64,000 nucleotides of DNA from Acidobacteriota bacterium (GTDB lineage Bacteria > Acidobacteriota > Thermoanaerobaculia > Gp7-AA8): positions 1 to 64,000 of the forward strand of contig JAFATB010000012.1 of assembly GCA_019244185.1 (NCBI GenBank). The letters run 5' to 3'. Below the pieces are notes generated by a model. The model saw only the letters and a list, made by a program, of their open reading frames with translations. It ran no database searches and had not been told where the DNA came from. Position numbers and translations under genes: made by a program. The first letter of the stretch is position 1; each line of letters begins with the position of its first letter. Of the stretch, positions 1-64,000 are shown in pieces.

Positions 1-649
1 TCACATGCTTCAGTACGTCGGCACGCAGACGTGCCGTTGCGGCTTTGCGATCGCCGTCTGCAGGAAGACTGCGGAACGCTTCATAGGCCTCGAGAGGGAA
101 CTTGGCGTCGACGACGATAACGCCTTCGACGTTCGGCACGCGGATCACGCAATCCGGGCGTCTGCCGTTCGACAGCGTGAACTGAAACTCGAACTGGTTG
201 GGCGCCAGCTGGTCGGCGATGATCGCCTCCATGCGCTCCTGGCCGAACGCGCCGCGCGTCTGTTTGTCCGACAGGATTTCCTGAAGGCTGACGACCTGAC
301 CGGACAATGCGGTGATGTTCTTCTGAGCTTGGTCAATGACGTTCAGCCGCTCGCCGATGCCCGCGATGGTCGCAGCAGTCTGGCTTGCGCTCGCGCTCAG
401 CGTTTCGCCAAGCCGCTTGTCCAGCGCCTCGATCCGTTCTGACAACGTGCGCTGCAGTGCCGCCTGCGCCTCCACCGTCTGCTGGAACCGGCCCGCGATC
501 TCGCCCTGCTGCGCCATCACGCTGTCGAGCCGCGGATCGGGCGGCGGCACCTCGGGCGCAGCAACGGGCGCACGGCCGCGCATCGCGAAGGCCATGATTC
601 CCGCCGCCGCGACGATCGCAATGCCCAGCACAATCAGCCCTAATTCCAT
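1..649 (-). CDS. rmuC: DNA recombination protein RmuC (3' end runs off window)
   Basis: Not in the ORF track because it has no stop in the window. My translation from ATG 649: MELGLIVLGIAIVAAAG (TM), coiled coil, then RGAFGQERMEAII...RRPDCVIRVP...VVDAKFPLEAY, the RmuC nuclease-like motifs. Confidence 0.88.
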   Translation of the reverse strand, partial: MELGLIVLGIAIVAAAGIMAFAMRGRAPVAAPEVPPPDPRLDSVMAQQGEIAGRFQQTVEAQAALQRTLSERIEALDKRLGETLSASASQTAATIAGIGERLNVIDQAQKNITALSGQVVSLQEILSDKQTRGAFGQERMEAIIADQLAPNQFEFQFTLSNGRRPDCVIRVPNVEGVIVVDAKFPLEAYEAFRSLPADGDRKAATARLRADVLKHV

Positions 650-702
650 GTGTTTCAGCGTTTCCCTTGACCGTGCCGGGTTCCGCGACTATCTCCCGGC
701 GC

Positions 703-1221
703 ATGGCCATCCGACCCATCCTTACCGCGCCCGATCCGCGCCTCAAAGCCGTCTCTACGGCCGTCGAAACCGTCGACGCGGCGGTGCGCAAGCTGATCGA
801 TGACATGGTCGATTCGATGTATGAGGCAGACGGCATCGGCCTCGCCGCGGTGCAGATCGGTGAGCCGAAGCGCATCATCGTGATGGACCTCGACCAGAAA
901 GACGGCAAGAAGAACCCGCGCCACTTCATCAACCCGGTCATCACCTGGCGCTCGGAAGAGATCGCGACCTTCGAAGAGGGGTGCCTCTCGGTGCCGGAGA
1001 TCTGGGAAGATGTTGAGCGTTCCGCGCGCATCAAGGCCGAGTACCTCGACCGCGATGGCAAGAAGCACGAGATCGAAGCCGACGGCCTGCTCGCCACCTG
1101 CCTCCAGCATGAGATGGACCATCTCGAAGGCGTGCTCTTCATCGATCACCTGTCGAAGCTCAAGCGCTCGATGGCGCTGCGCAAGCTGCAAAAGGCGAAG
1201 CGTCTGAAAGACGCCGGCTAG
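703..1221 (+). CDS. def: Peptide deformylase
   Basis: Motifs GIGLAAVQIG, EGCLSVP and QHEMDHLEG; ATG 703 (MAIRPIL). Confidence 0.97.
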   Translation: MAIRPILTAPDPRLKAVSTAVETVDAAVRKLIDDMVDSMYEADGIGLAAVQIGEPKRIIVMDLDQKDGKKNPRHFINPVITWRSEEIATFEEGCLSVPEIWEDVERSARIKAEYLDRDGKKHEIEADGLLATCLQHEMDHLEGVLFIDHLSKLKRSMALRKLQKAKRLKDAG

Positions 1222-1227
1222 TTCGCG

Positions 1228-2148
1228 GTGGCGCTTCGCCTCGCCTTCATGGGCACGCCCGATTTCGCGGTGCCGACGCTCGCCGAGTTGATCGGCCAAG
1301 GCCATGACATCGCCTGCGTCTATTCCCAACCGCCGCGTCCCAAAGGCCGCGGCTATGAAACCGAGCCGTCGCCCGTGCACATGCTCGCGCTCACGCACAA
1401 ACTGCCGGTTCGCACGCCGGTGTCGCTGAAAGACCCGGCGCAGCAGGAGCTGTTCGCCGCGCTCAGTCTCGACGCGACAATAGTCGTCGCCTACGGCCTC
1501 TTGCTGCCCAAGCCCATTCTTGATGCGCCGAAGCTCGGCTGTTTCAACCTGCACGGCTCACTCCTGCCGCGCTGGCGCGGCGCCGCGCCGATCCAGCGCG
1601 CGATCGAGGCGGGCGATGCGGTCACCGGCGCGACGATCATGCGCATCGACGAAGAGCTCGATCACGGTCCGATGCTGGCGATTGCGACGACGGAGATCGG
1701 CGCCGACGAGCGGACGCCCGCGCTCGCGCGGCGGCTCTCCACGATCGGCGCGGAGGCGCTCGCACGCGTGCTGCGCGATCTCGAGCACGCCGTCGAGACG
1801 CCGCAGGATCATGCCCGCGCGACGCTCGCGCCGAAGATCGAAAAATCCGAGGGCGAGATCCGCTTCGACGAAGGCGCGCAGGCGATCTACAACCGCTTCC
1901 GCGCGTTCGATCCGTGGCCCGGGATCTTCGTCGTCAGCAACGGCGAGCCGATCAAGCTCACCGAGCTGACAGCGGTGCAAGCGTCCGCCGCCCCGCGCAC
2001 GATCCTCGCGATCGACGACGGCGTGACCATCGCGTGCGGCGACGGCGCGTTGCGCATCGTCGAGATGCAGCGTCCGGGCAAGCCGCGCACGCCCGCCGCC
2101 GCCGTCGCGCGCGGCCTCGGCTGGCGCATCGGCGAACGGGTTCCATGA
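1228..2148 (+). CDS. fmt: Methionyl-tRNA formyltransferase (possibly chimeric)
   Basis: FMGTPDFAV, VVAYG, NLHGSLLPRWRGAAPIQRAI; follows def. Confidence 0.95.
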   Translation: MALRLAFMGTPDFAVPTLAELIGQGHDIACVYSQPPRPKGRGYETEPSPVHMLALTHKLPVRTPVSLKDPAQQELFAALSLDATIVVAYGLLLPKPILDAPKLGCFNLHGSLLPRWRGAAPIQRAIEAGDAVTGATIMRIDEELDHGPMLAIATTEIGADERTPALARRLSTIGAEALARVLRDLEHAVETPQDHARATLAPKIEKSEGEIRFDEGAQAIYNRFRAFDPWPGIFVVSNGEPIKLTELTAVQASAAPRTILAIDDGVTIACGDGALRIVEMQRPGKPRTPAAAVARGLGWRIGERVP

Positions 2149-3284
2149 CCGACCGCGAGCGCGCGCTTCATCTCCTGCAGCGCATCGAGCGCGAAGGTCT
2201 TTACGCGTCGCTCGTCCTGCAGCACGAGACCGGTTTCGTGCGCACGCTCGTCCTCGGCGTGCTGCGCTGGCGCTCGCGCCTCGACTTCGTCATCAGCGAG
2301 CTTGCCGCGCGTCCGCTGAAGAAGCTCGACACGCTAGTCGTCGAGGTTCTGCGCACCGGCGTCTATCAGCTGCTGTACATGGACGTCGCAAAGTACGCCG
2401 CCGTGTCGGAGACGGTCGACCTCGCGCCGAAACGCGCGCGCGGCATCGTCAACGCCGTGCTGCGCCGCGTGTCCGAAGGGCACGCACCCGAGCCGCGCGA
2501 TGTCGCGACGCGCACCGCGCATCCGCCGTGGCTCATCGAGCGCTGGACGCGCGCGTACGGCGCGGAGCGCGCGTCGAAGATCGCGGACGCGAATCAGCAG
2601 CTCTCGTATCCCGACGTGCTCGCGCTCGCGGGCGAGGCGCCGCCGGACGCGATTGCGTCGACGCTCGTGCCCGAGCTCTGGAAGCTGCACGGCTCGTCGG
2701 CCGAGCTCGATCGCGCGCGGTTCCATCCGATGGACGAAGGCAGCGCCGTCATCGCCGCGATCGCGCGCGCGTGCGGCGAGGACGTCCTCGATCTTGCCGC
2801 GGCGCCGGGCGGCAAGACGATCTACATGCGCCATCGCGGCGCGCGTGTCGTGGCGAACGACGTCTCCATCGCGCGCCTGCGTCCGCTCGCGAAGCATCAC
2901 GACCGCATCGTCGTCGCCGACGGCCGCCGCCCGCCCTTCACGCGCAAGTTCGACGTCGTGCTGCTCGACGCGCCGTGCAGCGCCACCGGCACGATCCGCA
3001 AGAATCCGGAGATCAAGTGGCGGCTGCGCGAGAGCGAGCTCGCCGCCTTCGCAAAGCTGCAGCGCGAGCTGCTCGACTCCGCGCTGGAGCTCGCGTCGCA
3101 GTACGTCGTCTATTCGACCTGCTCGCTCGAGCCGGAAGAGAACGACGCGGTCGTGAACGGCCGCCACGTCGACGCGACACCGTTCGTTCCCGAGGGTGCG
3201 CGCGCGTGGATCGACGGCGGCGTGCTGCGGCTCACGCCGGAATCGGGCGCGGATGGCTTCACCGCGTTCGTCATTCGACGTTAG
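2145..3284 (+). CDS. rsmB: 16S rRNA m5C967 methyltransferase RsmB/Sun (NusB-like N-terminus, compact)
   Basis: ATGA overlap with fmt; DLAAAPGGKT, LLDAPCSATG, YSTCSLEPEEN. Confidence 0.92.
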   Translation: MTDRERALHLLQRIEREGLYASLVLQHETGFVRTLVLGVLRWRSRLDFVISELAARPLKKLDTLVVEVLRTGVYQLLYMDVAKYAAVSETVDLAPKRARGIVNAVLRRVSEGHAPEPRDVATRTAHPPWLIERWTRAYGAERASKIADANQQLSYPDVLALAGEAPPDAIASTLVPELWKLHGSSAELDRARFHPMDEGSAVIAAIARACGEDVLDLAAAPGGKTIYMRHRGARVVANDVSIARLRPLAKHHDRIVVADGRRPPFTRKFDVVLLDAPCSATGTIRKNPEIKWRLRESELAAFAKLQRELLDSALELASQYVVYSTCSLEPEENDAVVNGRHVDATPFVPEGARAWIDGGVLRLTPESGADGFTAFVIRR

Positions 3285-3295
3285 ACTCTCGCGCC

Positions 3296-5245
3296 GTGCC
3301 TCGCGACTTACCGATCGGCAACGGCTCGCTGCTCGTCGCGTTCGACGCGCAGTACCGCTTGGCCGACTTTTACTTTCCGCGCGTCGGCATGGAGAACCAT
3401 GCCGCGGCGCGGTTCCGCTTCGGCGTCTTCTGCGATGAGCAGCTGCATCCGACCGACGAGGCGCCGTGGCAGCGCACGCTCGACTATCTGCGCGACACGC
3501 TCGTCACCGACGTGCAGCTGCAGCACGACGGCATCGGCATCCGCCTGCGCTGCTACGACGCGGTCGATCCCGATTCGAACGTTTACGTCCGCAAGATCGT
3601 CGTGCGGAACCTGCGCGCCGAGGCGCGGGACATCAAGCTGTTCCTGCATCATGATTTTTCGCTGTACGGCAACGCCATCGGCGACACGGTGATGTTCGAG
3701 CCGAACGCCGGCGCGATCGTGCAGTACAAGGCGCGGCGCTACGTGCTCGTCGACTGTGCGGTCGATGGTGACGCGGGCGTGCACGAGTACGCGTGCGGGC
3801 GCAGCAGCACGACCGGCGCGGAAGGATCGTTCGCCGACGCGCAGGATGGCGTGCTGTCGATGAACGCAATCGCGCACGGCGCCGTCGACTCGACCATCGG
3901 CATTCCGCTGCATCTCGACGCGAACGGCAGCGCGACGGCGTTGTACTGGATCTGCACCGGCACGTCCTACGACGAAGTGCGCACGCTCGATCAGCGCGTT
4001 CGCGCCGAGACCGCCGCGCACCTGCTTTCCCGCACCGGCTCGTACTGGTACACGTGGGTCAACAAGCCGGACGCGGATCTCAGCGCGCTGCCGGACGAGA
4101 TCATCGATCTCTATCGGCGCTCGCTGCTCATCGTGGCGACGCAGTGCGATCGCGGTGGCGGCGTCGTCGCGGCGAACGACTCCGACATCGCGTGGGGCCA
4201 CAACGATCACTACTCGTACGTCTGGACGCGCGACGCGGCGTTCGTCTGCGATGCGATGGACCGCGCCGGCTTTCCCGAGCTCGCGCGCCGCTTCCTGCTC
4301 TTCGCCTGCGACGTCATCCGCGACGAGGGCTTCTTCCTCAACAAGTACAACCCCGACGGCTCGATCGCGCCGCTGTGGCATCCGTGGGTGCGCGACGGCC
4401 GTCCGCAGCTTCCCATCCAGGAAGACGAGACCGCGCTGGTGATCTGGCTCCTCGGCCGCCATTACGCCCGCACGCGCGATCTCGACCTGCTGCGCGCCGT
4501 CTATCAACGCCTCGTCGTCAATGCCGCCGACTTCCTCGTGCGCTACCGCGACACGGAAACGTGTCTGCCGCGTCCGTCCTTCGACATGTGGGAGGAGCGG
4601 CAAGGCGTCTTCACGTTCACGTGCGCGTCGGTGTGGGCGGGTCTGCAGGCGGCGGCGGAGCTCGCGAATCTCTTCAACGACCAGGAGCATCGCGCGACGT
4701 ACGCGAAGGCGGCGACGGAAGTGCGCGACGCGATGCGCAAGCATCTGTGGCTCGAAGAGGAAGGGCGCTTCGCGCGCGGCCTCGTCGTCGGCGACGATCA
4801 CCAGCTCGTCTGCGACAAGACCATCGATTCCTCCGCCTTCGCCGCGTTCTACCTCGGCGTCTTCCCCGCCGAGAGCGCGCTCGTCGAGGGAACGATGCGC
4901 GCGATCGCCGAGGAGCTGGCGGTGCATACCGACACCGGCGGTTATGCGCGTTACGAGAACGACGCGTATCACCGCATCTCCGAAGAGACCGATCGCGTGC
5001 CGGGAAACCCGTGGATCCTTTGCACGCTCTGGCTTGCCGAACACGATCTCGCCAAGGGCGACGTGCAGTCGGCGCTCGACCGCGTGCGCTGGGCGCGGGC
5101 GAAGGCCACCGAGTCGCTGGTGCTGCCCGAGCAGGTCGATCCGTACGACGGCCAGCCGCTTTCGGTCGCGCCGCTGACGTGGAGTCACGCGCAGGTCGTG
5201 AGCATCGTGCAGGGCGCGCTCGAAACGCTTCGGCGCACGCGCTGA
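3296..5245 (+). CDS. Glycoside hydrolase family 15 (glucoamylase-like)
   Basis: GTG 3296 (PRDLPIGNGSLL); YSYVWTRD, DMWEE, LPEQV and PLTWSHA motifs. Confidence 0.9.
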   Translation: MPRDLPIGNGSLLVAFDAQYRLADFYFPRVGMENHAAARFRFGVFCDEQLHPTDEAPWQRTLDYLRDTLVTDVQLQHDGIGIRLRCYDAVDPDSNVYVRKIVVRNLRAEARDIKLFLHHDFSLYGNAIGDTVMFEPNAGAIVQYKARRYVLVDCAVDGDAGVHEYACGRSSTTGAEGSFADAQDGVLSMNAIAHGAVDSTIGIPLHLDANGSATALYWICTGTSYDEVRTLDQRVRAETAAHLLSRTGSYWYTWVNKPDADLSALPDEIIDLYRRSLLIVATQCDRGGGVVAANDSDIAWGHNDHYSYVWTRDAAFVCDAMDRAGFPELARRFLLFACDVIRDEGFFLNKYNPDGSIAPLWHPWVRDGRPQLPIQEDETALVIWLLGRHYARTRDLDLLRAVYQRLVVNAADFLVRYRDTETCLPRPSFDMWEERQGVFTFTCASVWAGLQAAAELANLFNDQEHRATYAKAATEVRDAMRKHLWLEEEGRFARGLVVGDDHQLVCDKTIDSSAFAAFYLGVFPAESALVEGTMRAIAEELAVHTDTGGYARYENDAYHRISEETDRVPGNPWILCTLWLAEHDLAKGDVQSALDRVRWARAKATESLVLPEQVDPYDGQPLSVAPLTWSHAQVVSIVQGALETLRRTR

Positions 5246-5265
5246 AAACTCGCGCCGCCGCGCGT

Positions 5266-5294
5266 TTGACAATCCGGAATCCTTTCCCTAGATT
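5266..5294 (+). promoter_or_regulatory. Sigma70-type promoter of the HU gene
   Basis: TTGACA-N17-TAGATT; GGAGG SD before ATG 5353. Confidence 0.75.
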
Positions 5295-5352
5295 GTCGAA
5301 CAATCCGACAACACGCACATTGCAGCGGTCCCGCAAAGAGGAGGGTTCGTAT

Positions 5353-5658
5353 ATGGCTGGTAAGGCCGACGTCATCAACGCCATCGCCGATCAGGCCGGG
5401 ATTTCCAAGAAAGAGGCCGCGGCGGCGTTCGACGCGTTCGTGGCGTACATCACCGACGTCTGCCAGCGCGGCGAACGCTGCGCGGTTCCGGGACTCGGCA
5501 GTTTCTCCGTGACGAGCCGGAAAGCGCGCGAGGGACGCAACCCCCGCACAAAGGAAACGATCACCATCCCCGCCTCGAAGAACGTGCGCTTCAAAGCAGG
5601 CAAGGACCTGCGCGACCTGCTCAATGTCGCGCCGAAAAAAGGCAAAGCGCGTAAATAG
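5353..5658 (+). CDS. hup: DNA-binding protein HU
   Basis: GLGSF...RKAREGRNPRTKETITIPA...FKAGKDL; short Lys-rich tail. Confidence 0.93.
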   Translation: MAGKADVINAIADQAGISKKEAAAAFDAFVAYITDVCQRGERCAVPGLGSFSVTSRKAREGRNPRTKETITIPASKNVRFKAGKDLRDLLNVAPKKGKARK

Positions 5659-5661
5659 CCG

Positions 5662-6690
5662 CTATTCGCCCCACTTGCGCGGCAGGAACAGCCGCGCATA
5701 GAGGTTCATCGCATAACGGTCCGTCATCCCGGCGATGAAATCGATGGCCAGGCGTTCGACCGGCTCGCCATTGTGAGTCTGTAGAAATTCGTCGGGATGC
5801 GCGACGACATACTCGAACAATGCCGTGAGCATCGCCTGCGCCTTGACGATCTCCGTCGTCACCGGCTCGCGCAAATACATGTTCTCGAACATGTATTTGC
5901 GTAATGCCTCCAATGCCTCCAATACCTCGGCGGACATGGCGATCTGCGCGTAATCGCGGGCCAGCGTCGACGTAATGACGTCGCGCACCATGCGGTCGAT
6001 GCGCGCGCCGCCGGTGCGGCCGAGGGTCGACAGGATGTCCGCGGGGATGTCGTCCTCGCGGATGATGTCGGCGCGGATGCCGTCGTCGATGTCGTGATTG
6101 ACGTAGGCGATGATGTCGGAGATGCGGACGATGTCGCCTTCGAGCGTCAATGCGCGCGATTTCGGACGCGTGCGCAGCAGTTCGCCTTTTTCGCCTTTGG
6201 AGTGCTTGAGAATTCCGTCGCGCACTTCGACGGTGAGATTGAGGCCGCGCCCGTCGTTCTCCAGCACTTCGACGACGCGCACGGATTGTCTGTAATGATC
6301 GAATCCGCCGTGCACGAGCTTATTGAGCGCGGCCTCGCCGGCGTGGCCGAATGCGGAATGCCCGAGGTCGTGGCCGAGGCCGATTGCTTCGGTCAGCACT
6401 TCATTGAGGCGCAGTGATTTCGCAATGGTGCGTCCGATCTGCGTCACTTCGAGCACGTGCGTGAGGCGCGTGCGATAGTGATCGCCCTCGGGCGCGAGAA
6501 AGACCTGCGTCTTGTGCTTGAGCCGGCGGAAGGCTTTGCAGTGGATGATGCGGTCGCGGTCGCGCTGATACGACGGGCGCAGATCGTCTTCGGGCTCGGC
6601 GCGGTCGCGGCCGCGCGTTTCTGCGCTTTTGGCCGCCTGCGGGACGAGCGTGTCGTATTCGATCCGCTCGAGCGTCTCTCGAATGTTCAT
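5662..6690 (-). CDS. dgt: dNTP triphosphohydrolase (dGTPase-like, HD domain)
   Basis: RDRDRIIH.KAFRRLKHKTQVF, RTRLTH, GHDLGHSAFGHAGE, DFIAGMTD. Confidence 0.92.
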   Translation of the reverse strand: MNIRETLERIEYDTLVPQAAKSAETRGRDRAEPEDDLRPSYQRDRDRIIHCKAFRRLKHKTQVFLAPEGDHYRTRLTHVLEVTQIGRTIAKSLRLNEVLTEAIGLGHDLGHSAFGHAGEAALNKLVHGGFDHYRQSVRVVEVLENDGRGLNLTVEVRDGILKHSKGEKGELLRTRPKSRALTLEGDIVRISDIIAYVNHDIDDGIRADIIREDDIPADILSTLGRTGGARIDRMVRDVITSTLARDYAQIAMSAEVLEALEALRKYMFENMYLREPVTTEIVKAQAMLTALFEYVVAHPDEFLQTHNGEPVERLAIDFIAGMTDRYAMNLYARLFLPRKWGE

Positions 6691-6703
6691 GCCGCGCGCG
6701 AGT

Positions 6704-8269
6704 CTACCTGACCGCGCGCCGCTTCACTTTCGTTCCCGGGACGACGAGCAGCGTGACGCTCTGCCGCGGCAACGTGAGCGTTGCGTTGGCGGCGACGTCG
6801 GCCGCGCGCGCGATCGTTCCGTTCGCGAGCTGCCACCGTTGCGCGTTGCCGCGCGGAACGAAGTTCGCGAGCTGCAGCTGCACGGACGCCTCGGCGTCGA
6901 GCTGTTTGTTGATCAGCACGATCGTCAGCGCGTTGTCGCGCGTGCGGATCGCCGCGAAGGCCGCGACTTCGTCCGGCTGCGGCGCGGTTGCCTCGACGCT
7001 GACGTCGCCGAATGACGATTTCGCGCCATCGTAATTGCGATAGAGCTTGAACGCGTTGTAGACGGGCGAGCCCGTTGGCGGCGTCGTCCAGCGCGCGGCG
7101 AGATCGAGTCCTTCACGCCCGAAGATGCCGAGGAGATCTGCCTGCGCCGTCGCGCCGTTCATCAGCTGATCGGCGCCCCAGCTGTATTCGGTGATGCCGG
7201 TCTGCAGGCCCGGTGCGTATTGCGCGGTCCACTCTTTGAGGCGCGGAACGAGCCGTACGTTCGCATCGATCCAGCTCGGATCGCGATAGCTCGCGTCCCA
7301 CAGATCGCGCGTCGATACGTTGCGCTGCAGCTGCGCGGTGCGTGAGTCGTCGTCGCTGAACTCGCGCTGCTGCGGATAGAAGTGCACCGTGAGCACGTCG
7401 AGCAGACGCTTGCCGGTCGCCTGTTCGTGCGCGCGGATCTCCCGCAGCAGCCACGGCACATAGTCCATGCCGCCGTGCGCCATGCGATCCGGCGTCGACG
7501 ACCAGTTCTGATGTTCGTCCGCCCACTGCTGGTCGTAACCGCTGAGCAGATATCCGAGCCAGCCCCATTCCTCGGGACCGAGCATGATCGCGTTCGGATT
7601 CGCGTCGCGGATCATCGACGCGTAGTCGATGGTGCGCGCGAGCATCTCGTCCATCGTCGCGCCGGTCGGCTTCACGTCGCGATGCGTCCACTGCCAGAGC
7701 GACGGCTCGTTGTCGAGAAGGTAGTAGCGCAGCCCTTCGCCGGCCATGTGCGCGACCCACGCGCGGAAGAACGACGGATCGACGACGAGGTTCGCGTCGT
7801 GCGGATCGTTGTTCGCGATCTCGCCGCCGCCGGAATGGACGCCGTTCCCCGCGTCGGGAAACCATTGCCAGTCGCGGTCCTGCTGCGCGCCGTATTTCGC
7901 GATGGAGAAGCTCGAAAGCCGCTCGCGATGCGGGCCGAGCCGCGCGACCCAACCGATCATCGGGATCGTGTACGCGGCGCTCGCGCCGCCGCGTTGCGTG
8001 GCGGTGATGAAGTCGTCCGCGGCGCCGCTCGGCGTGTTCGGTCCTTCCTCGAGACTCTCGAAGTACCAGTCGCTCGCGTGATTGGTCGCGTTCTGTTCCC
8101 AGTTGTAGCGCGTCGTCGCGTTGCCGCCGGAGCGGTTGAACGCCACGTTGAGGTCGCGCAGCTGCGCTTCCGACGCGAAGTTCAGGCCGTAGACGCGCGG
8201 GTCGATCGGATGCCGGCCGGCCGCGGCGGCGATGCGAATCGTGACGACGAGCGCGAGCAGAAAGTGCAT
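6704..8269 (-). CDS. Secreted glycoside hydrolase family 44 (endoglucanase/xyloglucanase)
   Basis: Signal peptide; RSGGNATTRYNW, LDNEP (acid/base), ITEYSWG (nucleophile); ends KRRAVR. Start could be 8275. Confidence 0.85.
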   Translation of the reverse strand: MHFLLALVVTIRIAAAAGRHPIDPRVYGLNFASEAQLRDLNVAFNRSGGNATTRYNWEQNATNHASDWYFESLEEGPNTPSGAADDFITATQRGGASAAYTIPMIGWVARLGPHRERLSSFSIAKYGAQQDRDWQWFPDAGNGVHSGGGEIANNDPHDANLVVDPSFFRAWVAHMAGEGLRYYLLDNEPSLWQWTHRDVKPTGATMDEMLARTIDYASMIRDANPNAIMLGPEEWGWLGYLLSGYDQQWADEHQNWSSTPDRMAHGGMDYVPWLLREIRAHEQATGKRLLDVLTVHFYPQQREFSDDDSRTAQLQRNVSTRDLWDASYRDPSWIDANVRLVPRLKEWTAQYAPGLQTGITEYSWGADQLMNGATAQADLLGIFGREGLDLAARWTTPPTGSPVYNAFKLYRNYDGAKSSFGDVSVEATAPQPDEVAAFAAIRTRDNALTIVLINKQLDAEASVQLQLANFVPRGNAQRWQLANGTIARAADVAANATLTLPRQSVTLLVVPGTKVKRRAVR

Positions 8270-8279
8270 GGCCACCGCC

Positions 8280-8726
8280 TCACAGAACGAGCTCCAGAAA
8301 GCGCGTTCCCGCTACCGGGTTGTAGCGATACGGCAGGATATCGGTGAAGCCGAGGTGTTCATAGAGACGAATTGCGCGGCCCATCGTCGGCAGCGAATCG
8401 AGGCGCATGGCGCGATGGCCGCGGCCGCGCGCGAGCTCGATCAGCGCGACGGCGAGCGCGCGTCCGACGCCGTGCTGCTGATACGCCGGCCGCACGTAGA
8501 GCCGCTTCATCTCGCAGACGCCGTCGCCGAGGTCGCGCAGGGCGATGCAGCCGGCAACGTCGTCGTTCCAATGGGCGAAGAGAATCGGATCGTAATGGCC
8601 GGGCAGCGTCGCCAGCTCTTCGCTGAAGTGCTGGAATTCGAGATCGACTCCGGTCGACGCGGCGTATTCGCGAAACAGCACACGCACCGCGTCCATGTCG
8701 GTCGCCGGCGCGATGCGGAGCGTCAC
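8280..8726 (-). CDS. GNAT N-acetyltransferase
   Basis: GTG overlapping the phzF-family stop; CEMKRLYVRP, GVGRAL, AIRLYEHLGF. Confidence 0.88.
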   Translation of the reverse strand: MTLRIAPATDMDAVRVLFREYAASTGVDLEFQHFSEELATLPGHYDPILFAHWNDDVAGCIALRDLGDGVCEMKRLYVRPAYQQHGVGRALAVALIELARGRGHRAMRLDSLPTMGRAIRLYEHLGFTDILPYRYNPVAGTRFLELVL

Positions 8727-9511
8727 ACCACGAGCTCTCCGCGCAGCACCGTCACCGCGTTGCCGCGGAGCTTCACGCGAGCGCCGTCGACGCGCACGCG
8801 CACAATGCCGCCGCGCGCCGACGCCTGAAAGCCGGTGAGCTCTTCGCGTCCGAGCTTCGCGGCCCAGTACGGCGCGAGCGCGCAATGCGCGGAGCCGGTC
8901 ACCGGATCTTCGTCGACGCCGGAGCCGGGCGCGAAGAAGCGCGACACGAAGTCGTAGTCGCCATTCGATGCGCGGCTCGTGACGATGACGCCGCGCACCG
9001 GAATCGTGCGCAGCCGCGCGTGATCGGGCGCGAGCGCGCGAACCGTTTCCTCGGAGTCGACTTCGACGAGGTAGTCGAACTTGTTGCGGCCGATGAACGA
9101 CGCGCCCGCGAGGCCGAGCGCGTCGAGCAGACCATCCGGCGCGTCGGATGCGTTCGCGGCGGTCGCGGGGAAATCGAGCTCGATCCATTCACCGTCGCGA
9201 TCGGCGGTGAGGAGGCCGCTCTTCGTGTAGAAGCGCGCGCGCTCGTTCGCGTCGAGCAGCTGCTCTTCCCACAACGCGTGCGCGCTGGCGAGTGTGGCGT
9301 GGCCGCAGAGCGCGACTTCGACGGCCGGCGTGAACCAGCGCAGCGAGTAGCCGTCGTCGCGCTGCAGCAGGAACGCGGTCTCGGAGAGGTTCATCTCCGC
9401 GGCGACGTTCTGCATCCACGCGTCGTCGCGCTCGCGATCGAGCAGGCACACCGCCGCCGGGTTCCCGCGGAACGCGGCGGCGGTGAATGCGTCGACCTGG
9501 ATGAGGCGCAT
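8723..9511 (-). CDS. PhzF-family epimerase/isomerase
   Basis: VDAF...GNPAAV, NLSETAF, EVALCGHATLA, EDPVTGSAH. Confidence 0.93.
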   Translation of the reverse strand: MRLIQVDAFTAAAFRGNPAAVCLLDRERDDAWMQNVAAEMNLSETAFLLQRDDGYSLRWFTPAVEVALCGHATLASAHALWEEQLLDANERARFYTKSGLLTADRDGEWIELDFPATAANASDAPDGLLDALGLAGASFIGRNKFDYLVEVDSEETVRALAPDHARLRTIPVRGVIVTSRASNGDYDFVSRFFAPGSGVDEDPVTGSAHCALAPYWAAKLGREELTGFQASARGGIVRVRVDGARVKLRGNAVTVLRGELVV

Positions 9512-9518
9512 GCGCGCG

Positions 9519-10307
9519 CTAGAAGCCCGGCACCTTCGCGGCCTTGTTGTAGAAGACGCGCGTCATGACGAAGCCGAGGATGATCACGCCGGCCGCGTAC
9601 GCGTCGCGGTACGGGCTGCTGTAGACCTCGAAGTAGTGGTTGCTGATCATGAAGAAGACGAGCGGCACGGACATGTACGTGTTGTGCCGCGAGCGCAGAC
9701 CGGCGATTTTGACTTCGGGCGAATCGGCCGGCAGCGGCGAGCCCGCTTTCGTCGCGTTGATGATCTTCTGCTGGTTCGGCCAGATCAGCATCCAGACGTT
9801 GAGCGCCATCATGGTGCCGAACGTGGCGCCGCCGTGGATGAACAGCGAGCGGCCGCCGTAGTGGCCGACGTATTCGAGCAGCAGCCACACGCCGGCGTAG
9901 AGCACGAGGCAGATCGCGGCGGCGACGACCTTGTTCGCCAGCGCCTTCATGATCGCGTTGTAGACGACGAAGCCGACCGCGAGCGTCACCAGATAGATCG
10001 CCAGCCACAGCCACGGATTGTTGCCCTGATGCATGTCATCGAACAGCTGCTGGCGCACCTGGTAATAAACGATGCCGGCGAGCAGGATGCCGGTGATCCA
10101 CGTCCACGCGGCGCCCCAGCGGAACCAGAACAGCGCGCGCGGCATGAGCTCGGGATTGACGGCGCGCTTGGTCGGACCGTCGATCTTTCCCTGGAACGGC
10201 CCGTTGACCCAGTTGAAGAAGTAGAGGTGTCCGATCCAGGTGATGCCGGCCACCACGTGGGCCCAGCGGAGGAACAGATTCAGCAAAGAGTTCACGGCGG
10301 GATTCAT
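9519..10307 (-). CDS. Urate hydroxylase PuuD-like membrane protein (no cytochrome c domain)
   Basis: RWAHVVAGITWIGHLYFF, WFRWGAAWTW, NVWMLIWPNQ, RSRHNTY; multiple TM segments; no CxxCH. Confidence 0.78.
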   Translation of the reverse strand: MNPAVNSLLNLFLRWAHVVAGITWIGHLYFFNWVNGPFQGKIDGPTKRAVNPELMPRALFWFRWGAAWTWITGILLAGIVYYQVRQQLFDDMHQGNNPWLWLAIYLVTLAVGFVVYNAIMKALANKVVAAAICLVLYAGVWLLLEYVGHYGGRSLFIHGGATFGTMMALNVWMLIWPNQQKIINATKAGSPLPADSPEVKIAGLRSRHNTYMSVPLVFFMISNHYFEVYSSPYRDAYAAGVIILGFVMTRVFYNKAAKVPGF

Positions 10308-10358
10308 GAGCGCTCCTTCTCCTCAACCTCGAACGTTTCGGGTAGCCTGCGGCGGATT

Positions 10359-11063
10359 ATGAGAGATTTCGACGCAAAAGTCGCGATCGTGACCGGCGCC
10401 TCTTCGGGCATCGGACGCGCGACCGCGGAGCGGCTCGCCGAGCGCGGCGCGCGCGTCGTCGTAACCGCGCGTTCGGGCGAAACGCTGCGCGCGATCGCGG
10501 CGCCGTTCGGCGATGCGATGCGCGTCGTCGCGGGCGACGTCGCCGACCTCGCGCTCGTCGAACGCCTCTTCACCGAAGCGGAATCGCACTTCGGTCCGGT
10601 CGATGTGCTGGTGAACAACGCCGGCGCGATCGACGTCGCGAAGCTCGTCGACACGACGCTCGATCAATGGGAGCGGACGTTCGCCGTGAACGTGCGCGCG
10701 GTGTTCCTCGCCTGCCGCCGCGCGTTGCCGTCGATGCTCGAACGCGAGCGCGGCGCGATCGTGAACGTCGCGTCGATCTCTGGCGTGGTCGGCCCCGAAA
10801 AGTTCCCCGGCTTCACCGCGTACTGCGCGAGCAAAGGCGCGGTGATCTCGCTGACGGAAGCGCTCGCGGTGGAAGTGAAAACGCGCGGCGTGCGCGTGAA
10901 CTGCGTCAGCCCCGGCTCGGTCGACACGCCGATGTGGGCGAACGTGAGCGGCGGCGCGCCGGCGTCGATGACGCCCGGCGAAATCGCGGAAACGATTCTC
11001 TTTCTCGCCTCGGACGCCTCGCGTCCGATGAACGGTCAGAACCTGCATGTCTACTCTGCCTGA
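10359..11063 (+). CDS. SDR-family oxidoreductase
   Basis: TGASSGIG, NNAG, YCASK. Confidence 0.92.
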   Translation: MRDFDAKVAIVTGASSGIGRATAERLAERGARVVVTARSGETLRAIAAPFGDAMRVVAGDVADLALVERLFTEAESHFGPVDVLVNNAGAIDVAKLVDTTLDQWERTFAVNVRAVFLACRRALPSMLERERGAIVNVASISGVVGPEKFPGFTAYCASKGAVISLTEALAVEVKTRGVRVNCVSPGSVDTPMWANVSGGAPASMTPGEIAETILFLASDASRPMNGQNLHVYSA

Positions 11064-12201
11064 GCTGCGGCCGACGTGGGCCGACATCGATCTCGACGCC
11101 TTCGCGCGCAACATCGACGCGATCGTGGCGAACCTTCCCGAACGCTCGCGTCTCGTCGCGGTGCTGAAAGCAAACGCGTACGGCCACGGCGCCGCCGAGC
11201 TCGCGCGCCGCTGCTCGCCGGAGAAGGTGGCGATGATCGCGACGTCGCTGCTCGAGGAATCGGTCGAGCTGCGCCGCGCCGGCATCACGCTCCCGCTCCT
11301 CGTCCTCGGGCCGGTGCGCGCGTCGCAGCTGCCGCTCGCATTCGAGCACGAGCTGACGTTGGGCATTCCCGGTCCCGAGGAGCTCGCGATCGTCGCGGAA
11401 GCCGCGCGCGATCGCGACGTGCACGTGCACCTCAAGCTCGACTCCGGCATGGGACGCATGGGATCGATCGAGGAAGAACTGCCGGGCGTGGTCGAGGTGT
11501 TGCGTGGCGCGCCGCGGCTGCACGTCGACGCGATCTACACGCACCTCGCGAATGCCGGCGACGTCGACGATCCGTTCTCGGACGAACAGATCGCGCGCTT
11601 TCGCACGCTCGTCGAGACGCTGCGTGAAGCGGGCATCGATGCGCCGCTGCATCACGTCGCGAACAGCGCGGCGACGATGCGCGGACTCGTCGCGCCCGGG
11701 GAGCTCGTGCGCGTCGGCATCGCGCTCTACGGCGCGGAGCCGCTCGACCGAGATTCGCCGCGCCTCGAGCCGGTCATGCGCTGGCGCACGGAGATCGCGC
11801 GGTTGAAAGAATTGCCGGCCGGTCACGCCATCGGCTACGGAACCACCTTTCACACGACCCGCGTCAGCCGCATCGCGACGCTGCCGGTGGGATACGCCGA
11901 CGGCTACAACCGTCTGCTCTCGAATCGCGGCGAAGTGCTCGTGCGCGGACGCCGCGCGCCGATCGTCGGACGCGTGTCGATGGATCTCGTCACCGTCGAC
12001 GTCACCTATATCGAAGGCGCCGCGGTCGGCGACGAGGTCGTGCTGCTCGGCCGTCAGGGTGACGAGGAGATCACGGCCGAGGAGCTGGCCGCGAAACTTG
12101 ATACGATCTCGTACGAGGTGTTCTGCAACGTCGGCGCGCGCGTGCCGCGCGTCTACCGCGATGGCGGCGTTGCGCGCATCCGGAGTCGCTTCGACGCATG
12201 A
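11047..12201 (+). CDS. alr: Alanine racemase
   Basis: AVLKANAYGHG (PLP Lys), KLDSGMGRMG, GYADG, GRVSMD. Confidence 0.96.
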   Translation: MSTLPELRPTWADIDLDAFARNIDAIVANLPERSRLVAVLKANAYGHGAAELARRCSPEKVAMIATSLLEESVELRRAGITLPLLVLGPVRASQLPLAFEHELTLGIPGPEELAIVAEAARDRDVHVHLKLDSGMGRMGSIEEELPGVVEVLRGAPRLHVDAIYTHLANAGDVDDPFSDEQIARFRTLVETLREAGIDAPLHHVANSAATMRGLVAPGELVRVGIALYGAEPLDRDSPRLEPVMRWRTEIARLKELPAGHAIGYGTTFHTTRVSRIATLPVGYADGYNRLLSNRGEVLVRGRRAPIVGRVSMDLVTVDVTYIEGAAVGDEVVLLGRQGDEEITAEELAAKLDTISYEVFCNVGARVPRVYRDGGVARIRSRFDA

Positions 12202-12968
12202 CCGCCATCCTCGACCGCATCGGACGCGCGTTTCTTCGCACGCTCGAGCAGACCGGCCTCTGGTTCGATGCGCTGTGGCGCACGCTGACGTGGCTCTTCC
12301 GCCCGCCCTTCGACGTCACTGAATGGCTGCGCCAGATGGTGCGCCTCGGCGTCGACTCGATCCCCGTCGTCTTCCTCACGACGATGTTCACCGGGATGGT
12401 GCTCGCGCTGCAGACGTTCCAGGGCTTCCAGCGCGTGCACGCCGAGCAGTTCGTCGCGAGCGTCGTCTCGCTGGCGATGCTGCGCGAGCTCTCGCCCGTG
12501 CTGGTCGGCCTCATGGTCACGGGACGCGTCGGCTCGTCGATGGCCGCCGAGATCGGCACGATGCGCGTCACCGAACAGATCGACGCGCTCAAGGCGCTGG
12601 CGACCGAGCCGGTGCAGTATCTCTTCGTGCCGCGCGTCCTCGCCGGCTTCATCATGCTGCCGTTCCTCGTCGTCCTCGGCGACGCGCTCGGCATCTACGG
12701 CGGCTATCTCGTCGCCGTGAAGCTGATGCACACGAACCCGGTCATCTACCGGCAGAACACGTATCAGTTCCTCGACATGAACGACGTCTGGAGCGGCTTG
12801 ATCAAGGCCGCGATTTTCGGGCTGATTCTCACGCTCACCGGCTGCGTGCGCGGCTACTACACGAGCGGCGGCGCGGAAGGCGTCGGCCGCGCGACGACGT
12901 ACGCGGTCGTCTCCGCGTCGCTCATCATCCTGCTCTCCGACTTCTTTCTGACGAAGCTGCTCTTCTGA
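12198..12968 (+). CDS. mlaE: MlaE-family ABC permease
   Basis: RELSPVL, GRVGSSMAAEIGTMRVTEQIDAL, GGAEGVG. Confidence 0.93.
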   Translation: MTAILDRIGRAFLRTLEQTGLWFDALWRTLTWLFRPPFDVTEWLRQMVRLGVDSIPVVFLTTMFTGMVLALQTFQGFQRVHAEQFVASVVSLAMLRELSPVLVGLMVTGRVGSSMAAEIGTMRVTEQIDALKALATEPVQYLFVPRVLAGFIMLPFLVVLGDALGIYGGYLVAVKLMHTNPVIYRQNTYQFLDMNDVWSGLIKAAIFGLILTLTGCVRGYYTSGGAEGVGRATTYAVVSASLIILLSDFFLTKLLF

Positions 12969-13717
12969 TGATCTCGCTCCAACACGTCTGGAAATCCTTC
13001 GACGGGCGGCAGGTGCTGCGCGACATGTCGATCGACGTCGAGCGCGGCGAGTCGGTCGTGATCGTCGGCGGCTCCGGCACCGGCAAGAGCGTCACGCTGA
13101 AACACATCATCGGTCTGCTGCGCCCGGACAAGGGACGCGTCGTGATCGACGGCGTCGACATCGGGTCGATGAAAGAAGTGCAGCTCAACCAGTTCCGCCG
13201 CCGCTTCGGCATGGCCTTCCAGGAAGGCGCGCTGTTCGATTCGATGTCGGTCTTCGAGAACATCGCCTTTCCGCTGCGGCGGCATACGAAGATGAGCGAA
13301 GCCGAGATTCGCGCGCGCGTCGAAGAGTGCCTTGAGGAAGTGCACCTGCACGGCGTCGAGAAAAAACGTCCGAGCGAGTTGTCGGGCGGCATGCGGCGCC
13401 GCGTCGGATTCGCGCGCGCGATCTCGCTCAAGCCGGAGATCCTGCTCTTCGACGAGCCGACCACCGGACTCGATCCGGTGATCAGCGACGTCATCGCGGA
13501 ATTGATTACCGAGATGGACCAGAAACTCGGCACGACCACGGTGACGATCACGCACGACATGAAGGTGGCGTTCAAGATCGCGGACCGCGTGGCGATGCTC
13601 TTCAACGGCCAGATCGTGGAGCAGGGATCGCCGGAAGAGTTTCAGCGCTCGACGAATCCGATCGTGCGGCAGTTCATCGAGGGACGCGCGGACGGTCCGC
13701 TGACGGACGTCGACTGA
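12968..13717 (+). CDS. mlaF: MlaF-family ABC ATPase
   Basis: TGATG overlap; GGSGTGKS, FQEGALFDS, LSGGMRRR, DEPTTGLDP. Confidence 0.93.
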   Translation: MISLQHVWKSFDGRQVLRDMSIDVERGESVVIVGGSGTGKSVTLKHIIGLLRPDKGRVVIDGVDIGSMKEVQLNQFRRRFGMAFQEGALFDSMSVFENIAFPLRRHTKMSEAEIRARVEECLEEVHLHGVEKKRPSELSGGMRRRVGFARAISLKPEILLFDEPTTGLDPVISDVIAELITEMDQKLGTTTVTITHDMKVAFKIADRVAMLFNGQIVEQGSPEEFQRSTNPIVRQFIEGRADGPLTDVD

Positions 13718-13724
13718 AAACACA

Positions 13725-13751
13725 AAGGGCGCGGAGGAAATCCGCGCCCTT
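13725..13751. terminator. Intrinsic terminator hairpin between convergent genes
   Basis: AAGGGCGCGGA-ggaaa-TCCGCGCCCTT, 11-bp stem; T-rich tail on the minus strand. Confidence 0.7.
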
Positions 13752-13778
13752 GCGTCGACTGCGAACGATTGCCGCGAG

Positions 13779-14351
13779 TTAGTCCTTGCGCATGCGGGTG
13801 CGCGTCGGGGTCGTGGTCGTCGTGTCGGTGTTGGTGCTCTGCGTGTTGGTCTCCTGCACGGACGAGGTCATCGGAACCGTCGTGGTCTCGGTGGTGGTCG
13901 TCGTGGTGGAGGTGCTGGCGGTCGTCGACGGGGTCGTGTAGACCGGCGTGGTGTCGACCGGAGTCGGGGCCGGCGTCGAGTTCATCGTCGTGGTGTCCAT
14001 CGAGGCGGTGGTATCGACCGTGGACGACGAGGTGCTGAGGTCGGCGCTGTTGGTGACGGTGGCGGAGCCGCGCTTCGGAACGACGTTCACGTTGGTGTTG
14101 GTGCCGACGGCGGCGGTGTTGCCGGTGCCCGGAGCGGAGCTCGAGGCATAGACGTTGCCATCGCTGTCAACTTTCGCGGGACCCGGGGCCGGAGCCACGG
14201 TCGACGCGGAGCCGGTCTGCTCCGGACGCACCTGCACGGTGTCGTTGTCGCTGGCGACGCCAGCCTGATTGCTGTGAGCGCACGCGCCGGTGAGAAGGAG
14301 CGCCGCGAAGCCCGCCGCGGCCAGGGTGGAATTCATCATTTTCTTCATCAT
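13779..14351 (-). CDS. Thr/Ser-rich low-complexity lipoprotein
   Basis: Lipobox LLTGA-C; AGGAG SD; Thr-rich body; basic C-terminus RTRMRKD. Confidence 0.75.
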   Translation of the reverse strand: MMKKMMNSTLAAAGFAALLLTGACAHSNQAGVASDNDTVQVRPEQTGSASTVAPAPGPAKVDSDGNVYASSSAPGTGNTAAVGTNTNVNVVPKRGSATVTNSADLSTSSSTVDTTASMDTTTMNSTPAPTPVDTTPVYTTPSTTASTSTTTTTTETTTVPMTSSVQETNTQSTNTDTTTTTPTRTRMRKD

Positions 14352-14489
14352 GATCGTTTGACTCCTCTGATCAGTTTTCTCTTGATTCGTTTGGCCACCG
14401 GTGTGGCCGACGCAGACCTATAGGGCAAAACGCTTGCCTGGTTATTCGCAGAAAGCGGGCGCGGCCGTGGGAGGCGCTAAACTCCTCTC

Positions 14490-15794
14490 GTGTCCGAACC
14501 CCGCGTCTACTCCGTCTCCGAGCTCATTCGCCAGCTGAACCTCGACCTCTATCGCTACAACGACATCTCCGTCGAAGGCGAGGTGTCGAACTTCACGCGC
14601 AGCGCGGCGGGGCATCTGTATTTCTCACTGAAGGACGCGCGCGCGCAGATGCGCGTCGTGCTCTTCGCGACGAACGCGCGCTTCCTGCGCTTCCGCATCG
14701 AGAACGGATTGCAGCTCATCGTGCGCGGGCGCCTCACGATCTACGAGGCGAAAGGCGAGTTTCAGCTGAACGCCGTCGCCGCGGAGCCGGCGGGGCTCGG
14801 CGCGTTGCAGCTCGCGTTCGAGCAGCTCAAAAAGCAGCTCGCGGAAGAAGGACTCTTCGACGCCGCGCGCAAGAAACCGATTCCGATGCTGCCGCAGCGC
14901 ATCGCCGTCGTCACCAGTCCCACCGGCGCCGCGATCCGCGACATTCTTCACGTTCTCGGACGGCGCTTCGAGAATCTCTCGCTGCAGATCTATCCCGTCC
15001 GCGTGCAGGGCGCGAACGCCGCGCGCGAGATCGCGACCGCGATCCGCCATCTCTCGCGCTGGAAGCTGCACGACGTCGTTCTCATCTGCCGCGGCGGAGG
15101 CTCGCTCGAAGATCTGTGGGCATTCAACGAGGAAGCGGTCGCGCGCGCGGTCGCGGCATGCGAGATCCCGACGATCTCCGGCGTCGGCCACGAGACCGAT
15201 TTCACGATCTGCGATTTCGTCGCGGACCTGCGCGCGCCGACGCCGTCCGCCGCCGCGGAGATCGTCATCCGCGCGAAGACGGAGATCTGCATGCAGGTCG
15301 ACACGATGGTACGGCGTGTGCGGCACACCGTCGAATCGCGCGTGCGCAACTATCGCCACGAGCTGCGCCATCTCTCGTCGTCCGATCGATTGGGCATCGT
15401 CCCACGCCGCATCGCCGCCGCGCGCGAACGCCTCGAACGCCGCCGCGTCGCGCTCTTCCGCCTCCTCGACTTTCACGCGCGCCGCATGCGCCGTAGGCTC
15501 GCCGCATGCGAAGAGCCGCTCGCCAAAGTTCCGGCGCGCGTCGCGCGCGAACGCGAGCGGTTGCGTGCGACCGTGGCGACGCTCAACGCCGTCTCGCCGC
15601 TGTCGGTGCTGTCGCGCGGCTACGCGATCGCATTCTCGAAAACGAAGCGCGGACGCAAGCCGATCTTCGACTCCGCGCAGGTGAAGGTCGGCGAGCCGAT
15701 CGAGGTGCAACTGCGCAAGGGAAGGCTCGAGGCCACCGTCGACAGACATACGCTCGGCGTCGAGAGTCTGTGGCCGGAAGTCGACGTGCTATAA
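14490..15794 (+). CDS. xseA: Exodeoxyribonuclease VII large subunit
   Basis: VEGEVSNF, GHLYFSLKD, RGGGSLEDLWAFN, GHETD, RAPTPSAAAE. Confidence 0.96.
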   Translation: MSEPRVYSVSELIRQLNLDLYRYNDISVEGEVSNFTRSAAGHLYFSLKDARAQMRVVLFATNARFLRFRIENGLQLIVRGRLTIYEAKGEFQLNAVAAEPAGLGALQLAFEQLKKQLAEEGLFDAARKKPIPMLPQRIAVVTSPTGAAIRDILHVLGRRFENLSLQIYPVRVQGANAAREIATAIRHLSRWKLHDVVLICRGGGSLEDLWAFNEEAVARAVAACEIPTISGVGHETDFTICDFVADLRAPTPSAAAEIVIRAKTEICMQVDTMVRRVRHTVESRVRNYRHELRHLSSSDRLGIVPRRIAAARERLERRRVALFRLLDFHARRMRRRLAACEEPLAKVPARVARERERLRATVATLNAVSPLSVLSRGYAIAFSKTKRGRKPIFDSAQVKVGEPIEVQLRKGRLEATVDRHTLGVESLWPEVDVL

Positions 15795-15803
15795 CGACGC
15801 GCG

Positions 15804-16073
15804 ATGGCCGTCCGCCCCAAATCGAACGAGTTCGAGAAGGCGTTCCAGCAGCTCGAGAAAATCGTGCAGCGCCTCGAAGCGGAGGAACTGCCGCTCGACG
15901 AATCGCTGCAGCTCTTCGAGGAAGGCATCCGCCTCTCGCGCTTCTGCCATCAGCGCCTCGAAGACGTCGAGAAGAAGATCGAGCTGATTCTCGCCGACGC
16001 GAAAGGGCAGCCGGTCACCGAGCCGTTCGAGGAAGAAGCGGACGATGAGGACAACGCGGGCGACCGCGAGTAG
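15804..16073 (+). CDS. xseB: Exodeoxyribonuclease VII small subunit
   Basis: FEKAFQQLEKIVQRLE...LDESLQLFEEG. Confidence 0.95.
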   Translation: MAVRPKSNEFEKAFQQLEKIVQRLEAEELPLDESLQLFEEGIRLSRFCHQRLEDVEKKIELILADAKGQPVTEPFEEEADDEDNAGDRE

Positions 16074-16076
16074 TCG

Positions 16077-16982
16077 ATGGAGCTGAAGGACTATCTCGCG
16101 TCGCGGCGGACGCTCATCGACGAGACGCTCGCGGCGAATCTTCCCCCCGCGGACACGCACCCGCCGCTCATTCACGAGGCGATGCGCTACGCGATCCTTG
16201 GCGGCGGCAAGCGCGTGCGCCCGATCCTCGCCATCGCCGCCGCGGAAGCCGTCGGCGCCGACGTCGCGCCGCTCCTCGTCCACCTCTGCGCGCTCGAGCT
16301 CATTCACACCTACTCGCTCGTGCACGACGATCTCCCCGCGCTCGACGACGACGATCTGCGCCGCGGACGCAAGACGACGCATGTCGTCTTCGGCGAAGCG
16401 ATCGGGATCCTCGCCGGCGACGCGTTGCTCACCGAGGCGTTCTCGTGGCTCGCGAGACCGCTCGCGAATGTCGACGCCGCGCGGCAGCTGCGCGCGATCG
16501 CCGACGTCGCGCGCGCGGTCGACTCCACCGGCATGATCGGCGGCCAGGTCGCGGATCTCGTCGCCGAACGTTGGGAGCACGCGCCGAAAGACCGCGACTC
16601 GCTGCTGCGCGAGCTCGACTTCATCCACCGCAACAAGACCGGCAAGCTGCTGACCGCGTCCGTGCTCCTCGGCGGCGTGCTCGGCGGCGCGTCGGACGCG
16701 CAGCTCGACGCGCTGAAACGCTACGCCGACGCCCTCGGTCTCGCGTTCCAGATCGTCGACGATCTGCTCGACATCGAAGAGTCGTCCGCCGTCCTCGGCA
16801 AGACCGCGGGGAAGGACGTCGCGCAGGGAAAACTGACCTGGCCGGCGCTGTTGGGCGCCGACCATGCACGTGCCGAGGTCGGGCGGCTGCTCGCGGAGGC
16901 TCTGGAGAACGGTGATAGGATCGCCGGTCCCGTGAATTACCTCGGCGCGATCGCACGTTACATCTGTGAGCGCCGCAGCTAG
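16077..16982 (+). CDS. ispA: Farnesyl/geranylgeranyl diphosphate synthase
   Basis: GGKRVRP, HDDLPALDDDDLRRG, FQIVDDLLD. Confidence 0.94.
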   Translation: MELKDYLASRRTLIDETLAANLPPADTHPPLIHEAMRYAILGGGKRVRPILAIAAAEAVGADVAPLLVHLCALELIHTYSLVHDDLPALDDDDLRRGRKTTHVVFGEAIGILAGDALLTEAFSWLARPLANVDAARQLRAIADVARAVDSTGMIGGQVADLVAERWEHAPKDRDSLLRELDFIHRNKTGKLLTASVLLGGVLGGASDAQLDALKRYADALGLAFQIVDDLLDIEESSAVLGKTAGKDVAQGKLTWPALLGADHARAEVGRLLAEALENGDRIAGPVNYLGAIARYICERRS

Positions 16983-17003
16983 CGCGACAGGGAAATCCGA
17001 ACG

Positions 17004-19034
17004 ATGGCTCGACTACTCGATTCGATCGAAACGCCGCGCGACCTCCGCAAACTCGATCGCAAGCAACTTCCGCAAGTCGCCGAAGAGATCCGCGAGACGA
17101 TCGTCGACGTGGTCTCGCGTATGGGCGGCCACTTCGGCGGCAACCTCGGCGTGGTCGAGCTTACGCTCGCGCTGCACTACGTCTTCGACACGCCGCGCGA
17201 CCAGATCGTCTTCGACACCGGCCACCAGAGCTACCCGCACAAGCTGATCACCGGCCGTCGCGACACGTTCCACACGATTCGCCAGCACAACGGCATCTCC
17301 GGCTTCTGCAAACGCGAGGAGTCGGAGTACGACGTCTTCAACGCCGGTCACGCGTCGACGTCGATCTCCGCGGCGCTCGGCATCGCCGTCGCGCGCGACT
17401 TCCGCAAAGAGGATTACCGCGTGGTGGCCATCATCGGCGACGGCGCGCTCTCCGGCGGTCTCGCGTTCGAAGGCCTCAATCAGGCCGGGCACCTCAAGCG
17501 GCGGATGATGATCGTCCTGAACGACAACGACATGTCGATCTCGACGAACGTCGGCGCGATCTCGGGCTACCTCAACCAGATCATCAAAGGCCAGCGCTAC
17601 AACCAGATGAAGGATCTGGCCAAGGGCGTGATGGATCGCATCCCGCTCGTCGGCGGGAAGCTGCACGGCCTCGCCTCCGACATGGAGCAGGTCTTCAAGC
17701 ACATGATCGTGCCGGGCACGCTCTTCGAGGAGCTCGGCTTCAAGTACCTCGGGCCGTACGACGGCCACGATCTCGAGACGCTCTTGCAGGTCTTCGACGA
17801 GAACAAGGACTACAACGGCCCGGTCCTCATCCACGTCATCACGAAGAAGGGCAAAGGCTACAAGCCGGCCGAGAACAAGCCGATCTGGTCGCACGGCGTC
17901 AGCCCGTTCGACGTCGTGACCGGCGAGGCGCACAAGGCCGCGAAGCCGCTTCCGCCGACGTACACGGCTGTCTTCGCCGACGCGCTCATCGAGATGGCGA
18001 AGCAGGATCCGAAGGTCGTCGCCATCACCGCGGCGATGCCGGACGGCACGGGTCTCGACAAATTCGCGAAGGTCTTTCCCGAGCGCATGTTCGACGTCGG
18101 CATCGCCGAGGAACACGCGGTGACGTTCAGCGGCGGGCTCGCGACGCAGGGCATGAAGCCGGTCGCGGCGATCTACTCGACGTTCCTCCAGCGCGCGTTC
18201 GATCAGGTGTTCCACGACGTCGCGATCATGGATCTGCCGGTCGTGTTCGCGCTCGATCGCGGCGGCATCGCCGGCGCCGACGGCCCGACGCACCACGGCA
18301 TCTACGACATGGCGTATCTGCGGATCTTCCCGAACATGATCTGCATGGCGCCGAAAGACGAGAACGAGCTGCGGCACATGGTCAAGACCGCGCTCGGGAC
18401 CGGCCACCCGACGTCGCTGCGCTACCCGCGCGGCAACGGCGTGGGCGTGCAAATGGACGCGGAGATGCAGTCGCTCCCGGTCGGCAAGGGCGAAGTGATG
18501 CGTGAAGGTCCCGACGCGGCCATCTTCGCCATCGGCACCGAGGTCTGGCCGGCGGTCGAAGCGGCGGAGCTCCTCGCGCGCGACAACATAAACGTCACCG
18601 TTATCAATGCTCGTTTCATCAAGCCTTTAGACGACGAATTGATCGCGAAATACTGTCAGCCGTATTCGCAGGTCTTTACCGTCGAGGAAGGCTCGCTCGC
18701 GGGCGGCTTCGGCGCGGCCGTGCAGGAGCGCTGCGAACAGCTCGGCATCCAGGACGTCCGCTTTCACCGCATCGGCATCCCCGACGAATACGTCCACCAC
18801 GGCGCGCAAGACGTCCTGCGCGCGCAGTACGACCTGCACGCGGAAGGCATCGCACGCCGGGTGCGGGAGGCGGTGGGGGAGAAGCCGAAAGAGGCGCAGC
18901 GCTTCTTCGATGCTGTCGAAGAGATCCGCAAAGCCGTGCCCGACGAGGCGTGGCGCGCGGCGCACGAGCAAGGCATGGATTCCGAGCACATCGACGAGAT
19001 CGTCACCGGCAAACGCCGTGCGGCCGTCAAGTAG
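17004..19034 (+). CDS. dxs: 1-deoxy-D-xylulose-5-phosphate synthase with ~54-aa C-terminal extension
   Basis: GHQSYPHK, GDGALSGG...LNDN, DVGIAEEHAV, YSTFLQRAFDQ, DGPTHHG, RYPRG. Confidence 0.97.
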   Translation: MARLLDSIETPRDLRKLDRKQLPQVAEEIRETIVDVVSRMGGHFGGNLGVVELTLALHYVFDTPRDQIVFDTGHQSYPHKLITGRRDTFHTIRQHNGISGFCKREESEYDVFNAGHASTSISAALGIAVARDFRKEDYRVVAIIGDGALSGGLAFEGLNQAGHLKRRMMIVLNDNDMSISTNVGAISGYLNQIIKGQRYNQMKDLAKGVMDRIPLVGGKLHGLASDMEQVFKHMIVPGTLFEELGFKYLGPYDGHDLETLLQVFDENKDYNGPVLIHVITKKGKGYKPAENKPIWSHGVSPFDVVTGEAHKAAKPLPPTYTAVFADALIEMAKQDPKVVAITAAMPDGTGLDKFAKVFPERMFDVGIAEEHAVTFSGGLATQGMKPVAAIYSTFLQRAFDQVFHDVAIMDLPVVFALDRGGIAGADGPTHHGIYDMAYLRIFPNMICMAPKDENELRHMVKTALGTGHPTSLRYPRGNGVGVQMDAEMQSLPVGKGEVMREGPDAAIFAIGTEVWPAVEAAELLARDNINVTVINARFIKPLDDELIAKYCQPYSQVFTVEEGSLAGGFGAAVQERCEQLGIQDVRFHRIGIPDEYVHHGAQDVLRAQYDLHAEGIARRVREAVGEKPKEAQRFFDAVEEIRKAVPDEAWRAAHEQGMDSEHIDEIVTGKRRAAVK

Positions 19035-19448
19035 ATGACGCGCAGGGTATTCGTCGACACGTGGTTCTTCGCCGCGCTACTGGATGCGCGTGATTCGCAC
19101 CACCGCGAGGCAAGAGCGATCGAGAAACGCTATTCGGCGTACCACCTGCTGACGCACGACGCCGTGCTCACCGAACTGCTCTCGTATTTCTCCGAGTTCG
19201 GCGCGCAGATGCGGCGAGCCGCCGTCGCAATTGTGCGGAACGCATTCACGCAAATGCATGTCGTCCACGCCGACGAGGCGCTCTTCCGCCGCGCCGTCGA
19301 TCTCTACGAAGCCCGCCCGGACAAGGGCTACTCGCTCGCCGACTGCATGTCGATGCTCGTGATGCGCGACCGCGGCATCACCCACATCCTCACGAACGAC
19401 CATCACTTCCGCCAGGAAGGCTTCACCGTCGTTTCCGACGCGCCATGA
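19035..19448 (+). CDS. vapC: PIN-domain (VapC-type) toxin
   Basis: VFVDT, VLTE, SLADCMS, LTNDHHF (acidic PIN tetrad); ATG directly follows the dxs TAG. Confidence 0.9.
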   Translation: MTRRVFVDTWFFAALLDARDSHHREARAIEKRYSAYHLLTHDAVLTELLSYFSEFGAQMRRAAVAIVRNAFTQMHVVHADEALFRRAVDLYEARPDKGYSLADCMSMLVMRDRGITHILTNDHHFRQEGFTVVSDAP

Positions 19449-20206
19449 AGAAGCAGCGGCTCGACCTCGCGGTCGTCGAGCGGGGTCTCGCGGATACGCG
19501 GTCGAAGGCGCAGTCGCTGATCATGGCCCGGCGCGTTCTCGTGAACGGGCAGTTCGTCGACAAAGCCGGCGCGACGGTCAACGAGGACGACGAGGTGCGC
19601 GTCGCGGAGCTCGAGCATCCGTGGGTCGGGCGGGGCGGGATGAAGCTCGCGCACGCGCTCGAGCAGTTCGCGATCGACGTGCGCGGGAAGGTGTGCGCGG
19701 ACATCGGCGCGTCGACCGGCGGTTTCACCGACGTGATGTTGCAGCACGGCGCGGTGAAGGTGTACGCGATCGACGTCGGCTATGGACAGCTCGACGCGTC
19801 GCTGCGCAACGATCCGCGCGTCGTGAATCGCGAGAAAGTGAACGCGCGCTATCTGCAGCCGGAGAACTTCGACGAGCCGATCGACTTCCTCTCCATCGAC
19901 GTGTCGTTCATTCCGCTGAAGCTGATCCTGCCCGCGGTCGTGACATTCCTGCGCGGCGAGCTGGTGGCGCTGATCAAGCCGCAGTTCGAAGTCGGACGGC
20001 ACGACGTCGGAAAGGGCGGAATCGTGCGCGACGACGCGAAACGCGCGGCGGCGGTGGAAGCGGTGGTGGCGTTCGCGCGCGAACTCCAACTAGACGTCCG
20101 CGGGGTGATTGAGAGTCCTGTCAAAGGTGCCGAGGGGAACGTCGAGTTCCTCATGCACGCAACGACAGGTACTCGCGCAATCCCGCACGCCACGACTCCG
20201 GAGTAG
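19445..20206 (+). CDS. tlyA: TlyA rRNA 2'-O-methyltransferase
   Basis: S4 domain KQRLD; RGGMKL, DIGASTGGFTD, DVSFI, LIKPQFE, GNVEF. Confidence 0.95.
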   Translation: MKKQRLDLAVVERGLADTRSKAQSLIMARRVLVNGQFVDKAGATVNEDDEVRVAELEHPWVGRGGMKLAHALEQFAIDVRGKVCADIGASTGGFTDVMLQHGAVKVYAIDVGYGQLDASLRNDPRVVNREKVNARYLQPENFDEPIDFLSIDVSFIPLKLILPAVVTFLRGELVALIKPQFEVGRHDVGKGGIVRDDAKRAAAVEAVVAFARELQLDVRGVIESPVKGAEGNVEFLMHATTGTRAIPHATTPE

Positions 20207-21014
20207 CGCCGGTGAGCTGCTCGTAGCGCCGCGTCGAGAGCACCGAATACGCGGGACGCACAGCCGGGCGCGGGAACTCGTCGGAGGTGACCGGCTTCAC
20301 GGTGACGTCGCTGCCGGCTTCCTCCGCGATCGCGGACGCGAAATCGAACCACGAACACTCGTCTGCATCGGCGTAGTGCACGACGCCGCGCGCGTTCGCA
20401 TCGACGAGCCGCACGATCGCTTGTGCGAGATGCGGCGTGTACGTCGGACGTCCGCGCTGATCGGAGACGACGCGTAGCGGATTCGTTCCCTTGCGGATCT
20501 GATTGCGAATGGCCTCGACGAAGTTCGGGCCGTGCACACCGAAGAGCCACGACGTGCGCACGATGAGGTGTCGCTCGGCGTGCGTGGCCGCGATCTCGCC
20601 GAGGAGCTTCGAGCGGCCGTATGCGGACAGAGGCCGCGTGGTGTCAGCGGGCTCGTACGGCGTGCGCTTGCTGCCGTCGAACACGAAGTCGGTCGAGAGA
20701 TGCACGAGCAGCGCGCCGACCTCGTTCGCGGCGTGCGCGAGGAGCTCGACGGCCGAGCCGTTGATCGCGTTCGCGGCGCTCTCGTCCGTCTCCGCCTGAT
20801 CGACTTTCGTGTACGCGGCGCAGTTGAGAATCACCGCGGGCGTATGTTCGGTGACGCACTGCTCGACGCAGCGTGCATTCGTGACGTCGAGCTCGTCGCG
20901 GCGCAGCGCGACGACGCGTTCACCGCGCGCGTCCAGCGTCGCGCGGAGGTCGTGGCCGACCATTCCGCCGGCGCCGGTGATGAGCCAGGTGCTGGGGGAC
21001 GGCGCGGGAGGCAC
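20151..21014 (-). CDS. rfbD: dTDP-4-dehydrorhamnose reductase
   Basis: TGAGGMVG, NCAAYTKVD, STDFVFDG, YGRSK, DQRGRPT. Confidence 0.94.
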   Translation of the reverse strand: MPPAPSPSTWLITGAGGMVGHDLRATLDARGERVVALRRDELDVTNARCVEQCVTEHTPAVILNCAAYTKVDQAETDESAANAINGSAVELLAHAANEVGALLVHLSTDFVFDGSKRTPYEPADTTRPLSAYGRSKLLGEIAATHAERHLIVRTSWLFGVHGPNFVEAIRNQIRKGTNPLRVVSDQRGRPTYTPHLAQAIVRLVDANARGVVHYADADECSWFDFASAIAEEAGSDVTVKPVTSDEFPRPAVRPAYSVLSTRRYEQLTGATPESWRAGLREYLSLRA

Positions 21015-21208
21015 TACGCGGTCTTGTCGTTCGACGAATCGGACTTCGGAAGCGCCCGGGCGTCGTCACGGCCTTTGTTCAGACCGTCGCGGAAGTTCGA
21101 GATGCCCTCGCCCAGGCCTTTGCCGAGCTGCGGCAGCTTGCTCGCGCCGAAGACCACGATCACGATGACGAGAATGACGAGGAGTTCCGGTAAACCCAGC
21201 GATCCCAT
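21014..21208 (-). CDS. tatA: Twin-arginine translocase TatA
   Basis: [13 protein letters not shown]...[14 protein letters not shown]; GGAGG SD. Confidence 0.92.
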
Positions 21209-21326
21209 GAATTCAGCCTCCGAGGATTGACGCGACAGTGTTGCATAGAACATCGCCGCGCGGAAATGCGTTCCAAAGGAAGGAAAAGCCGCATGCCGCG
21301 CTGCTACCATGCGCGGCGCAAACCCG

Positions 21327-23642
21327 ATGATCGATCTCTCCGGACTCAATCCCCAACAACGCGAAGCCGTGACGCACGGCAGCGGGCCGCTGCTGGTGCT
21401 CGCCGGCGCCGGCTCGGGCAAGACGCGCGTCATCACGTACCGCATCGCGTACCTCATCGGCGAGCGCGGCGTGCGCCCGTCGAACATCCTCGCGGTGACG
21501 TTCACGAACAAAGCCGCGAACGAGATGCTGCAGCGCGTCGACCACCTCGTGCCCGCCACCGGCGGCGGGCGTCCCGTCGTTGGCACCTTCCATTCGACTT
21601 CCCTGCGCGTCCTTCGCCGCTACGCCGACCGTCTCGGCTTCACGAAATCCTTCGCGATCTACGACACCTCCGACCAGCTCACGCTCATCCGCCGCTGCAT
21701 GCGCGAGCTCAACGTGAACGACGAGGCGTTTCCGCCGCGCTCCGTGCTCACGCGCATCTCCAACGCGAAGAACGAGCTGATCGGCCCGGTCGAATACGAG
21801 AAGACGAACCTCGACTTCTTCGGCGCGCGCGTCTCCGAGATTTACCGCCTGTATCAGAAGAAGCTGCGCGAGTTCGACGCGATGGATTTCGACGATCTGA
21901 TCGGCAACTACGTGCAGTTGCTCGAAAAGAACGACGATGTGCGCGGCGAGCTGCACGAGCGCTTTCCGCACCTCCTCATCGACGAGTATCAGGACACCAA
22001 CCGCGCGCAGTACGTGCTCGTGAAGCTCCTCGCCGGCAAGGAAGGCAACATCATGGCGGTGGGCGACGAGGACCAGTCGATCTACCGCTTCCGCGGCGCA
22101 GACATCAATAACATCCTCAATTTCGAGCAGGATTTTCCAGGCGCTAAAATCATCAAGCTGGAACAGAACTACCGCTCCACCGGCAACATCCTCGACGCGG
22201 CCACCGGGGTCGTTTCGAACAACGTCGCGCGCAAGGGGAAACGCCTCTTCACGACGGGGGGCAGCGGCGATCCGGTGCGCGTCGTCACGACGAGCAACGA
22301 GCGCGAGGAGGCGCAGTTCGTGCTCGAGAAGATCTCGGCGCTGAAGTCGAAGTACAAGCTCTCCGACTTCGCGATTCTCTTCCGCACGAACGCGCAGTCG
22401 CGGCCGTTTGAAGAAGAGCTGCTGCGCGCGAACATCCCGTACACCGTCGTCGGCGGCGTGAAGTTCTACGAGCGCGCCGAGATCAAGGACGTGCTGTCGT
22501 TCGTGCGCGTGACCGTGCGGCCGCACGACACGCCGTCGGTCGAGCGCGTGATCAACGTGCCGTCGCGCGGCATCGGCGACACGACGGTCAATACGTTGAC
22601 CGAAGTGGCTGCGCAGCGGAACGCGACGCTCTGGACCGTCATCGAAGGCGATCTCTCGTTCCTGCCGTCGCGCGCGGCGAAGGCGGTACGCGAGTTCCGC
22701 GAGATCGTGCACGACCTCCAGCGCGCGTCGACGAATCCGATTCCCGACTTCATCGACTACGTGCTGCTGCGCACCGGCTACCGGCGCATGCTGCAGGAGT
22801 CGCGCGATCTGCAGGACGAGTCGCGCCTCGAGAACGTCGACGAGCTCTTGAACTCCGCGCGTGAGTACTACGAGCAGAACCCGCAGTCGGCGCTCACCGA
22901 TTACCTCGATTCGCTGACGCTGATGTCGGATCTCGACCGCTACGAGTCGCAGAAGGGCGTCACGCTGATGACGCTGCACTCCGCGAAGGGCCTCGAATTC
23001 AAGACCGTGTTCTTGGCCGGGATGGAGGAAGGGATCCTGCCGCACTCGCAGTCGCTCGAGCAGAACGACGAGCTCGAGGAAGAGCGGCGGCTCTGCTACG
23101 TCGGCATGACGCGCGCGCGCGAGCTGCTGTTCTGCCTCCACGCGCACGAGCGCCGGCTGCACGGGAAGTTTCGCGAGCAAAGCCCTTCGCCATTTCTCTC
23201 GGAGATTCCGGAAGAAGTCCGCGAAGAAATCCGCCTCGGCCGCTTCTCGTCGCCGTCGCGCGAGCCGAGCTGGCGCGAGCGTCCGCTGCCGCCGCGACCT
23301 TCGTTCATGCCACCGCGTGGCGGCCAGCCGCCGCGCGCCGCGTCGTCGTCTTCCGCGCCGTCGCAGCCGAAGCGCAACGAGTCGGTCAACGGCGTGCTGT
23401 CGTTCTTCCAGAACGCGCCCGTGCAGTTCGATCCCGGCGCGATCAACGCGGCGAAAGCGCAACCGCAAAGCGGCGCCTCGGCGGAGCTCAAGCGCGGCCA
23501 GCGCGTGCGCCACGATCAGTTCGGCGTCGGCACGATCCTGACGATGGAAGGGAGCGGTCCCGACGCGAAGCTGACGGTGTACTTCGAGCGCTTCGGCTCG
23601 AAGAAGTTCATCGCGCGCTTCGCGAAGCTGACGCGGATCTGA
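21327..23642 (+). CDS. pcrA: UvrD/PcrA helicase with C-terminal Tudor-like domain
   Basis: [43 protein letters not shown]; VRHDQFGVG tail. Confidence 0.95.
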
Positions 23643-23646
23643 GCGG

Positions 23647-25503
23647 CTACGACTTGTTCGTCGCGCGCCGCCGGCGTGCGTGCAGGCGGTCGATGAGCTT
23701 CGTGGCGCTGCGCACCTGCTCGAGGATCTTTTCTTCGAGTCCGGCGCCTTTGGTCTTGAAGCTCTTCGCGCGGCGGAAGACCTGGCGGGCGCGGTCCTTC
23801 TGGCCGCTTTCGAGGAGCGCCATGCCGAGATGCATGAGGTTCGTCGAGGTGGGGCCGAGGTCGGCGGATTTCGAGAGGAAATCGACGGCGCTCTTGAAGT
23901 CGCGGCGTTTGAAGTAGACCCAGCCGAGTGCGGCGAGCGGGAACTGCTTGAGCTCTTTCGGCGAGTAGCGGAGCGCGAGCTGCGCGCTCTCGAGCGCCTC
24001 GTCGAGGTTCTCTTCCATCTCGGCGAGGTTGTACGCCTTCTCGTAGTAGGCGATCGACTTCGCGTAGTTCGAGGTGTAGTCGCGGAGCATGTCCTCGAGG
24101 ACGTGGTTCGCTTCCTTGAAGTTGCCTTCCGCGCGCAGCGCCTCGACGAGCGTCGTGTACGCGGCGGCGGCGACCATCTCCGCGGGGTGCTGCTTGAGAA
24201 TGCGACGCGCGACGGCGATCGCCTCCGAGTTCATATCCAGGTGGGAACAAAGCAGCGCGTACGGCAGGAGCACGTTGACGTTCTCCGGCTCTTCCTGCGC
24301 GGCACGCCGATAGTGATCGAGCGCCTCGGCATAATTGCCTTCACTCGTCAGCGACTCGGCGACGTTCATCACCTGCGCGGCCGGGCCTTCGACCGGCACG
24401 TGGCCGCGGATGCCCTCGTAGATCTTGACCGCCTGCTGGTACTCCATCTTGTTGGGATTGAGCTCCAGCGCTTCCTGGAAGCATTCGATCGCTTTGCGGT
24501 TCCAATTGCGATCGAGATAGCAGATGCCGAGGTGGTAGATCGCTTCCTCGTAATCAGGATCGAGCTTCAGCGCGGCCTGGAACGAGCGAATCGAGCGCTC
24601 GATCTGCCCTTTCTCGTAGAAGATCGTGCCGAGCAGGTAGTACGCCTGCGGGATCGCTTCGAGCTGGATCGCTTTCTCGAGGAACTTCTGCGCGCGAAGG
24701 AGCTTGCCTTTGCGCGCGTAGATCGCGCCGAGGGAAAAGTACGGGAGGAACGACTCCTGGGAGATCTGGATCGCGCGGCGCAGCCAGCGCTCGGCGCCTT
24801 TGAGATCCTGACGCTCGTGCTGCAGGACGCCGTAGAAGACCGCGGCATCGAAGTGATCGGGCTGCACTTCGAGCGTGCGCTCGAGGTACTGCTTGGCGCG
24901 GTCGAGATTGCCGTCGTTGAAGAACATCTCGCCGAGGAAGAAGGAGAGCTCGTAGTTGTCGCGGTCGAGGCGGAACGCTTCCTCCAGATGCTTCATCCCG
25001 CGGTCGGGATCGAAGCCGTCGAACGCCGCCTCGGCGTCGGCGACGAGGAGCAGGAAGCGCTCGCGCTTTTCGCCGCGGAAGAGCGAGACCATGCGGTCCT
25101 TGCGCTCGGTGAAGCGCTGCTTCTTCTCGAGCGCGAGCATCTGCTCGCCCATCTTCGATTCCCACAGCTCGACGACTTCGTCGGACGTGAGGAGATTCTT
25201 CTTCTCGAGGATTTCCTTGACGGAGAGCAGACCGGTCTGATTGATGAAGATCGCGCGCTCGTGCTTTTGCACGGCGTCGACGAGCGAGCGAATGGTTTCC
25301 GCGCTGCGCTTGACAATCTCCTCGATCGCCGAGACGCGTTCGAGCAGATGCTCGTCGAGGGAGAGGTCTTCTTCTTCCTCGTATTCTTCGAGATCGTCTT
25401 CCTCGAACGACTGAACGCCGGAGAGCACGAGCAGCTTGTTCTGGCAGCGAAAGCAGAACTCGCGCTCGTCGTCGTTAAACGCGCTGCAGGTCTGGCAAAG
25501 CAT
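23647..25503 (-). CDS. Zinc-ribbon + TPR repeat protein
   Basis: N-terminal CQTC...CFRC, acidic linker, coiled coil, many TPR units. Confidence 0.85.
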   Translation of the reverse strand: MLCQTCSAFNDDEREFCFRCQNKLLVLSGVQSFEEDDLEEYEEEEDLSLDEHLLERVSAIEEIVKRSAETIRSLVDAVQKHERAIFINQTGLLSVKEILEKKNLLTSDEVVELWESKMGEQMLALEKKQRFTERKDRMVSLFRGEKRERFLLLVADAEAAFDGFDPDRGMKHLEEAFRLDRDNYELSFFLGEMFFNDGNLDRAKQYLERTLEVQPDHFDAAVFYGVLQHERQDLKGAERWLRRAIQISQESFLPYFSLGAIYARKGKLLRAQKFLEKAIQLEAIPQAYYLLGTIFYEKGQIERSIRSFQAALKLDPDYEEAIYHLGICYLDRNWNRKAIECFQEALELNPNKMEYQQAVKIYEGIRGHVPVEGPAAQVMNVAESLTSEGNYAEALDHYRRAAQEEPENVNVLLPYALLCSHLDMNSEAIAVARRILKQHPAEMVAAAAYTTLVEALRAEGNFKEANHVLEDMLRDYTSNYAKSIAYYEKAYNLAEMEENLDEALESAQLALRYSPKELKQFPLAALGWVYFKRRDFKSAVDFLSKSADLGPTSTNLMHLGMALLESGQKDRARQVFRRAKSFKTKGAGLEEKILEQVRSATKLIDRLHARRRRATNKS

Positions 25504-25539
25504 GGGTTATCGAGTGTTGAGAACAGCGATCCTATCGCA

Positions 25540-26388
25540 TCACTTCCGGTAGTCGTAGAAGCCGCGGCCGCTCTTGCGGCCGAGCCAGCCGGCGTCGACC
25601 ATCTTCACGAGCAGCGGGCACGGACGATATTTCGGATCGCCGAATCCCTGCTCGAGCACGCGCAAAATCGCCAGGCAAACGTCGAGGCCGATGAAGTCCG
25701 CGAGCGTGAGCGGACCCATCGGATGGTTCATGCCGAGCTTCATCACGCCGTCGATGGCCTCGCGCGTGGCGACGCCTTCATACAACGCGAAGATCGCCTC
25801 GTTGATCATCGGCATCAGCACGCGATTCGAGATGAAGCCGGGATAGTCGTTGACCTCGATGGGCGTCTTGCCCATGCGCTTGGAGAGGTCTTCGACTTTC
25901 ATGTACGTGTCGTCGGACGTGGCGATGCCGCGGATCACTTCGACGAGCGTCATCACCGGCACCGGATTCATGAAGTGCATGCCGATGACCTGCTCGGGGC
26001 GTTTCGTCGCCGCGGCGATTTTCGTGATGGAGATCGACGACGTGTTCGACGCGAGGATGCACTCCGGCTTCGTGACCTCGTCGAGCCTGGCGAAGAGCTG
26101 CGTCTTCGCGTCGAGTTGTTCGATGATCGCCTCGATGACGATGTCGGCGTCGGCAACGCTCGCGACATCCGTTTTTCGCGAGATGCGCGCGAGCACGGCG
26201 TCGCGCTCTTCCGCGGTCATCTTGCCTTTGTCGACGCCGCGCTGCAGGTTCGCGGTGATGGTCGAAAACGCGCGGTCGAGGATCGCCTCGCTGACGTCCA
26301 CGAGCGCGACGTCGAAGCCGCTCGCCGCGGCGGTATGGGCGATGCCGTTGCCCATCGTGCCGCCGCCGATGACGACGATGTTCTTCAT
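25540..26388 (-). CDS. hbd: 3-hydroxybutyryl-CoA dehydrogenase
   Basis: ATG 26388; [29 protein letters not shown]. Confidence 0.94.
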
Positions 26389-26461
26389 GGCGGCGGACTC
26401 TATCGTACTTGTCGCGAGCCGAGGAAGGCGCGTAAGATCGGTCGCTCGGCGGATCGAGATC

Positions 26462-27664
26462 ATGGCCCGGAAATGCTTCATGTGCGGTGCGGAGGTGGGG
26501 AGCGGCATCCTCTGCGAGCGCTGCGACAAGCCTCGCAAAAAATCCAACCCACCGACTTCCATCGACAAGCTCGTGAGCGGCGCGTCCGCACCGGATGCGA
26601 CGCCTCCAACACCGTCGCGCAGCGCGGAAGCAACCGCGCCGCAACTGCAGCCCGATCCGTTTCCAAAAGCTCCGATCCTGCCGTTTCCCGTGGAGTCCGC
26701 GTCGCCCGCGATCACGAGCGTCGTGAATCTCCTCGTCGCCTCCGGCGCCGCCTCGATCCTTCTCGGACCCGACCGCAGTGTGAAGTTCGTCTCCGACGCG
26801 GCGAAGAAGCTCTTCGATGCGTCGCAGTCGGATCTCGCCTCTGTCGCCGCCTTCGAAGCGCGCGCGGGCATCCGCGTGACGAACCTCAGCGTGCCGACGA
26901 CCGCCGGCATCCGCATCGGCAACCGCAACTTCATTTACACGCTCGTGCCGATGTCGGGCGGCGCCAGTGGCGCGGTGCTCGTCTTCCGCGAAACGGACGT
27001 GGCCAACGAGGCGCACGCCTCCTTCGTCACGTACGTTCGTGAAACCGTTTTCAGCCCGCTGCGCGCGTTGCGCGATTCGCTGCTCGCCGCGGCGCGTACG
27101 CGCAACGATCACTTCCTCGCCGACTCCGCCGCGGGACTCGAGCAGGTGCTGTCGTCGCTCGAGCTCGCGCCCGAAGTCGCGGAGTCGAGCGCCGCGCGTC
27201 CCGTCCCGACCGTCACCGACGTGGTGCGCCGCGTGGCCGAGCGCTTCCGCGCGTACGCGGACCTGAAAGGCATCGCCTTCGAGGTCGACGTGCAGGAACT
27301 CGAGGAACGCATGACCGATCACGAGCAGCTCGCCGACGCGCTCGCGATCCTCATGGACAACGCGCTGCACTACGTACCCGCCGGCGGCCAGGTCGTGATC
27401 GGCGTGCGCTGGATGGAGCACAAGGGGAAGCCGCTGCTGCTGTTTTTCGTGATGGACAACGGGCCGCTCGTCCCCGAAGCGCTGCGGCAGACGATCTTCG
27501 AACCGTCGTTCGCCTGGAATCCCTCGTCCACCGAACGCACCGGCCGCGCGCTCTTCAAGACGCGTGAATTTGCCGTCGCGCACGCGGGTTCCGTCTGGGT
27601 GGAATCGAAGACCGGCAAGGCGTGCACGTTCTTCCTGCGCGTGCGTCCCGACGGCGTCCACTGA
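26462..27664 (+). CDS. Zinc-ribbon/PAS-like/HATPase protein, degenerate histidine kinase
   Basis: CFMC..CERC; N-box [25 protein letters not shown]; H-box lacks His. Confidence 0.75.
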
Positions 27665-27669
27665 GTCCC

Positions 27670-28137
27670 ATGAAACGAGCCCTGGTCCTCCTCGCGTTTG
27701 CGTGCGCCTCCGTGCGCGCATTTGCCGCAACGAACAACGACATCAACGCCGAGAACGTGCTCGCGCTGATGAACGACTATCGCGCCGAGCAACACCTTCC
27801 GCCGCTGCGGCTCGACACGACCCTCAACGCCGTCGCCGCCGATCGTATGCGCGACATGGAAGACACCGAGTACTGGAGCCACGAGTCGCCCGACGGCACG
27901 TCGCCCTTCGTCTGGCTCACCGTCGAGCACTATCCCTACCGCTTCGCCGGCGAGAATCTCGCGAACGGTTTCGAGACCGCGCACCTCCTCGTCGACTCGT
28001 GGATGGAATCGCCCGGCCACCGCGAGAACATCCTCTCCACCGACTTCGACGAATGCGGCATCGCCATCATCGACGGCTCCACCAAAGGCCCCGCCACCGG
28101 CAAGTCGATCGTCGTGATGTTCGGGCGGCGTCGGTGA
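27670..28137 (+). CDS. Secreted CAP/SCP-domain protein
   Basis: Signal peptide; NDYR, SHESPDG, AGENLA, WMESPGHRENIL. Confidence 0.9.
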   Translation: MKRALVLLAFACASVRAFAATNNDINAENVLALMNDYRAEQHLPPLRLDTTLNAVAADRMRDMEDTEYWSHESPDGTSPFVWLTVEHYPYRFAGENLANGFETAHLLVDSWMESPGHRENILSTDFDECGIAIIDGSTKGPATGKSIVVMFGRRR

Positions 28138-28142
28138 GGGAT

Positions 28143-28303
28143 GACCGAGGGGCCTCCGGCGGGCCGGCGCGGCCGGCAGCGCTAAGGGCTTAGCCAGTAC
28201 GCACGTGCTGCTGCCTTCAACGACGTTAACCGCGACCGCACGTGCGTCTAGGCTAGGCCCTTAGCGCTGCCGGCCGCGCCGGCCCGCCGGAGGCCTCCCG
28301 GTC
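28143..28303. repeat. Long inverted repeat (REPIN/MITE-like)
   Basis: 66-bp arms 28143-28208 and 28238-28303, about 60/66 complementary, with a 29-nt spacer. Confidence 0.85.
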
Positions 28304-28306
28304 GTC

Positions 28307-29392
28307 CTACACCACCCGCACGGACGGATCGATCTCGCGCGACCAGCGGGACATGCCGCCGACTAGGTTCTTGACCTTCGAATACCCGGAGGCCTGGAGG
28401 AACTGTTGGGCGTGGGCGCTGCGGCCGCCGGAGCGGCAGATCATCACGATCTCGGCGTCGCGGGGGATCTCGTCGATGCGGCGTTGGAGTTGGCCGAGGG
28501 GGATGTGCTGCGCGGAGGCGAGATGGCCGGCGTTCCATTCGTGCGGCTCGCGGACGTCGACGAGGACGAGTGCGTCGCCGCGCGCGATGCGTTCGGAGAG
28601 CTCGGCGGGAGTGATGTCGGTCGTTTCGTGCACGGGGCTGCAGAACTCCTCGTAGTCGATGAGCCGCGTGATGGCGGCGTGCGCGTCGCAGCGTTTCGCG
28701 ACTTTGAGCACGCGGAACGTCATCCGCAGCGCGTCGAAGAGTAGCAGACGTCCGGCGAGCGTCGTGCCGATCCCGGCGATGACTTTGATCGCCTCGGTGG
28801 CCTGGAACGTGCCGATGATGCCGGGGAGCACGCCGAGGACGCCGCCTTCGGCGCAGTTCGGCACGAGGTGCGGGGGCGGCGGCTCGGGATAGAGGCAGCG
28901 ATAGCAGGGACCGTCGTTGGTCGCGAAGACGGAGACCTGGCCTTCGAAGCGGAAGACGGAACCGTACACGTTCGGCTTGTTGAGGAGCACGCACGCGTCG
29001 TTCACGAGATAGCGCGTGGCGAAATTGTCGGTGCCGTCGAGCACGACATCGTAGGCGCGGAGGATCTCGAGCGCGTTCTCGGACGTGAGGCGCGCGGAGT
29101 GCGTGACGATGCGTACCTCGTCGTTGAGATCGGAGAGGCGCGCGCGTGCGGCTTCGAGTTTGGGGCGGCCGACGTCGGACGTGCCGTAGAGAATCTGGCG
29201 GTGGAGGTTCGTCGCGTCGACGTTGTCGAAGTCGACGAGGCCGATCGTGCCGACGCCGGCGGCGGCGAGGTAGGTCGCGGCGGGTGAGCCGAGGCCGCCG
29301 GCGCCGACGATGAGGACGGAGGCGGCGCGCAGCTTCTCCTGGCCGGCTTCGCCGAATTCGGGGAGTGCGATCTGGCGCGCGTAGCGGTTCAG
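28307..29392 (-). CDS. moeB: MoeB/ThiF adenylyltransferase with C-terminal rhodanese
   Basis: Frame open upstream of the track start: RYARQI, GAGGLGSP, TNLHRQ, DGTDNF, CYRCL, CRSGGRS. Probable CTG start at 29392. Confidence 0.9.
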   Translation of the reverse strand: MNRYARQIALPEFGEAGQEKLRAASVLIVGAGGLGSPAATYLAAAGVGTIGLVDFDNVDATNLHRQILYGTSDVGRPKLEAARARLSDLNDEVRIVTHSARLTSENALEILRAYDVVLDGTDNFATRYLVNDACVLLNKPNVYGSVFRFEGQVSVFATNDGPCYRCLYPEPPPPHLVPNCAEGGVLGVLPGIIGTFQATEAIKVIAGIGTTLAGRLLLFDALRMTFRVLKVAKRCDAHAAITRLIDYEEFCSPVHETTDITPAELSERIARGDALVLVDVREPHEWNAGHLASAQHIPLGQLQRRIDEIPRDAEIVMICRSGGRSAHAQQFLQASGYSKVKNLVGGMSRWSREIDPSVRVV

Positions 29393-29835
29393 GGAAGGAG
29401 GCGTGACACGATCTCCTGGACCTTCTTGCCGTCGACGCGGCCTTTGTAGCGCGCGGTCGCTTCCTTCATCACCTTGCCCATGTCCTTCTTCGACTGCGCG
29501 CCGGTCGAAGCGACGATCTCGCGGATGCCGGCTTCGACTTCCTCGTCCGTCAGCTCGGGCGGGAGATACGACTTGAGCAGTTCCATCTCGCCGCGTTCTT
29601 TTTCGGCGAGCTCGGGGCGGTTGCCTTTGGTGTACTGCTCGATCGAATCCTGGCGCTGCTTGACCGCCTTGCGGATGATGGTCAGCGCTTCTTCGTCGGA
29701 GAGCTCGTGGCCGAGGTTGATCTGCTCGTTCTTGATCGACGATTGCAGCATGCGGATCGTCGAGAGGCGCTCCTTGTCCTGCGCCTTCATCGCTTCGGTG
29801 AGATCGGCGCGGATCTTCTCGCTCAGTGTGCCCAT
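29389..29835 (-). CDS. yqeY: GatB/YqeY-domain protein
   Basis: AMKAQDKERLSTIR, KQRQDSIEQY, YLP, KDMGKVM. Confidence 0.92.
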   Translation of the reverse strand: MGTLSEKIRADLTEAMKAQDKERLSTIRMLQSSIKNEQINLGHELSDEEALTIIRKAVKQRQDSIEQYTKGNRPELAEKERGEMELLKSYLPPELTDEEVEAGIREIVASTGAQSKKDMGKVMKEATARYKGRVDGKKVQEIVSRLLP

Positions 29836-29874
29836 GTTGCGTTCACCTCGGAGCGCATTCTATTCTCGCGCGCC

Positions 29875-30447
29875 ATGACCCTCGACCTGCGCGCGTTGCT
29901 CGAGGAAACCGGCGCGCTGCTCACCGGCCACTTCCGACTCTCGTCCGGGCTGCACAGCCCGAACTACGTGCAGTGCGCGAAGCTGCTCGAGCATCCGCGC
30001 AACGCGAACGCCATCGGCGCGGCGCTGGGCGAGCGCGTGCGGACGCTCGGCGCGCAGAAGATCGTCGCGCCGGCGCTGGGCGGCGTGATCATCGGATACA
30101 CGGTCGCGGCGGCGCTCGACCTCCCGTCGATCTTCACGGAGCGCAAAGACGGTGCGATGACGCTGCGGCGCGGATTTGCGATCGGCGACGGCGAGCGCGT
30201 CGTCATCGTCGAAGACGTCGTGACGACCGGCAAGTCGACGCGTGAGACCGCGGACGTCGTCGCGCAGCATGGCGGCGTCGTGGCGGGATTCGCATCGATC
30301 CTGAATCGCAGCGGCAGGCCGAACCCGTTTGACGCGCCGTATGAATCGCTGCTCGCGCTCTCGCTGGAGACGTACGAAGAAAGCGCGTGTCCGCTGTGCG
30401 CGCGCGGCGTGGCGCTCGACGCGCCGGGATCGAGATACTCGCGATGA
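29875..30447 (+). CDS. pyrE: Orotate phosphoribosyltransferase
   Basis: GHFRLSSGLHS, VEDVVTTGKS. Confidence 0.94.
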   Translation: MTLDLRALLEETGALLTGHFRLSSGLHSPNYVQCAKLLEHPRNANAIGAALGERVRTLGAQKIVAPALGGVIIGYTVAAALDLPSIFTERKDGAMTLRRGFAIGDGERVVIVEDVVTTGKSTRETADVVAQHGGVVAGFASILNRSGRPNPFDAPYESLLALSLETYEESACPLCARGVALDAPGSRYSR

Positions 30448-30905
30448 CAGTGAAGGTCGTCACCATCGGCGGCACGTCGTACGACGTCGATCCCGCGCAC
30501 GAGCCGCTCGAGATTGTGGCCGTCCGTCCGGAAGAGCTCGAAGTCCGCATCGACGGCCGGACGTACCTCGTGCCGTATGTCGTGCAGGGCTCGACGATTC
30601 ACTTCGCGTTCGAGGGCGAGAGCTACCTCGCGGACGTGGCGGACAAAGGCGCGCGGGCGAAGGGGCGGCATCGCGAGCAATCGACGAGCGCGCCGATGCC
30701 GGGCACGGTGTTGAAAATACTCGTGCGTCCCGGCGACGTTGTGGCGAAGGGAGCGCCGCTCGTCATCCTCGAGGCGATGAAGATGGAGCACCAGATCACC
30801 GCGCCGCGCGACGGCACCGTTGCCGCGATTCACTGCACGGAAGGGGAAATGGTGCAGCCGGGAGTCGAGCTGGTCGACGTCACCGAACATGAAAATCACG
30901 GTTGA
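30444..30905 (+). CDS. Biotin carboxyl carrier protein (stand-alone C-terminal part of an acyl-CoA carboxylase alpha chain)
   Basis: APMPGTV, LEAMKME biotinyl motif. Confidence 0.88.
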   Translation: MTVKVVTIGGTSYDVDPAHEPLEIVAVRPEELEVRIDGRTYLVPYVVQGSTIHFAFEGESYLADVADKGARAKGRHREQSTSAPMPGTVLKILVRPGDVVAKGAPLVILEAMKMEHQITAPRDGTVAAIHCTEGEMVQPGVELVDVTEHENHG

Positions 30906-31824
30906 TCACGTCAAGGTCGTCGAAGTCGGTCCGCGCGACGGACTGCAGAACGAGAAGGTCACGATCCCGACGGCGGCGAAAGTCGCCTACATCACCGCGC
31001 TCGGCGACGCCGGGCTGCGCGTCATCGAGGCGGGTGCGTTCGTCTCGCCGAAATGGGTGCCGCAGATGGCCGACAGCGCGGAGGTTTATCGCGAGATCCC
31101 GAAGGATCCCGGCGTCGAGTACCCGGTGCTCGTGCCGAATCTGAAAGGATTCGAACGCGCGATCGAAGCGGGCGTGCGCTCGATCGCGATCTTCACCGCC
31201 GCCTCCGACACCTTCAATAAGCGCAACATCAACATGTCCATTGATGATTCGTTCGCGAACTACGCGCCGGTCGTGGCGCGTGCGCGCGAGGAAGGAATGC
31301 GCGTGCGCGGGTACGTTTCCACCGCGTTCGGCTGTCCGTACGAGGGCGACGTGCCGCCTGAAAAAGTCCTCGAAGTCTCCGCCCGTCTCCTCGACCTCGG
31401 TTGCTACGAAGTCTCCGTCGGCGACACGATCGGCGTCGGCACGCCGATGCAGGTGCAGGGCGTCATCGGCGTGCTGCTGCAGGTGATCCCGGCGTCGAAA
31501 CTGGCGATGCACTTTCACGACACGCGCGGCACCGCGCTGGCGAACACGGTCGCGGCACTCGAGATGGGCATCGCCACGTTCGACGCATCGTCGGGAGGTC
31601 TCGGCGGTTGTCCTTACGCGCCCGGCGCGTCGGGCAATCTCGCGACGGAAGATCTCATCTACATGCTGGAGAAGATGAACGTCGATACGGGCGTCGATCT
31701 CAACCGGCTCGTGCAGGCGTCGGCGATCATCGCGCCGTACCTCGATCATCCGCTGCCGGGGCGTTACCTGCAGGCGTGCACGAAGGGAACGATGCCGTTC
31801 GCGACGAGCGCCGCCGTACAATGA
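30889..31824 (+). CDS. Hydroxymethylglutaryl-CoA lyase
   Basis: EVGPRDGLQNE, HFHDTRG, GLGGCPYAPGASGNLATED. Confidence 0.95.
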   Translation: MKITVDHVKVVEVGPRDGLQNEKVTIPTAAKVAYITALGDAGLRVIEAGAFVSPKWVPQMADSAEVYREIPKDPGVEYPVLVPNLKGFERAIEAGVRSIAIFTAASDTFNKRNINMSIDDSFANYAPVVARAREEGMRVRGYVSTAFGCPYEGDVPPEKVLEVSARLLDLGCYEVSVGDTIGVGTPMQVQGVIGVLLQVIPASKLAMHFHDTRGTALANTVAALEMGIATFDASSGGLGGCPYAPGASGNLATEDLIYMLEKMNVDTGVDLNRLVQASAIIAPYLDHPLPGRYLQACTKGTMPFATSAAVQ

Positions 31825-31828
31825 CTTC

Positions 31829-32263
31829 GTGAGCGGCGCAGTGAGCGGTACGTGGCGTGACGGGTGGTTCGTGGTGCCGCATCAGGTCGTGCTGAGCGAT
31901 CTCGACGCGTTCGGCCACGTCAACAACGCGGTCTTCTTCCGCTACCTCGAATGGGGCCGCACGCTGCTCTGGTTCGCCGCGACGGGCGCGCGCGAGCCGC
32001 GCGAGATCACCTTCATCGTCGCGCACGCGGACTGCGACTACCGCAGGCAGCTCGGCGTCGAACCGATCGAGATCGCCACGCGTATCGGCGAGATCCGCAA
32101 CAGCTCCTTCGAATTCCTCGCGGAGATCCGCAAGGAAGGCGGCGAGGTCGCGGCGACGAGCAAGGTCGTGGTCGTGCTGTTCGACTGGGCACGACAATCG
32201 AAGATGTCCATCGACGAGACGTTGCGGAGGAAACTGACCGAATGCAGCCGGGCCGCCTCCTGA
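31829..32263 (+). CDS. Hotdog acyl-CoA thioesterase (4HBT/FcbC-like)
   Basis: DLDAFGHVNNAVF..YLE.GR. Confidence 0.88.
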   Translation: MSGAVSGTWRDGWFVVPHQVVLSDLDAFGHVNNAVFFRYLEWGRTLLWFAATGAREPREITFIVAHADCDYRRQLGVEPIEIATRIGEIRNSSFEFLAEIRKEGGEVAATSKVVVVLFDWARQSKMSIDETLRRKLTECSRAAS

Positions 32264-33096
32264 CTCATCCTGCTCTCGCACGGCGGCGGTTCCTCGAGCT
32301 TGCCGCGCGGCCCGATGCGCTGCTCGATCTCGTCGAGGCCTCGCTCGTCATCGCGCTCGAAGAGAATCCCGCCGTCGACGTCGAACGCCACCTCGGTCAC
32401 GTGCAGCAGTGGAGCGATTGCGTGCGCGCGCGCCTGGAAGGCTCGCGCGACGTCGAGCGGATCGTCGAGACGATCAACCGCGTGCTCTTCGACGAGGAAG
32501 GTTTCCGCGGCGAGAACGACGACTACTACGATCCGCGCAGCGCGCTTTTGAGCGAAGCGCTCGAGCGTCACGCGGGACTGCCGATCACGCTGTCGGTGCT
32601 GTATCTCGAGCTCTCGCGCCGCGCGGGCATCGAGGCCGCGGGCGTGTCGCTGCCGGGACGCTTTCTCGTGAAATTCAGCGGCGCGTTCGGCGTGATCGTC
32701 GTCGATCCGTTCGACGGCGGGCGCGTGCTGACGACGGTCGAGCTGCAGAAGCTGCTCGACGCGATGTACGGCGGCGGCGTGAGGCTGCGCGAGCATCACC
32801 TGCGCTCCTTCGCGCCGAAAGAGATCCTCGCGCGCGAGCTCGCGCAGCTGAAGGCGGCGTATCTCGCGCAGCACGATCTCGCGCGCGCGGCGGCGTCGAT
32901 CGACCGGCTGCTCATTCTCGACGACCGCGACGCGTACGAGGTGCGCGACCGCGCCGCGCTGGCGATGCAGATGCACGCGTACCGTCAGGCCATCGAGCTT
33001 TTCGAGCGCTATCTGCTGCTCATGCCTTCCGCCGACGATCGCTTGCGCGTGCGCGACGAGATCGCGTATCTGCGCGCGTGGCTCGATCAGAACTGA
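32242..33096 (+). CDS. SirB1/transglutaminase-like + TPR protein
   Basis: GFRGENDDYYDPRS, GLPITLSVLY, LPGRFLV, VDPF; C-terminal TPR. Confidence 0.85.
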   Translation: MQPGRLLTHPALARRRFLELAARPDALLDLVEASLVIALEENPAVDVERHLGHVQQWSDCVRARLEGSRDVERIVETINRVLFDEEGFRGENDDYYDPRSALLSEALERHAGLPITLSVLYLELSRRAGIEAAGVSLPGRFLVKFSGAFGVIVVDPFDGGRVLTTVELQKLLDAMYGGGVRLREHHLRSFAPKEILARELAQLKAAYLAQHDLARAAASIDRLLILDDRDAYEVRDRAALAMQMHAYRQAIELFERYLLLMPSADDRLRVRDEIAYLRAWLDQN

Positions 33097-33130
33097 CGCC
33101 GCGAGGCGTCTGTTAACATTAGCCGCTCGC

Positions 33131-33859
33131 GTGATTACCGGCTTCAACACCGACATCAAACACAACGAAAAGGTCTACCACGTGCAGACCGAGGATAAAG
33201 GTGTCGGGAACCCCTACATCGAGTCGCTCGTGTATGTCGGCGGCGAGATTCTGGCGTCGAAAAAGACCTCGTACGCGGAGCAGCTGAAGAGCGGCGTCGA
33301 CGACAAATGGATCGGCGGGCTGATGGAACAGCAGCACCGCACGATGATCGCCGCGATCAAGCGCGGCCGCTTCGACGCGCCGGCGGACACGACCAAGGCC
33401 TCGCAGAAAGCGACGATGGACGGCAGCAGCGTCGTGCTCGAAACGCCCGCGGCGCCCGCGCCGGTTTCGGGATCCGCGCCGCTGTCGACGCTCGCCGAGG
33501 AGAAGACGCTCGATCAGGTGATCATCGATTACCTGGCGTCGGAGGCGGAGAGCGAACATCTCGAGCTCGCGCTACTCGACCAGCTCGACTTCTTCGCCGG
33601 CGCGTCGATCGAGATGCGCATCGCGGCGCGCAAGAGCCTCTCGCAGGCGCCGATTCCGGCCGCGGCCATCGAGGTGAAAGTGATCTCGACGGTCGAGCCG
33701 CCGCGCGTCATCTTCCGCGGCAAGACCGCCGCCGACGGCACGGCCACCGTCCGCTGCACGATCCCGCTCTTTCGCGAGGGAACCGCCGCGGTGATCATCT
33801 CGGCCCAAAGCCCCATCGGCAACGACGAAGTCAAACAACTGGTGAAACGCCGCAAGTAA
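33131..33859 (+). CDS. Conserved hypothetical protein
   Basis: Codon usage typical of neighbouring genes; GFNTDIKH..VYHVQTEDKG N-terminal domain and beta-rich C-terminal domain. Confidence 0.75.
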   Translation: MITGFNTDIKHNEKVYHVQTEDKGVGNPYIESLVYVGGEILASKKTSYAEQLKSGVDDKWIGGLMEQQHRTMIAAIKRGRFDAPADTTKASQKATMDGSSVVLETPAAPAPVSGSAPLSTLAEEKTLDQVIIDYLASEAESEHLELALLDQLDFFAGASIEMRIAARKSLSQAPIPAAAIEVKVISTVEPPRVIFRGKTAADGTATVRCTIPLFREGTAAVIISAQSPIGNDEVKQLVKRRK

Positions 33860-33876
33860 TCAGCCTCTTCAGGGCA

Positions 33877-33968
33877 ACCGCACGTGCGGATAGGCTAGGC
33901 CCTGAGCGCAGCCGGCCGGGCCGGCCGTGCGGATAGGCTGGGCCCTTAGCGCTGGTGGCCGCGCCACC
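33877..33968 (+). repeat. Two tandem copies of the 28.2-kb repeat arm
   Basis: GTGCGGATAGGCT(A/G)GGCCCT(G/T)AGCGC followed by a GC hairpin, at 33877-33926 and 33927-33968. Confidence 0.8.
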
Positions 33969-34000
33969 TGGCAACCTTCTTTCATTGGGCACGAATCCAG

Positions 34001-36418
34001 ATGTTCCGCTCCAGACTCTTCCGTGCACTGAGCCTCCTCGTCGGGATGGCCGCGGTGATCTACGTGATCATCAGCCTTTTCCTCCCCTCGTCGCGCCGCT
34101 TGATCTTCGGCGTCGACAAGCACAGCGGAAAAGTGCGGCTCGTCACGAACCACGTCACGTTCCTGCCGCCGCATCAGTTCTATCGACTGTCGTTCGACAA
34201 GCGCGACGGCGCGGCGCAGCGCGACGACCTCGTGCGCATCTACTCGAAAGAGCACGTCCCGGTGACGATCAGCTACCGGCTGCGCTTCAGCATTCCGGGC
34301 GAGAAGATCCCGGACGCGCGCACGCTCGTGCGCGACGGCTGGAGCGCGTGGATCCGCATGCGCGTCGGCGAGGCCGTGTCGGCGGTGACGCAGCAGGTGC
34401 CGATCGAAGAGCTCGTGTCGCCGACCTCGCAGTTCGCGACGCGACGCGACGTCCTGCGCCGCGTCGTCGCCGGACATCTCGCCCGCAGCGGACTGCAGGT
34501 GACCGCGTTCGAGATCGCGCGCATCGAGCCGGACCGGCGCGCGCTGCTCGACGCGAAGCGCGCGGAGCTGCGTCGCGGCGCGCGCGGCGTCGCGGGACGC
34601 GTGGCCGTTTTTGCCATCGACGGCGCGGACTGGGAGCTGTTGTCCGAGCTTTCCGATGACGGGCGCATCCCGAACATCCAGGCGCTCGCGCGCGGCGGCG
34701 TGACGGGAACCACGCAGACCATCCAGCCGACGGTGTCGCCGCTCGTCTGGACCACCGTCGCGACGGGACTCACGCCCGACCGCCACGGCGTCATCGATTT
34801 CATGGACGCCGCGCGCAAGCGGCCGGTCGATGCGACCACGCGCCGCGCGCCGGCGGTGTGGGACATCGTAGAAGCGTTCGGGCGCCGCGCGGAAGTGGTC
34901 AACTGGTGGACTGATTGGCCGCCGCTGCCCGACAGCGCGGTGACGTACGACGCGCCGGTCGAGCTGCTGCGGAGCGCCGTCTATCCGCGCGAGCTGTTGC
35001 CGCGCGTCGGCCAGCTCGACGTCACGCCCGATTCGATTCAGTACGCGCAGGTCGCGCGCTTCCTCAACATCACCGGCGCCGAGTACCAGCAGGCCGTCGC
35101 GAGCGGCAATCCGAACGATCCGATCAACGTCTTCCGCAACGTGCTCGCGAAAACGTGGACCGACCATCGCGTCGCGATCAACCTCTATCAGCAGCAGGAA
35201 CCGCTGCTGTTGATGATGTCGTACGAGGGCACCGACGTCGTCAACCACCTCTTCGCGCCGTACCACCCGCCGTACCGCGAGGACATCAACGAGACCAACT
35301 ACCGCCGCTACTGGCCGACGGTCGCGAATTACTACTCCGAAGTCGACCGGCTCATCGGCGAGTGGATGAAGGTCCTCAGCGACGACACGACGGTCATCAT
35401 CGTCTCCGCGCACGGCTTCCGCTGGGGCAAGAACCGTCCGCGCGTGCAGCCGATCGGCCGCAGCGCGCTGTCCGATCACCGCAATCCGGGGATCTTCATC
35501 GCGTACGGCAATCACGTCGCGCCGTCGCGCGGCTCGCATTCGCTCTCGATCTACGACGTCGTCCCGACGGTCCTCTCGATCCTCGGCTTGCCCAAGTCCG
35601 CCGAGATGCCGGGCAACGCCGTGACGTGGGCGTTCCGCGACATCACGCCGGTGACGAGCGTCGGCGTGGTCAGCTACAACGAGTTCTTCAACACGCGTCC
35701 CGTGGCCGGCTTGCCCATCAGCGATCCGAACGTCTACACGCACACGCTGCAGGCGGTGGGGCATCTCAGCGATGCGTCGCGGATGCAGCCGGTCTTCGAG
35801 GATCAAGACGAAACGCAGACCGCGGCGAACAAGCCCATTCCGCCGCAGCAGTGGGCCGCCTACGCGTACTACAACAACCTCGGCATCGAGCTGCGCAAGC
35901 AGGGCAAGTTCAAGGACGCGGTGGACGCGTTCCAGAAGGCGATCGATCTCAATCCGAGCCGTCCCGCGCCGTATCTCAACATGGCCATGACGCTCTTCGA
36001 CCGGCAGCAGTACACCGCCGCCGACGAGGTGTTCGTGCAGGCGGTCGCGCACGGATTGCCGAACGCCGACCGCTGGTTCGTCGACTTCGCGGCCCTGTAC
36101 CGCTCGCGCGACATGAACTCCCGCGCGATCGCGCTGCTCTACAAAGGCAAGCAGATCTTCCCGCAGTCGTACGACGTCGCGGCGAACCTCGGCTCCGCGC
36201 TGGCGCAGGCGAGCCGCTACACCGAAGGGCTGCCGGAGCTCGAGCGCGCGCTCGGCCTGCAGCCGTCGTCGACGCTGGTGCTGAACAACCTCGGCATCTT
36301 CTACGCGAAGAAAAAAGACTTCGCGCGCGCGCTCGACTTCTGGAACCGGTCGCTGACGATCGACCCGCGCCAGCCGAGCATCCGCTCCGCCGTGAGCGCG
36401 GCGCGCACGCAACTCTGA
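34001..36418 (+). CDS. Membrane-anchored SPFH-like + alkaline-phosphatase-superfamily + TPR protein
   Basis: N-terminal TM; band-7-like segment; AIDGADW, PTVSPLVWTTVATG..P.RHGV, IVSAHGF; C-terminal TPRs. Confidence 0.8.
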   Translation: MFRSRLFRALSLLVGMAAVIYVIISLFLPSSRRLIFGVDKHSGKVRLVTNHVTFLPPHQFYRLSFDKRDGAAQRDDLVRIYSKEHVPVTISYRLRFSIPGEKIPDARTLVRDGWSAWIRMRVGEAVSAVTQQVPIEELVSPTSQFATRRDVLRRVVAGHLARSGLQVTAFEIARIEPDRRALLDAKRAELRRGARGVAGRVAVFAIDGADWELLSELSDDGRIPNIQALARGGVTGTTQTIQPTVSPLVWTTVATGLTPDRHGVIDFMDAARKRPVDATTRRAPAVWDIVEAFGRRAEVVNWWTDWPPLPDSAVTYDAPVELLRSAVYPRELLPRVGQLDVTPDSIQYAQVARFLNITGAEYQQAVASGNPNDPINVFRNVLAKTWTDHRVAINLYQQQEPLLLMMSYEGTDVVNHLFAPYHPPYREDINETNYRRYWPTVANYYSEVDRLIGEWMKVLSDDTTVIIVSAHGFRWGKNRPRVQPIGRSALSDHRNPGIFIAYGNHVAPSRGSHSLSIYDVVPTVLSILGLPKSAEMPGNAVTWAFRDITPVTSVGVVSYNEFFNTRPVAGLPISDPNVYTHTLQAVGHLSDASRMQPVFEDQDETQTAANKPIPPQQWAAYAYYNNLGIELRKQGKFKDAVDAFQKAIDLNPSRPAPYLNMAMTLFDRQQYTAADEVFVQAVAHGLPNADRWFVDFAALYRSRDMNSRAIALLYKGKQIFPQSYDVAANLGSALAQASRYTEGLPELERALGLQPSSTLVLNNLGIFYAKKKDFARALDFWNRSLTIDPRQPSIRSAVSAARTQL

Positions 36419-36438
36419 GCCGGCCGGGCGTCCCGCGC

Positions 36439-36482
36439 TTGACGCCCGCCGCCGCTCTCCCCTAAACTGAGACTCAGTCTCA
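36439..36482 (+). promoter_or_regulatory. fur promoter with 7-1-7 Fur-box-like operator
   Basis: TTGACG-N18-TAAACT overlapped by the perfect palindrome TGAGACT-C-AGTCTCA (36468-36482). Confidence 0.72.
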
Positions 36483-36492
36483 ACTCGTCTCC

Positions 36493-36993
36493 ATGCCCGC
36501 CGTCGCCCGAGAAGTCGACCGATTCCAGCAGTTCCTGCAGCAGCAGGGGCTGAAGCTCACCTCCGAGCGCACGGCCCTCGTGCGCGAGATCTTCTCCACG
36601 CACTACCACTTCGAGGCCGACGAGCTGCTCTTCAAGATGAAAGAGAAGAGCGTCAAGATCTCGCGCGCGACGGTCTACCGCACGCTCGAGCTCCTCGTGA
36701 AGTCGGGCATGGTCCGCCGCGTTCACCTCGGCGAAGACCACTATCACTATGAACACGTCAGCGGAAACTCGCACCACGACCACCTCATCTGCACGACCTG
36801 CGGTGGCGTCATCGAGTTTCACGACGAGGAGATCGAGCGGCTCCAGCGCGCGATCTGCGAGAAGAAGAAGTTCACGCCCACCTTTCACAACCTTCAGATC
36901 CTCGGCGTCTGCGAGTCGTGCACGCGCCGCGGAGAGACTCCCGACGCGCCGGATCGCGTGAAGATGATCCAGGCGACGCGACTCAGGAAATAA
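36493..36993 (+). CDS. fur: Fur-family regulator
   Basis: SRATVYRTL, HHDHLICTTCG, GVCESC. Confidence 0.93.
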   Translation: MPAVAREVDRFQQFLQQQGLKLTSERTALVREIFSTHYHFEADELLFKMKEKSVKISRATVYRTLELLVKSGMVRRVHLGEDHYHYEHVSGNSHHDHLICTTCGGVIEFHDEEIERLQRAICEKKKFTPTFHNLQILGVCESCTRRGETPDAPDRVKMIQATRLRK

Positions 36994-36998
36994 CCGAC

Positions 36999-37760
36999 AT
37001 GCTCCAGGCGCTCATCATCGTCTTTCGCGAAGGCTTCGAGGCTTTTCTCAGCGTGGCCATCATCTTTGCGTATCTGAAGAAGACCGGCCGCGACTGGCTG
37101 CGTCCCGCCGTCTGGTGGGGCATCGCCTTCTCCGTCGTCGCCAGCTTCGGCCTCGGCTACCTGCTGCAGCGCGTGAATCAGCCGCTGTGGGAGGCGGTGC
37201 TCGGCTTCGTCGCCGCGATCCTCGTGGCGACCTTCGTCATTCACATGTGGCGCGTCGCGCCACGCATGAAGCGCGACATGGAACAGAAGCTCGAGCAGCA
37301 CGCGACGAGCGGCTCGCGCGCGCTCGCGCTTCTCGGCACGTTCGTCTTCACCGCGTTCATGATCACGCGCGAGGGCATGGAGACGGCGCTGATGCTCATC
37401 CAGGTGCGCGTCGGCCGGTTCTGGCTCGGCTGCGCGCTCGGTCTCGCCGCCGCGGCCGCGATGTCGTGGCTGTGGGCGCACTTCGGCCATCGCATCAACC
37501 TCAAGCGCTTCTTCCAGGTCACGGGCCTCTTCCTGCTGCTGTTCACCGCGCAGATCGTCTTCTATTCGATTCACGAGCTGGCGGAAGCGGAGGTGCTCCC
37601 CAACAGCGAAGCCATTCACGCCGCGACGGAGCCGTATTCGTCGGATGGCCGCTACAGCGTCTGGATCACGCTTGGGATGCTGACGGTGTGCGCGGGGTGG
37701 CTCGTCGGCAGCGCGGCCGTCGACAAGGCGCGCGCGCAGCGGGCGGTGGAAGCGGGCTGA
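36999..37760 (+). CDS. FTR1/EfeU-family iron permease
   Basis: Two RExxE motifs (REGFE, REGME); about 7 TM segments; follows fur. Confidence 0.9.
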   Translation: MLQALIIVFREGFEAFLSVAIIFAYLKKTGRDWLRPAVWWGIAFSVVASFGLGYLLQRVNQPLWEAVLGFVAAILVATFVIHMWRVAPRMKRDMEQKLEQHATSGSRALALLGTFVFTAFMITREGMETALMLIQVRVGRFWLGCALGLAAAAAMSWLWAHFGHRINLKRFFQVTGLFLLLFTAQIVFYSIHELAEAEVLPNSEAIHAATEPYSSDGRYSVWITLGMLTVCAGWLVGSAAVDKARAQRAVEAG

Positions 37761-37761
37761 G

Positions 37762-39171
37762 TCAGACGAGCGACGGCAGCCGCTCGATCAACCGCTGCAG
37801 CCTCCGCAATGTCCGCTCTTTCCCCAGCACCACCGCGACGTCGAAGATCGGCGGCGACGCGCCGCGTCCCGTGAGCGCGAGCCGCAGCGGATGAATGAGC
37901 TTCGCCGCGGAGACGCCGCGCGCTTCCGCCAGCGCGCGCAACGCGGCCTCGCTCGTCGCGACGTCGAACGGCTCCGTCGCCGCGAGCGTGTCGTGCAGCT
38001 CGCGCAGGCGCCCGGCGAGGTCGTCGCCCTTCAGATGCTTCTTCACCGCGTCGGCGTCGTAGTCGATCGATGCGTCGTCGGTGAAGAACGGCGTCATCAG
38101 CTCCGCGAGCTCTTTCAACGTCCGCGCGCGCGACTTGTTCAACTCGATCACCGCGCGCAGCTCCTCGAGCGGACGCGGATCGTCGCCGAGGAACGGGACG
38201 AGATGCGGATGGATCTCGTCGGCCGACATGCGCATCAGATACTGGCCGTTCATCCAGAGCAGCTTCTCCGGATCGAACACCGCCGGCGCCTTGTTGACGT
38301 CGGCGAGATCGAAGAGCTGCGCGGCTTCGTCGAACGAGATCAGCTCGCGGTCGCCGCCGGGATTCCAGCCGAGGAGCGTGAGGAAGTTGAAGAGCGCCTG
38401 CGGGACGATGCCCATGTCGCGGTACTCCTCGGCGGACGTCGCGCCGGTGCGCTTCGAGAGGCGCTTGCGGTCGCCGCCGAGGATCAGCGGGAGATGCGCG
38501 AACGACGGCACGCTCGCGCCGAACGCGCGAAAGAGCAGGATGTGCTTCGGCGTGTTCGAGAGGTGATCGTCGCCGCGCGCGACGTGCGTGATCTCCATGT
38601 CGATGTCGTCGACGACGACGGAGAGGTGATACGTCGGATGATCGTCGGAGCGGATGAGCACGAAGTCGTCGATGAGCTCCGCCTCGAACCGCACGTCGCC
38701 GCGAATGAGGTCGTGGAACTCGATCGCGCCGGAGCCGACCTTGAAGCGGATCACGTGCGGCGCGTCGTCGGGCTGCGGCTCGCCCGCTTCCGCGCGGCGG
38801 CGGCACTTGCCGGAGTAGCGATACGCGGTGCCTGCCGATTCCGCGGCGGTGCGCTCCGCGTCGAGCTCTTCGACGGTGCAGTAGCAGCGATACGCCTTAG
38901 CGCTCGCGATCAGCTCTTCGGCGCGCTCGCGGTAGCGGTCGAGCCGGTCGCTTTGGTAGACCGGACCTTCGTCCCACGCGACGCCGAGCCACTGCAGCGA
39001 GCTGACGATCTGCTCGGCGTGATGCTGCTTCGAGCGCTCGACGTCCGTGTCTTCGATGCGCAGCAGCATGCGGCCGCCGAAGTGCCGCGCGTGAAGGAGA
39101 TTGAAGATGGCTGTCCTGGCGCCGCCGACGTGCAGGAAGCCGGTCGGCGAAGGGGCGAACCGGAGTTTCAT
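37762..39171 (-). CDS. gltX: Glutamate--tRNA ligase
   Basis: RFAPSPTGFLHVGG, RIEDTD, RLSKR; anticodon domain. Alternative start 39186. Confidence 0.95.
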   Translation of the reverse strand: MKLRFAPSPTGFLHVGGARTAIFNLLHARHFGGRMLLRIEDTDVERSKQHHAEQIVSSLQWLGVAWDEGPVYQSDRLDRYRERAEELIASAKAYRCYCTVEELDAERTAAESAGTAYRYSGKCRRRAEAGEPQPDDAPHVIRFKVGSGAIEFHDLIRGDVRFEAELIDDFVLIRSDDHPTYHLSVVVDDIDMEITHVARGDDHLSNTPKHILLFRAFGASVPSFAHLPLILGGDRKRLSKRTGATSAEEYRDMGIVPQALFNFLTLLGWNPGGDRELISFDEAAQLFDLADVNKAPAVFDPEKLLWMNGQYLMRMSADEIHPHLVPFLGDDPRPLEELRAVIELNKSRARTLKELAELMTPFFTDDASIDYDADAVKKHLKGDDLAGRLRELHDTLAATEPFDVATSEAALRALAEARGVSAAKLIHPLRLALTGRGASPPIFDVAVVLGKERTLRRLQRLIERLPSLV

Positions 39172-39207
39172 GCGGTCGCGGAGCATAACGCAAATACAAT
39201 CGCCTCC

Positions 39208-39597
39208 ATGCGCCAGCGCCAGCGCGGCTTCACGCTCGTCGAGGTTCTCGTCGCGCTGCTGATCCTGACGCTGGTGATCACGACGTCGCTGGCCGCCTTC
39301 GTCGAGCGCACGCGGCGCCTCCGCCAGGCGAACGAGATTGTGCTCGCGTATCAGGCGCTGGCGAACGAGGCCGAGTACCGCCGGCGCATCGACTTCGCCG
39401 CGGTCGCGCCGTCGACGACGTTTCTCAGCGACACGACCGTCCTCGCGCCGCTCGAGCCGTTCGCGACGGAAGTGCAGGTCGCCGCGCCGAAGCCGGGCGT
39501 GAAGAACGTCACGATGATCATCCGCTGGCAGCACGGCGACCGGCAGGCGAAGCTCGGGATCGTGCGCGTCGACACCGGAGGCTCCACGCTGTGGTGA
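39208..39597 (+). CDS. Prepilin-type protein (PilV/GspI-like)
   Basis: QRG|FTLVEVLVALLIL class III signal. Confidence 0.85.
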   Translation: MRQRQRGFTLVEVLVALLILTLVITTSLAAFVERTRRLRQANEIVLAYQALANEAEYRRRIDFAAVAPSTTFLSDTTVLAPLEPFATEVQVAAPKPGVKNVTMIIRWQHGDRQAKLGIVRVDTGGSTLW

Positions 39598-40118
39598 CGC
39601 GGCGCGCGCGCATGCGCGGCTACACGCTGCTGGAGGTCGTCATCGCCATGGCGGTGTTCGGCATGTTCCTGCTCATCGTGACGATGCTGACCAGCGAGAT
39701 GCGCAACCTCGAGAAGCGGATGCCGGTCGACTTCATGAGCCATCCGCAAGTCGCGGCCGTGCTCTCGCGGCTGCGGCGCGACGTCGAGGACGTGCACGGC
39801 GCGAATCCGTATCCGACGAACGCCGGCAGTTACTCGCAGACGCCGCAGACGCTCATCCTCGAAAGCGTGCAACCGAACGGCGGGCTGCAGACGATCGTCT
39901 GGGATTTCTCGTCGCCCGGCGTCGCCGTGCGGCACGCGACGAACGTCGGCATCACCACCGACTGGACCGCGCGCGGTCTGCCGCCGGAGTTCTCGAACCA
40001 GTTCGCCATCGACGCGATCGACATCCCCGGACGTCCGTACGGCGTGCGCGTCACCGCACGCGATCAGAAAGGCCGCATTGCCATCGATCAGCTCTTCCAG
40101 CCGCGCGCGCACGACTGA
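39594..40118 (+). CDS. Prepilin-type protein (PilW/GspJ-like)
   Basis: RG|YTLLEVVIAMAVF; GTGA overlap with the previous gene. Confidence 0.85.
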   Translation: MTRRARMRGYTLLEVVIAMAVFGMFLLIVTMLTSEMRNLEKRMPVDFMSHPQVAAVLSRLRRDVEDVHGANPYPTNAGSYSQTPQTLILESVQPNGGLQTIVWDFSSPGVAVRHATNVGITTDWTARGLPPEFSNQFAIDAIDIPGRPYGVRVTARDQKGRIAIDQLFQPRAHD

Positions 40119-40509
40119 ACGCCGTACGCGCGGCGGCGAGCGCGGCATCGCGCTCATCACCGCGATCGTGCTGTCGCTGCTCTACTTCATGCTCATCGAG
40201 CTGATGCTGATCGACTCCTCGCACGCGCTGGAGTCCGCGCGCAAGTTCCGCGGGCGCGTCGTCGCGGAGACACTCGCGGAAAATGCCGCCGAGCTCGCGG
40301 CCGCGAATCTCGTGACGAGCGCGTCGACGACGATCACCGCGAGCGACTGGCAGGGCACGATGTCCGCGAAGATGATGCGCGATGCGTCAGGCGCGTTTCA
40401 CATCACCGCCTCCGGCGCCGCGACGACGCACGAGCAAGCGATGGTGCAGGTGTACGGCGAGGTGACGGGCACGCACCTGCGTGTCAACTACACGATGCAC
40501 ACGCCGTGA
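40078..40509 (+). CDS. PilX/GspK-like minor pilin
   Basis: ERG|IALITAIV (no E5), AETLAENAAE; start uncertain. Confidence 0.7.
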   Translation: MPSISSSSRARTTERRTRGGERGIALITAIVLSLLYFMLIELMLIDSSHALESARKFRGRVVAETLAENAAELAAANLVTSASTTITASDWQGTMSAKMMRDASGAFHITASGAATTHEQAMVQVYGEVTGTHLRVNYTMHTP

Positions 40510-40551
40510 GGCGGTGGGCGGCGGCGAGCGCGAGCGCCCGCCGCCGGAACG

Positions 40552-40821
40552 TTACCGATACTTGCGCAGCAACCCGGCGCCGATCGCGAGCGCGGCGAGA
40601 CCGCCGAGCACGAGATGGCCGTTGTCGCGCGCCATGCCGCGGACCTTATTCACGTCGACATTGCTCATGCGATTGCTGATCGCATCGATCTTGCTCTGAT
40701 CGATGCCGACGCGATTGAGGATTCCGCCGAGGCCGGATGCTTTGCGCGATTCCGTCTGCGGGGTAGCATCCTGCGGCTGATACGGGTGGAACTGGCTGTT
40801 GGGATTGACGTTGTCAACCAT
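40552..40821 (-). CDS. Small hypothetical protein with C-terminal TM
   Basis: AAAGGAGG SD; C-terminal LVLGGLAALAIGAGLLRK. Confidence 0.7.
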   Translation of the reverse strand: MVDNVNPNSQFHPYQPQDATPQTESRKASGLGGILNRVGIDQSKIDAISNRMSNVDVNKVRGMARDNGHLVLGGLAALAIGAGLLRKYR

Positions 40822-40850
40822 GCAAGTCCTCCTTTGCAGTTATTATGAAT

Positions 40851-40866
40851 TGCTAATGAAGTGCCA
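40851..40866 (-). promoter_or_regulatory. Sigma54 -24/-12 promoter
   Basis: Minus strand TGGCACTTCATTAGCA (GG-N10-GC), upstream of the 40821 gene. Confidence 0.6.
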
Positions 40867-40907
40867 AGACGCTGGATTTTCAGGCAGTTACGGCTGAAAG
40901 GTGACCG

Positions 40908-41105
40908 ATGGCAGGCAATCCCCGCGAGCATGTGAAAGACAAGGGATTCTGGGACGGCGGTACGCCGGGCCAGAGCGGCAACGGCGAAACGGCGGGACGT
41001 CCGAGCGGCGTGCCCGGCTCGCGCCGGCCGGGACGCGTCGGCGTGAACACCGACATCGACTTCCCGCCGGCGGATCCGGACGGCACGGAGGTCGTGAAGG
41101 AGTAA
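40908..41105 (+). CDS. Small hydrophilic hypothetical protein
   Basis: AAGGTG SD-like site; 65 aa, Gly/Pro/Asp-rich. Confidence 0.5.
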   Translation: MAGNPREHVKDKGFWDGGTPGQSGNGETAGRPSGVPGSRRPGRVGVNTDIDFPPADPDGTEVVKE

Positions 41106-41128
41106 AATCGCGGAGCACTCTCAATTCG

Positions 41129-41695
41129 ATGAGCTCCACGGTCTCCGGAACGGCACTCCTTCCTGCGATCGCACGTGGCGATGTCACGGCGTTCGAGGAG
41201 TTGTACGACCGCCACTCCTCCACGGTCTACGCGATCCTGCTCCGCATCCTCGGCAATGCGCAGGACGCGGAGGAAGTGCTGCAGGAGACGTTCGTCAAAG
41301 CGTGGTCGAGCGCGAAGATGTTCGACGCGCTGCGCGGCAGCGAAGTGGCGTGGCTCATCTCGATCGCGCGCAGCCGCGGCATCGACCGCCTGCGTTCGCG
41401 CAGGATCCGCGTCGAGCGTGAAGACGAAGCGGGACGCGAAGTGGCGATCATCTCCGACGGCGCCGATCGCTCGAACGGCGTCGACCAGGTGATCCGCGCG
41501 CAGGAACGCATCGCCGTCCGCGGCGCGCTCGCCGAACTGCCGGAACCGCAGCGCGTCGCGTTGGAGCTCGCGTACTTTGAGGGGCTGTCGCAGTCGGAGA
41601 TCGCGGCGAAGCTCAACGAGCCGCTCGGCACGATCAAGACGCGCATGCAGCTCGGGATGAAGAAGCTGCGCGACCGGCTACAGGCGTTTCATTAG
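41129..41695 (+). CDS. ECF sigma-70 factor (SigK-like)
   Basis: AFEELYDRH, DAEEVLQETF, WLISIARSRGIDRLR, LAYFEGLSQSEIA..PLGTIKTR. Confidence 0.92.
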   Translation: MSSTVSGTALLPAIARGDVTAFEELYDRHSSTVYAILLRILGNAQDAEEVLQETFVKAWSSAKMFDALRGSEVAWLISIARSRGIDRLRSRRIRVEREDEAGREVAIISDGADRSNGVDQVIRAQERIAVRGALAELPEPQRVALELAYFEGLSQSEIAAKLNEPLGTIKTRMQLGMKKLRDRLQAFH

Positions 41696-42465
41696 AGCCC
41701 GACGATGTTGTAGCCGCAGTCGACGAACATCACTTCGCCGGTGATGCCGCTCGACATCGGCGAGACGAGGAACAGCGCGGCGTTGCCGACTTCCTCGAGC
41801 TCGACGTTGCGGCGCAGCGGCGCTTTCTCGGCGTGGTGATGCAGCATGCCGGTGAAGCCTTTGATGCCGCGCGCGGCGAGCGTGTTCACGGGACCGGCGG
41901 AGATCGCGTTGACGCGGACGTTGCGCGGGCCGAGGTTCGCGGCGAGGTAGCGGACGCTCGCTTCGAGCGATGCTTTCGCAACGCCCATGAGGTTGTAGCC
42001 TTCGACCGCTTTTTCGGCACCGTAGTACGTGAGCGCCACGACGGAGCCGCCGCCCGATTTCTCGAACAGCGGCAGCGCGGCTTTGGTGAGCGCGACGAGC
42101 GAGTAGGCGGAGATGTCGTGCGCGAGCTTGAAGCCTTCACGCGAGGTGTTGACGAACTCGTTCTCGAGATCGTCCTTCGGCGCGTATGCGACGGAGTGCA
42201 CGAGGCTGTCGAGGCGTCCGAGCTCGGCGTCGACGCGCCCGAAGACGTCGGCCACTTCGGCGTCATTCGTCACATCGCACGGCAGGAGCAGCGAATCGGG
42301 CAAGGTCGAGGTGAGCGCGGCGACGCTGTCCTTCAGCCGCTCGCCCTGGTACGTGAAGGCGAGTCGCATGCCTTCGCGCGAGAGCGCCTGCGCGATGGCC
42401 CACGCGAGCGAACGCTTGTTCGCCACGCCGAACACGATTCCGGTTTTTCCCTCCAGCAAGCCCAT
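41692..42465 (-). CDS. fabI: Enoyl-ACP reductase
   Basis: GVANKRSLAW, YNLMGVAKASLE, ISAGPVNTLAA. Confidence 0.95.
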   Translation of the reverse strand: MGLLEGKTGIVFGVANKRSLAWAIAQALSREGMRLAFTYQGERLKDSVAALTSTLPDSLLLPCDVTNDAEVADVFGRVDAELGRLDSLVHSVAYAPKDDLENEFVNTSREGFKLAHDISAYSLVALTKAALPLFEKSGGGSVVALTYYGAEKAVEGYNLMGVAKASLEASVRYLAANLGPRNVRVNAISAGPVNTLAARGIKGFTGMLHHHAEKAPLRRNVELEEVGNAALFLVSPMSSGITGEVMFVDCGYNIVGL

Positions 42466-42512
42466 GAGCCCGACTCCTTCCGCGCCGCATCATAGCAGCG
42501 CGAAACGGCGGC

Positions 42513-42830
42513 TCACGCGCAGTGCCGCGCCACTTCCGCGCCCATCGTGCCGGTGAGCATCTTCCAGAGCATCACGTAGTCGGCGGCGAGCGAGTAGAAC
42601 GGGTGGCCGAACGTGGCGGGCTTGTTGTGCTCGACGAAGAAGTGGCCGTACCACGCGAAGCCGTAGCCGATGAGCGGCGCGCCGAGGAAGAACCACGGAC
42701 TGACGGTGATGCCGAGGACGACGGACGCGAGCGCGAGCAGCGAGCCGGTGGCGTGGAGCAGGCGCGTGCGCGGTCGCGAATGCGCGCGCACGTAATACGG
42801 CCAGAAGTCGGCGAACGAACGGATGTCCAT
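42513..42830 (-). CDS. DUF962/Mpo1-like membrane protein
   Basis: FWPYYVRAHS, GYGFAWYGHFFVEHNKPATF. Confidence 0.88.
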   Translation of the reverse strand: MDIRSFADFWPYYVRAHSRPRTRLLHATGSLLALASVVLGITVSPWFFLGAPLIGYGFAWYGHFFVEHNKPATFGHPFYSLAADYVMLWKMLTGTMGAEVARHCA

Positions 42831-42868
42831 CGGCGGCCCGGGCGTGATTCTCGCACGACGCTCATGGC

Positions 42869-43111
42869 ATGGCGCAGGATTTCGAATCGCTACTCAAAGA
42901 GGTTTTCGGCGAGCCGCTGAGCCGGCTCACGCAGTTCCAGACCGATCAACTCGGGCGGCTCACGGGCAAGCTGCAGGAGATCGCGCGCGCGGCCGTGCAG
43001 GAAGAGCTCACGCGTCTGCAGACCGAGGTGTCGGAGTTGCGCGCGCGTCTCACGCGGCTCGAAGAAGAGCGTCTGCAGAACGCCGCCGACTCGGTCGAAT
43101 CCGCCGTCTGA
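42869..43111 (+). CDS. Small coiled-coil hypothetical protein
   Basis: 80 aa; heptads LQTEVSELRARLTRLE. Confidence 0.65.
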   Translation: MAQDFESLLKEVFGEPLSRLTQFQTDQLGRLTGKLQEIARAAVQEELTRLQTEVSELRARLTRLEEERLQNAADSVESAV

Positions 43112-43221
43112 CGCGCGGGCGGCTCCGCGGGCGGCGTTGTGGCTGTATGGAAGTGCGTCCTCCCTCGCCGCGCGTCTCTGTTAGCGTTGCGTCGCACGCA
43201 AAAACGATTGGAGGCGACTGC

Positions 43222-43941
43222 ATGCGGCAATCCACGCTGACGCTGTGTCTCATCGTGCTTCTCGTTTCCGCCGGCTCTGCATTCGGGCAGGCGATCACCG
43301 CGGTCGAACCAGGCTCGTACGACGACGTGAACACCTGCAACGATCAGGGTGCATTCACGAACGTCGCGGGCAATCCGCCGCCGGGCATCATCCTGCAGAA
43401 AGGCTGCACGACGGCGACGTTCGCGTATGCCTACGCGGACATCATCACCCCGCTCGAAGGCGGTCCGGTCAGCGCGCTGACGAGCGCCGGCTTCGACGTG
43501 CTGAACTCGAGCAGTTGCGGGTCCGGCTCGCCGCGCCTCAATCTCGTGCTCAACGGCGGCGCGATCTTCGTCACGGGTCTCGGCTGCGCCTATGGCGCGC
43601 GTGCGGACCTCGGCAACGGCTGGTCGCGCATCACCTTCAGTGCCGCCGACATCGCCACGGCAGTCCTCGCCGCCGGAGGCAGCCCAAGCAGCACGCTCGA
43701 CGACATGTACATCCTGATGGACGAAGGCACCGACACGCCGACGTCTCCGTACAACACGACGCAGGGCACGGCCTTCGTGGTCACGCCCGGCACGTCGTTC
43801 ATCGACAACATCATGATCAACGGCGACGTCGTCGGCGCGCCTGCGGCCGCGGCGCCCGTGCCGACGGCGAGCGAGGCCGGTCTCCTCGCGCTGGCGGGGC
43901 TGCTCGGACTCGCGGCGATCTTCGTGATGCGCCGCGGTTGA
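43222..43941 (+). CDS. Secreted protein with IPTL-CTERM-like sorting signal
   Basis: GGAGG SD; signal peptide; C-terminal VPTASEAG + TM + RR. Confidence 0.8.
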   Translation: MRQSTLTLCLIVLLVSAGSAFGQAITAVEPGSYDDVNTCNDQGAFTNVAGNPPPGIILQKGCTTATFAYAYADIITPLEGGPVSALTSAGFDVLNSSSCGSGSPRLNLVLNGGAIFVTGLGCAYGARADLGNGWSRITFSAADIATAVLAAGGSPSSTLDDMYILMDEGTDTPTSPYNTTQGTAFVVTPGTSFIDNIMINGDVVGAPAAAAPVPTASEAGLLALAGLLGLAAIFVMRRG

Positions 43942-43955
43942 CGGTGTGAACTCCC

Positions 43956-43987
43956 GCTCTCCCCGCGTACGCTCGCGCGGGGAGAGC
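43956..43987. terminator. GC hairpin between convergent genes
   Basis: GCTCTCCCCGCG-N8-CGCGGGGAGAGC, 12-bp stem. Confidence 0.55.
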
Positions 43988-44003
43988 CCCGACGCCACGT
44001 TCT

Positions 44004-47000
44004 CTAGAACGCGTAGCCGAGGCTGATGAAGTACGTGAACGCGCGCTCGTGCTCGCGGCGCTGCAGGGGCCAGCCGAGGTCGAAGCGCAGCGGGCCGACC
44101 GGCGAGAGGTAGCGCACGCCGAAGCCGAGGCCGTAGCGCAGCATGTCGAAGCGGATCGTGTCGTCCTTGTAGACGTTACCCGCGTCGGCGAAGAGCGCCC
44201 CGCCGAGACTGGAGACGATCGGGAAGCGGTACTCCGCGTTGAAGAGCAGCAGGCCGCTGCCGCCGAGCGGCAGCACCGGCCCGACTTCCTCGTGCGTCTC
44301 GGGATCGATGCGGCGGAAGAGCGTCGGCTGGCAGATGCCGCTCTTGTCGAAGTCGCGCGGATCGGTGCACAGCGTGCCGAGGAGGTCGGTCATGAAGCCG
44401 CGGTGCGTGGTCTCGCCGCCGGCGGTGAAGCGCTCGGACAGCGGCACGTCGTCGTGCGTGGTGATGCCGTGCGGCTGAATGAGGCCGAGGCGGCCGGAGA
44501 GCGCGAGCACGGTGCGCGTGGAGAGCGGCAGGTAGTACGCGCCCTGCGCGAATTCCTTCGTGAAGTTCGCGTCGGCGGCGAAGAGCGGGAACGCGTACTC
44601 GATCGACGCGCTGGTGAAGAAGCCGCGGTGCGGATCGATGATGTCGTCGCGCGTGTCCCAGAAGAACGTCGGCGTGAGGCTGGAGATGGCGATGTTGAGC
44701 AGCGAGCGGTCGATGCCTTCGACGGGATCGCCGCTGTTGATCGCGTCGCAGACGTCGCCTTCGCGGCAGTCGGAGATCTTGTACTCGTAGCGCACCGACC
44801 AGCGCGTGCGCGTCAGCGCGACTTTCGTGATCTCGATCGACGTACCGCGCTGGAGGATGCGCGTGCCGGGACGCGTGGCGTCGTCGGTCTGGAAGACCTG
44901 CAGTTGCAGCGGCACGTTCCAGCGGCTGATGAACGGCTCGCGGTACGTGATGAACGCTTCCTGTTCTTTCTGCTGGCCGCGGCTGAGGACCGTCTCGATG
45001 CCGAGGTAGCGGCCGGTGCCGAAGAGGTTGCGGTGCGCGGCCGCGAGCGCGACGCGCGGCTCGATCTGCACGCCGTCGCCGACCGTGCCGCGTTGCGCGC
45101 GCAGTCCGACCGAACCGGTCAGCGTGAGGTTGCGTCCTTCCTCCACCTGCAGCACGACGTTGCGATCGCCGACGGTCGTGCCGGCCTGCTCGGGTTGCAC
45201 CTCGACGCGGTTGAAGATACCGAGCGCGTAGAGATTGCGCTGCGCCGCGAGAAGCGCGGTGTAGCTGAACGGCTGGCCCGCGTGGATGTCGGCCGTGCGC
45301 AGCACGACGTCGCGGTCGGTGTACGTGTTGCCGCGCACGGTGACGTCGCCGATGTCCACGTGCGGCCCTTCCGTCACGACATACGTCAGCACCGCCTGCG
45401 TTTTGTCGGTGCTGAGCTCCACCCGTGGGGCAACCTGTACTTCCGTATGGCCGGCGTCGGCGTAGTACGTCTGCAGCGCGACGACGTCGTTGTGCTCGAG
45501 CTGCGGATTGAGCGGATCGCCCGCCTTGAGCACCGGCTTCGGCGCGTTGCCATGTTCTTTCGGATCGATGCCTTCGGTCGTGACGGTGGTGAGGATCGTC
45601 TGCGGACCTTCGGTGATCGGGAAGTCGACGGTCATCGTTCCCGCCGCCTCATTCGGCGTGACCGCCGGCTCCCCGACGGTCGCCTCGGAGAATCCATTGA
45701 GGCGGTAGTACGACTCGAGGGAATCGCGGTCGCCGCTCAGCTGCTCGCGCGTGACGCCGGTGGGGCGGCGGAAGATCGTGGCGACGAGGCGCTTGATGCC
45801 GCCGCTCGGCGACGTGGCCACGAGCTTCTGCAGCGCCTTGTCGGTGACTCTCGCATTGCCGCTGAACGTGACGCCGGCGAGGCGCAGCTTCGGCCCCGGG
45901 CTGACGTTGAACGTCGTCGTCCAGACGTTGCCGGAGAGCGCGCTCTCCGTGTCGACGGCGGCGAGGTAGTAGCCGCGCTCCTGCAGGCCGCGCGTGATGT
46001 CGTCGGCGGCCTTGTCGACCGCGTCCTCGCTGTACTCCTGGTTGCGCGCGAACGGCAGCCACTTGCGGACCATGCTGCGCGGCACGCCTTTGACCGCGAC
46101 CTGCACGGTCGGGCCGACGGTGACGCGGTAGCGCAGCGCGACGGTGTGCGTGGCGGCGTCGTAGGTGTCGCTCACGTACGTGACGTCGGCGCGACGGTAG
46201 CCGCGGCGCAGGAGGAAGTTCTTCATGCGCTCGGCGTCGAAGCGCGCGTCCTGCCGCTCGAACGTTTTTCCGGGACGGCGCTTCATCCGCCCGATCAATT
46301 GCGCGGTGGTGAACGGCGCCGTGTTGCCTTCGATGGTGACGTTGCCGACCTTCGCCAGTGGCCCGGGCGTCACCTCCAGCGTGACGTCGGCGATGTTGCG
46401 CGCGCGGTCGAAGGTCGTCGACGGATCGACGATCGCCTCGAGGTAGCCGTAGCGATGCAGCATGTCCTCGACGGCGAGCGCGCTGTCGTTGACGTCGTCG
46501 AGCGAGAGCACCTCGCCCGGCCGCACCGTGAGCTCGCGCTCGGCGCGCGCGCGGTCGTTGTGTCCGACGCCGCTGATGGTGATGTTGTTCACGCGGTAGT
46601 GAAGGAAGAGCGAGAACGTGAGCACGACGCCGGCGGGATCATTCGCCGCGTCGACGCGGATGTCGCGGAAGTTGCCGGTGCCGAAGAGGTTCTTGATCGA
46701 CGACTGCAGCTCGCGCATGGTGACCGGCTGTCCCGGCTTGAGCGTGACTTCCTGCGCGACCGTAGCGGTGTCGAAGCGCGCGTCGGCGCGGAGGTCGATG
46801 CGCGCGATGGTCTTGCCGTTCGCCGCGCGCGCGTTGACGGCGGTCACCGGCAATGGCGGCGGCGCGGCGACCGGCGCGGTGCTCGTCGCAGTTGCAGCGT
46901 TCGCGACATTCGCCGGCGTCGTCGTGGTCTGTCCCGGCGTGCCGCTGCTGCTGATCGTCGCGGCGGTGGCGTAGTCGTCTTCCTTCGCGTCGCGGAAGCT

Positions 47001-50000
47001 CCAGCGCGCGTCGTAGCGGCGGCGGAAGCGCGCGTCGATGCGGTACTCGTCGGTCTGGTCGCGCGTGAGCTGCAGCGAGTAGTCGCGGCTCACCGTCCAC
47101 TCGAGCACCTGGCGGCTCTGCTGGTTGTCGAGCCAGTAGACGAGGAGGAACCGGATCTTCGGCGAGAGGCGCTTCTCGAACGTGACCTTCGGCCCCGAGC
47201 CGGTGCCGGTTTCGAGCGTGCCGGGGTCGTACGCGAACGAGTCGACGAACGGAAAGACGCGCGCGCCGACGAGATTGACGAGGCTCTGGTAGAGCAGCGA
47301 CTGTCCGACCGCGCCGACCGGCTGCTGCGTGCCGTTGGTCGGTCCCATTCCCAGTCCGCCGAAGCCGAGAATCGAGAAGAGCGTGATGTCGCTCGCGGGA
47401 GGATCGCTGGTGATCGTCGGCGTGATGCGGTCGAGCGTGCCGGTGATGTTCACCGTGACGTCGTACGGTCCCGACTCCGCCTCGGTGCCGAAGCCGTTGA
47501 CCGTGCCTTCGATCGTGACGTCGAAGTAGGGATCGATGCGGAACGGATTCTGGAACGCGACCGTGCCGCGCGAAACGCGGTAGTCGACGTTCTGGATGCG
47601 CACGGTGCCGCCTTCGTCGAGCGTGACTTCGCCGAGGATGACCGGGTTCGCGACGGTGCCGGTCACGTCGAGCGTCGCGCTGCCGGTGACGTCGGCGATG
47701 TTGTTGCGCACGGCGAGCGTGCCGGGCGCGTTGAGGTGCAGGCGCAGGCCGATGCGGTCCTGCCACGTCGCGGCGCTGACGGGCGTCACGCGGTTGCGCG
47801 CGAGGATCACGTTGAGCAGCGTCTGCTGGATGTCGAAGTCGCGGAAGTAGAGCGCGCGCGTGACGTCGACGTCGCCGGTGAGCACGGCCTTGTCGAGATC
47901 GCCAGACAGGAGCAGCGTGAAGTTGCCCTGCACGGTGACGCCCTCGTAGTAGCGCACCGCGACGTCGGTGCCTTGCAGCGTGATGCGCGCCGACTGCGGC
48001 TTGATGCCGTCGAGCAGGATCGCACCGCCCATCACGATCGTGCCGCCGCCGACGGTCGCGCGCAGCTGCTCGATCTCGATGCGGTCGCCGCGGAAGTTGA
48101 GCCGGCCGTTGATCTGGTCGATGAGCTGCGGGAAGCCGGCGAACTTCACCTGCGCGTTTTCGAGCGTCGCGGTGCCGGTGATCTGCGGCGAGGTGAGCGT
48201 GCCGTCGACGCTCATGGCGACGTCCATGTGGCCGTCGGCGCGCAAGCCCGTCGCGAAGAGTTGCAGCAGCGCCGCTTCGACGCGGCCGCGCACGTCGACG
48301 TCGAGCCGCTTCGCACCGATCAGCTCCGCGAAGCCGTTCGCGGTGAACATCGACGTGCCGCTCTGCAACGCGAACGTGTCGAGCTCGACGCGCCCGTTGC
48401 GCAGCGCGATGTGCAGCGGCTGCTGCGTGGAGAACGTCTCGTCGGCGATCTGGAGGTTGAACACCGGAGCCGTTGCGTCGATCGTCAGCGCCTCGATCGG
48501 CGTGAGATGTCCGCCGAGCTTCAGATCGACGACGATGTTGCCCGACGCCGGCAGCGACGCCGTCGCGGGCGAGACGGCGAGCGCGCGCGCGATGTCGGTG
48601 ATCGTCACGCGCACGTTGCCGTCGACCGCGAGATTCGGTCCGACCGCGCCTTCGCCTTCGATCGTGACGATGTCGGCGATGTTGCCGCGCACGACGAGCC
48701 GTCCGTTGCGAATGGCGATGTAGAGCGACGGCGGCGCCGCGCCTGCCGGCAGCGAGAGTCCGCGCAGCGTGGCGTCGTTGAGCGTCGCCTCGACCACGAG
48801 CTCCGGCTGCGCGAACGTGCCCGCGCCGGTCGACTTCAGCACGACGTTGCCGCCGAGGAGATCCTTCAGACTCTCGAGGACCTTCAGCTTCGAGAGGTTG
48901 ATGCTGCTCGAGGTGATGTTGTAGCTGAAGTTCTGGTTGTTGAGATCGACCTCGCCTTCGCCGCGGATCTCGCCGGCCGGCGATTGCACGAGCACGTTCG
49001 TCAGGCGCGCGCGTCCCTGCGTGAACGTGATGTCGGCGCTGGCGAGGTTCACCGGCTCGCCGTAGACGACGCCGTTCTTCACGGCAACCGTGCCGCTGCC
49101 TTCGAGCTGCTGCTTCGTGCCCGACAGCCGCAGCTTGCCGGTGAGATCGCCGCTCACGGGGAACGTGCCGAGGTCGAGGAAGGCGATGATGTCGCCGACC
49201 GGGAAGTTCGTCGCGGCGATGTCGAGGTCGAACGCGACGTTGCCTTTGCCCGGCAGCCAGTGCAGCGTGCCGTTCAGCGCGAGACTCGCATTCGCGCGGC
49301 GCACGTTCACGTTGACGAACGTCGCGCGTCCATCGTCGGGCGTGCCGGCGACGATGAGCCGTCCCGTCGCCAGCCCGTCGCCGATCTTGAGATCGAGTCC
49401 GACGGCGTCGATGGCGCGCTGCGCGGGATAGGCATTCGCGTCGACGGCGATGTCGAAGCGCGGCTTGCCGTTCTCCGGAAACGCGACGGTGCCGCTGAGC
49501 GCGAGCCGCCCCTGCCCGTTCACGAACGACGCGCGCTCGAACGTGAGCGTGCTCGCGTTGCCGTCGTAGCGCAGGTCGATGTCGGAGTCGCCGAGGAGCA
49601 CATTGTTGTACTGCGTCGCGCTGCTGACGATGTGCGCGGCGACCTGCGGCTTGTCGATCGGCCCGCTCACCGTGCCGGTGATCGTCCCGCCGCCGCCGAG
49701 GCCGAGGAGCGTGTAGTCCTTCTTGCCCGCGCTGTGCGCGAAGTTGTAGCCGAGGCGGTCGAGCTCGGAGAAGTCGGCGCTGCGGATCGTGGTCTGGAAG
49801 TTCGTGACGATCTTCTCGATGGCCAGCGTGCCGGTGAGGCTGACGTGCGAGTGATCGGTGTCGAGCTCCGCGCGGCGGAACGTGACCACGCCGTTGTCGA
49901 GCGCGAAGTCGGTGCTGCCGGCGATGCCGATCGGATAGCGCGCGTTCGAGAACGCGACGGCGTCCTTGGACAGCTTCGCGGTGCCTTCGCCCGCGCCTTC

Positions 50001-51284
50001 GAGCACCTTGTCCTTGTTCCAGTGATACGAGAGCTGTCCGGTCGCGGCGGCGCGGATGCCGGTGTTCTCCACCGTCCAGTCGTTGAAGAGCTGTTCGAGC
50101 GCGATTCCGTAGTAACGCAGGTCGACCTGCATCGGATACGGCTCGGCGTATTGCGCGAGCGTGTAGTGAGCGCCGATGGTGCCGCCGCCGTAACCGGCTT
50201 TCGTCACGTCGATGGTTAGGTGGTCGCCGCGCACGTCGAGCGTGCCCTTCGCGTTCGCGAGCGTGTACGCGTCCGCGGTGAGCTTCGGCGTCGTCCAGCC
50301 GCCCTGCAGCGTGAACTCACCCTGCTTGCCGCTGAGACGCCCGTCGAGTGCGAGCGTGCCCGCGAGCACTTTCTCGACGCGGAAGATCTCGCGCACGCGT
50401 TCGAGCGCGATCTGCGAGGTGACGCGCAGGTCGTACACGCCGTCCGCGAGCGGCGCGACGTTGCCGGAGAGAAACGCCTCGATGCCGCGGCCCTTGAGCG
50501 CGACCGAGCGCAGCGCGAGCTTGTTCGGCGTGAAGCGGAAGCCGCCGTGCAGATCGAGATCGAACGGCTCGTAGTCCTGCAGCCGCACGCGCACGAGCGG
50601 GCTGCTCAAAATCCCCTCGTACAGATCCTCGGCACGCGAGATCGTGATCTGCGAGTCGAGCTTCGTGGAGATGGCCGTGATGTCATGCTTGCGGTCGAGG
50701 AAATCGAACGCGCCGTTCGTCACGTACATCTTGCCGATGTCGAGATGCACGATCTCCGTGCGCGACTTCGGGCCGCTCGTCCAGTGCGGGAAGTTGTGCA
50801 CGAGCGGCGAGCCGTTCGGGAAGACTTCGAACCAGAGATGCGGATCGCGCACGTCGACGCGGTCGACTTTGATCGCGCGTCCCCAGAACGACTCGACGCC
50901 GCCGGTGATCTCGATCTGCCGCGCGGTCGCAAAGTACGGCGCCTTGCCGCCCGGCGCGTTGGCGATGCGGAGGTCGTTGAGGATCACGCGCTGCGGCCGC
51001 GTGCGCACGATCGTGACGCTGCCGATCGTGACCTTGCGGCCGAGGTGCGTCTCGAGGGTCTTCTCGATGCGCAGCTTCACGAGGCCGGCGAAGCTCGACG
51101 TACCGAGGTACCACCAGCCGCCGCCGACGAGCACGATGAGCAGAACCGCCGCGACGCCGAAGACCCAGATCAGCGCCTTGAGACACCCCCACATCGGACC
51201 GCGGCGCTGGCGTTCGCGCGCGGAGCGATGGCGCTTCTCCCGCGAGGGAGGCAGCAATGGATCTGCCGGGTCGTTGATGCTCAT
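44004..51284 (-). CDS. TamB/AsmA-like + POTRA + Omp85 (TamA/BamA) fusion, 2426 aa
   Basis: N-terminal TM anchor; long beta-taco region ending in a DUF490-like segment (GTLDRITPTITSDPP); T/A/P linker; about 7 POTRA-like repeats; ERFTAGG..THRGF, SPVGPLRFD and terminal YFISLGYAF. Confidence 0.88.
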   Translation of the reverse strand: MSINDPADPLLPPSREKRHRSARERQRRGPMWGCLKALIWVFGVAAVLLIVLVGGGWWYLGTSSFAGLVKLRIEKTLETHLGRKVTIGSVTIVRTRPQRVILNDLRIANAPGGKAPYFATARQIEITGGVESFWGRAIKVDRVDVRDPHLWFEVFPNGSPLVHNFPHWTSGPKSRTEIVHLDIGKMYVTNGAFDFLDRKHDITAISTKLDSQITISRAEDLYEGILSSPLVRVRLQDYEPFDLDLHGGFRFTPNKLALRSVALKGRGIEAFLSGNVAPLADGVYDLRVTSQIALERVREIFRVEKVLAGTLALDGRLSGKQGEFTLQGGWTTPKLTADAYTLANAKGTLDVRGDHLTIDVTKAGYGGGTIGAHYTLAQYAEPYPMQVDLRYYGIALEQLFNDWTVENTGIRAAATGQLSYHWNKDKVLEGAGEGTAKLSKDAVAFSNARYPIGIAGSTDFALDNGVVTFRRAELDTDHSHVSLTGTLAIEKIVTNFQTTIRSADFSELDRLGYNFAHSAGKKDYTLLGLGGGGTITGTVSGPIDKPQVAAHIVSSATQYNNVLLGDSDIDLRYDGNASTLTFERASFVNGQGRLALSGTVAFPENGKPRFDIAVDANAYPAQRAIDAVGLDLKIGDGLATGRLIVAGTPDDGRATFVNVNVRRANASLALNGTLHWLPGKGNVAFDLDIAATNFPVGDIIAFLDLGTFPVSGDLTGKLRLSGTKQQLEGSGTVAVKNGVVYGEPVNLASADITFTQGRARLTNVLVQSPAGEIRGEGEVDLNNQNFSYNITSSSINLSKLKVLESLKDLLGGNVVLKSTGAGTFAQPELVVEATLNDATLRGLSLPAGAAPPSLYIAIRNGRLVVRGNIADIVTIEGEGAVGPNLAVDGNVRVTITDIARALAVSPATASLPASGNIVVDLKLGGHLTPIEALTIDATAPVFNLQIADETFSTQQPLHIALRNGRVELDTFALQSGTSMFTANGFAELIGAKRLDVDVRGRVEAALLQLFATGLRADGHMDVAMSVDGTLTSPQITGTATLENAQVKFAGFPQLIDQINGRLNFRGDRIEIEQLRATVGGGTIVMGGAILLDGIKPQSARITLQGTDVAVRYYEGVTVQGNFTLLLSGDLDKAVLTGDVDVTRALYFRDFDIQQTLLNVILARNRVTPVSAATWQDRIGLRLHLNAPGTLAVRNNIADVTGSATLDVTGTVANPVILGEVTLDEGGTVRIQNVDYRVSRGTVAFQNPFRIDPYFDVTIEGTVNGFGTEAESGPYDVTVNITGTLDRITPTITSDPPASDITLFSILGFGGLGMGPTNGTQQPVGAVGQSLLYQSLVNLVGARVFPFVDSFAYDPGTLETGTGSGPKVTFEKRLSPKIRFLLVYWLDNQQSRQVLEWTVSRDYSLQLTRDQTDEYRIDARFRRRYDARWSFRDAKEDDYATAATISSSGTPGQTTTTPANVANAATATSTAPVAAPPPLPVTAVNARAANGKTIARIDLRADARFDTATVAQEVTLKPGQPVTMRELQSSIKNLFGTGNFRDIRVDAANDPAGVVLTFSLFLHYRVNNITISGVGHNDRARAERELTVRPGEVLSLDDVNDSALAVEDMLHRYGYLEAIVDPSTTFDRARNIADVTLEVTPGPLAKVGNVTIEGNTAPFTTAQLIGRMKRRPGKTFERQDARFDAERMKNFLLRRGYRRADVTYVSDTYDAATHTVALRYRVTVGPTVQVAVKGVPRSMVRKWLPFARNQEYSEDAVDKAADDITRGLQERGYYLAAVDTESALSGNVWTTTFNVSPGPKLRLAGVTFSGNARVTDKALQKLVATSPSGGIKRLVATIFRRPTGVTREQLSGDRDSLESYYRLNGFSEATVGEPAVTPNEAAGTMTVDFPITEGPQTILTTVTTEGIDPKEHGNAPKPVLKAGDPLNPQLEHNDVVALQTYYADAGHTEVQVAPRVELSTDKTQAVLTYVVTEGPHVDIGDVTVRGNTYTDRDVVLRTADIHAGQPFSYTALLAAQRNLYALGIFNRVEVQPEQAGTTVGDRNVVLQVEEGRNLTLTGSVGLRAQRGTVGDGVQIEPRVALAAAHRNLFGTGRYLGIETVLSRGQQKEQEAFITYREPFISRWNVPLQLQVFQTDDATRPGTRILQRGTSIEITKVALTRTRWSVRYEYKISDCREGDVCDAINSGDPVEGIDRSLLNIAISSLTPTFFWDTRDDIIDPHRGFFTSASIEYAFPLFAADANFTKEFAQGAYYLPLSTRTVLALSGRLGLIQPHGITTHDDVPLSERFTAGGETTHRGFMTDLLGTLCTDPRDFDKSGICQPTLFRRIDPETHEEVGPVLPLGGSGLLLFNAEYRFPIVSSLGGALFADAGNVYKDDTIRFDMLRYGLGFGVRYLSPVGPLRFDLGWPLQRREHERAFTYFISLGYAF

Positions 51285-51329
51285 TCGTGGGCCGGGAACA
51301 ACCGTGGCGTTTGCTTGCGAACGACGGGC

Positions 51330-52373
51330 CTAGCCGAACGCCTCATCTGCAGTGACGAGAAACAGGTCGCGCAGGTTGTTCCCCGTCGGCGCAATCATAA
51401 TCGGCTCACCGACTTGCGCGGCGATCCGATACGAGTTCGAAACAGCGAGTTCCGCGTTCGCGACGGCGTCGTCGAGACGCTCGTTCCGCCGCGTCAGATG
51501 GATGCCCGCGACGCCGCTGTTGCCGTCGACGCCGTCCGAGCTCGCGAAGAGCGCCTCCGCGCGCGAATGCATCGCGAACCGCACCGCGAGCTCTGTGCAG
51601 CGTCCGCCCCGTCCGTCGCCGCGAATGCGCACCGTCGGCTCCCCGCCGGCGACGAGGATCCGGCCGCGCGCGAGCTTCGTCGACGCGAGCGTTCGCGCGA
51701 CGTCTTCGACGTCGGCTTCGAGCTGTTCGTCGATGACAACCGCGCGCTCGCCGATGACCTCCGCCGCCGCGCGCACGAGCGTCGTGTTGTCGGCGATGAG
51801 CGTGCCGTTCGCGACGGGGCCGCTGGCGACGTCGTCGAGTCGTCCGCGCGCGACGTCGGAGTAGATCAGCGCGACGGCGCGGCCACGCACGCGCGCGCCG
51901 AGGCGGCCGCCTTTGATCGCGGAGAGCGCGCGACGCCGCGCGTTGATCGCGCCGATCGGCAGCTCGCTCGCGACGAGCCGCGCGTTTTCCTCGATGAGCT
52001 CCGCCTCGCTGTGCGGCGGCAGCGCCACTTCGACGCACGCGGAGCCGCCGCCGGACACGAGGAACAGGATGTCGTCGTGACCATCGACGAAGTCGAGGAG
52101 CGCGCGTCCAGCCTCGAAGCTCGCGTGCGTCATCCGCGGATGTCCGCCGCGGTGAATCTCCGCGTGCGTGACCGGCGCCCGATATCCGTCCGGCAACGCG
52201 ACGAACGCGTGCGCGACGTCGTGTACCGCGGCCACGCCGTCCAGCAGCGCGCCCGCGCACTTGCCGATCGCGACGACGTTGCGCGGCAAGTCGGGCGTGA
52301 CGTGCGCGCGAATCAGCCGCTCCGGCGCGCAACGTTCCAGCGTTGTGAGGTAGATCGCTTTGAGGTCCACCAC
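51330..52373 (-). CDS. Glycerate kinase/TtuD (MOFRL) family protein
   Basis: AIGKCA, VSGGGSA, SAIKGGRL, GGEPTV, SDGVDG, TGNNLRD. Confidence 0.87.
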   Translation of the reverse strand: MVDLKAIYLTTLERCAPERLIRAHVTPDLPRNVVAIGKCAGALLDGVAAVHDVAHAFVALPDGYRAPVTHAEIHRGGHPRMTHASFEAGRALLDFVDGHDDILFLVSGGGSACVEVALPPHSEAELIEENARLVASELPIGAINARRRALSAIKGGRLGARVRGRAVALIYSDVARGRLDDVASGPVANGTLIADNTTLVRAAAEVIGERAVVIDEQLEADVEDVARTLASTKLARGRILVAGGEPTVRIRGDGRGGRCTELAVRFAMHSRAEALFASSDGVDGNSGVAGIHLTRRNERLDDAVANAELAVSNSYRIAAQVGEPIMIAPTGNNLRDLFLVTADEAFG

Positions 52374-52393
52374 TCGCCGATTATCCTCGGCAG

Positions 52394-53596
52394 GTGACCC
52401 GCCGCCATCTCCGCTCGCGCGTGCTCTGGCTCACCGGAGCGTTCACGCTCGCGCTCTTCGCGATGGCGTTCGGCCTGAGCTGGCGCGCGCAACGCGCGCA
52501 GGCGCGTTGGACGCGGCTGCTGTCGGTCGAGACGAAGGCGGTTGCGGCGCTCGAGGAGCTGATCCGCGCGCAGAACGCGTTTCACGCGCGCTTCACCGCG
52601 GGACTCGAACCGGCGTCGCGCTACGGCCTGGTCGTGCAGCTGCTCAACGACGAGTCGCTGGCGACGTTCGATCTCAACGCGCTGCGCGGCCGCGTGAAGG
52701 CGTATCGCATGCTGATCCACGAGCCGTCGCCGCGCGCGGTGGATCTCGATACGACGTCGCGCGCGATCGTGAACGAGGCGCTGCAGCTCGCCGCCGCGCG
52801 CAAGGAAACGATCGCGCGGCAGCTGCCGGAGCTCGAGAACGAAACGCGCTGGATGATGTCGAGCGGACTCGCGGTCGCGTGGATCGTGGCCATGCTGTCG
52901 TTCGCGGCGGTGCAGACCACGCTGCGCAAGGTGGTGAAGCCGATCGAAGAGCTCTCCGCCGCCGCCGATCGCATCGCCGCGGGCGATCTCACGGCGCGCG
53001 CGCCTGTCGCGGGAGATCGCGAGATCGCGACCTTGGGCGTCGCGTTCAATCACATGGCGGACGAGCTGAAGGCGCGCGCGCGCACCGACGAGCTCACCGC
53101 GCTGCCGAACTTCCGCGCCTTCCGCGAGCGCATCGACGCGGAGCTCGAGCGCGCGGATCGCTATCCGGAAACGTTCGGCATCCTCGTCCTCGATCTCGAT
53201 CGCTTCAAAAACTACAACGACACGTACGGTCATCTCGCCGGCAACGAGGCGCTGCGCCGCGTCGCGCAGACGATCCGCGAAACGGTGCGCGCCGTCGACT
53301 TTCCCGCGCGCTATGGCGGCGAGGAGTTCGCCGTGGTCGTCCCGCAGGTCGACGCCGCGTCGCTCGTCACGATCGCCGAACGCATCCGCACGAACATCGC
53401 CGCGCTCCCCGCCCCGCCGGATGGAGCGATCGTGACCGTAAGCATCGGCGCCGCGCTGTATCCGATTGACGGCCTCAATCGCGAGGCGCTCTTCCAAACC
53501 GCGGACGCGCGCCTTTACGAGGCGAAGGAAGCGGGGCGGAATCGGGTGGTGGGGCCGGGCGGTGCCTGGAAGGTCGCCGGATCACCAGCTCGCTGA
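52394..53596 (+). CDS. Membrane diguanylate cyclase (HAMP-GGDEF)
   Basis: Two TM segments, HAMP, DLDRFKNYND.YGH, RYGGEEF. Confidence 0.92.
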   Translation: MTRRHLRSRVLWLTGAFTLALFAMAFGLSWRAQRAQARWTRLLSVETKAVAALEELIRAQNAFHARFTAGLEPASRYGLVVQLLNDESLATFDLNALRGRVKAYRMLIHEPSPRAVDLDTTSRAIVNEALQLAAARKETIARQLPELENETRWMMSSGLAVAWIVAMLSFAAVQTTLRKVVKPIEELSAAADRIAAGDLTARAPVAGDREIATLGVAFNHMADELKARARTDELTALPNFRAFRERIDAELERADRYPETFGILVLDLDRFKNYNDTYGHLAGNEALRRVAQTIRETVRAVDFPARYGGEEFAVVVPQVDAASLVTIAERIRTNIAALPAPPDGAIVTVSIGAALYPIDGLNREALFQTADARLYEAKEAGRNRVVGPGGAWKVAGSPAR

Positions 53597-53597
53597 A

Positions 53598-54344
53598 TCA
53601 GAATTTTTGCGTCAACAACTTCTGCTGGTCTGACCGGAGAACGTCGAGATTCGGGTGTAGCCACCCGAATCGCTCGAAGAGCCACGTTGTACAACGCAGT
53701 GCTTCCTCTGCGGCGGACGAAACAAGGTCCGCAGGAGAGTATGCGTGCGAATAGTGAAACTCGTCCTGCGTTGCGACAAAGTCTGGCTTCCACAAACGGT
53801 TGTGGTCGGCCGCTAGCATAAACCCCTTGATGCCCTTGATAGATATCGAGACTGTAACTGAATCGGTATATACCTCCGCCTGCGCGAGGCGTGCGGCGAA
53901 CTCGAAATATTCTGTGAGGTTATACACGCATTCGACTACAGAGAGAAACCCGGGCACCTCGTCAATGTTGACGCGATCTCGGGCATGCCATTTCATCGTC
54001 GTCCGAATCTTTTCGGCCCATTCCGGATCGGTCACCTCCCGCACACTACCCAAGTATAGAAACTGTGAGCTTTGATAAAAGCGCCAGTATTCGAGATGAC
54101 CCATGAAGTCGCTTGACCCAGCAACCCATGTATCGCCAAATTCGAATTCTGGTTGCGTGGGAACAAACGGGAAATCCCATCCGCGAAGGCGAACGCGTGT
54201 CTTGTGGAGAAGATCGATGCAGTCGGACAGCGTCTGGACACGGCTGGCTACGTATGTCGACGGACGAAGATTGACTCGCCAGTGCGGATGCTGCAAGACA
54301 GGCACCGCTAGAGGAGCCATAGACGTAATCGCTGAGGCGGTCAT
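53598..54344 (-). CDS. Hypothetical protein, partner of the AlbA_2/Schlafen gene
   Basis: Low GC; GGAGG SD and TGATG coupling to the frame-restored upstream gene. Confidence 0.8.
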   Translation of the reverse strand: MTASAITSMAPLAVPVLQHPHWRVNLRPSTYVASRVQTLSDCIDLLHKTRVRLRGWDFPFVPTQPEFEFGDTWVAGSSDFMGHLEYWRFYQSSQFLYLGSVREVTDPEWAEKIRTTMKWHARDRVNIDEVPGFLSVVECVYNLTEYFEFAARLAQAEVYTDSVTVSISIKGIKGFMLAADHNRLWKPDFVATQDEFHYSHAYSPADLVSSAAEEALRCTTWLFERFGWLHPNLDVLRSDQQKLLTQKF

Positions 54345-54963
54345 CAAAGCCCTCCGAGTTCCTCGTCAAACGCCCTTCGTGCCGGTGGTGCTTCTAATCC
54401 GATCTTTCTCGCAGTCTCTAGAATGCGGCGCGCGCGTTTCTCGGCTGCCAATTCCAGGAGATCATGCATCTGCTCCGCAGACCGCACCTCTGTTGTGCGA
54501 GCCATACCGGCAGGACGAACGTAAACTGCTCCCTGCCTGATTTGAGAGTTTGGCGGTCATCGCGTCGACACACAATCGGCGTGGCGCCGAACTCAGATAC
54601 GCTTACGCACAGGAACCGGCGCGCATTCCATGGTACGACGACGAGTATCACGTCGACAGAGGGTGAGGCGAACTTGTGGATCGCATCGATCACGTCATCG
54701 ACCTGATACGTCGCTAAGTGTTCGTTGCTGATGCCAGGAAGCTCCCATTGGTCCCCACGTTCACTAACGCCAATGACGATCACGCCGCCATCCCGCAGAT
54801 TGGCCATGGCGAGTGTCGTTCGAATGATCTTATGCTGAAGCTCTTCCCAGGGCGCCGACTCCTTGAAGTCGATCGATTGCACTTCCACGCAGCTTTCGAG
54901 TGCGGCTACGGCGCGTTGGTGAAGTGCGCGATGACCGGGCAGGTCCGAAATTGGAATCGGCAT
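54344..54963 (-). pseudogene. Schlafen/AlbA_2-domain gene with a 1-nt frameshift near 54557
   Basis: IDFKES, LAMANLRDGGVIVIGVSE, PIVCRR; the -1 frame continues IRQGAVYVRP...FDEELGGL* and ends on the next ATG. Confidence 0.8.
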
Positions 54964-55009
54964 CGATGTCCATCGTACCTCGGGCTCTTGCCCGACGACG
55001 TCGGGCCGG

Positions 55010-55438
55010 CTATGCGGACAGCGCGTCGATCAGCCGCGCCACGACCCGCGTGAGCGATTGCAGGTCGCGCTCGGAGATGTGCTCGGCGCCGATGGAACGG
55101 ACCCATTCGTCATACGCGGGGCGCACCTTGTCGACGACGCCGCGGCCGCGGCGCGTGAGCGCGACGCCGGACGAGCGCAGATCGTTCGGATCGTCGTGTC
55201 GCTCGGCGAGGCCGAGCTGTTCGAGGCGGGCGATCATGCCGGTCATGTTCTGTTTCGTGACCATGAGGCGCCGCGCGAGGGCGACCAGCGTCTGCGGCAC
55301 GTCCTCGTCCGAGATGGCCGCGAGCACGGCCCACTGTTGCGGGGTGATCTTCGACTTCTCGAAGATCGGCGCGAGCCGCCGGTTGAGAAGGTTCGCGAGC
55401 TGCATGATGCCACCGACGAGATCGCGTTCGGCCGCCAT
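55010..55438 (-). CDS. MarR-family regulator
   Basis: ITPQQWAVL, KQNMTGMIARLEQLGL, DPNDLRS..LT.RG. Confidence 0.92.
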   Translation of the reverse strand: MAAERDLVGGIMQLANLLNRRLAPIFEKSKITPQQWAVLAAISDEDVPQTLVALARRLMVTKQNMTGMIARLEQLGLAERHDDPNDLRSSGVALTRRGRGVVDKVRPAYDEWVRSIGAEHISERDLQSLTRVVARLIDALSA

Positions 55439-55441
55439 CCG

Positions 55442-55473
55442 GTCAATCTATTGACTAAGCGGCCCGGAGTCAA
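55442..55473 (-). promoter_or_regulatory. Leaderless marR promoter with overlapping operator
   Basis: TTGACT-N17-TAGATT-N6-ATG; palindrome GTCAAT-N2-ATTGAC (55442-55455) over the -10. Confidence 0.75.
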
Positions 55474-55482
55474 ATCGGCGCG

Positions 55483-57276
55483 TCAGCGGAGCACGGCCGC
55501 GACCTTCGTCTCCACCGCGGCGTGCAGCGTCGGCGGCGCGCCGTAGAACACGCCCGCGGTCTTCCCCGTTTTGTCGAAGAGGAAGAGCGTCGGCACGGCG
55601 CTGATGTCGCCGAACGAGCGCGCGAGCTCCGGCGTCGCGAGGCCCCAGCGCACCGGCAGCGCGAGCTCGCGCGTCAGCTTGCGCACGTCGGCTTCGGGCG
55701 ATTCGACGGCGAGGCCGACGACGGCGACGCGGTCGCCATATCGCTTCTTCAACGTCCCGAGCCACTCCAGCGTTCCGCGGCACGGCGGACACCACGTCGC
55801 CCAGAACTCGACGATCACGGCGCGGCCGGCGAGTTGCGCGCGCGTCAGCGGCTTGCCGTCGAGGTCCGTGATGCTGAGCTGCGGCAGCGCCGCGATCTCG
55901 TTCGACGTCGCGCTCGCGGCGCGCGCCCGTGCGTCGTCGGTCTTGCCGGCCAGCACGAGCTGCAACATGCGCGTGAGATCGGAGCGGAAGCGCTCGTGGC
56001 TCGCCGCGCTGCGCAGCGGCGCGTAGCGTCCGGAGTTGCCTTCGCCTTTGCCGAAGAAGCCGAAATCGTTCGGCGTCGCCACGAGGATGTCGTCGACGAA
56101 GATCGCGGGATAGCGCTTCACGCCGAAGCGTTGCGCGAGCTTCGACTGCCCGTAGTTCTCGACGACGAACCGCACGCTTCCGTTGAACTGTTGCACCACG
56201 CTCTGAGCCAGCAGACCTGCCGGATCGGAGAGGTTTCACGTGTATGGCCAGCGAATGAGCGTGACCGTCGCGCGCGGCGCGGGCAACGCTTTCACCGGCG
56301 GCGCGGGTCCGATCGCGGCGAAGTAGCGCGGCAGCGATGCGGACGCGATGGCCGACGCGACCGCGCCGCCGTCCGCGCGTGCGAGATCCGCCTGCGCGCT
56401 TTCGACGAACATCCGCGCGATGCTGTGATCGACGTTCGGCGCGGCGGCGATGCGCGCGGACGTCTCGCGCAGACGCTGCTCGATCTCCGCCCGCGCGAGC
56501 GGTGTCGTCGCGCGGATCTGCGCCGTGCGCCGCACGGCTTCGAGATAGCGCACGAGCGCGCCGCGGCGCAGTCCCGCGGCATCGAGCTCGCGCGCTTCCT
56601 TCAAGAGCGAGCTCGCGTTGATGAAGTCCGAGTGGCGATCGATGGACGCGGGCGGACGATACGCGGCGAGCAGCTCCCGTTCGAGCGCGTCGAGCTCCGG
56701 CGCGATCGAGCGGAACGCCGGCGCGCGCTTCGCTTCCGGCTGCGACGCGCGGCGCGCGAAGGCGAGGAAGTCGCGCTGCGCCACGGCCTGCCCGAGGTAG
56801 AAGTAACCGGCGAAGGGGCTCGTGTTCTGCGCGTAGATCAGGCTCGCGCCATACAACTCGTGCACCTGCGGGATCGCGGTCTCGAGGAGGCCGCGCACGG
56901 CGGCGGGCTGCACGTCGTCGAGTTTCGGCGCGGGCGCGTTCTGCAGTTGCGGGCCGAGGCGCTTCCATTCGGCTTCGAGCCCGTCGAGATTCTGCATCGC
57001 CGTCGCCGGTTGTTTTGCGACATACGCGGCGGCACCGAGGTTCGGCCATGCGCTGGCGAGCTGCTGCAGCGCGTAGAGCCGGCGTCCGTCGCGCAGCGCG
57101 TCGGAGGCGCGGTCGAGCGCCGGCTGCGCGCCGCCTTTCACCTCGTCCCACGCGCCGCCTTTCGACTGCGCGAGCACCGACGACCAGCGCGCGACTTCCT
57201 GCGCGACCGGATCGGCGGCATTCGTCGCGGCGAGCAACGCCATCGCGGCCGCGGCGACGAACGAACGTGCGTGCAT
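55483..57276 (-). CDS. Predicted exported selenoprotein: helical domain + UxxS thioredoxin-like domain + TlpA-like CPPC domain (597 aa)
   Basis: Track ORFs 56236..57276 and 55483..56199 are in the same frame, separated only by TGA at 56238-56236 (RWPYT-U-NLSDPAG); SECIS-like hairpin follows; C-terminal FWATWCPPC. Confidence 0.85.
56201..56238 (-). promoter_or_regulatory. Bacterial SECIS element
   Basis: UGA AACCUCUCCGAU CCGGCAG-GU-CUGCUGG CUCAGAG; apical GCAGGUCUGC starts at nt +16 after the UGA. Confidence 0.82.
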
Positions 57277-57327
57277 GTCAGCGGTATAGCACCGCCCGCC
57301 TGCGCGCTCGTTGAACGAACGGCAAAC

Positions 57328-59099
<1,772 letters not shown>

Positions 59100-59104
59100 G
59101 GGCT

Positions 59105-59773
59105 TTAGTGGAGTCCTTCGAAGAAGCGGTCGAGTCGCGGAACATACCAGTGGGAGCGGTCGAGGGAGAAGGCCACGGCGACGGCTTTGCCGACGATGCG
59201 CCTTCGCTCGATGAAGCCGATGAAGCGGCTGTCGTTGCTGTTGTCGCGGTTGTCGCCGAGGACGAAGTACGAGCCCTTCGGCACGGTGAGCGGACCGTAG
59301 TTGCGGACCGCGGGGATCTCCGGCGTCAGCATGACTTTGTGAATGTGGCCGTCGAGGTCTTCATCGTTGACGTACGCGGAACCGTAATCGCCGGCGCCGA
59401 CGATGGCGATGGGCGACTGCTTCGCGAGATGGCCGTTGATGAAGAGCTGGTTGTCGCGGAGCTCGACCTGATCGCCGGGGAGCGCGGCGACGCGTTTCAC
59501 GAGGCGCGTGCCGTCGACGGGCGAGAAGAGCACGACGATGTCGCCGCGATGCGGATCCGCCCATTTCGTGATCTCGATCGTGGTGAACGGGACCTTGAGG
59601 TCGTAGGCGAGCTTGTTGACGACCACGCGGTCGCCTTCCTGGATGGTCGGCTTCATCGAGCCGGTGGGGACGTCGTTCCAGTCGGCGAGCGCCGAGCGCA
59701 GCGAGCTGACGATGAGGATCATCAGCGCGAAGACGCGGATCTCGTAAAGAACCTTCTTTTTGTCGATGGCCAT
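59105..59773 (-). CDS. lepB: Signal peptidase I
   Basis: TGSMKPT, LVKRV, GDNRDNSNDSR. Confidence 0.94.
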   Translation of the reverse strand: MAIDKKKVLYEIRVFALMILIVSSLRSALADWNDVPTGSMKPTIQEGDRVVVNKLAYDLKVPFTTIEITKWADPHRGDIVVLFSPVDGTRLVKRVAALPGDQVELRDNQLFINGHLAKQSPIAIVGAGDYGSAYVNDEDLDGHIHKVMLTPEIPAVRNYGPLTVPKGSYFVLGDNRDNSNDSRFIGFIERRRIVGKAVAVAFSLDRSHWYVPRLDRFFEGLH

Positions 59774-59851
59774 GGCACCTCTTCAGTACGCGACGGCCGG
59801 TGCAACGTTTCGCGGCGGAAAACTACTCCAGCGACGGAACGGTGACAGTGA

Positions 59852-59875
59852 AGGGGCGGACGAACGTCTGCCCCT
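59852..59875 (-). terminator. Hairpin downstream of the flotillin gene
   Basis: AGGGGCGGACG-aa-CGTCTGCCCCT; weak U-tract. Confidence 0.45.
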
Positions 59876-59883
59876 CGAACGAT

Positions 59884-61296
59884 TTACGCCGATTTCTCGC
59901 TGCCGCCGATGAGCTTCACCTTCGAGAGGAGCTCCGACATCTGCATGCCGGAGAGCGACTCGAAGAGCGCCGGCACCTGCGCGGCGATCGCGGCGAGGTC
60001 GCCGGTGATCTTGTGCGCGCCGGCGGCGTTGGCGTCGCCGGTGGAGACGATGGTGATCTTGTCGACGTTGGCGAGCGGCGCGGCCATCGCGCGCACCATC
60101 TCCGGCATCTGCGTCATCAGTTTGTCGACGACCGCGGCCTGGTTCCACTCCTGATACGCCTCGGCCTTCACGTTCATCGCCTTCGCTTCCGCCTCGCCTT
60201 TACGGAAGATGATGTCGGCCTCGGCCTCACCTTCGGCGCGCACCGACGCGGCGCGGCCCTCGGCTTCGATGCGCAGGCGCTGGCTCTCGGCGGCGGCGAG
60301 CGTCTCGATGCGCGCGCGCTCGACTTCCGCGGACTTGAGGACGTTAGCGATCAGTTCCTTCTCGTGGCGGACGATCTCCGCCTCCTGCACCTTGATCTGT
60401 TCCTGCTTTTCGATCTGCTGCACCTTCACCGACTCTGCGATGACCTGCTGCTGCATGACCTGCGACTGGATCTCGTACGCCTTGTCGGCCTGCGCCTGCT
60501 GGCGTTTGGTCGTTTCGACGTAGAGCGCTTTCTTGACGTCGAGGTCGCGCTGCGCCTCCGCCTGCGCGGCGAGCGACAGCGTCTCGGCGAGCACCCGCTG
60601 CTGATCGGCTTCGGCGCGTTTGATCGCGGCTTCGCGCAGCGCCTCGGCGCGTTTGATGGCGGTGTCGCGCTCCGCTTCCGCGGCGGCGATGTCGGCCATC
60701 ATGCGGATGCGCGCGATGTCGGGGCGGCCCATGTTGGTGATGTACTCGTTGCCGTCCTTCACTTCCTTGATCGTGAACGACACGACCTCGAGGCCCATCT
60801 TGTCCATGTCGTCCGCGCACGTGGCCCGCATGCGGTCGGCGACCATCTCCGGCTGCTTGACGATCTCTTCGACCGTCAGCTGGCCGATGATGCCGCGCAG
60901 GTGGCCTTCCATCACCAGGCGGATGAGGCCTTCACGCTGCGGCGGCGTCTTCGAGAGGAACTGCTCCGCGGCGGTGAGGATCGACTCGCGGTCGCTCTTC
61001 ACCTTGATCTGCGCGACCGCTTCCACGGTCACGGCGACGCCCTGCTTCGTGTAGAGGTCCTGCTTCGGCGCGACGTCGAACGACATCAGCTCGAGCGAGA
61101 GCGCCCTGTAGCTGTGGATCATCGGGAAGATGAGCGTGCCGCCGCCTTTGATGACGCGCGTGCCGCCGACGCCGAAGACGACGAACGCCTCGTTCGGGCC
61201 GACTTTCCGATACATCTGAGCGATGAAGCCGAGGAGCATCAGCGTGGCGAGCACGATGCCGCCGGCGATCATCCACATCGGTATTTGGTTGAGCAT
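59884..61296 (-). CDS. Flotillin-family SPFH protein (FloT-like)
   Basis: TM; VAQIKV..AAEQFL, EGHLRGI, AEA-rich coiled coil, PLANVDKITIV; AAGGAG SD. Confidence 0.92.
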   Translation of the reverse strand: MLNQIPMWMIAGGIVLATLMLLGFIAQMYRKVGPNEAFVVFGVGGTRVIKGGGTLIFPMIHSYRALSLELMSFDVAPKQDLYTKQGVAVTVEAVAQIKVKSDRESILTAAEQFLSKTPPQREGLIRLVMEGHLRGIIGQLTVEEIVKQPEMVADRMRATCADDMDKMGLEVVSFTIKEVKDGNEYITNMGRPDIARIRMMADIAAAEAERDTAIKRAEALREAAIKRAEADQQRVLAETLSLAAQAEAQRDLDVKKALYVETTKRQQAQADKAYEIQSQVMQQQVIAESVKVQQIEKQEQIKVQEAEIVRHEKELIANVLKSAEVERARIETLAAAESQRLRIEAEGRAASVRAEGEAEADIIFRKGEAEAKAMNVKAEAYQEWNQAAVVDKLMTQMPEMVRAMAAPLANVDKITIVSTGDANAAGAHKITGDLAAIAAQVPALFESLSGMQMSELLSKVKLIGGSEKSA

Positions 61297-61316
61297 GGAC
61301 AGTTTCTCCTTCTGCG

Positions 61317-61901
61317 CTACTCGAGCGCTTTCAACGCGCCGTTGGCCGGCGCGAGCTCGTCCCACGTGGTGACGTAGGCGATTCCTTTTTCATAACGGGT
61401 CACGATGACCTCGGTGCCTTTGGCGATGGCGCGGCCGTCGTCGCTGCGCGCGCCGCACACGCGTCGCGTGCCGGCGTGGCGGAAGACGATCTCGCCCGTG
61501 CCGTCGACCGCGCGGATGGGGATCGTCGTGCGTGCGACGACGCCGAGCATCGACAGCGGCGCGGCGACCGCCTCGTCGCGCGCGAGACGTCCGATGACGC
61601 TGTTGATCACGGACGCGCCGACCGCGCCGATGACGATCGCGCCGGTGGCGATCAGCCGCGGCGACCATGGCGTCAGCCGCTCGATGAGCAGTCCGCCGCC
61701 GCCGAACCAGGTCAGGAACGCGGTGATCGCGGCGGCGTTGACCATCGACGCGCGGCGCCCGCCGTGCGCATGCGGATGCAGATGCAGCGCGCGGTGCGCG
61801 AACACGCGGTCGAAGACGTTGACGTGCTCGAGGCCGGAGACGAACGAGACGACGCTCAGCCCCAGGCCTGCGATGAAGCAGACGACGAAGAGTGTGGTCA
61901 T
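61317..61901 (-). CDS. NfeD/YuaF-like membrane protein
   Basis: TM segments, FLTWFGGGG, OB-fold GTGEI...IAKGTEVIV; upstream of flotillin. Confidence 0.82.
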   Translation of the reverse strand: MTTLFVVCFIAGLGLSVVSFVSGLEHVNVFDRVFAHRALHLHPHAHGGRRASMVNAAAITAFLTWFGGGGLLIERLTPWSPRLIATGAIVIGAVGASVINSVIGRLARDEAVAAPLSMLGVVARTTIPIRAVDGTGEIVFRHAGTRRVCGARSDDGRAIAKGTEVIVTRYEKGIAYVTTWDELAPANGALKALE

Positions 61902-61914
61902 GAAGATGTGCCTT

Positions 61915-62406
61915 TCAGGCGCGCCGTTTCTTTCGCGCCGGGCGCGGATGGACCTCGAGCGTGTCAACGAGGCGCTCGATGAGCTGCCGGTTCTCGACGA
62001 TCGAGCCGAGGAGCACGAGGCAGTCGCGCGACTTGTCGTGCTTGGCGATCTTCAGCAGCGCGTCGGCGAGCATGCGGTCCTCGGCGAAGGTCTCCGCGCC
62101 GTCGATGAGCCAGAGATCGACGCGGTCGTCGAGCGCGCGGCGCGGCTTCATCGAGTGATGGCCGTCGAGGTCGTCGACGAGATGACCCGGATGCACTTTG
62201 AAGAAGCGCGCGAGCAGAAGGCGCGTGTTCGCGGTCATGTGCGGACGCGCGCCGCTCTCGAGCTGCGAGAGATACGACTGGCTGATCTGCCCGTCCAGCT
62301 CTTCCCGCACGCCGCGCGCGACTTCCGCCTGCGTCAGCTCGCGCTCCAGGCCGCGGGCGAAGCCTTCCAGCGTTCGCAGGCGGGCCAGCTTTTCTCCGAT
62401 GGTCAT
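61915..62406 (-). CDS. XRE-family HTH regulator
   Basis: IGEKLARLR, LTQAEVA, ISQSYLSQLESG. Confidence 0.88.
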   Translation of the reverse strand: MTIGEKLARLRTLEGFARGLERELTQAEVARGVREELDGQISQSYLSQLESGARPHMTANTRLLLARFFKVHPGHLVDDLDGHHSMKPRRALDDRVDLWLIDGAETFAEDRMLADALLKIAKHDKSRDCLVLLGSIVENRQLIERLVDTLEVHPRPARKKRRA

Positions 62407-62445
62407 TGCAATTTGCAATATATGGCAAATTGCAATCTTTTGCAA
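62405..62445 (-). promoter_or_regulatory. Promoter with 32-bp palindromic operator
   Basis: TTGCAA-N17-TATATT-N10-ATG; ATTGCAATTTGC-aatatatg-GCAAATTGCAAT (62405-62436). Confidence 0.78.
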
Positions 62446-62490
62446 GTGGCGGGGCGGCGGCAGGGTGGAACTCCCCGGGAAACGGCGCCG

Positions 62491-64000
62491 CTACCGCAGC
62501 GCGACGACGACCAGCGTGAGGTCGTCTTCCAGCTCGCCGCGGGCGAAGGAGGTCGCCGCGTCGACGAGCGTCTGCTGGAGTTCTTCGGCCGAAAGATCGC
62601 GCGCGTCGGCGACGAGCTCCTCGATCCGCTGCTCGCCGAAGAGCTCTCCCTCCCCGTCGCCCGCCTCGGAGACGCCGTCGGTGAAGAGCACGAGCGTGTC
62701 GCCCGGCGCGACGGCGAGCTCGCGCTCCTCGTACGGCTGCGTGAACAGCCGCGAGATGGCCGGGCCGCCTTCCGCGAGCCGCACGATCGTGCCGTCCGCG
62801 CGCGCGAGCACCGGCGCGTTGTGCCCCGCGTTACACCAGCGCAGCGTCATCGACGCGGTGTCGAGCGTGGCGTAGAAGAACGTGACGAAGCGTCCGCCGG
62901 AGAGACTCGACACGACCACGCGTCGCACGCGCTCGCACAGATCGCGCGGCGAGCCGCTCGCCGACGCGCGCACCGCCGCCTGCAAGCCCGACATCAGCAG
63001 CGCCGCGGGCATGCCCTTTCCCGCGACGTCGCCGATGCAGACCGCGAGCTCGCGCTCGCCGAGCTTGATGAGATCGTAGTAGTCGCCGCCCATCGAGCGC
63101 GCCGGCTGCCAGACGCCGCTCGCGTCGATGCCTGCGACGCGCGGCATCTCGCGCGGGAGCAGCGTCTGCTGAATCGCACGCGCCTGCGTGAAGTCCGCTT
63201 CATCGACGGCCATGCGAATGCGATCGGTGGCGATCGAAATCTGATCGGCGGCCGAGCGGAGGAAGTCGATGTCCTCGACGTCGAACTCGCCGCCCGACAA
63301 CTTCGGCGCGAGCGCGACGAAGCCGCGCGTACCGATCGGGACGACGAGCGTTGCCTCGATCTTCGCCAGCGGCGCGCTCGCGGCTTCCGGCAACGTCCGC
63401 CGCCGCGGATCGAACGGGCGGTCGAGGAACTCGCTGAACGTGCGCGGCACGCGCAGGCGCCCGAGGAGCGCGTCGGCCACGCCGACTTTCGCCACGGCCA
63501 CGAACTCTTCCTGGCGCTCGACGAACAGCACCACCGCGCGGTTCTGCAGCGCGTGCTGCAATTCCTCCGCGGCGCCGCCGAGGTACGCGCCGAGGTCGTG
63601 CGCGGCCATCGTTTCCGCGCCGATCGCCCGCAGCGCCTCGGGGTACTCGTACTTGTGGCGGAAGAGGTTGCGGTCGACGAGCGTCTGCAGCTTCGTCCGC
63701 AGCGGCACGAACAGCAGCGCCACGACGAGCGTCGAGGCGATGACCAGCGTCTGGTTCTGCACGTGGGCGATGTTCACCAGCAGCGCGCCGAGTCCGCCCA
63801 CGATGCCGACGTACAGCACGAGAATCGCGCCGGTCAGGATCGCGTAGACGACCGTTTTGCGGATGATGACGTCGATGTTCATCAGCCGGTACTTGAGGAT
63901 CGCGAACGCGAACGAGATCGGGATGAGCAGGTACAGCAGCGTCGGCACGACCTGCACGAACTGCCCCGCGCGCAGCCACCACGAGACGTCGCCGCCGCGC
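62491..64000 (-). CDS. Membrane GAF + SpoIIE/PP2C (RsbU-like) phosphatase (5' end off window)
   Basis: TM segments, GAF-like region, GGDYYD, GDVAGKG, NAGH, FTDGVSEA, DDLTL. Confidence 0.9.
   Translation of the reverse strand, partial: RGGDVSWWLRAGQFVQVVPTLLYLLIPISFAFAILKYRLMNIDVIIRKTVVYAILTGAILVLYVGIVGGLGALLVNIAHVQNQTLVIASTLVVALLFVPLRTKLQTLVDRNLFRHKYEYPEALRAIGAETMAAHDLGAYLGGAAEELQHALQNRAVVLFVERQEEFVAVAKVGVADALLGRLRVPRTFSEFLDRPFDPRRRTLPEAASAPLAKIEATLVVPIGTRGFVALAPKLSGGEFDVEDIDFLRSAADQISIATDRIRMAVDEADFTQARAIQQTLLPREMPRVAGIDASGVWQPARSMGGDYYDLIKLGERELAVCIGDVAGKGMPAALLMSGLQAAVRASASGSPRDLCERVRRVVVSSLSGGRFVTFFYATLDTASMTLRWCNAGHNAPVLARADGTIVRLAEGGPAISRLFTQPYEERELAVAPGDTLVLFTDGVSEAGDGEGELFGEQRIEELVADARDLSAEELQQTLVDAATSFARGELEDDLTLVVVALR

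Follow-up and report, generated by a model that had tools for sequence, protein, structure and literature searches.

What is a 53-residue extension doing at the end of an essential enzyme, directly in front of a gene for a PIN-domain protein? The question is raised by the dxs locus of an Acidobacteriota bacterium, which lies in the window, the whole stretch of 64,000 nucleotides that was analysed. The earlier note proposed that a toxin-antitoxin module had been captured here with its antitoxin grafted onto DXS, and this proposal is now largely supported by the homology of the tail, its co-occurrence with the PIN gene and a model of the complex between the two. The likely answer is that a VapBC-type type II module sits between dxs and tlyA, with its toxin-binding C-terminal module forming the last 53 residues of the sole DXS.

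The usual gene string, xseA-xseB-ispA-dxs-tlyA, is present in the window, as identified by Pfam on the ORFs, and dxs, the PIN gene and tlyA abut or overlap their neighbours (Table 1). The layout is as the earlier note described it. The ATG of the PIN gene (19035) adjoins the TAG of dxs (19032-19034), the PIN stop and the tlyA start have an ATGA in common, and with 0 intergenic bases between dxs and the PIN gene there is no space for a separate vapB. Among the PIN-bearing loci of the genus that were examined, the dxs stop overlaps the PIN ATG by one base in 12 of 16 and abuts it directly in the other four. Translation of the PIN gene may be coupled to that of dxs; no GGAGG-type ribosome-binding site is seen upstream of the PIN ATG. 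A scan of positions 14000-21300, which gives weak evidence only, found no promoter-like sites and no terminator-like sites on the + strand; in the sole RNA run, 0.04 of the sampled words were present.

Table 1. Features of the dxs locus, in positions of the window
Feature	Position	Strand	Evidence
xseA	14490-15794	+	Pfam Exonuc_VII_L, E 6.5e-93
xseB	15804-16073	+	Pfam Exonuc_VII_S, E 1.1e-21
ispA-like polyprenyl synthetase	16077-16982	+	Pfam polyprenyl_synt, E 1.4e-55
dxs, one ORF, 676 aa	17004-19034	+	
DXS catalytic core, residues 1-623	17004-18872	+	TIGR00204 and Pfam
Antitoxin-like DXS tail, residues 624-676, and TAG stop	18873-19034	+	
VPDEAW motif of the tail	18936-18953		
HIDEIVTG motif of the tail	18987-19010		
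dxs stop/PIN start junction, TAG ATG	19032-19037	+	read from the sequence
PIN-domain (VapC-like) gene, 137 aa	19035-19448	+	PF01850, E 3e-11
Putative catalytic D8	19056-19058		
Putative catalytic E47	19173-19175		
Putative catalytic D103	19341-19343		
Putative catalytic D122	19398-19400		
ATGA of PIN stop and tlyA start	19445-19448		
tlyA-like rRNA methyltransferase gene	19445-20206	+	Pfam S4, E 4.7e-12; FtsJ, E 6.2e-41
rmlD-like gene, convergent; end of the operon	20151-21014	-	

The core of the dxs product is that of a full DXS. TIGR00204 (dxs) matches residues 7-623 over its full length with 844.9 bits, above the curated cut-off of 465.95, and the three transketolase-like Pfam domains, DXP_synthase_N, Transket_pyr and Transketolase_C, are all found, the last of them stopping at residue 616. 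The translation also has a GDG...NDN pattern, which we take to be the thiamine-diphosphate motif. A second DXS over the cut-off is absent, so that the enzyme is single copy in this 98.9%-complete genome, and Dxr is present. That the reading frame runs on where DXS similarity ends, as the earlier note had seen, is borne out by the model, which ends at residue 623 and is followed by 53 in-frame residues.

These residues comprise a variable linker (624-631), a helix at about 632-645 and a basic stretch at the end. The tail peptides are about 25-50% identical across genomes, and P646, D664, E665 and G669 are invariant or near-invariant in the tail alignment, A1. Residues 624-676 have no Pfam match below E 0.01 and no NCBIfam match, and a profile search of the tail against solved structures gave no credible relative, only hits at chance level (centrin, E 0.006, and designed coils). 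A word-indexed protein search at near lengths with the tail alone produced no candidate; this method being too insensitive, a profile search was used instead.

The PIN protein has VapC20 as its best solved relative, both by profile (E 4e-19, 72.4 bits, positions 3-132) and by single sequence (E 3.7e-8, residues 4-133 aligned), and by sequence it belongs to the VapC20-like subfamily. Residues D8, E47, D96, D103 and D122 are invariant among 20 aligned PIN sequences. The locus therefore has the PIN toxin with four conserved acidic active-site residues that is expected of a VapBC pair. It also has an antitoxin-like coding stretch immediately upstream that abuts or overlaps the toxin gene, but this stretch is the 3′ end of dxs and not a gene of its own. 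The N-terminal DNA-binding domain (RHH, AbrB, Phd or HTH) is missing, the N-terminal part being DXS, and because of this absence the pair is classified as a variant of VapBC rather than as a plain member.

The relatives of the tail are more informative than its domain searches. The C-terminal motif given in the earlier note is real, since small proteins that stand alone and end in the module of the tail are picked up by the tail profile. Searched against 1.84 billion representatives, it gave 35 matches at E<=1e-3. Fourteen of these are stand-alone proteins, 60-130 aa long, whose C-terminus carries the match, two of them having ribbon-helix-helix-like N-termini, while seven are DXS fragments and ten are short or chimeric fragments; four repeat proteins (P0008, P0015, P0018 and P0019), in which the match runs through the repeats, were judged spurious. 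At loci whose context could be inspected, the stand-alone relatives lie directly upstream of PIN genes of the same subfamily and overlap them, which is what a search proposed in the earlier note was meant to check. In two Chloroflexi MAGs (L052, L053) and two other Acidobacteriota families (L071, L072), such module-bearing small proteins overlap PINs to which the PIN profile, A2, gives 123-138 bits. In the host's own family, the partners of paralogous PINs end in the same module. A comparison of A1 with nine such C-termini by hhalign gave a probability of 98.1% and an E of 6.8e-14 over 37 columns. Partners of 270-355 aa that accompany sister PINs carry the same tail; a Pfam scan and a protein atlas returned nothing usable for these large partners. 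Related loci were searched with a five-row alignment, A4, which gave 16 loci. Four of them (L054, L064, L066 and L067) are uninformative on the tail, the match being confined to the N-terminal part of their small proteins, and another (L056) has two tail-like small genes with no PIN found beside them. The tail and the C-terminal module of antitoxins that are paired with the same PIN subfamily are thus homologous.

A predicted complex of tail and PIN, another check put forward in the earlier note, came out well above its controls. The pair scored 0.75 (runs of 0.75, 0.75 and 0.77), against 0.00 for the best of three controls; the score is a model's confidence. In the calibration, 58 solved complexes out of 80 and 2 mismatched pairs out of 110 attained this mark; the counts are only a rough guide here, because our own alignments were used. 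At least 89% of the contacts agree between runs, partner pLDDT is at least 74, and the pLDDT of the tail drops to 39 when an unrelated protein replaces PIN. The modelled interface takes in PIN residues 9-10, 47 and 121, beside the catalytic D8, E47 and D122. A full-length DXS fold obtained from eight sequences (mean pLDDT 44.1, pTM 0.30) is too poor to judge the packing of the tail on DXS.

The fusion is in frame and conserved. Among the 25 genomes of the genus, which were searched first, an in-frame tail followed by a PIN gene is found in 22 of the 22 that bear the PIN. Across the host's family (124 genomes, 40 genera), profile A1 has matches at E<=0.01 in 65 genomes, which represent 13 genera, and most of these matches fall in open frames some 673-890 aa long. 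Cross-reading of the tail and PIN searches shows a same-strand PIN match within a few bases after the tail in 58 genomes, in one of which (G062) the PIN is cut by the contig end. A divergent tail in G054, missed by the profile, was spotted by eye. The total is thus 59 of 124 genomes in which a PIN gene comes after the DXS tail, which bears out the expected co-occurrence of tail and vapC across relatives, with the reservation that the counts come from related genomes and the events are not independent. Three weak tail matches are spurious: that in G068, one of the 65, lies inside a DnaK-like ORF, another inside a sugar-transferase-like ORF (G010:C60), and the third (G139:C192) is a protein of 77 aa that represents a different type of antitoxin. 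That tail subtypes vary together with PIN clades was dropped as evidence because this tracks phylogeny. When 401 genomes were sampled from the phylum, DXS with the tail came up in the host's family alone, in three of its eight sampled genomes.

The history of losses has a direction. According to the earlier note, a tail in DXS without vapC would speak against a captured pair; such tails do occur, in four genomes, yet three of the four hold a PIN stub between dxs and tlyA. The PIN is wholly gone in G013, whereas in G139, G098 and G130 in-frame internal deletions, a different one in each, have reduced it to stubs of 42, 24 and 52 aa, and these are therefore read as secondary toxin losses. Loss of the toxin with the antitoxin kept is the order predicted for a toxin-antitoxin pair. 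The tail motif is intact in all four genomes, and in three of them there is no other PIN of the same subfamily at E<=1e-10; an intact tail in these genomes could reflect recent loss or a PIN-independent role of the tail. An intact dxs-linked PIN without the tail was not seen, two of the roughly 59 tail-less genomes having been inspected. G014 and G020 have neither tail nor PIN, and their DXS ends 18-20 residues past the core. Two further genomes (G136 and G137) have frameshifts in dxs, PIN and tlyA alike and were excluded from the loss counts as error-prone assemblies. In a 49-row tree from a quick search, 29 dxs-linked PINs form one group (SH-aLRT 90), which suggests a single capture of the dxs-linked PIN. 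The evolutionary signature is clean, with four losses of the toxin and none in which the antitoxin went first.

The best reading of these features is that DXS takes the place of the DNA-binding domain of an antitoxin that has no gene of its own. Ribosomes finishing dxs would re-initiate on the PIN gene, and synthesis of the toxin would therefore accompany that of its DXS-borne inhibitor and probably not outpace it. The tail, which is probably disordered alone, would fold onto PIN and mask its active site, and the RNase would be kept silent within the resulting DXS-PIN complex. PIN would become free and active only when the tail is clipped, or when DXS is degraded or becomes scarce relative to PIN. 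By its likeness to VapC20, PIN may have the ribosome as a target, although even closely related PINs differ in what they cut. Once fused, the pair would be locked in, as the toxin can go and the tail cannot go first.

The tail might instead serve for docking and not for inhibition, holding a domesticated PIN RNase on DXS as a subunit with a housekeeping or regulatory role; PIN might then act as a modulator of DXS, or the RNase might be localised through DXS, and there would be no toxin-antitoxin behaviour. This we consider quite unlikely. An arrangement that is stable in 13 genera within a housekeeping operon, that lacks a DNA-binding domain and hence classical autoregulation, and whose tail persists where PIN is gone would suit a docking role, but homologues of the tail form the C-termini of the canonical small antitoxins of this PIN subfamily, some of them RHH proteins, and the tail's modelled contacts lie beside the catalytic residues of PIN. 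At least four losses of PIN also argue against an indispensable housekeeping function. There is likewise only a slim chance that the working antitoxin is a free peptide, made from an internal GTG start near residue 624 or by proteolytic release, with the link to DXS incidental. Of the 19 tail-bearing sequences of the genus, 13 have a GGGAG ahead of an in-frame GTG, the window among them (GTG at 18873). But the GTG is absent in the other six and is a common Val codon in such GC-rich DNA, and the GGGAG belongs to the codons of conserved DXS residues, with a spacing of only about 3 nt to the GTG. Moreover, core and tail are never split by a stop in the 59 genomes.

It is very improbable that the tail is an extension peculiar to the DXS of this lineage, has an independent function and lies next to PIN by coincidence. 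Its persistence in the four PIN-less genomes and its want of a Pfam family would be in keeping with such an extension, but the antitoxin homology, the strict adjacency in 59 genomes and the complex model would then all have to be coincidence. Regarding the sequence itself, in contigs of runs X1, X2 and X3, positions 18500-19420 have a depth of 39-98 and show 0 other letters and 0 gaps, these runs being possibly the source samples and so not independent, and a depth-3 contig of X4 over 18784-18978 has no difference; a lost dxs stop near 18870, for which the earlier note wanted the reads checked, is not seen in the contigs of any of the four runs. An assembly or sequencing artefact, be it a lost stop or a chimeric join, has next to no chance of being the explanation, since nothing speaks for it except that the window comes from an assembly of 26 contigs, three runs agree with the sequence even if they are the source samples, and the same in-frame fusion in 59 genomes with diverged sequences refutes it for practical purposes.

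If the tail is the toxin-binding module of a captured VapBC-type pair, a tentative and rather doubtful extension is that DXS serves as the sensor domain of the pair, a change in its state exposing or removing the tail and freeing a ribosome-cutting RNase. The triggers could be ligand-driven monomerisation, aggregation, or proteolysis such as is reported from the feedback control of DXS in other organisms. Were this so, translation capacity would be wired directly to the supply of precursors of isoprenoids, thiamine and pyridoxal, as a metabolic checkpoint derived from a captured addiction module, and the partners of 270-355 aa that accompany sister PINs would represent further sensor domains with the same plug.

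DXS is an essential enzyme of vitamin and isoprenoid precursors, here in soil Acidobacteriota, and a neutralising module that has apparently moved onto it and been kept across at least 13 genera is an unusual architecture. No report of a DXS-antitoxin fusion was found by full-text searches of literature outside subscription journals and supplements. The toxin-binding peptide looks portable, a plug able to make an unrelated protein an antitoxin, and the 53-residue tail is a possible tag to recruit or silence this PIN. Systems of this kind would escape surveys for small upstream genes. They also offer a test case for whether chromosomal toxin-antitoxin pairs are regulators or entrenched selfish elements, and for whether proteolysis of the antitoxin is needed for toxin release.

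The closest solved relative of the PIN by sequence is the toxin of VapBC20 from Mycobacterium tuberculosis (VapC20, PDB 5wzf/5wz4). VapB20 is a separate small protein, whereas the putative neutralising part here is the C-terminus of DXS. The DXS tail has its module in common with the canonical pairs of other Acidobacteriota families (L071, L072), of Chloroflexi MAGs (L052, L053) and of the host's family (L040). The module consists of a helix, P-[DE]-E, a short loop, D-x-x-[VL]-Y-G and a basic end. The PINs of these pairs are of the same subfamily as the dxs-linked PIN (123-140 bits against A2), and the antitoxin stop overlaps the PIN start, as at the dxs-PIN junction. The N-terminal part is what differs, being a 20-50-residue RHH-like or helical domain in the canonical pairs and a 623-residue thiamine-diphosphate enzyme here. 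Antitoxins are usually small, labile, DNA-binding proteins; in contrast to the lability of the classical ones, DXS is a large housekeeping enzyme. Ordinary DXS (TIGR00204) has the same three domains over the same full length and ends about where the model ends, while the present protein has 53 more residues. Departures from the rule of two small genes are known from the fused toxin-antitoxin proteins EzeT and CapRel and from toxin-antitoxin-chaperone systems, in which the antitoxin carries an extension. All of these resemble the DXS tail in the covalent fusion of a neutralising element. In those systems, however, the fusion is to the toxin or to a dedicated chaperone-addiction segment, while here it is to an essential metabolic enzyme and the toxin is a separate gene.

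The DXS of the window carries a C-terminal tail, and the gene for a PIN-domain protein follows it directly. The curated DXS model TIGR00204 covers residues 7-623 of the dxs product (844.9 bits, where the cut-off is 465.95) and the Pfam domains extend to residue 616; the tail, residues 624-676, has no Pfam match below E 0.01 and no NCBIfam match. The genome is 98.9% complete, has Dxr, and contains no second DXS above the cut-off; this one is therefore the housekeeping DXS of the MEP pathway and not a spare copy. The dxs gene belongs to a tight gene string, with a convergent rmlD-like gene 3' of its tlyA-like member. A scan of 14000-21300 found no promoter-like site, and no terminator-like site on the + strand. 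The ATG of the PIN gene lies directly 3' of the dxs TAG (19032-19034), which is all that separates the two genes in their common reading frame, and ATGA is shared by the PIN TGA and the tlyA start, so that there is no space for a separate antitoxin gene. This layout is exactly what the earlier note had read from the sequence.

Features of the dxs region in the window and of loci with related modules in other genomes
Feature	Sequence	Positions	Strand	Remarks
190-aa ORF	window	13779-14351	-	immediately 5' of xseA, in opposite orientation; signal-peptide- or lipoprotein-like start, long Thr/Ser/Asn-rich low-complexity body
xseA	window	14490-15794	+	tight gene string
xseB	window	15804-16073	+	tight gene string
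ispA-like polyprenyl synthetase	window	16077-16982	+	tight gene string
dxs	window	17004-19034	+	product of 676 aa
PIN-domain gene	window	19035-19448	+	between dxs and tlyA-like gene
tlyA-like S4/FtsJ methyltransferase	window	19445-20206	+	last of gene string
270-355-aa protein family	L013	689-1501		overlaps PIN of this subfamily
270-355-aa protein family	L014	1896-2828	-	overlaps PIN of this subfamily
270-355-aa protein family	L038	1015-1818	-	overlaps PIN of this subfamily
270-355-aa protein family	L039	1741-2805	-	overlaps PIN of this subfamily
734-aa DXS with tail module twice in tandem	L076	59-2260		G105, sister genus; intact PIN follows
two tandem small genes with tail-like module	L056	1236-1716		Dehalococcoidia MAG

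The arrangement is not an artefact and is not limited to one genome. A dxs stop lost near 18870 had been a concern; contigs of three sequencing runs, which may be source samples of the assembly, cover 18500-19420 with 0 differences. A search with the PIN protein retrieved 22 of 41 related genomes, namely the window's own and 21 of the 24 others of its genus, and none of the 16 outside the genus. The order dxs, in-frame tail, PIN, tlyA is present in all 22 by tblastn and ORF reading, four of the loci having been missed by pattern reading and recovered by profile search. The genus loci compared share with the window about 79-88% of residues in the DXS core and 78-86% in TlyA; the PIN reaches about 50-58%, and the tail, in those loci where tblastn could align it, about 37-51% (24-48% in the alignment of DXS tails, A1), so the inserted pair evolves much faster than its neighbours.

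In a family survey of 124 genomes from 40 genera, the A1 profile matches 65 genomes in 13 genera, mostly within open frames of about 673-890 aa, and the PIN profile, A2, matches 71 at E<=1e-10. Comparison of the two tables gives 58 genomes, one of them cut by a contig end, in which a same-strand PIN match follows the tail within a few bases; G054, whose PIN lies behind a divergent tail missed by A1, brings the total to 59 of 124 and bears out the co-occurrence anticipated at the outset. Two of the 58 (G002 and G024, the latter one row of A1 and A2) are unpublished genomes, and no claim is made on them alone. Matching public records are titled, for example, 'Thermoanaerobaculia bacterium' or 'uncultured Acidobacteriota bacterium'. 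A spurious tail match in G068 was dropped, and G136 and G137 were set aside for frameshifts throughout the locus; in these few-contig assemblies (loci L035 and L036) dxs, PIN and tlyA each lie in two or three frame-shifted pieces, probably through assembly indel errors rather than as pseudogenes. Across a phylum sample of 401 genomes, the DXS-borne tail is found only in this family, in 3 of its 8 sampled genomes.

The tail itself is a module that also ends stand-alone proteins. When 1.84 billion representative proteins were searched with a profile built from 19 tails, 35 matched at E<=1e-3. Of these, 7 are C-terminal pieces of DXS, 10 are short or chimeric fragments, 4 are repeat proteins regarded as spurious, and 14 are stand-alone proteins, 60-130 aa long, that carry the match C-terminally. 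Among the 14, two have ribbon-helix-helix (RHH)-like N-termini and two (P0026 and P0035) contain the module twice. The library is without genomic context, which was taken from other loci. In two Chloroflexi MAGs (L052 and L053) a module protein of 70-80 aa overlaps a PIN gene (135-138 bits against the PIN profile), and in other Acidobacteriota families (L071 and L072) a small protein ending in the module, RHH-like at its N-terminus in L071, does the same (123-136 bits). Paralogous PINs in the window's own family, 31-44% identical to the window PIN, have as upstream partners a 55-aa protein and 270-355-aa proteins of unknown family, which end in the same module as the DXS tail, as well as RHH proteins and what we take to be DUF104-like proteins, with a small beta-rich domain, which end in a related shorter motif. 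Aligned profile to profile with nine C-termini of this kind, the DXS tails score a probability of 98.1% (E 6.8e-14, 37 aligned columns). The module begins with an amphipathic helix, after which come P-[DE]-E-x-[WL], a short loop, D-x-x-[VL]-Y-G and, last, basic residues. Thus the motif that the earlier note had given for small proteins preceding this PIN subfamily is recovered by both kinds of comparison, and the proposed search with the tail alone leads to stand-alone proteins, whose counterparts in the loci inspected lie next to PINs.

Related proteins show several further forms. The 270-355-aa partners, which have no Pfam match and retrieve only hypothetical proteins from a protein atlas (score 0.77), share a conserved N-terminal region and a predicted PIN-binding-type module at the C-terminus, and may be large antitoxins or sensors. 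In P0014, a 65-aa metagenomic fragment, the tail continues into a PIN N-terminus without an intervening stop; the fragment may come from a variant with DXS tail and PIN as one chain, or contain a sequencing error. No PIN was found at E<=0.01 beside the tandem small genes of L056, and the ORF after them looks RtcB-like by motif. More distant PIN paralogs of the family (L041-L043, L044-L051) have partners with DUF104-like or RHH N-termini that end in W-S-x-N-L-D-x-Y-L-Y or N-H-D-R-Y-L, and an aromatic-rich C-terminal plug may be common to a wider set of antitoxins.

The window PIN retains the four catalytic acidic residues D8, E47, D103 and D122, which are invariant in 20 aligned sequences; among solved structures, VapC20 of M. 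tuberculosis is the nearest to it (profile E 4e-19). Prediction of the tail-PIN complex from our own tail and PIN alignments, a check the earlier note had proposed, gave a score of 0.75 in the median run, while the best of three controls scored 0.00. Of 80 solved complexes, 58 score this high, as do 2 of 110 mismatched pairs; these counts apply only roughly here, where our own alignments were used. The runs have at least 89% of contacts in common, with a partner pLDDT of at least 74. The modelled tail helix lies on PIN residues 12-22 and 58-74, and the interface also takes in residues 9-10, 47 and 121, neighbours of the catalytic residues. The tail pLDDT drops to 39 when an unrelated protein replaces the PIN, which fits folding on binding. 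The tail profile found no relative among solved structures, so the model probably does not reproduce this particular interface from a known one; generic VapBC complexes, however, are well represented there. As a prediction, binding of the PIN by the tail is supported.

The strict pairing of tail and vapC expected by the earlier note does not hold in four genomes (G013, G139, G098 and G130), which have a tail without a working PIN, although three of them keep a PIN stub. In G013, tlyA is immediately 3' of the tail. The other three (L032, L033 and L034) have different in-frame internal deletions that leave stubs of 42, 24 and 52 aa, with the start still beside the dxs stop and the stop still over the tlyA start; this preserved frame suggests that translation of tlyA may depend on ribosomes arriving from upstream. 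The reverse case, an intact PIN linked to a tail-less dxs, was not seen, two of about 59 tail-less genomes having been inspected. A toxin-antitoxin dependency would predict such an asymmetry, seen here in genomes that are kin. Both tail and PIN are absent from G014 and G020, and the short DXS end of G020 resembles the first residues of the tail linker, which suggests that one deletion took out both. In a quick-search tree of 49 PINs, with identical sequences merged and partial PINs below 115 profile positions (among them that of L072) left out, the 29 dxs-linked PINs form one group (SH-aLRT 90), whose sister is a G130 paralog with a 355-aa partner whose end closely resembles the DXS tail. The tree agrees with one capture event and, after it, vertical inheritance with losses.

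It is established that DXS and tail are fused, that the tail has homologues, that the PIN is intact and that the genes abut; beyond this, a mode of working can be proposed. The PIN would be translated by re-initiation after dxs; all 16 junctions examined show a 1-nt overlap or direct abutment. Each DXS chain would provide one tail that folds over one PIN and blocks it. Transcriptional autoregulation would be absent because the DNA-binding domain is gone, and active toxin would appear only when tails are removed or DXS falls short. The pair may also be an entrenched selfish module, able to lose its toxin but not its antidote, and nothing more. The tail that is still intact in PIN-less genomes, and a candidate internal GTG start in 13 of 19 sequences, either count against the toxin-antitoxin reading or leave it undecided.

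Full-text searches, with subscription journals and supplementary files outside their reach, yielded neither a description of DXS with an antitoxin module nor one that names DXS together with the PIN-domain and antitoxin terms used. The DXS tail and its PIN resemble VapBC pairs in their proposed working, in the toxin and in gene order. However, the antitoxin of VapBC has a DNA-binding domain, a defining feature that the DXS-borne candidate antitoxin lacks, and the pair is therefore a variant of VapBC rather than a plain member.
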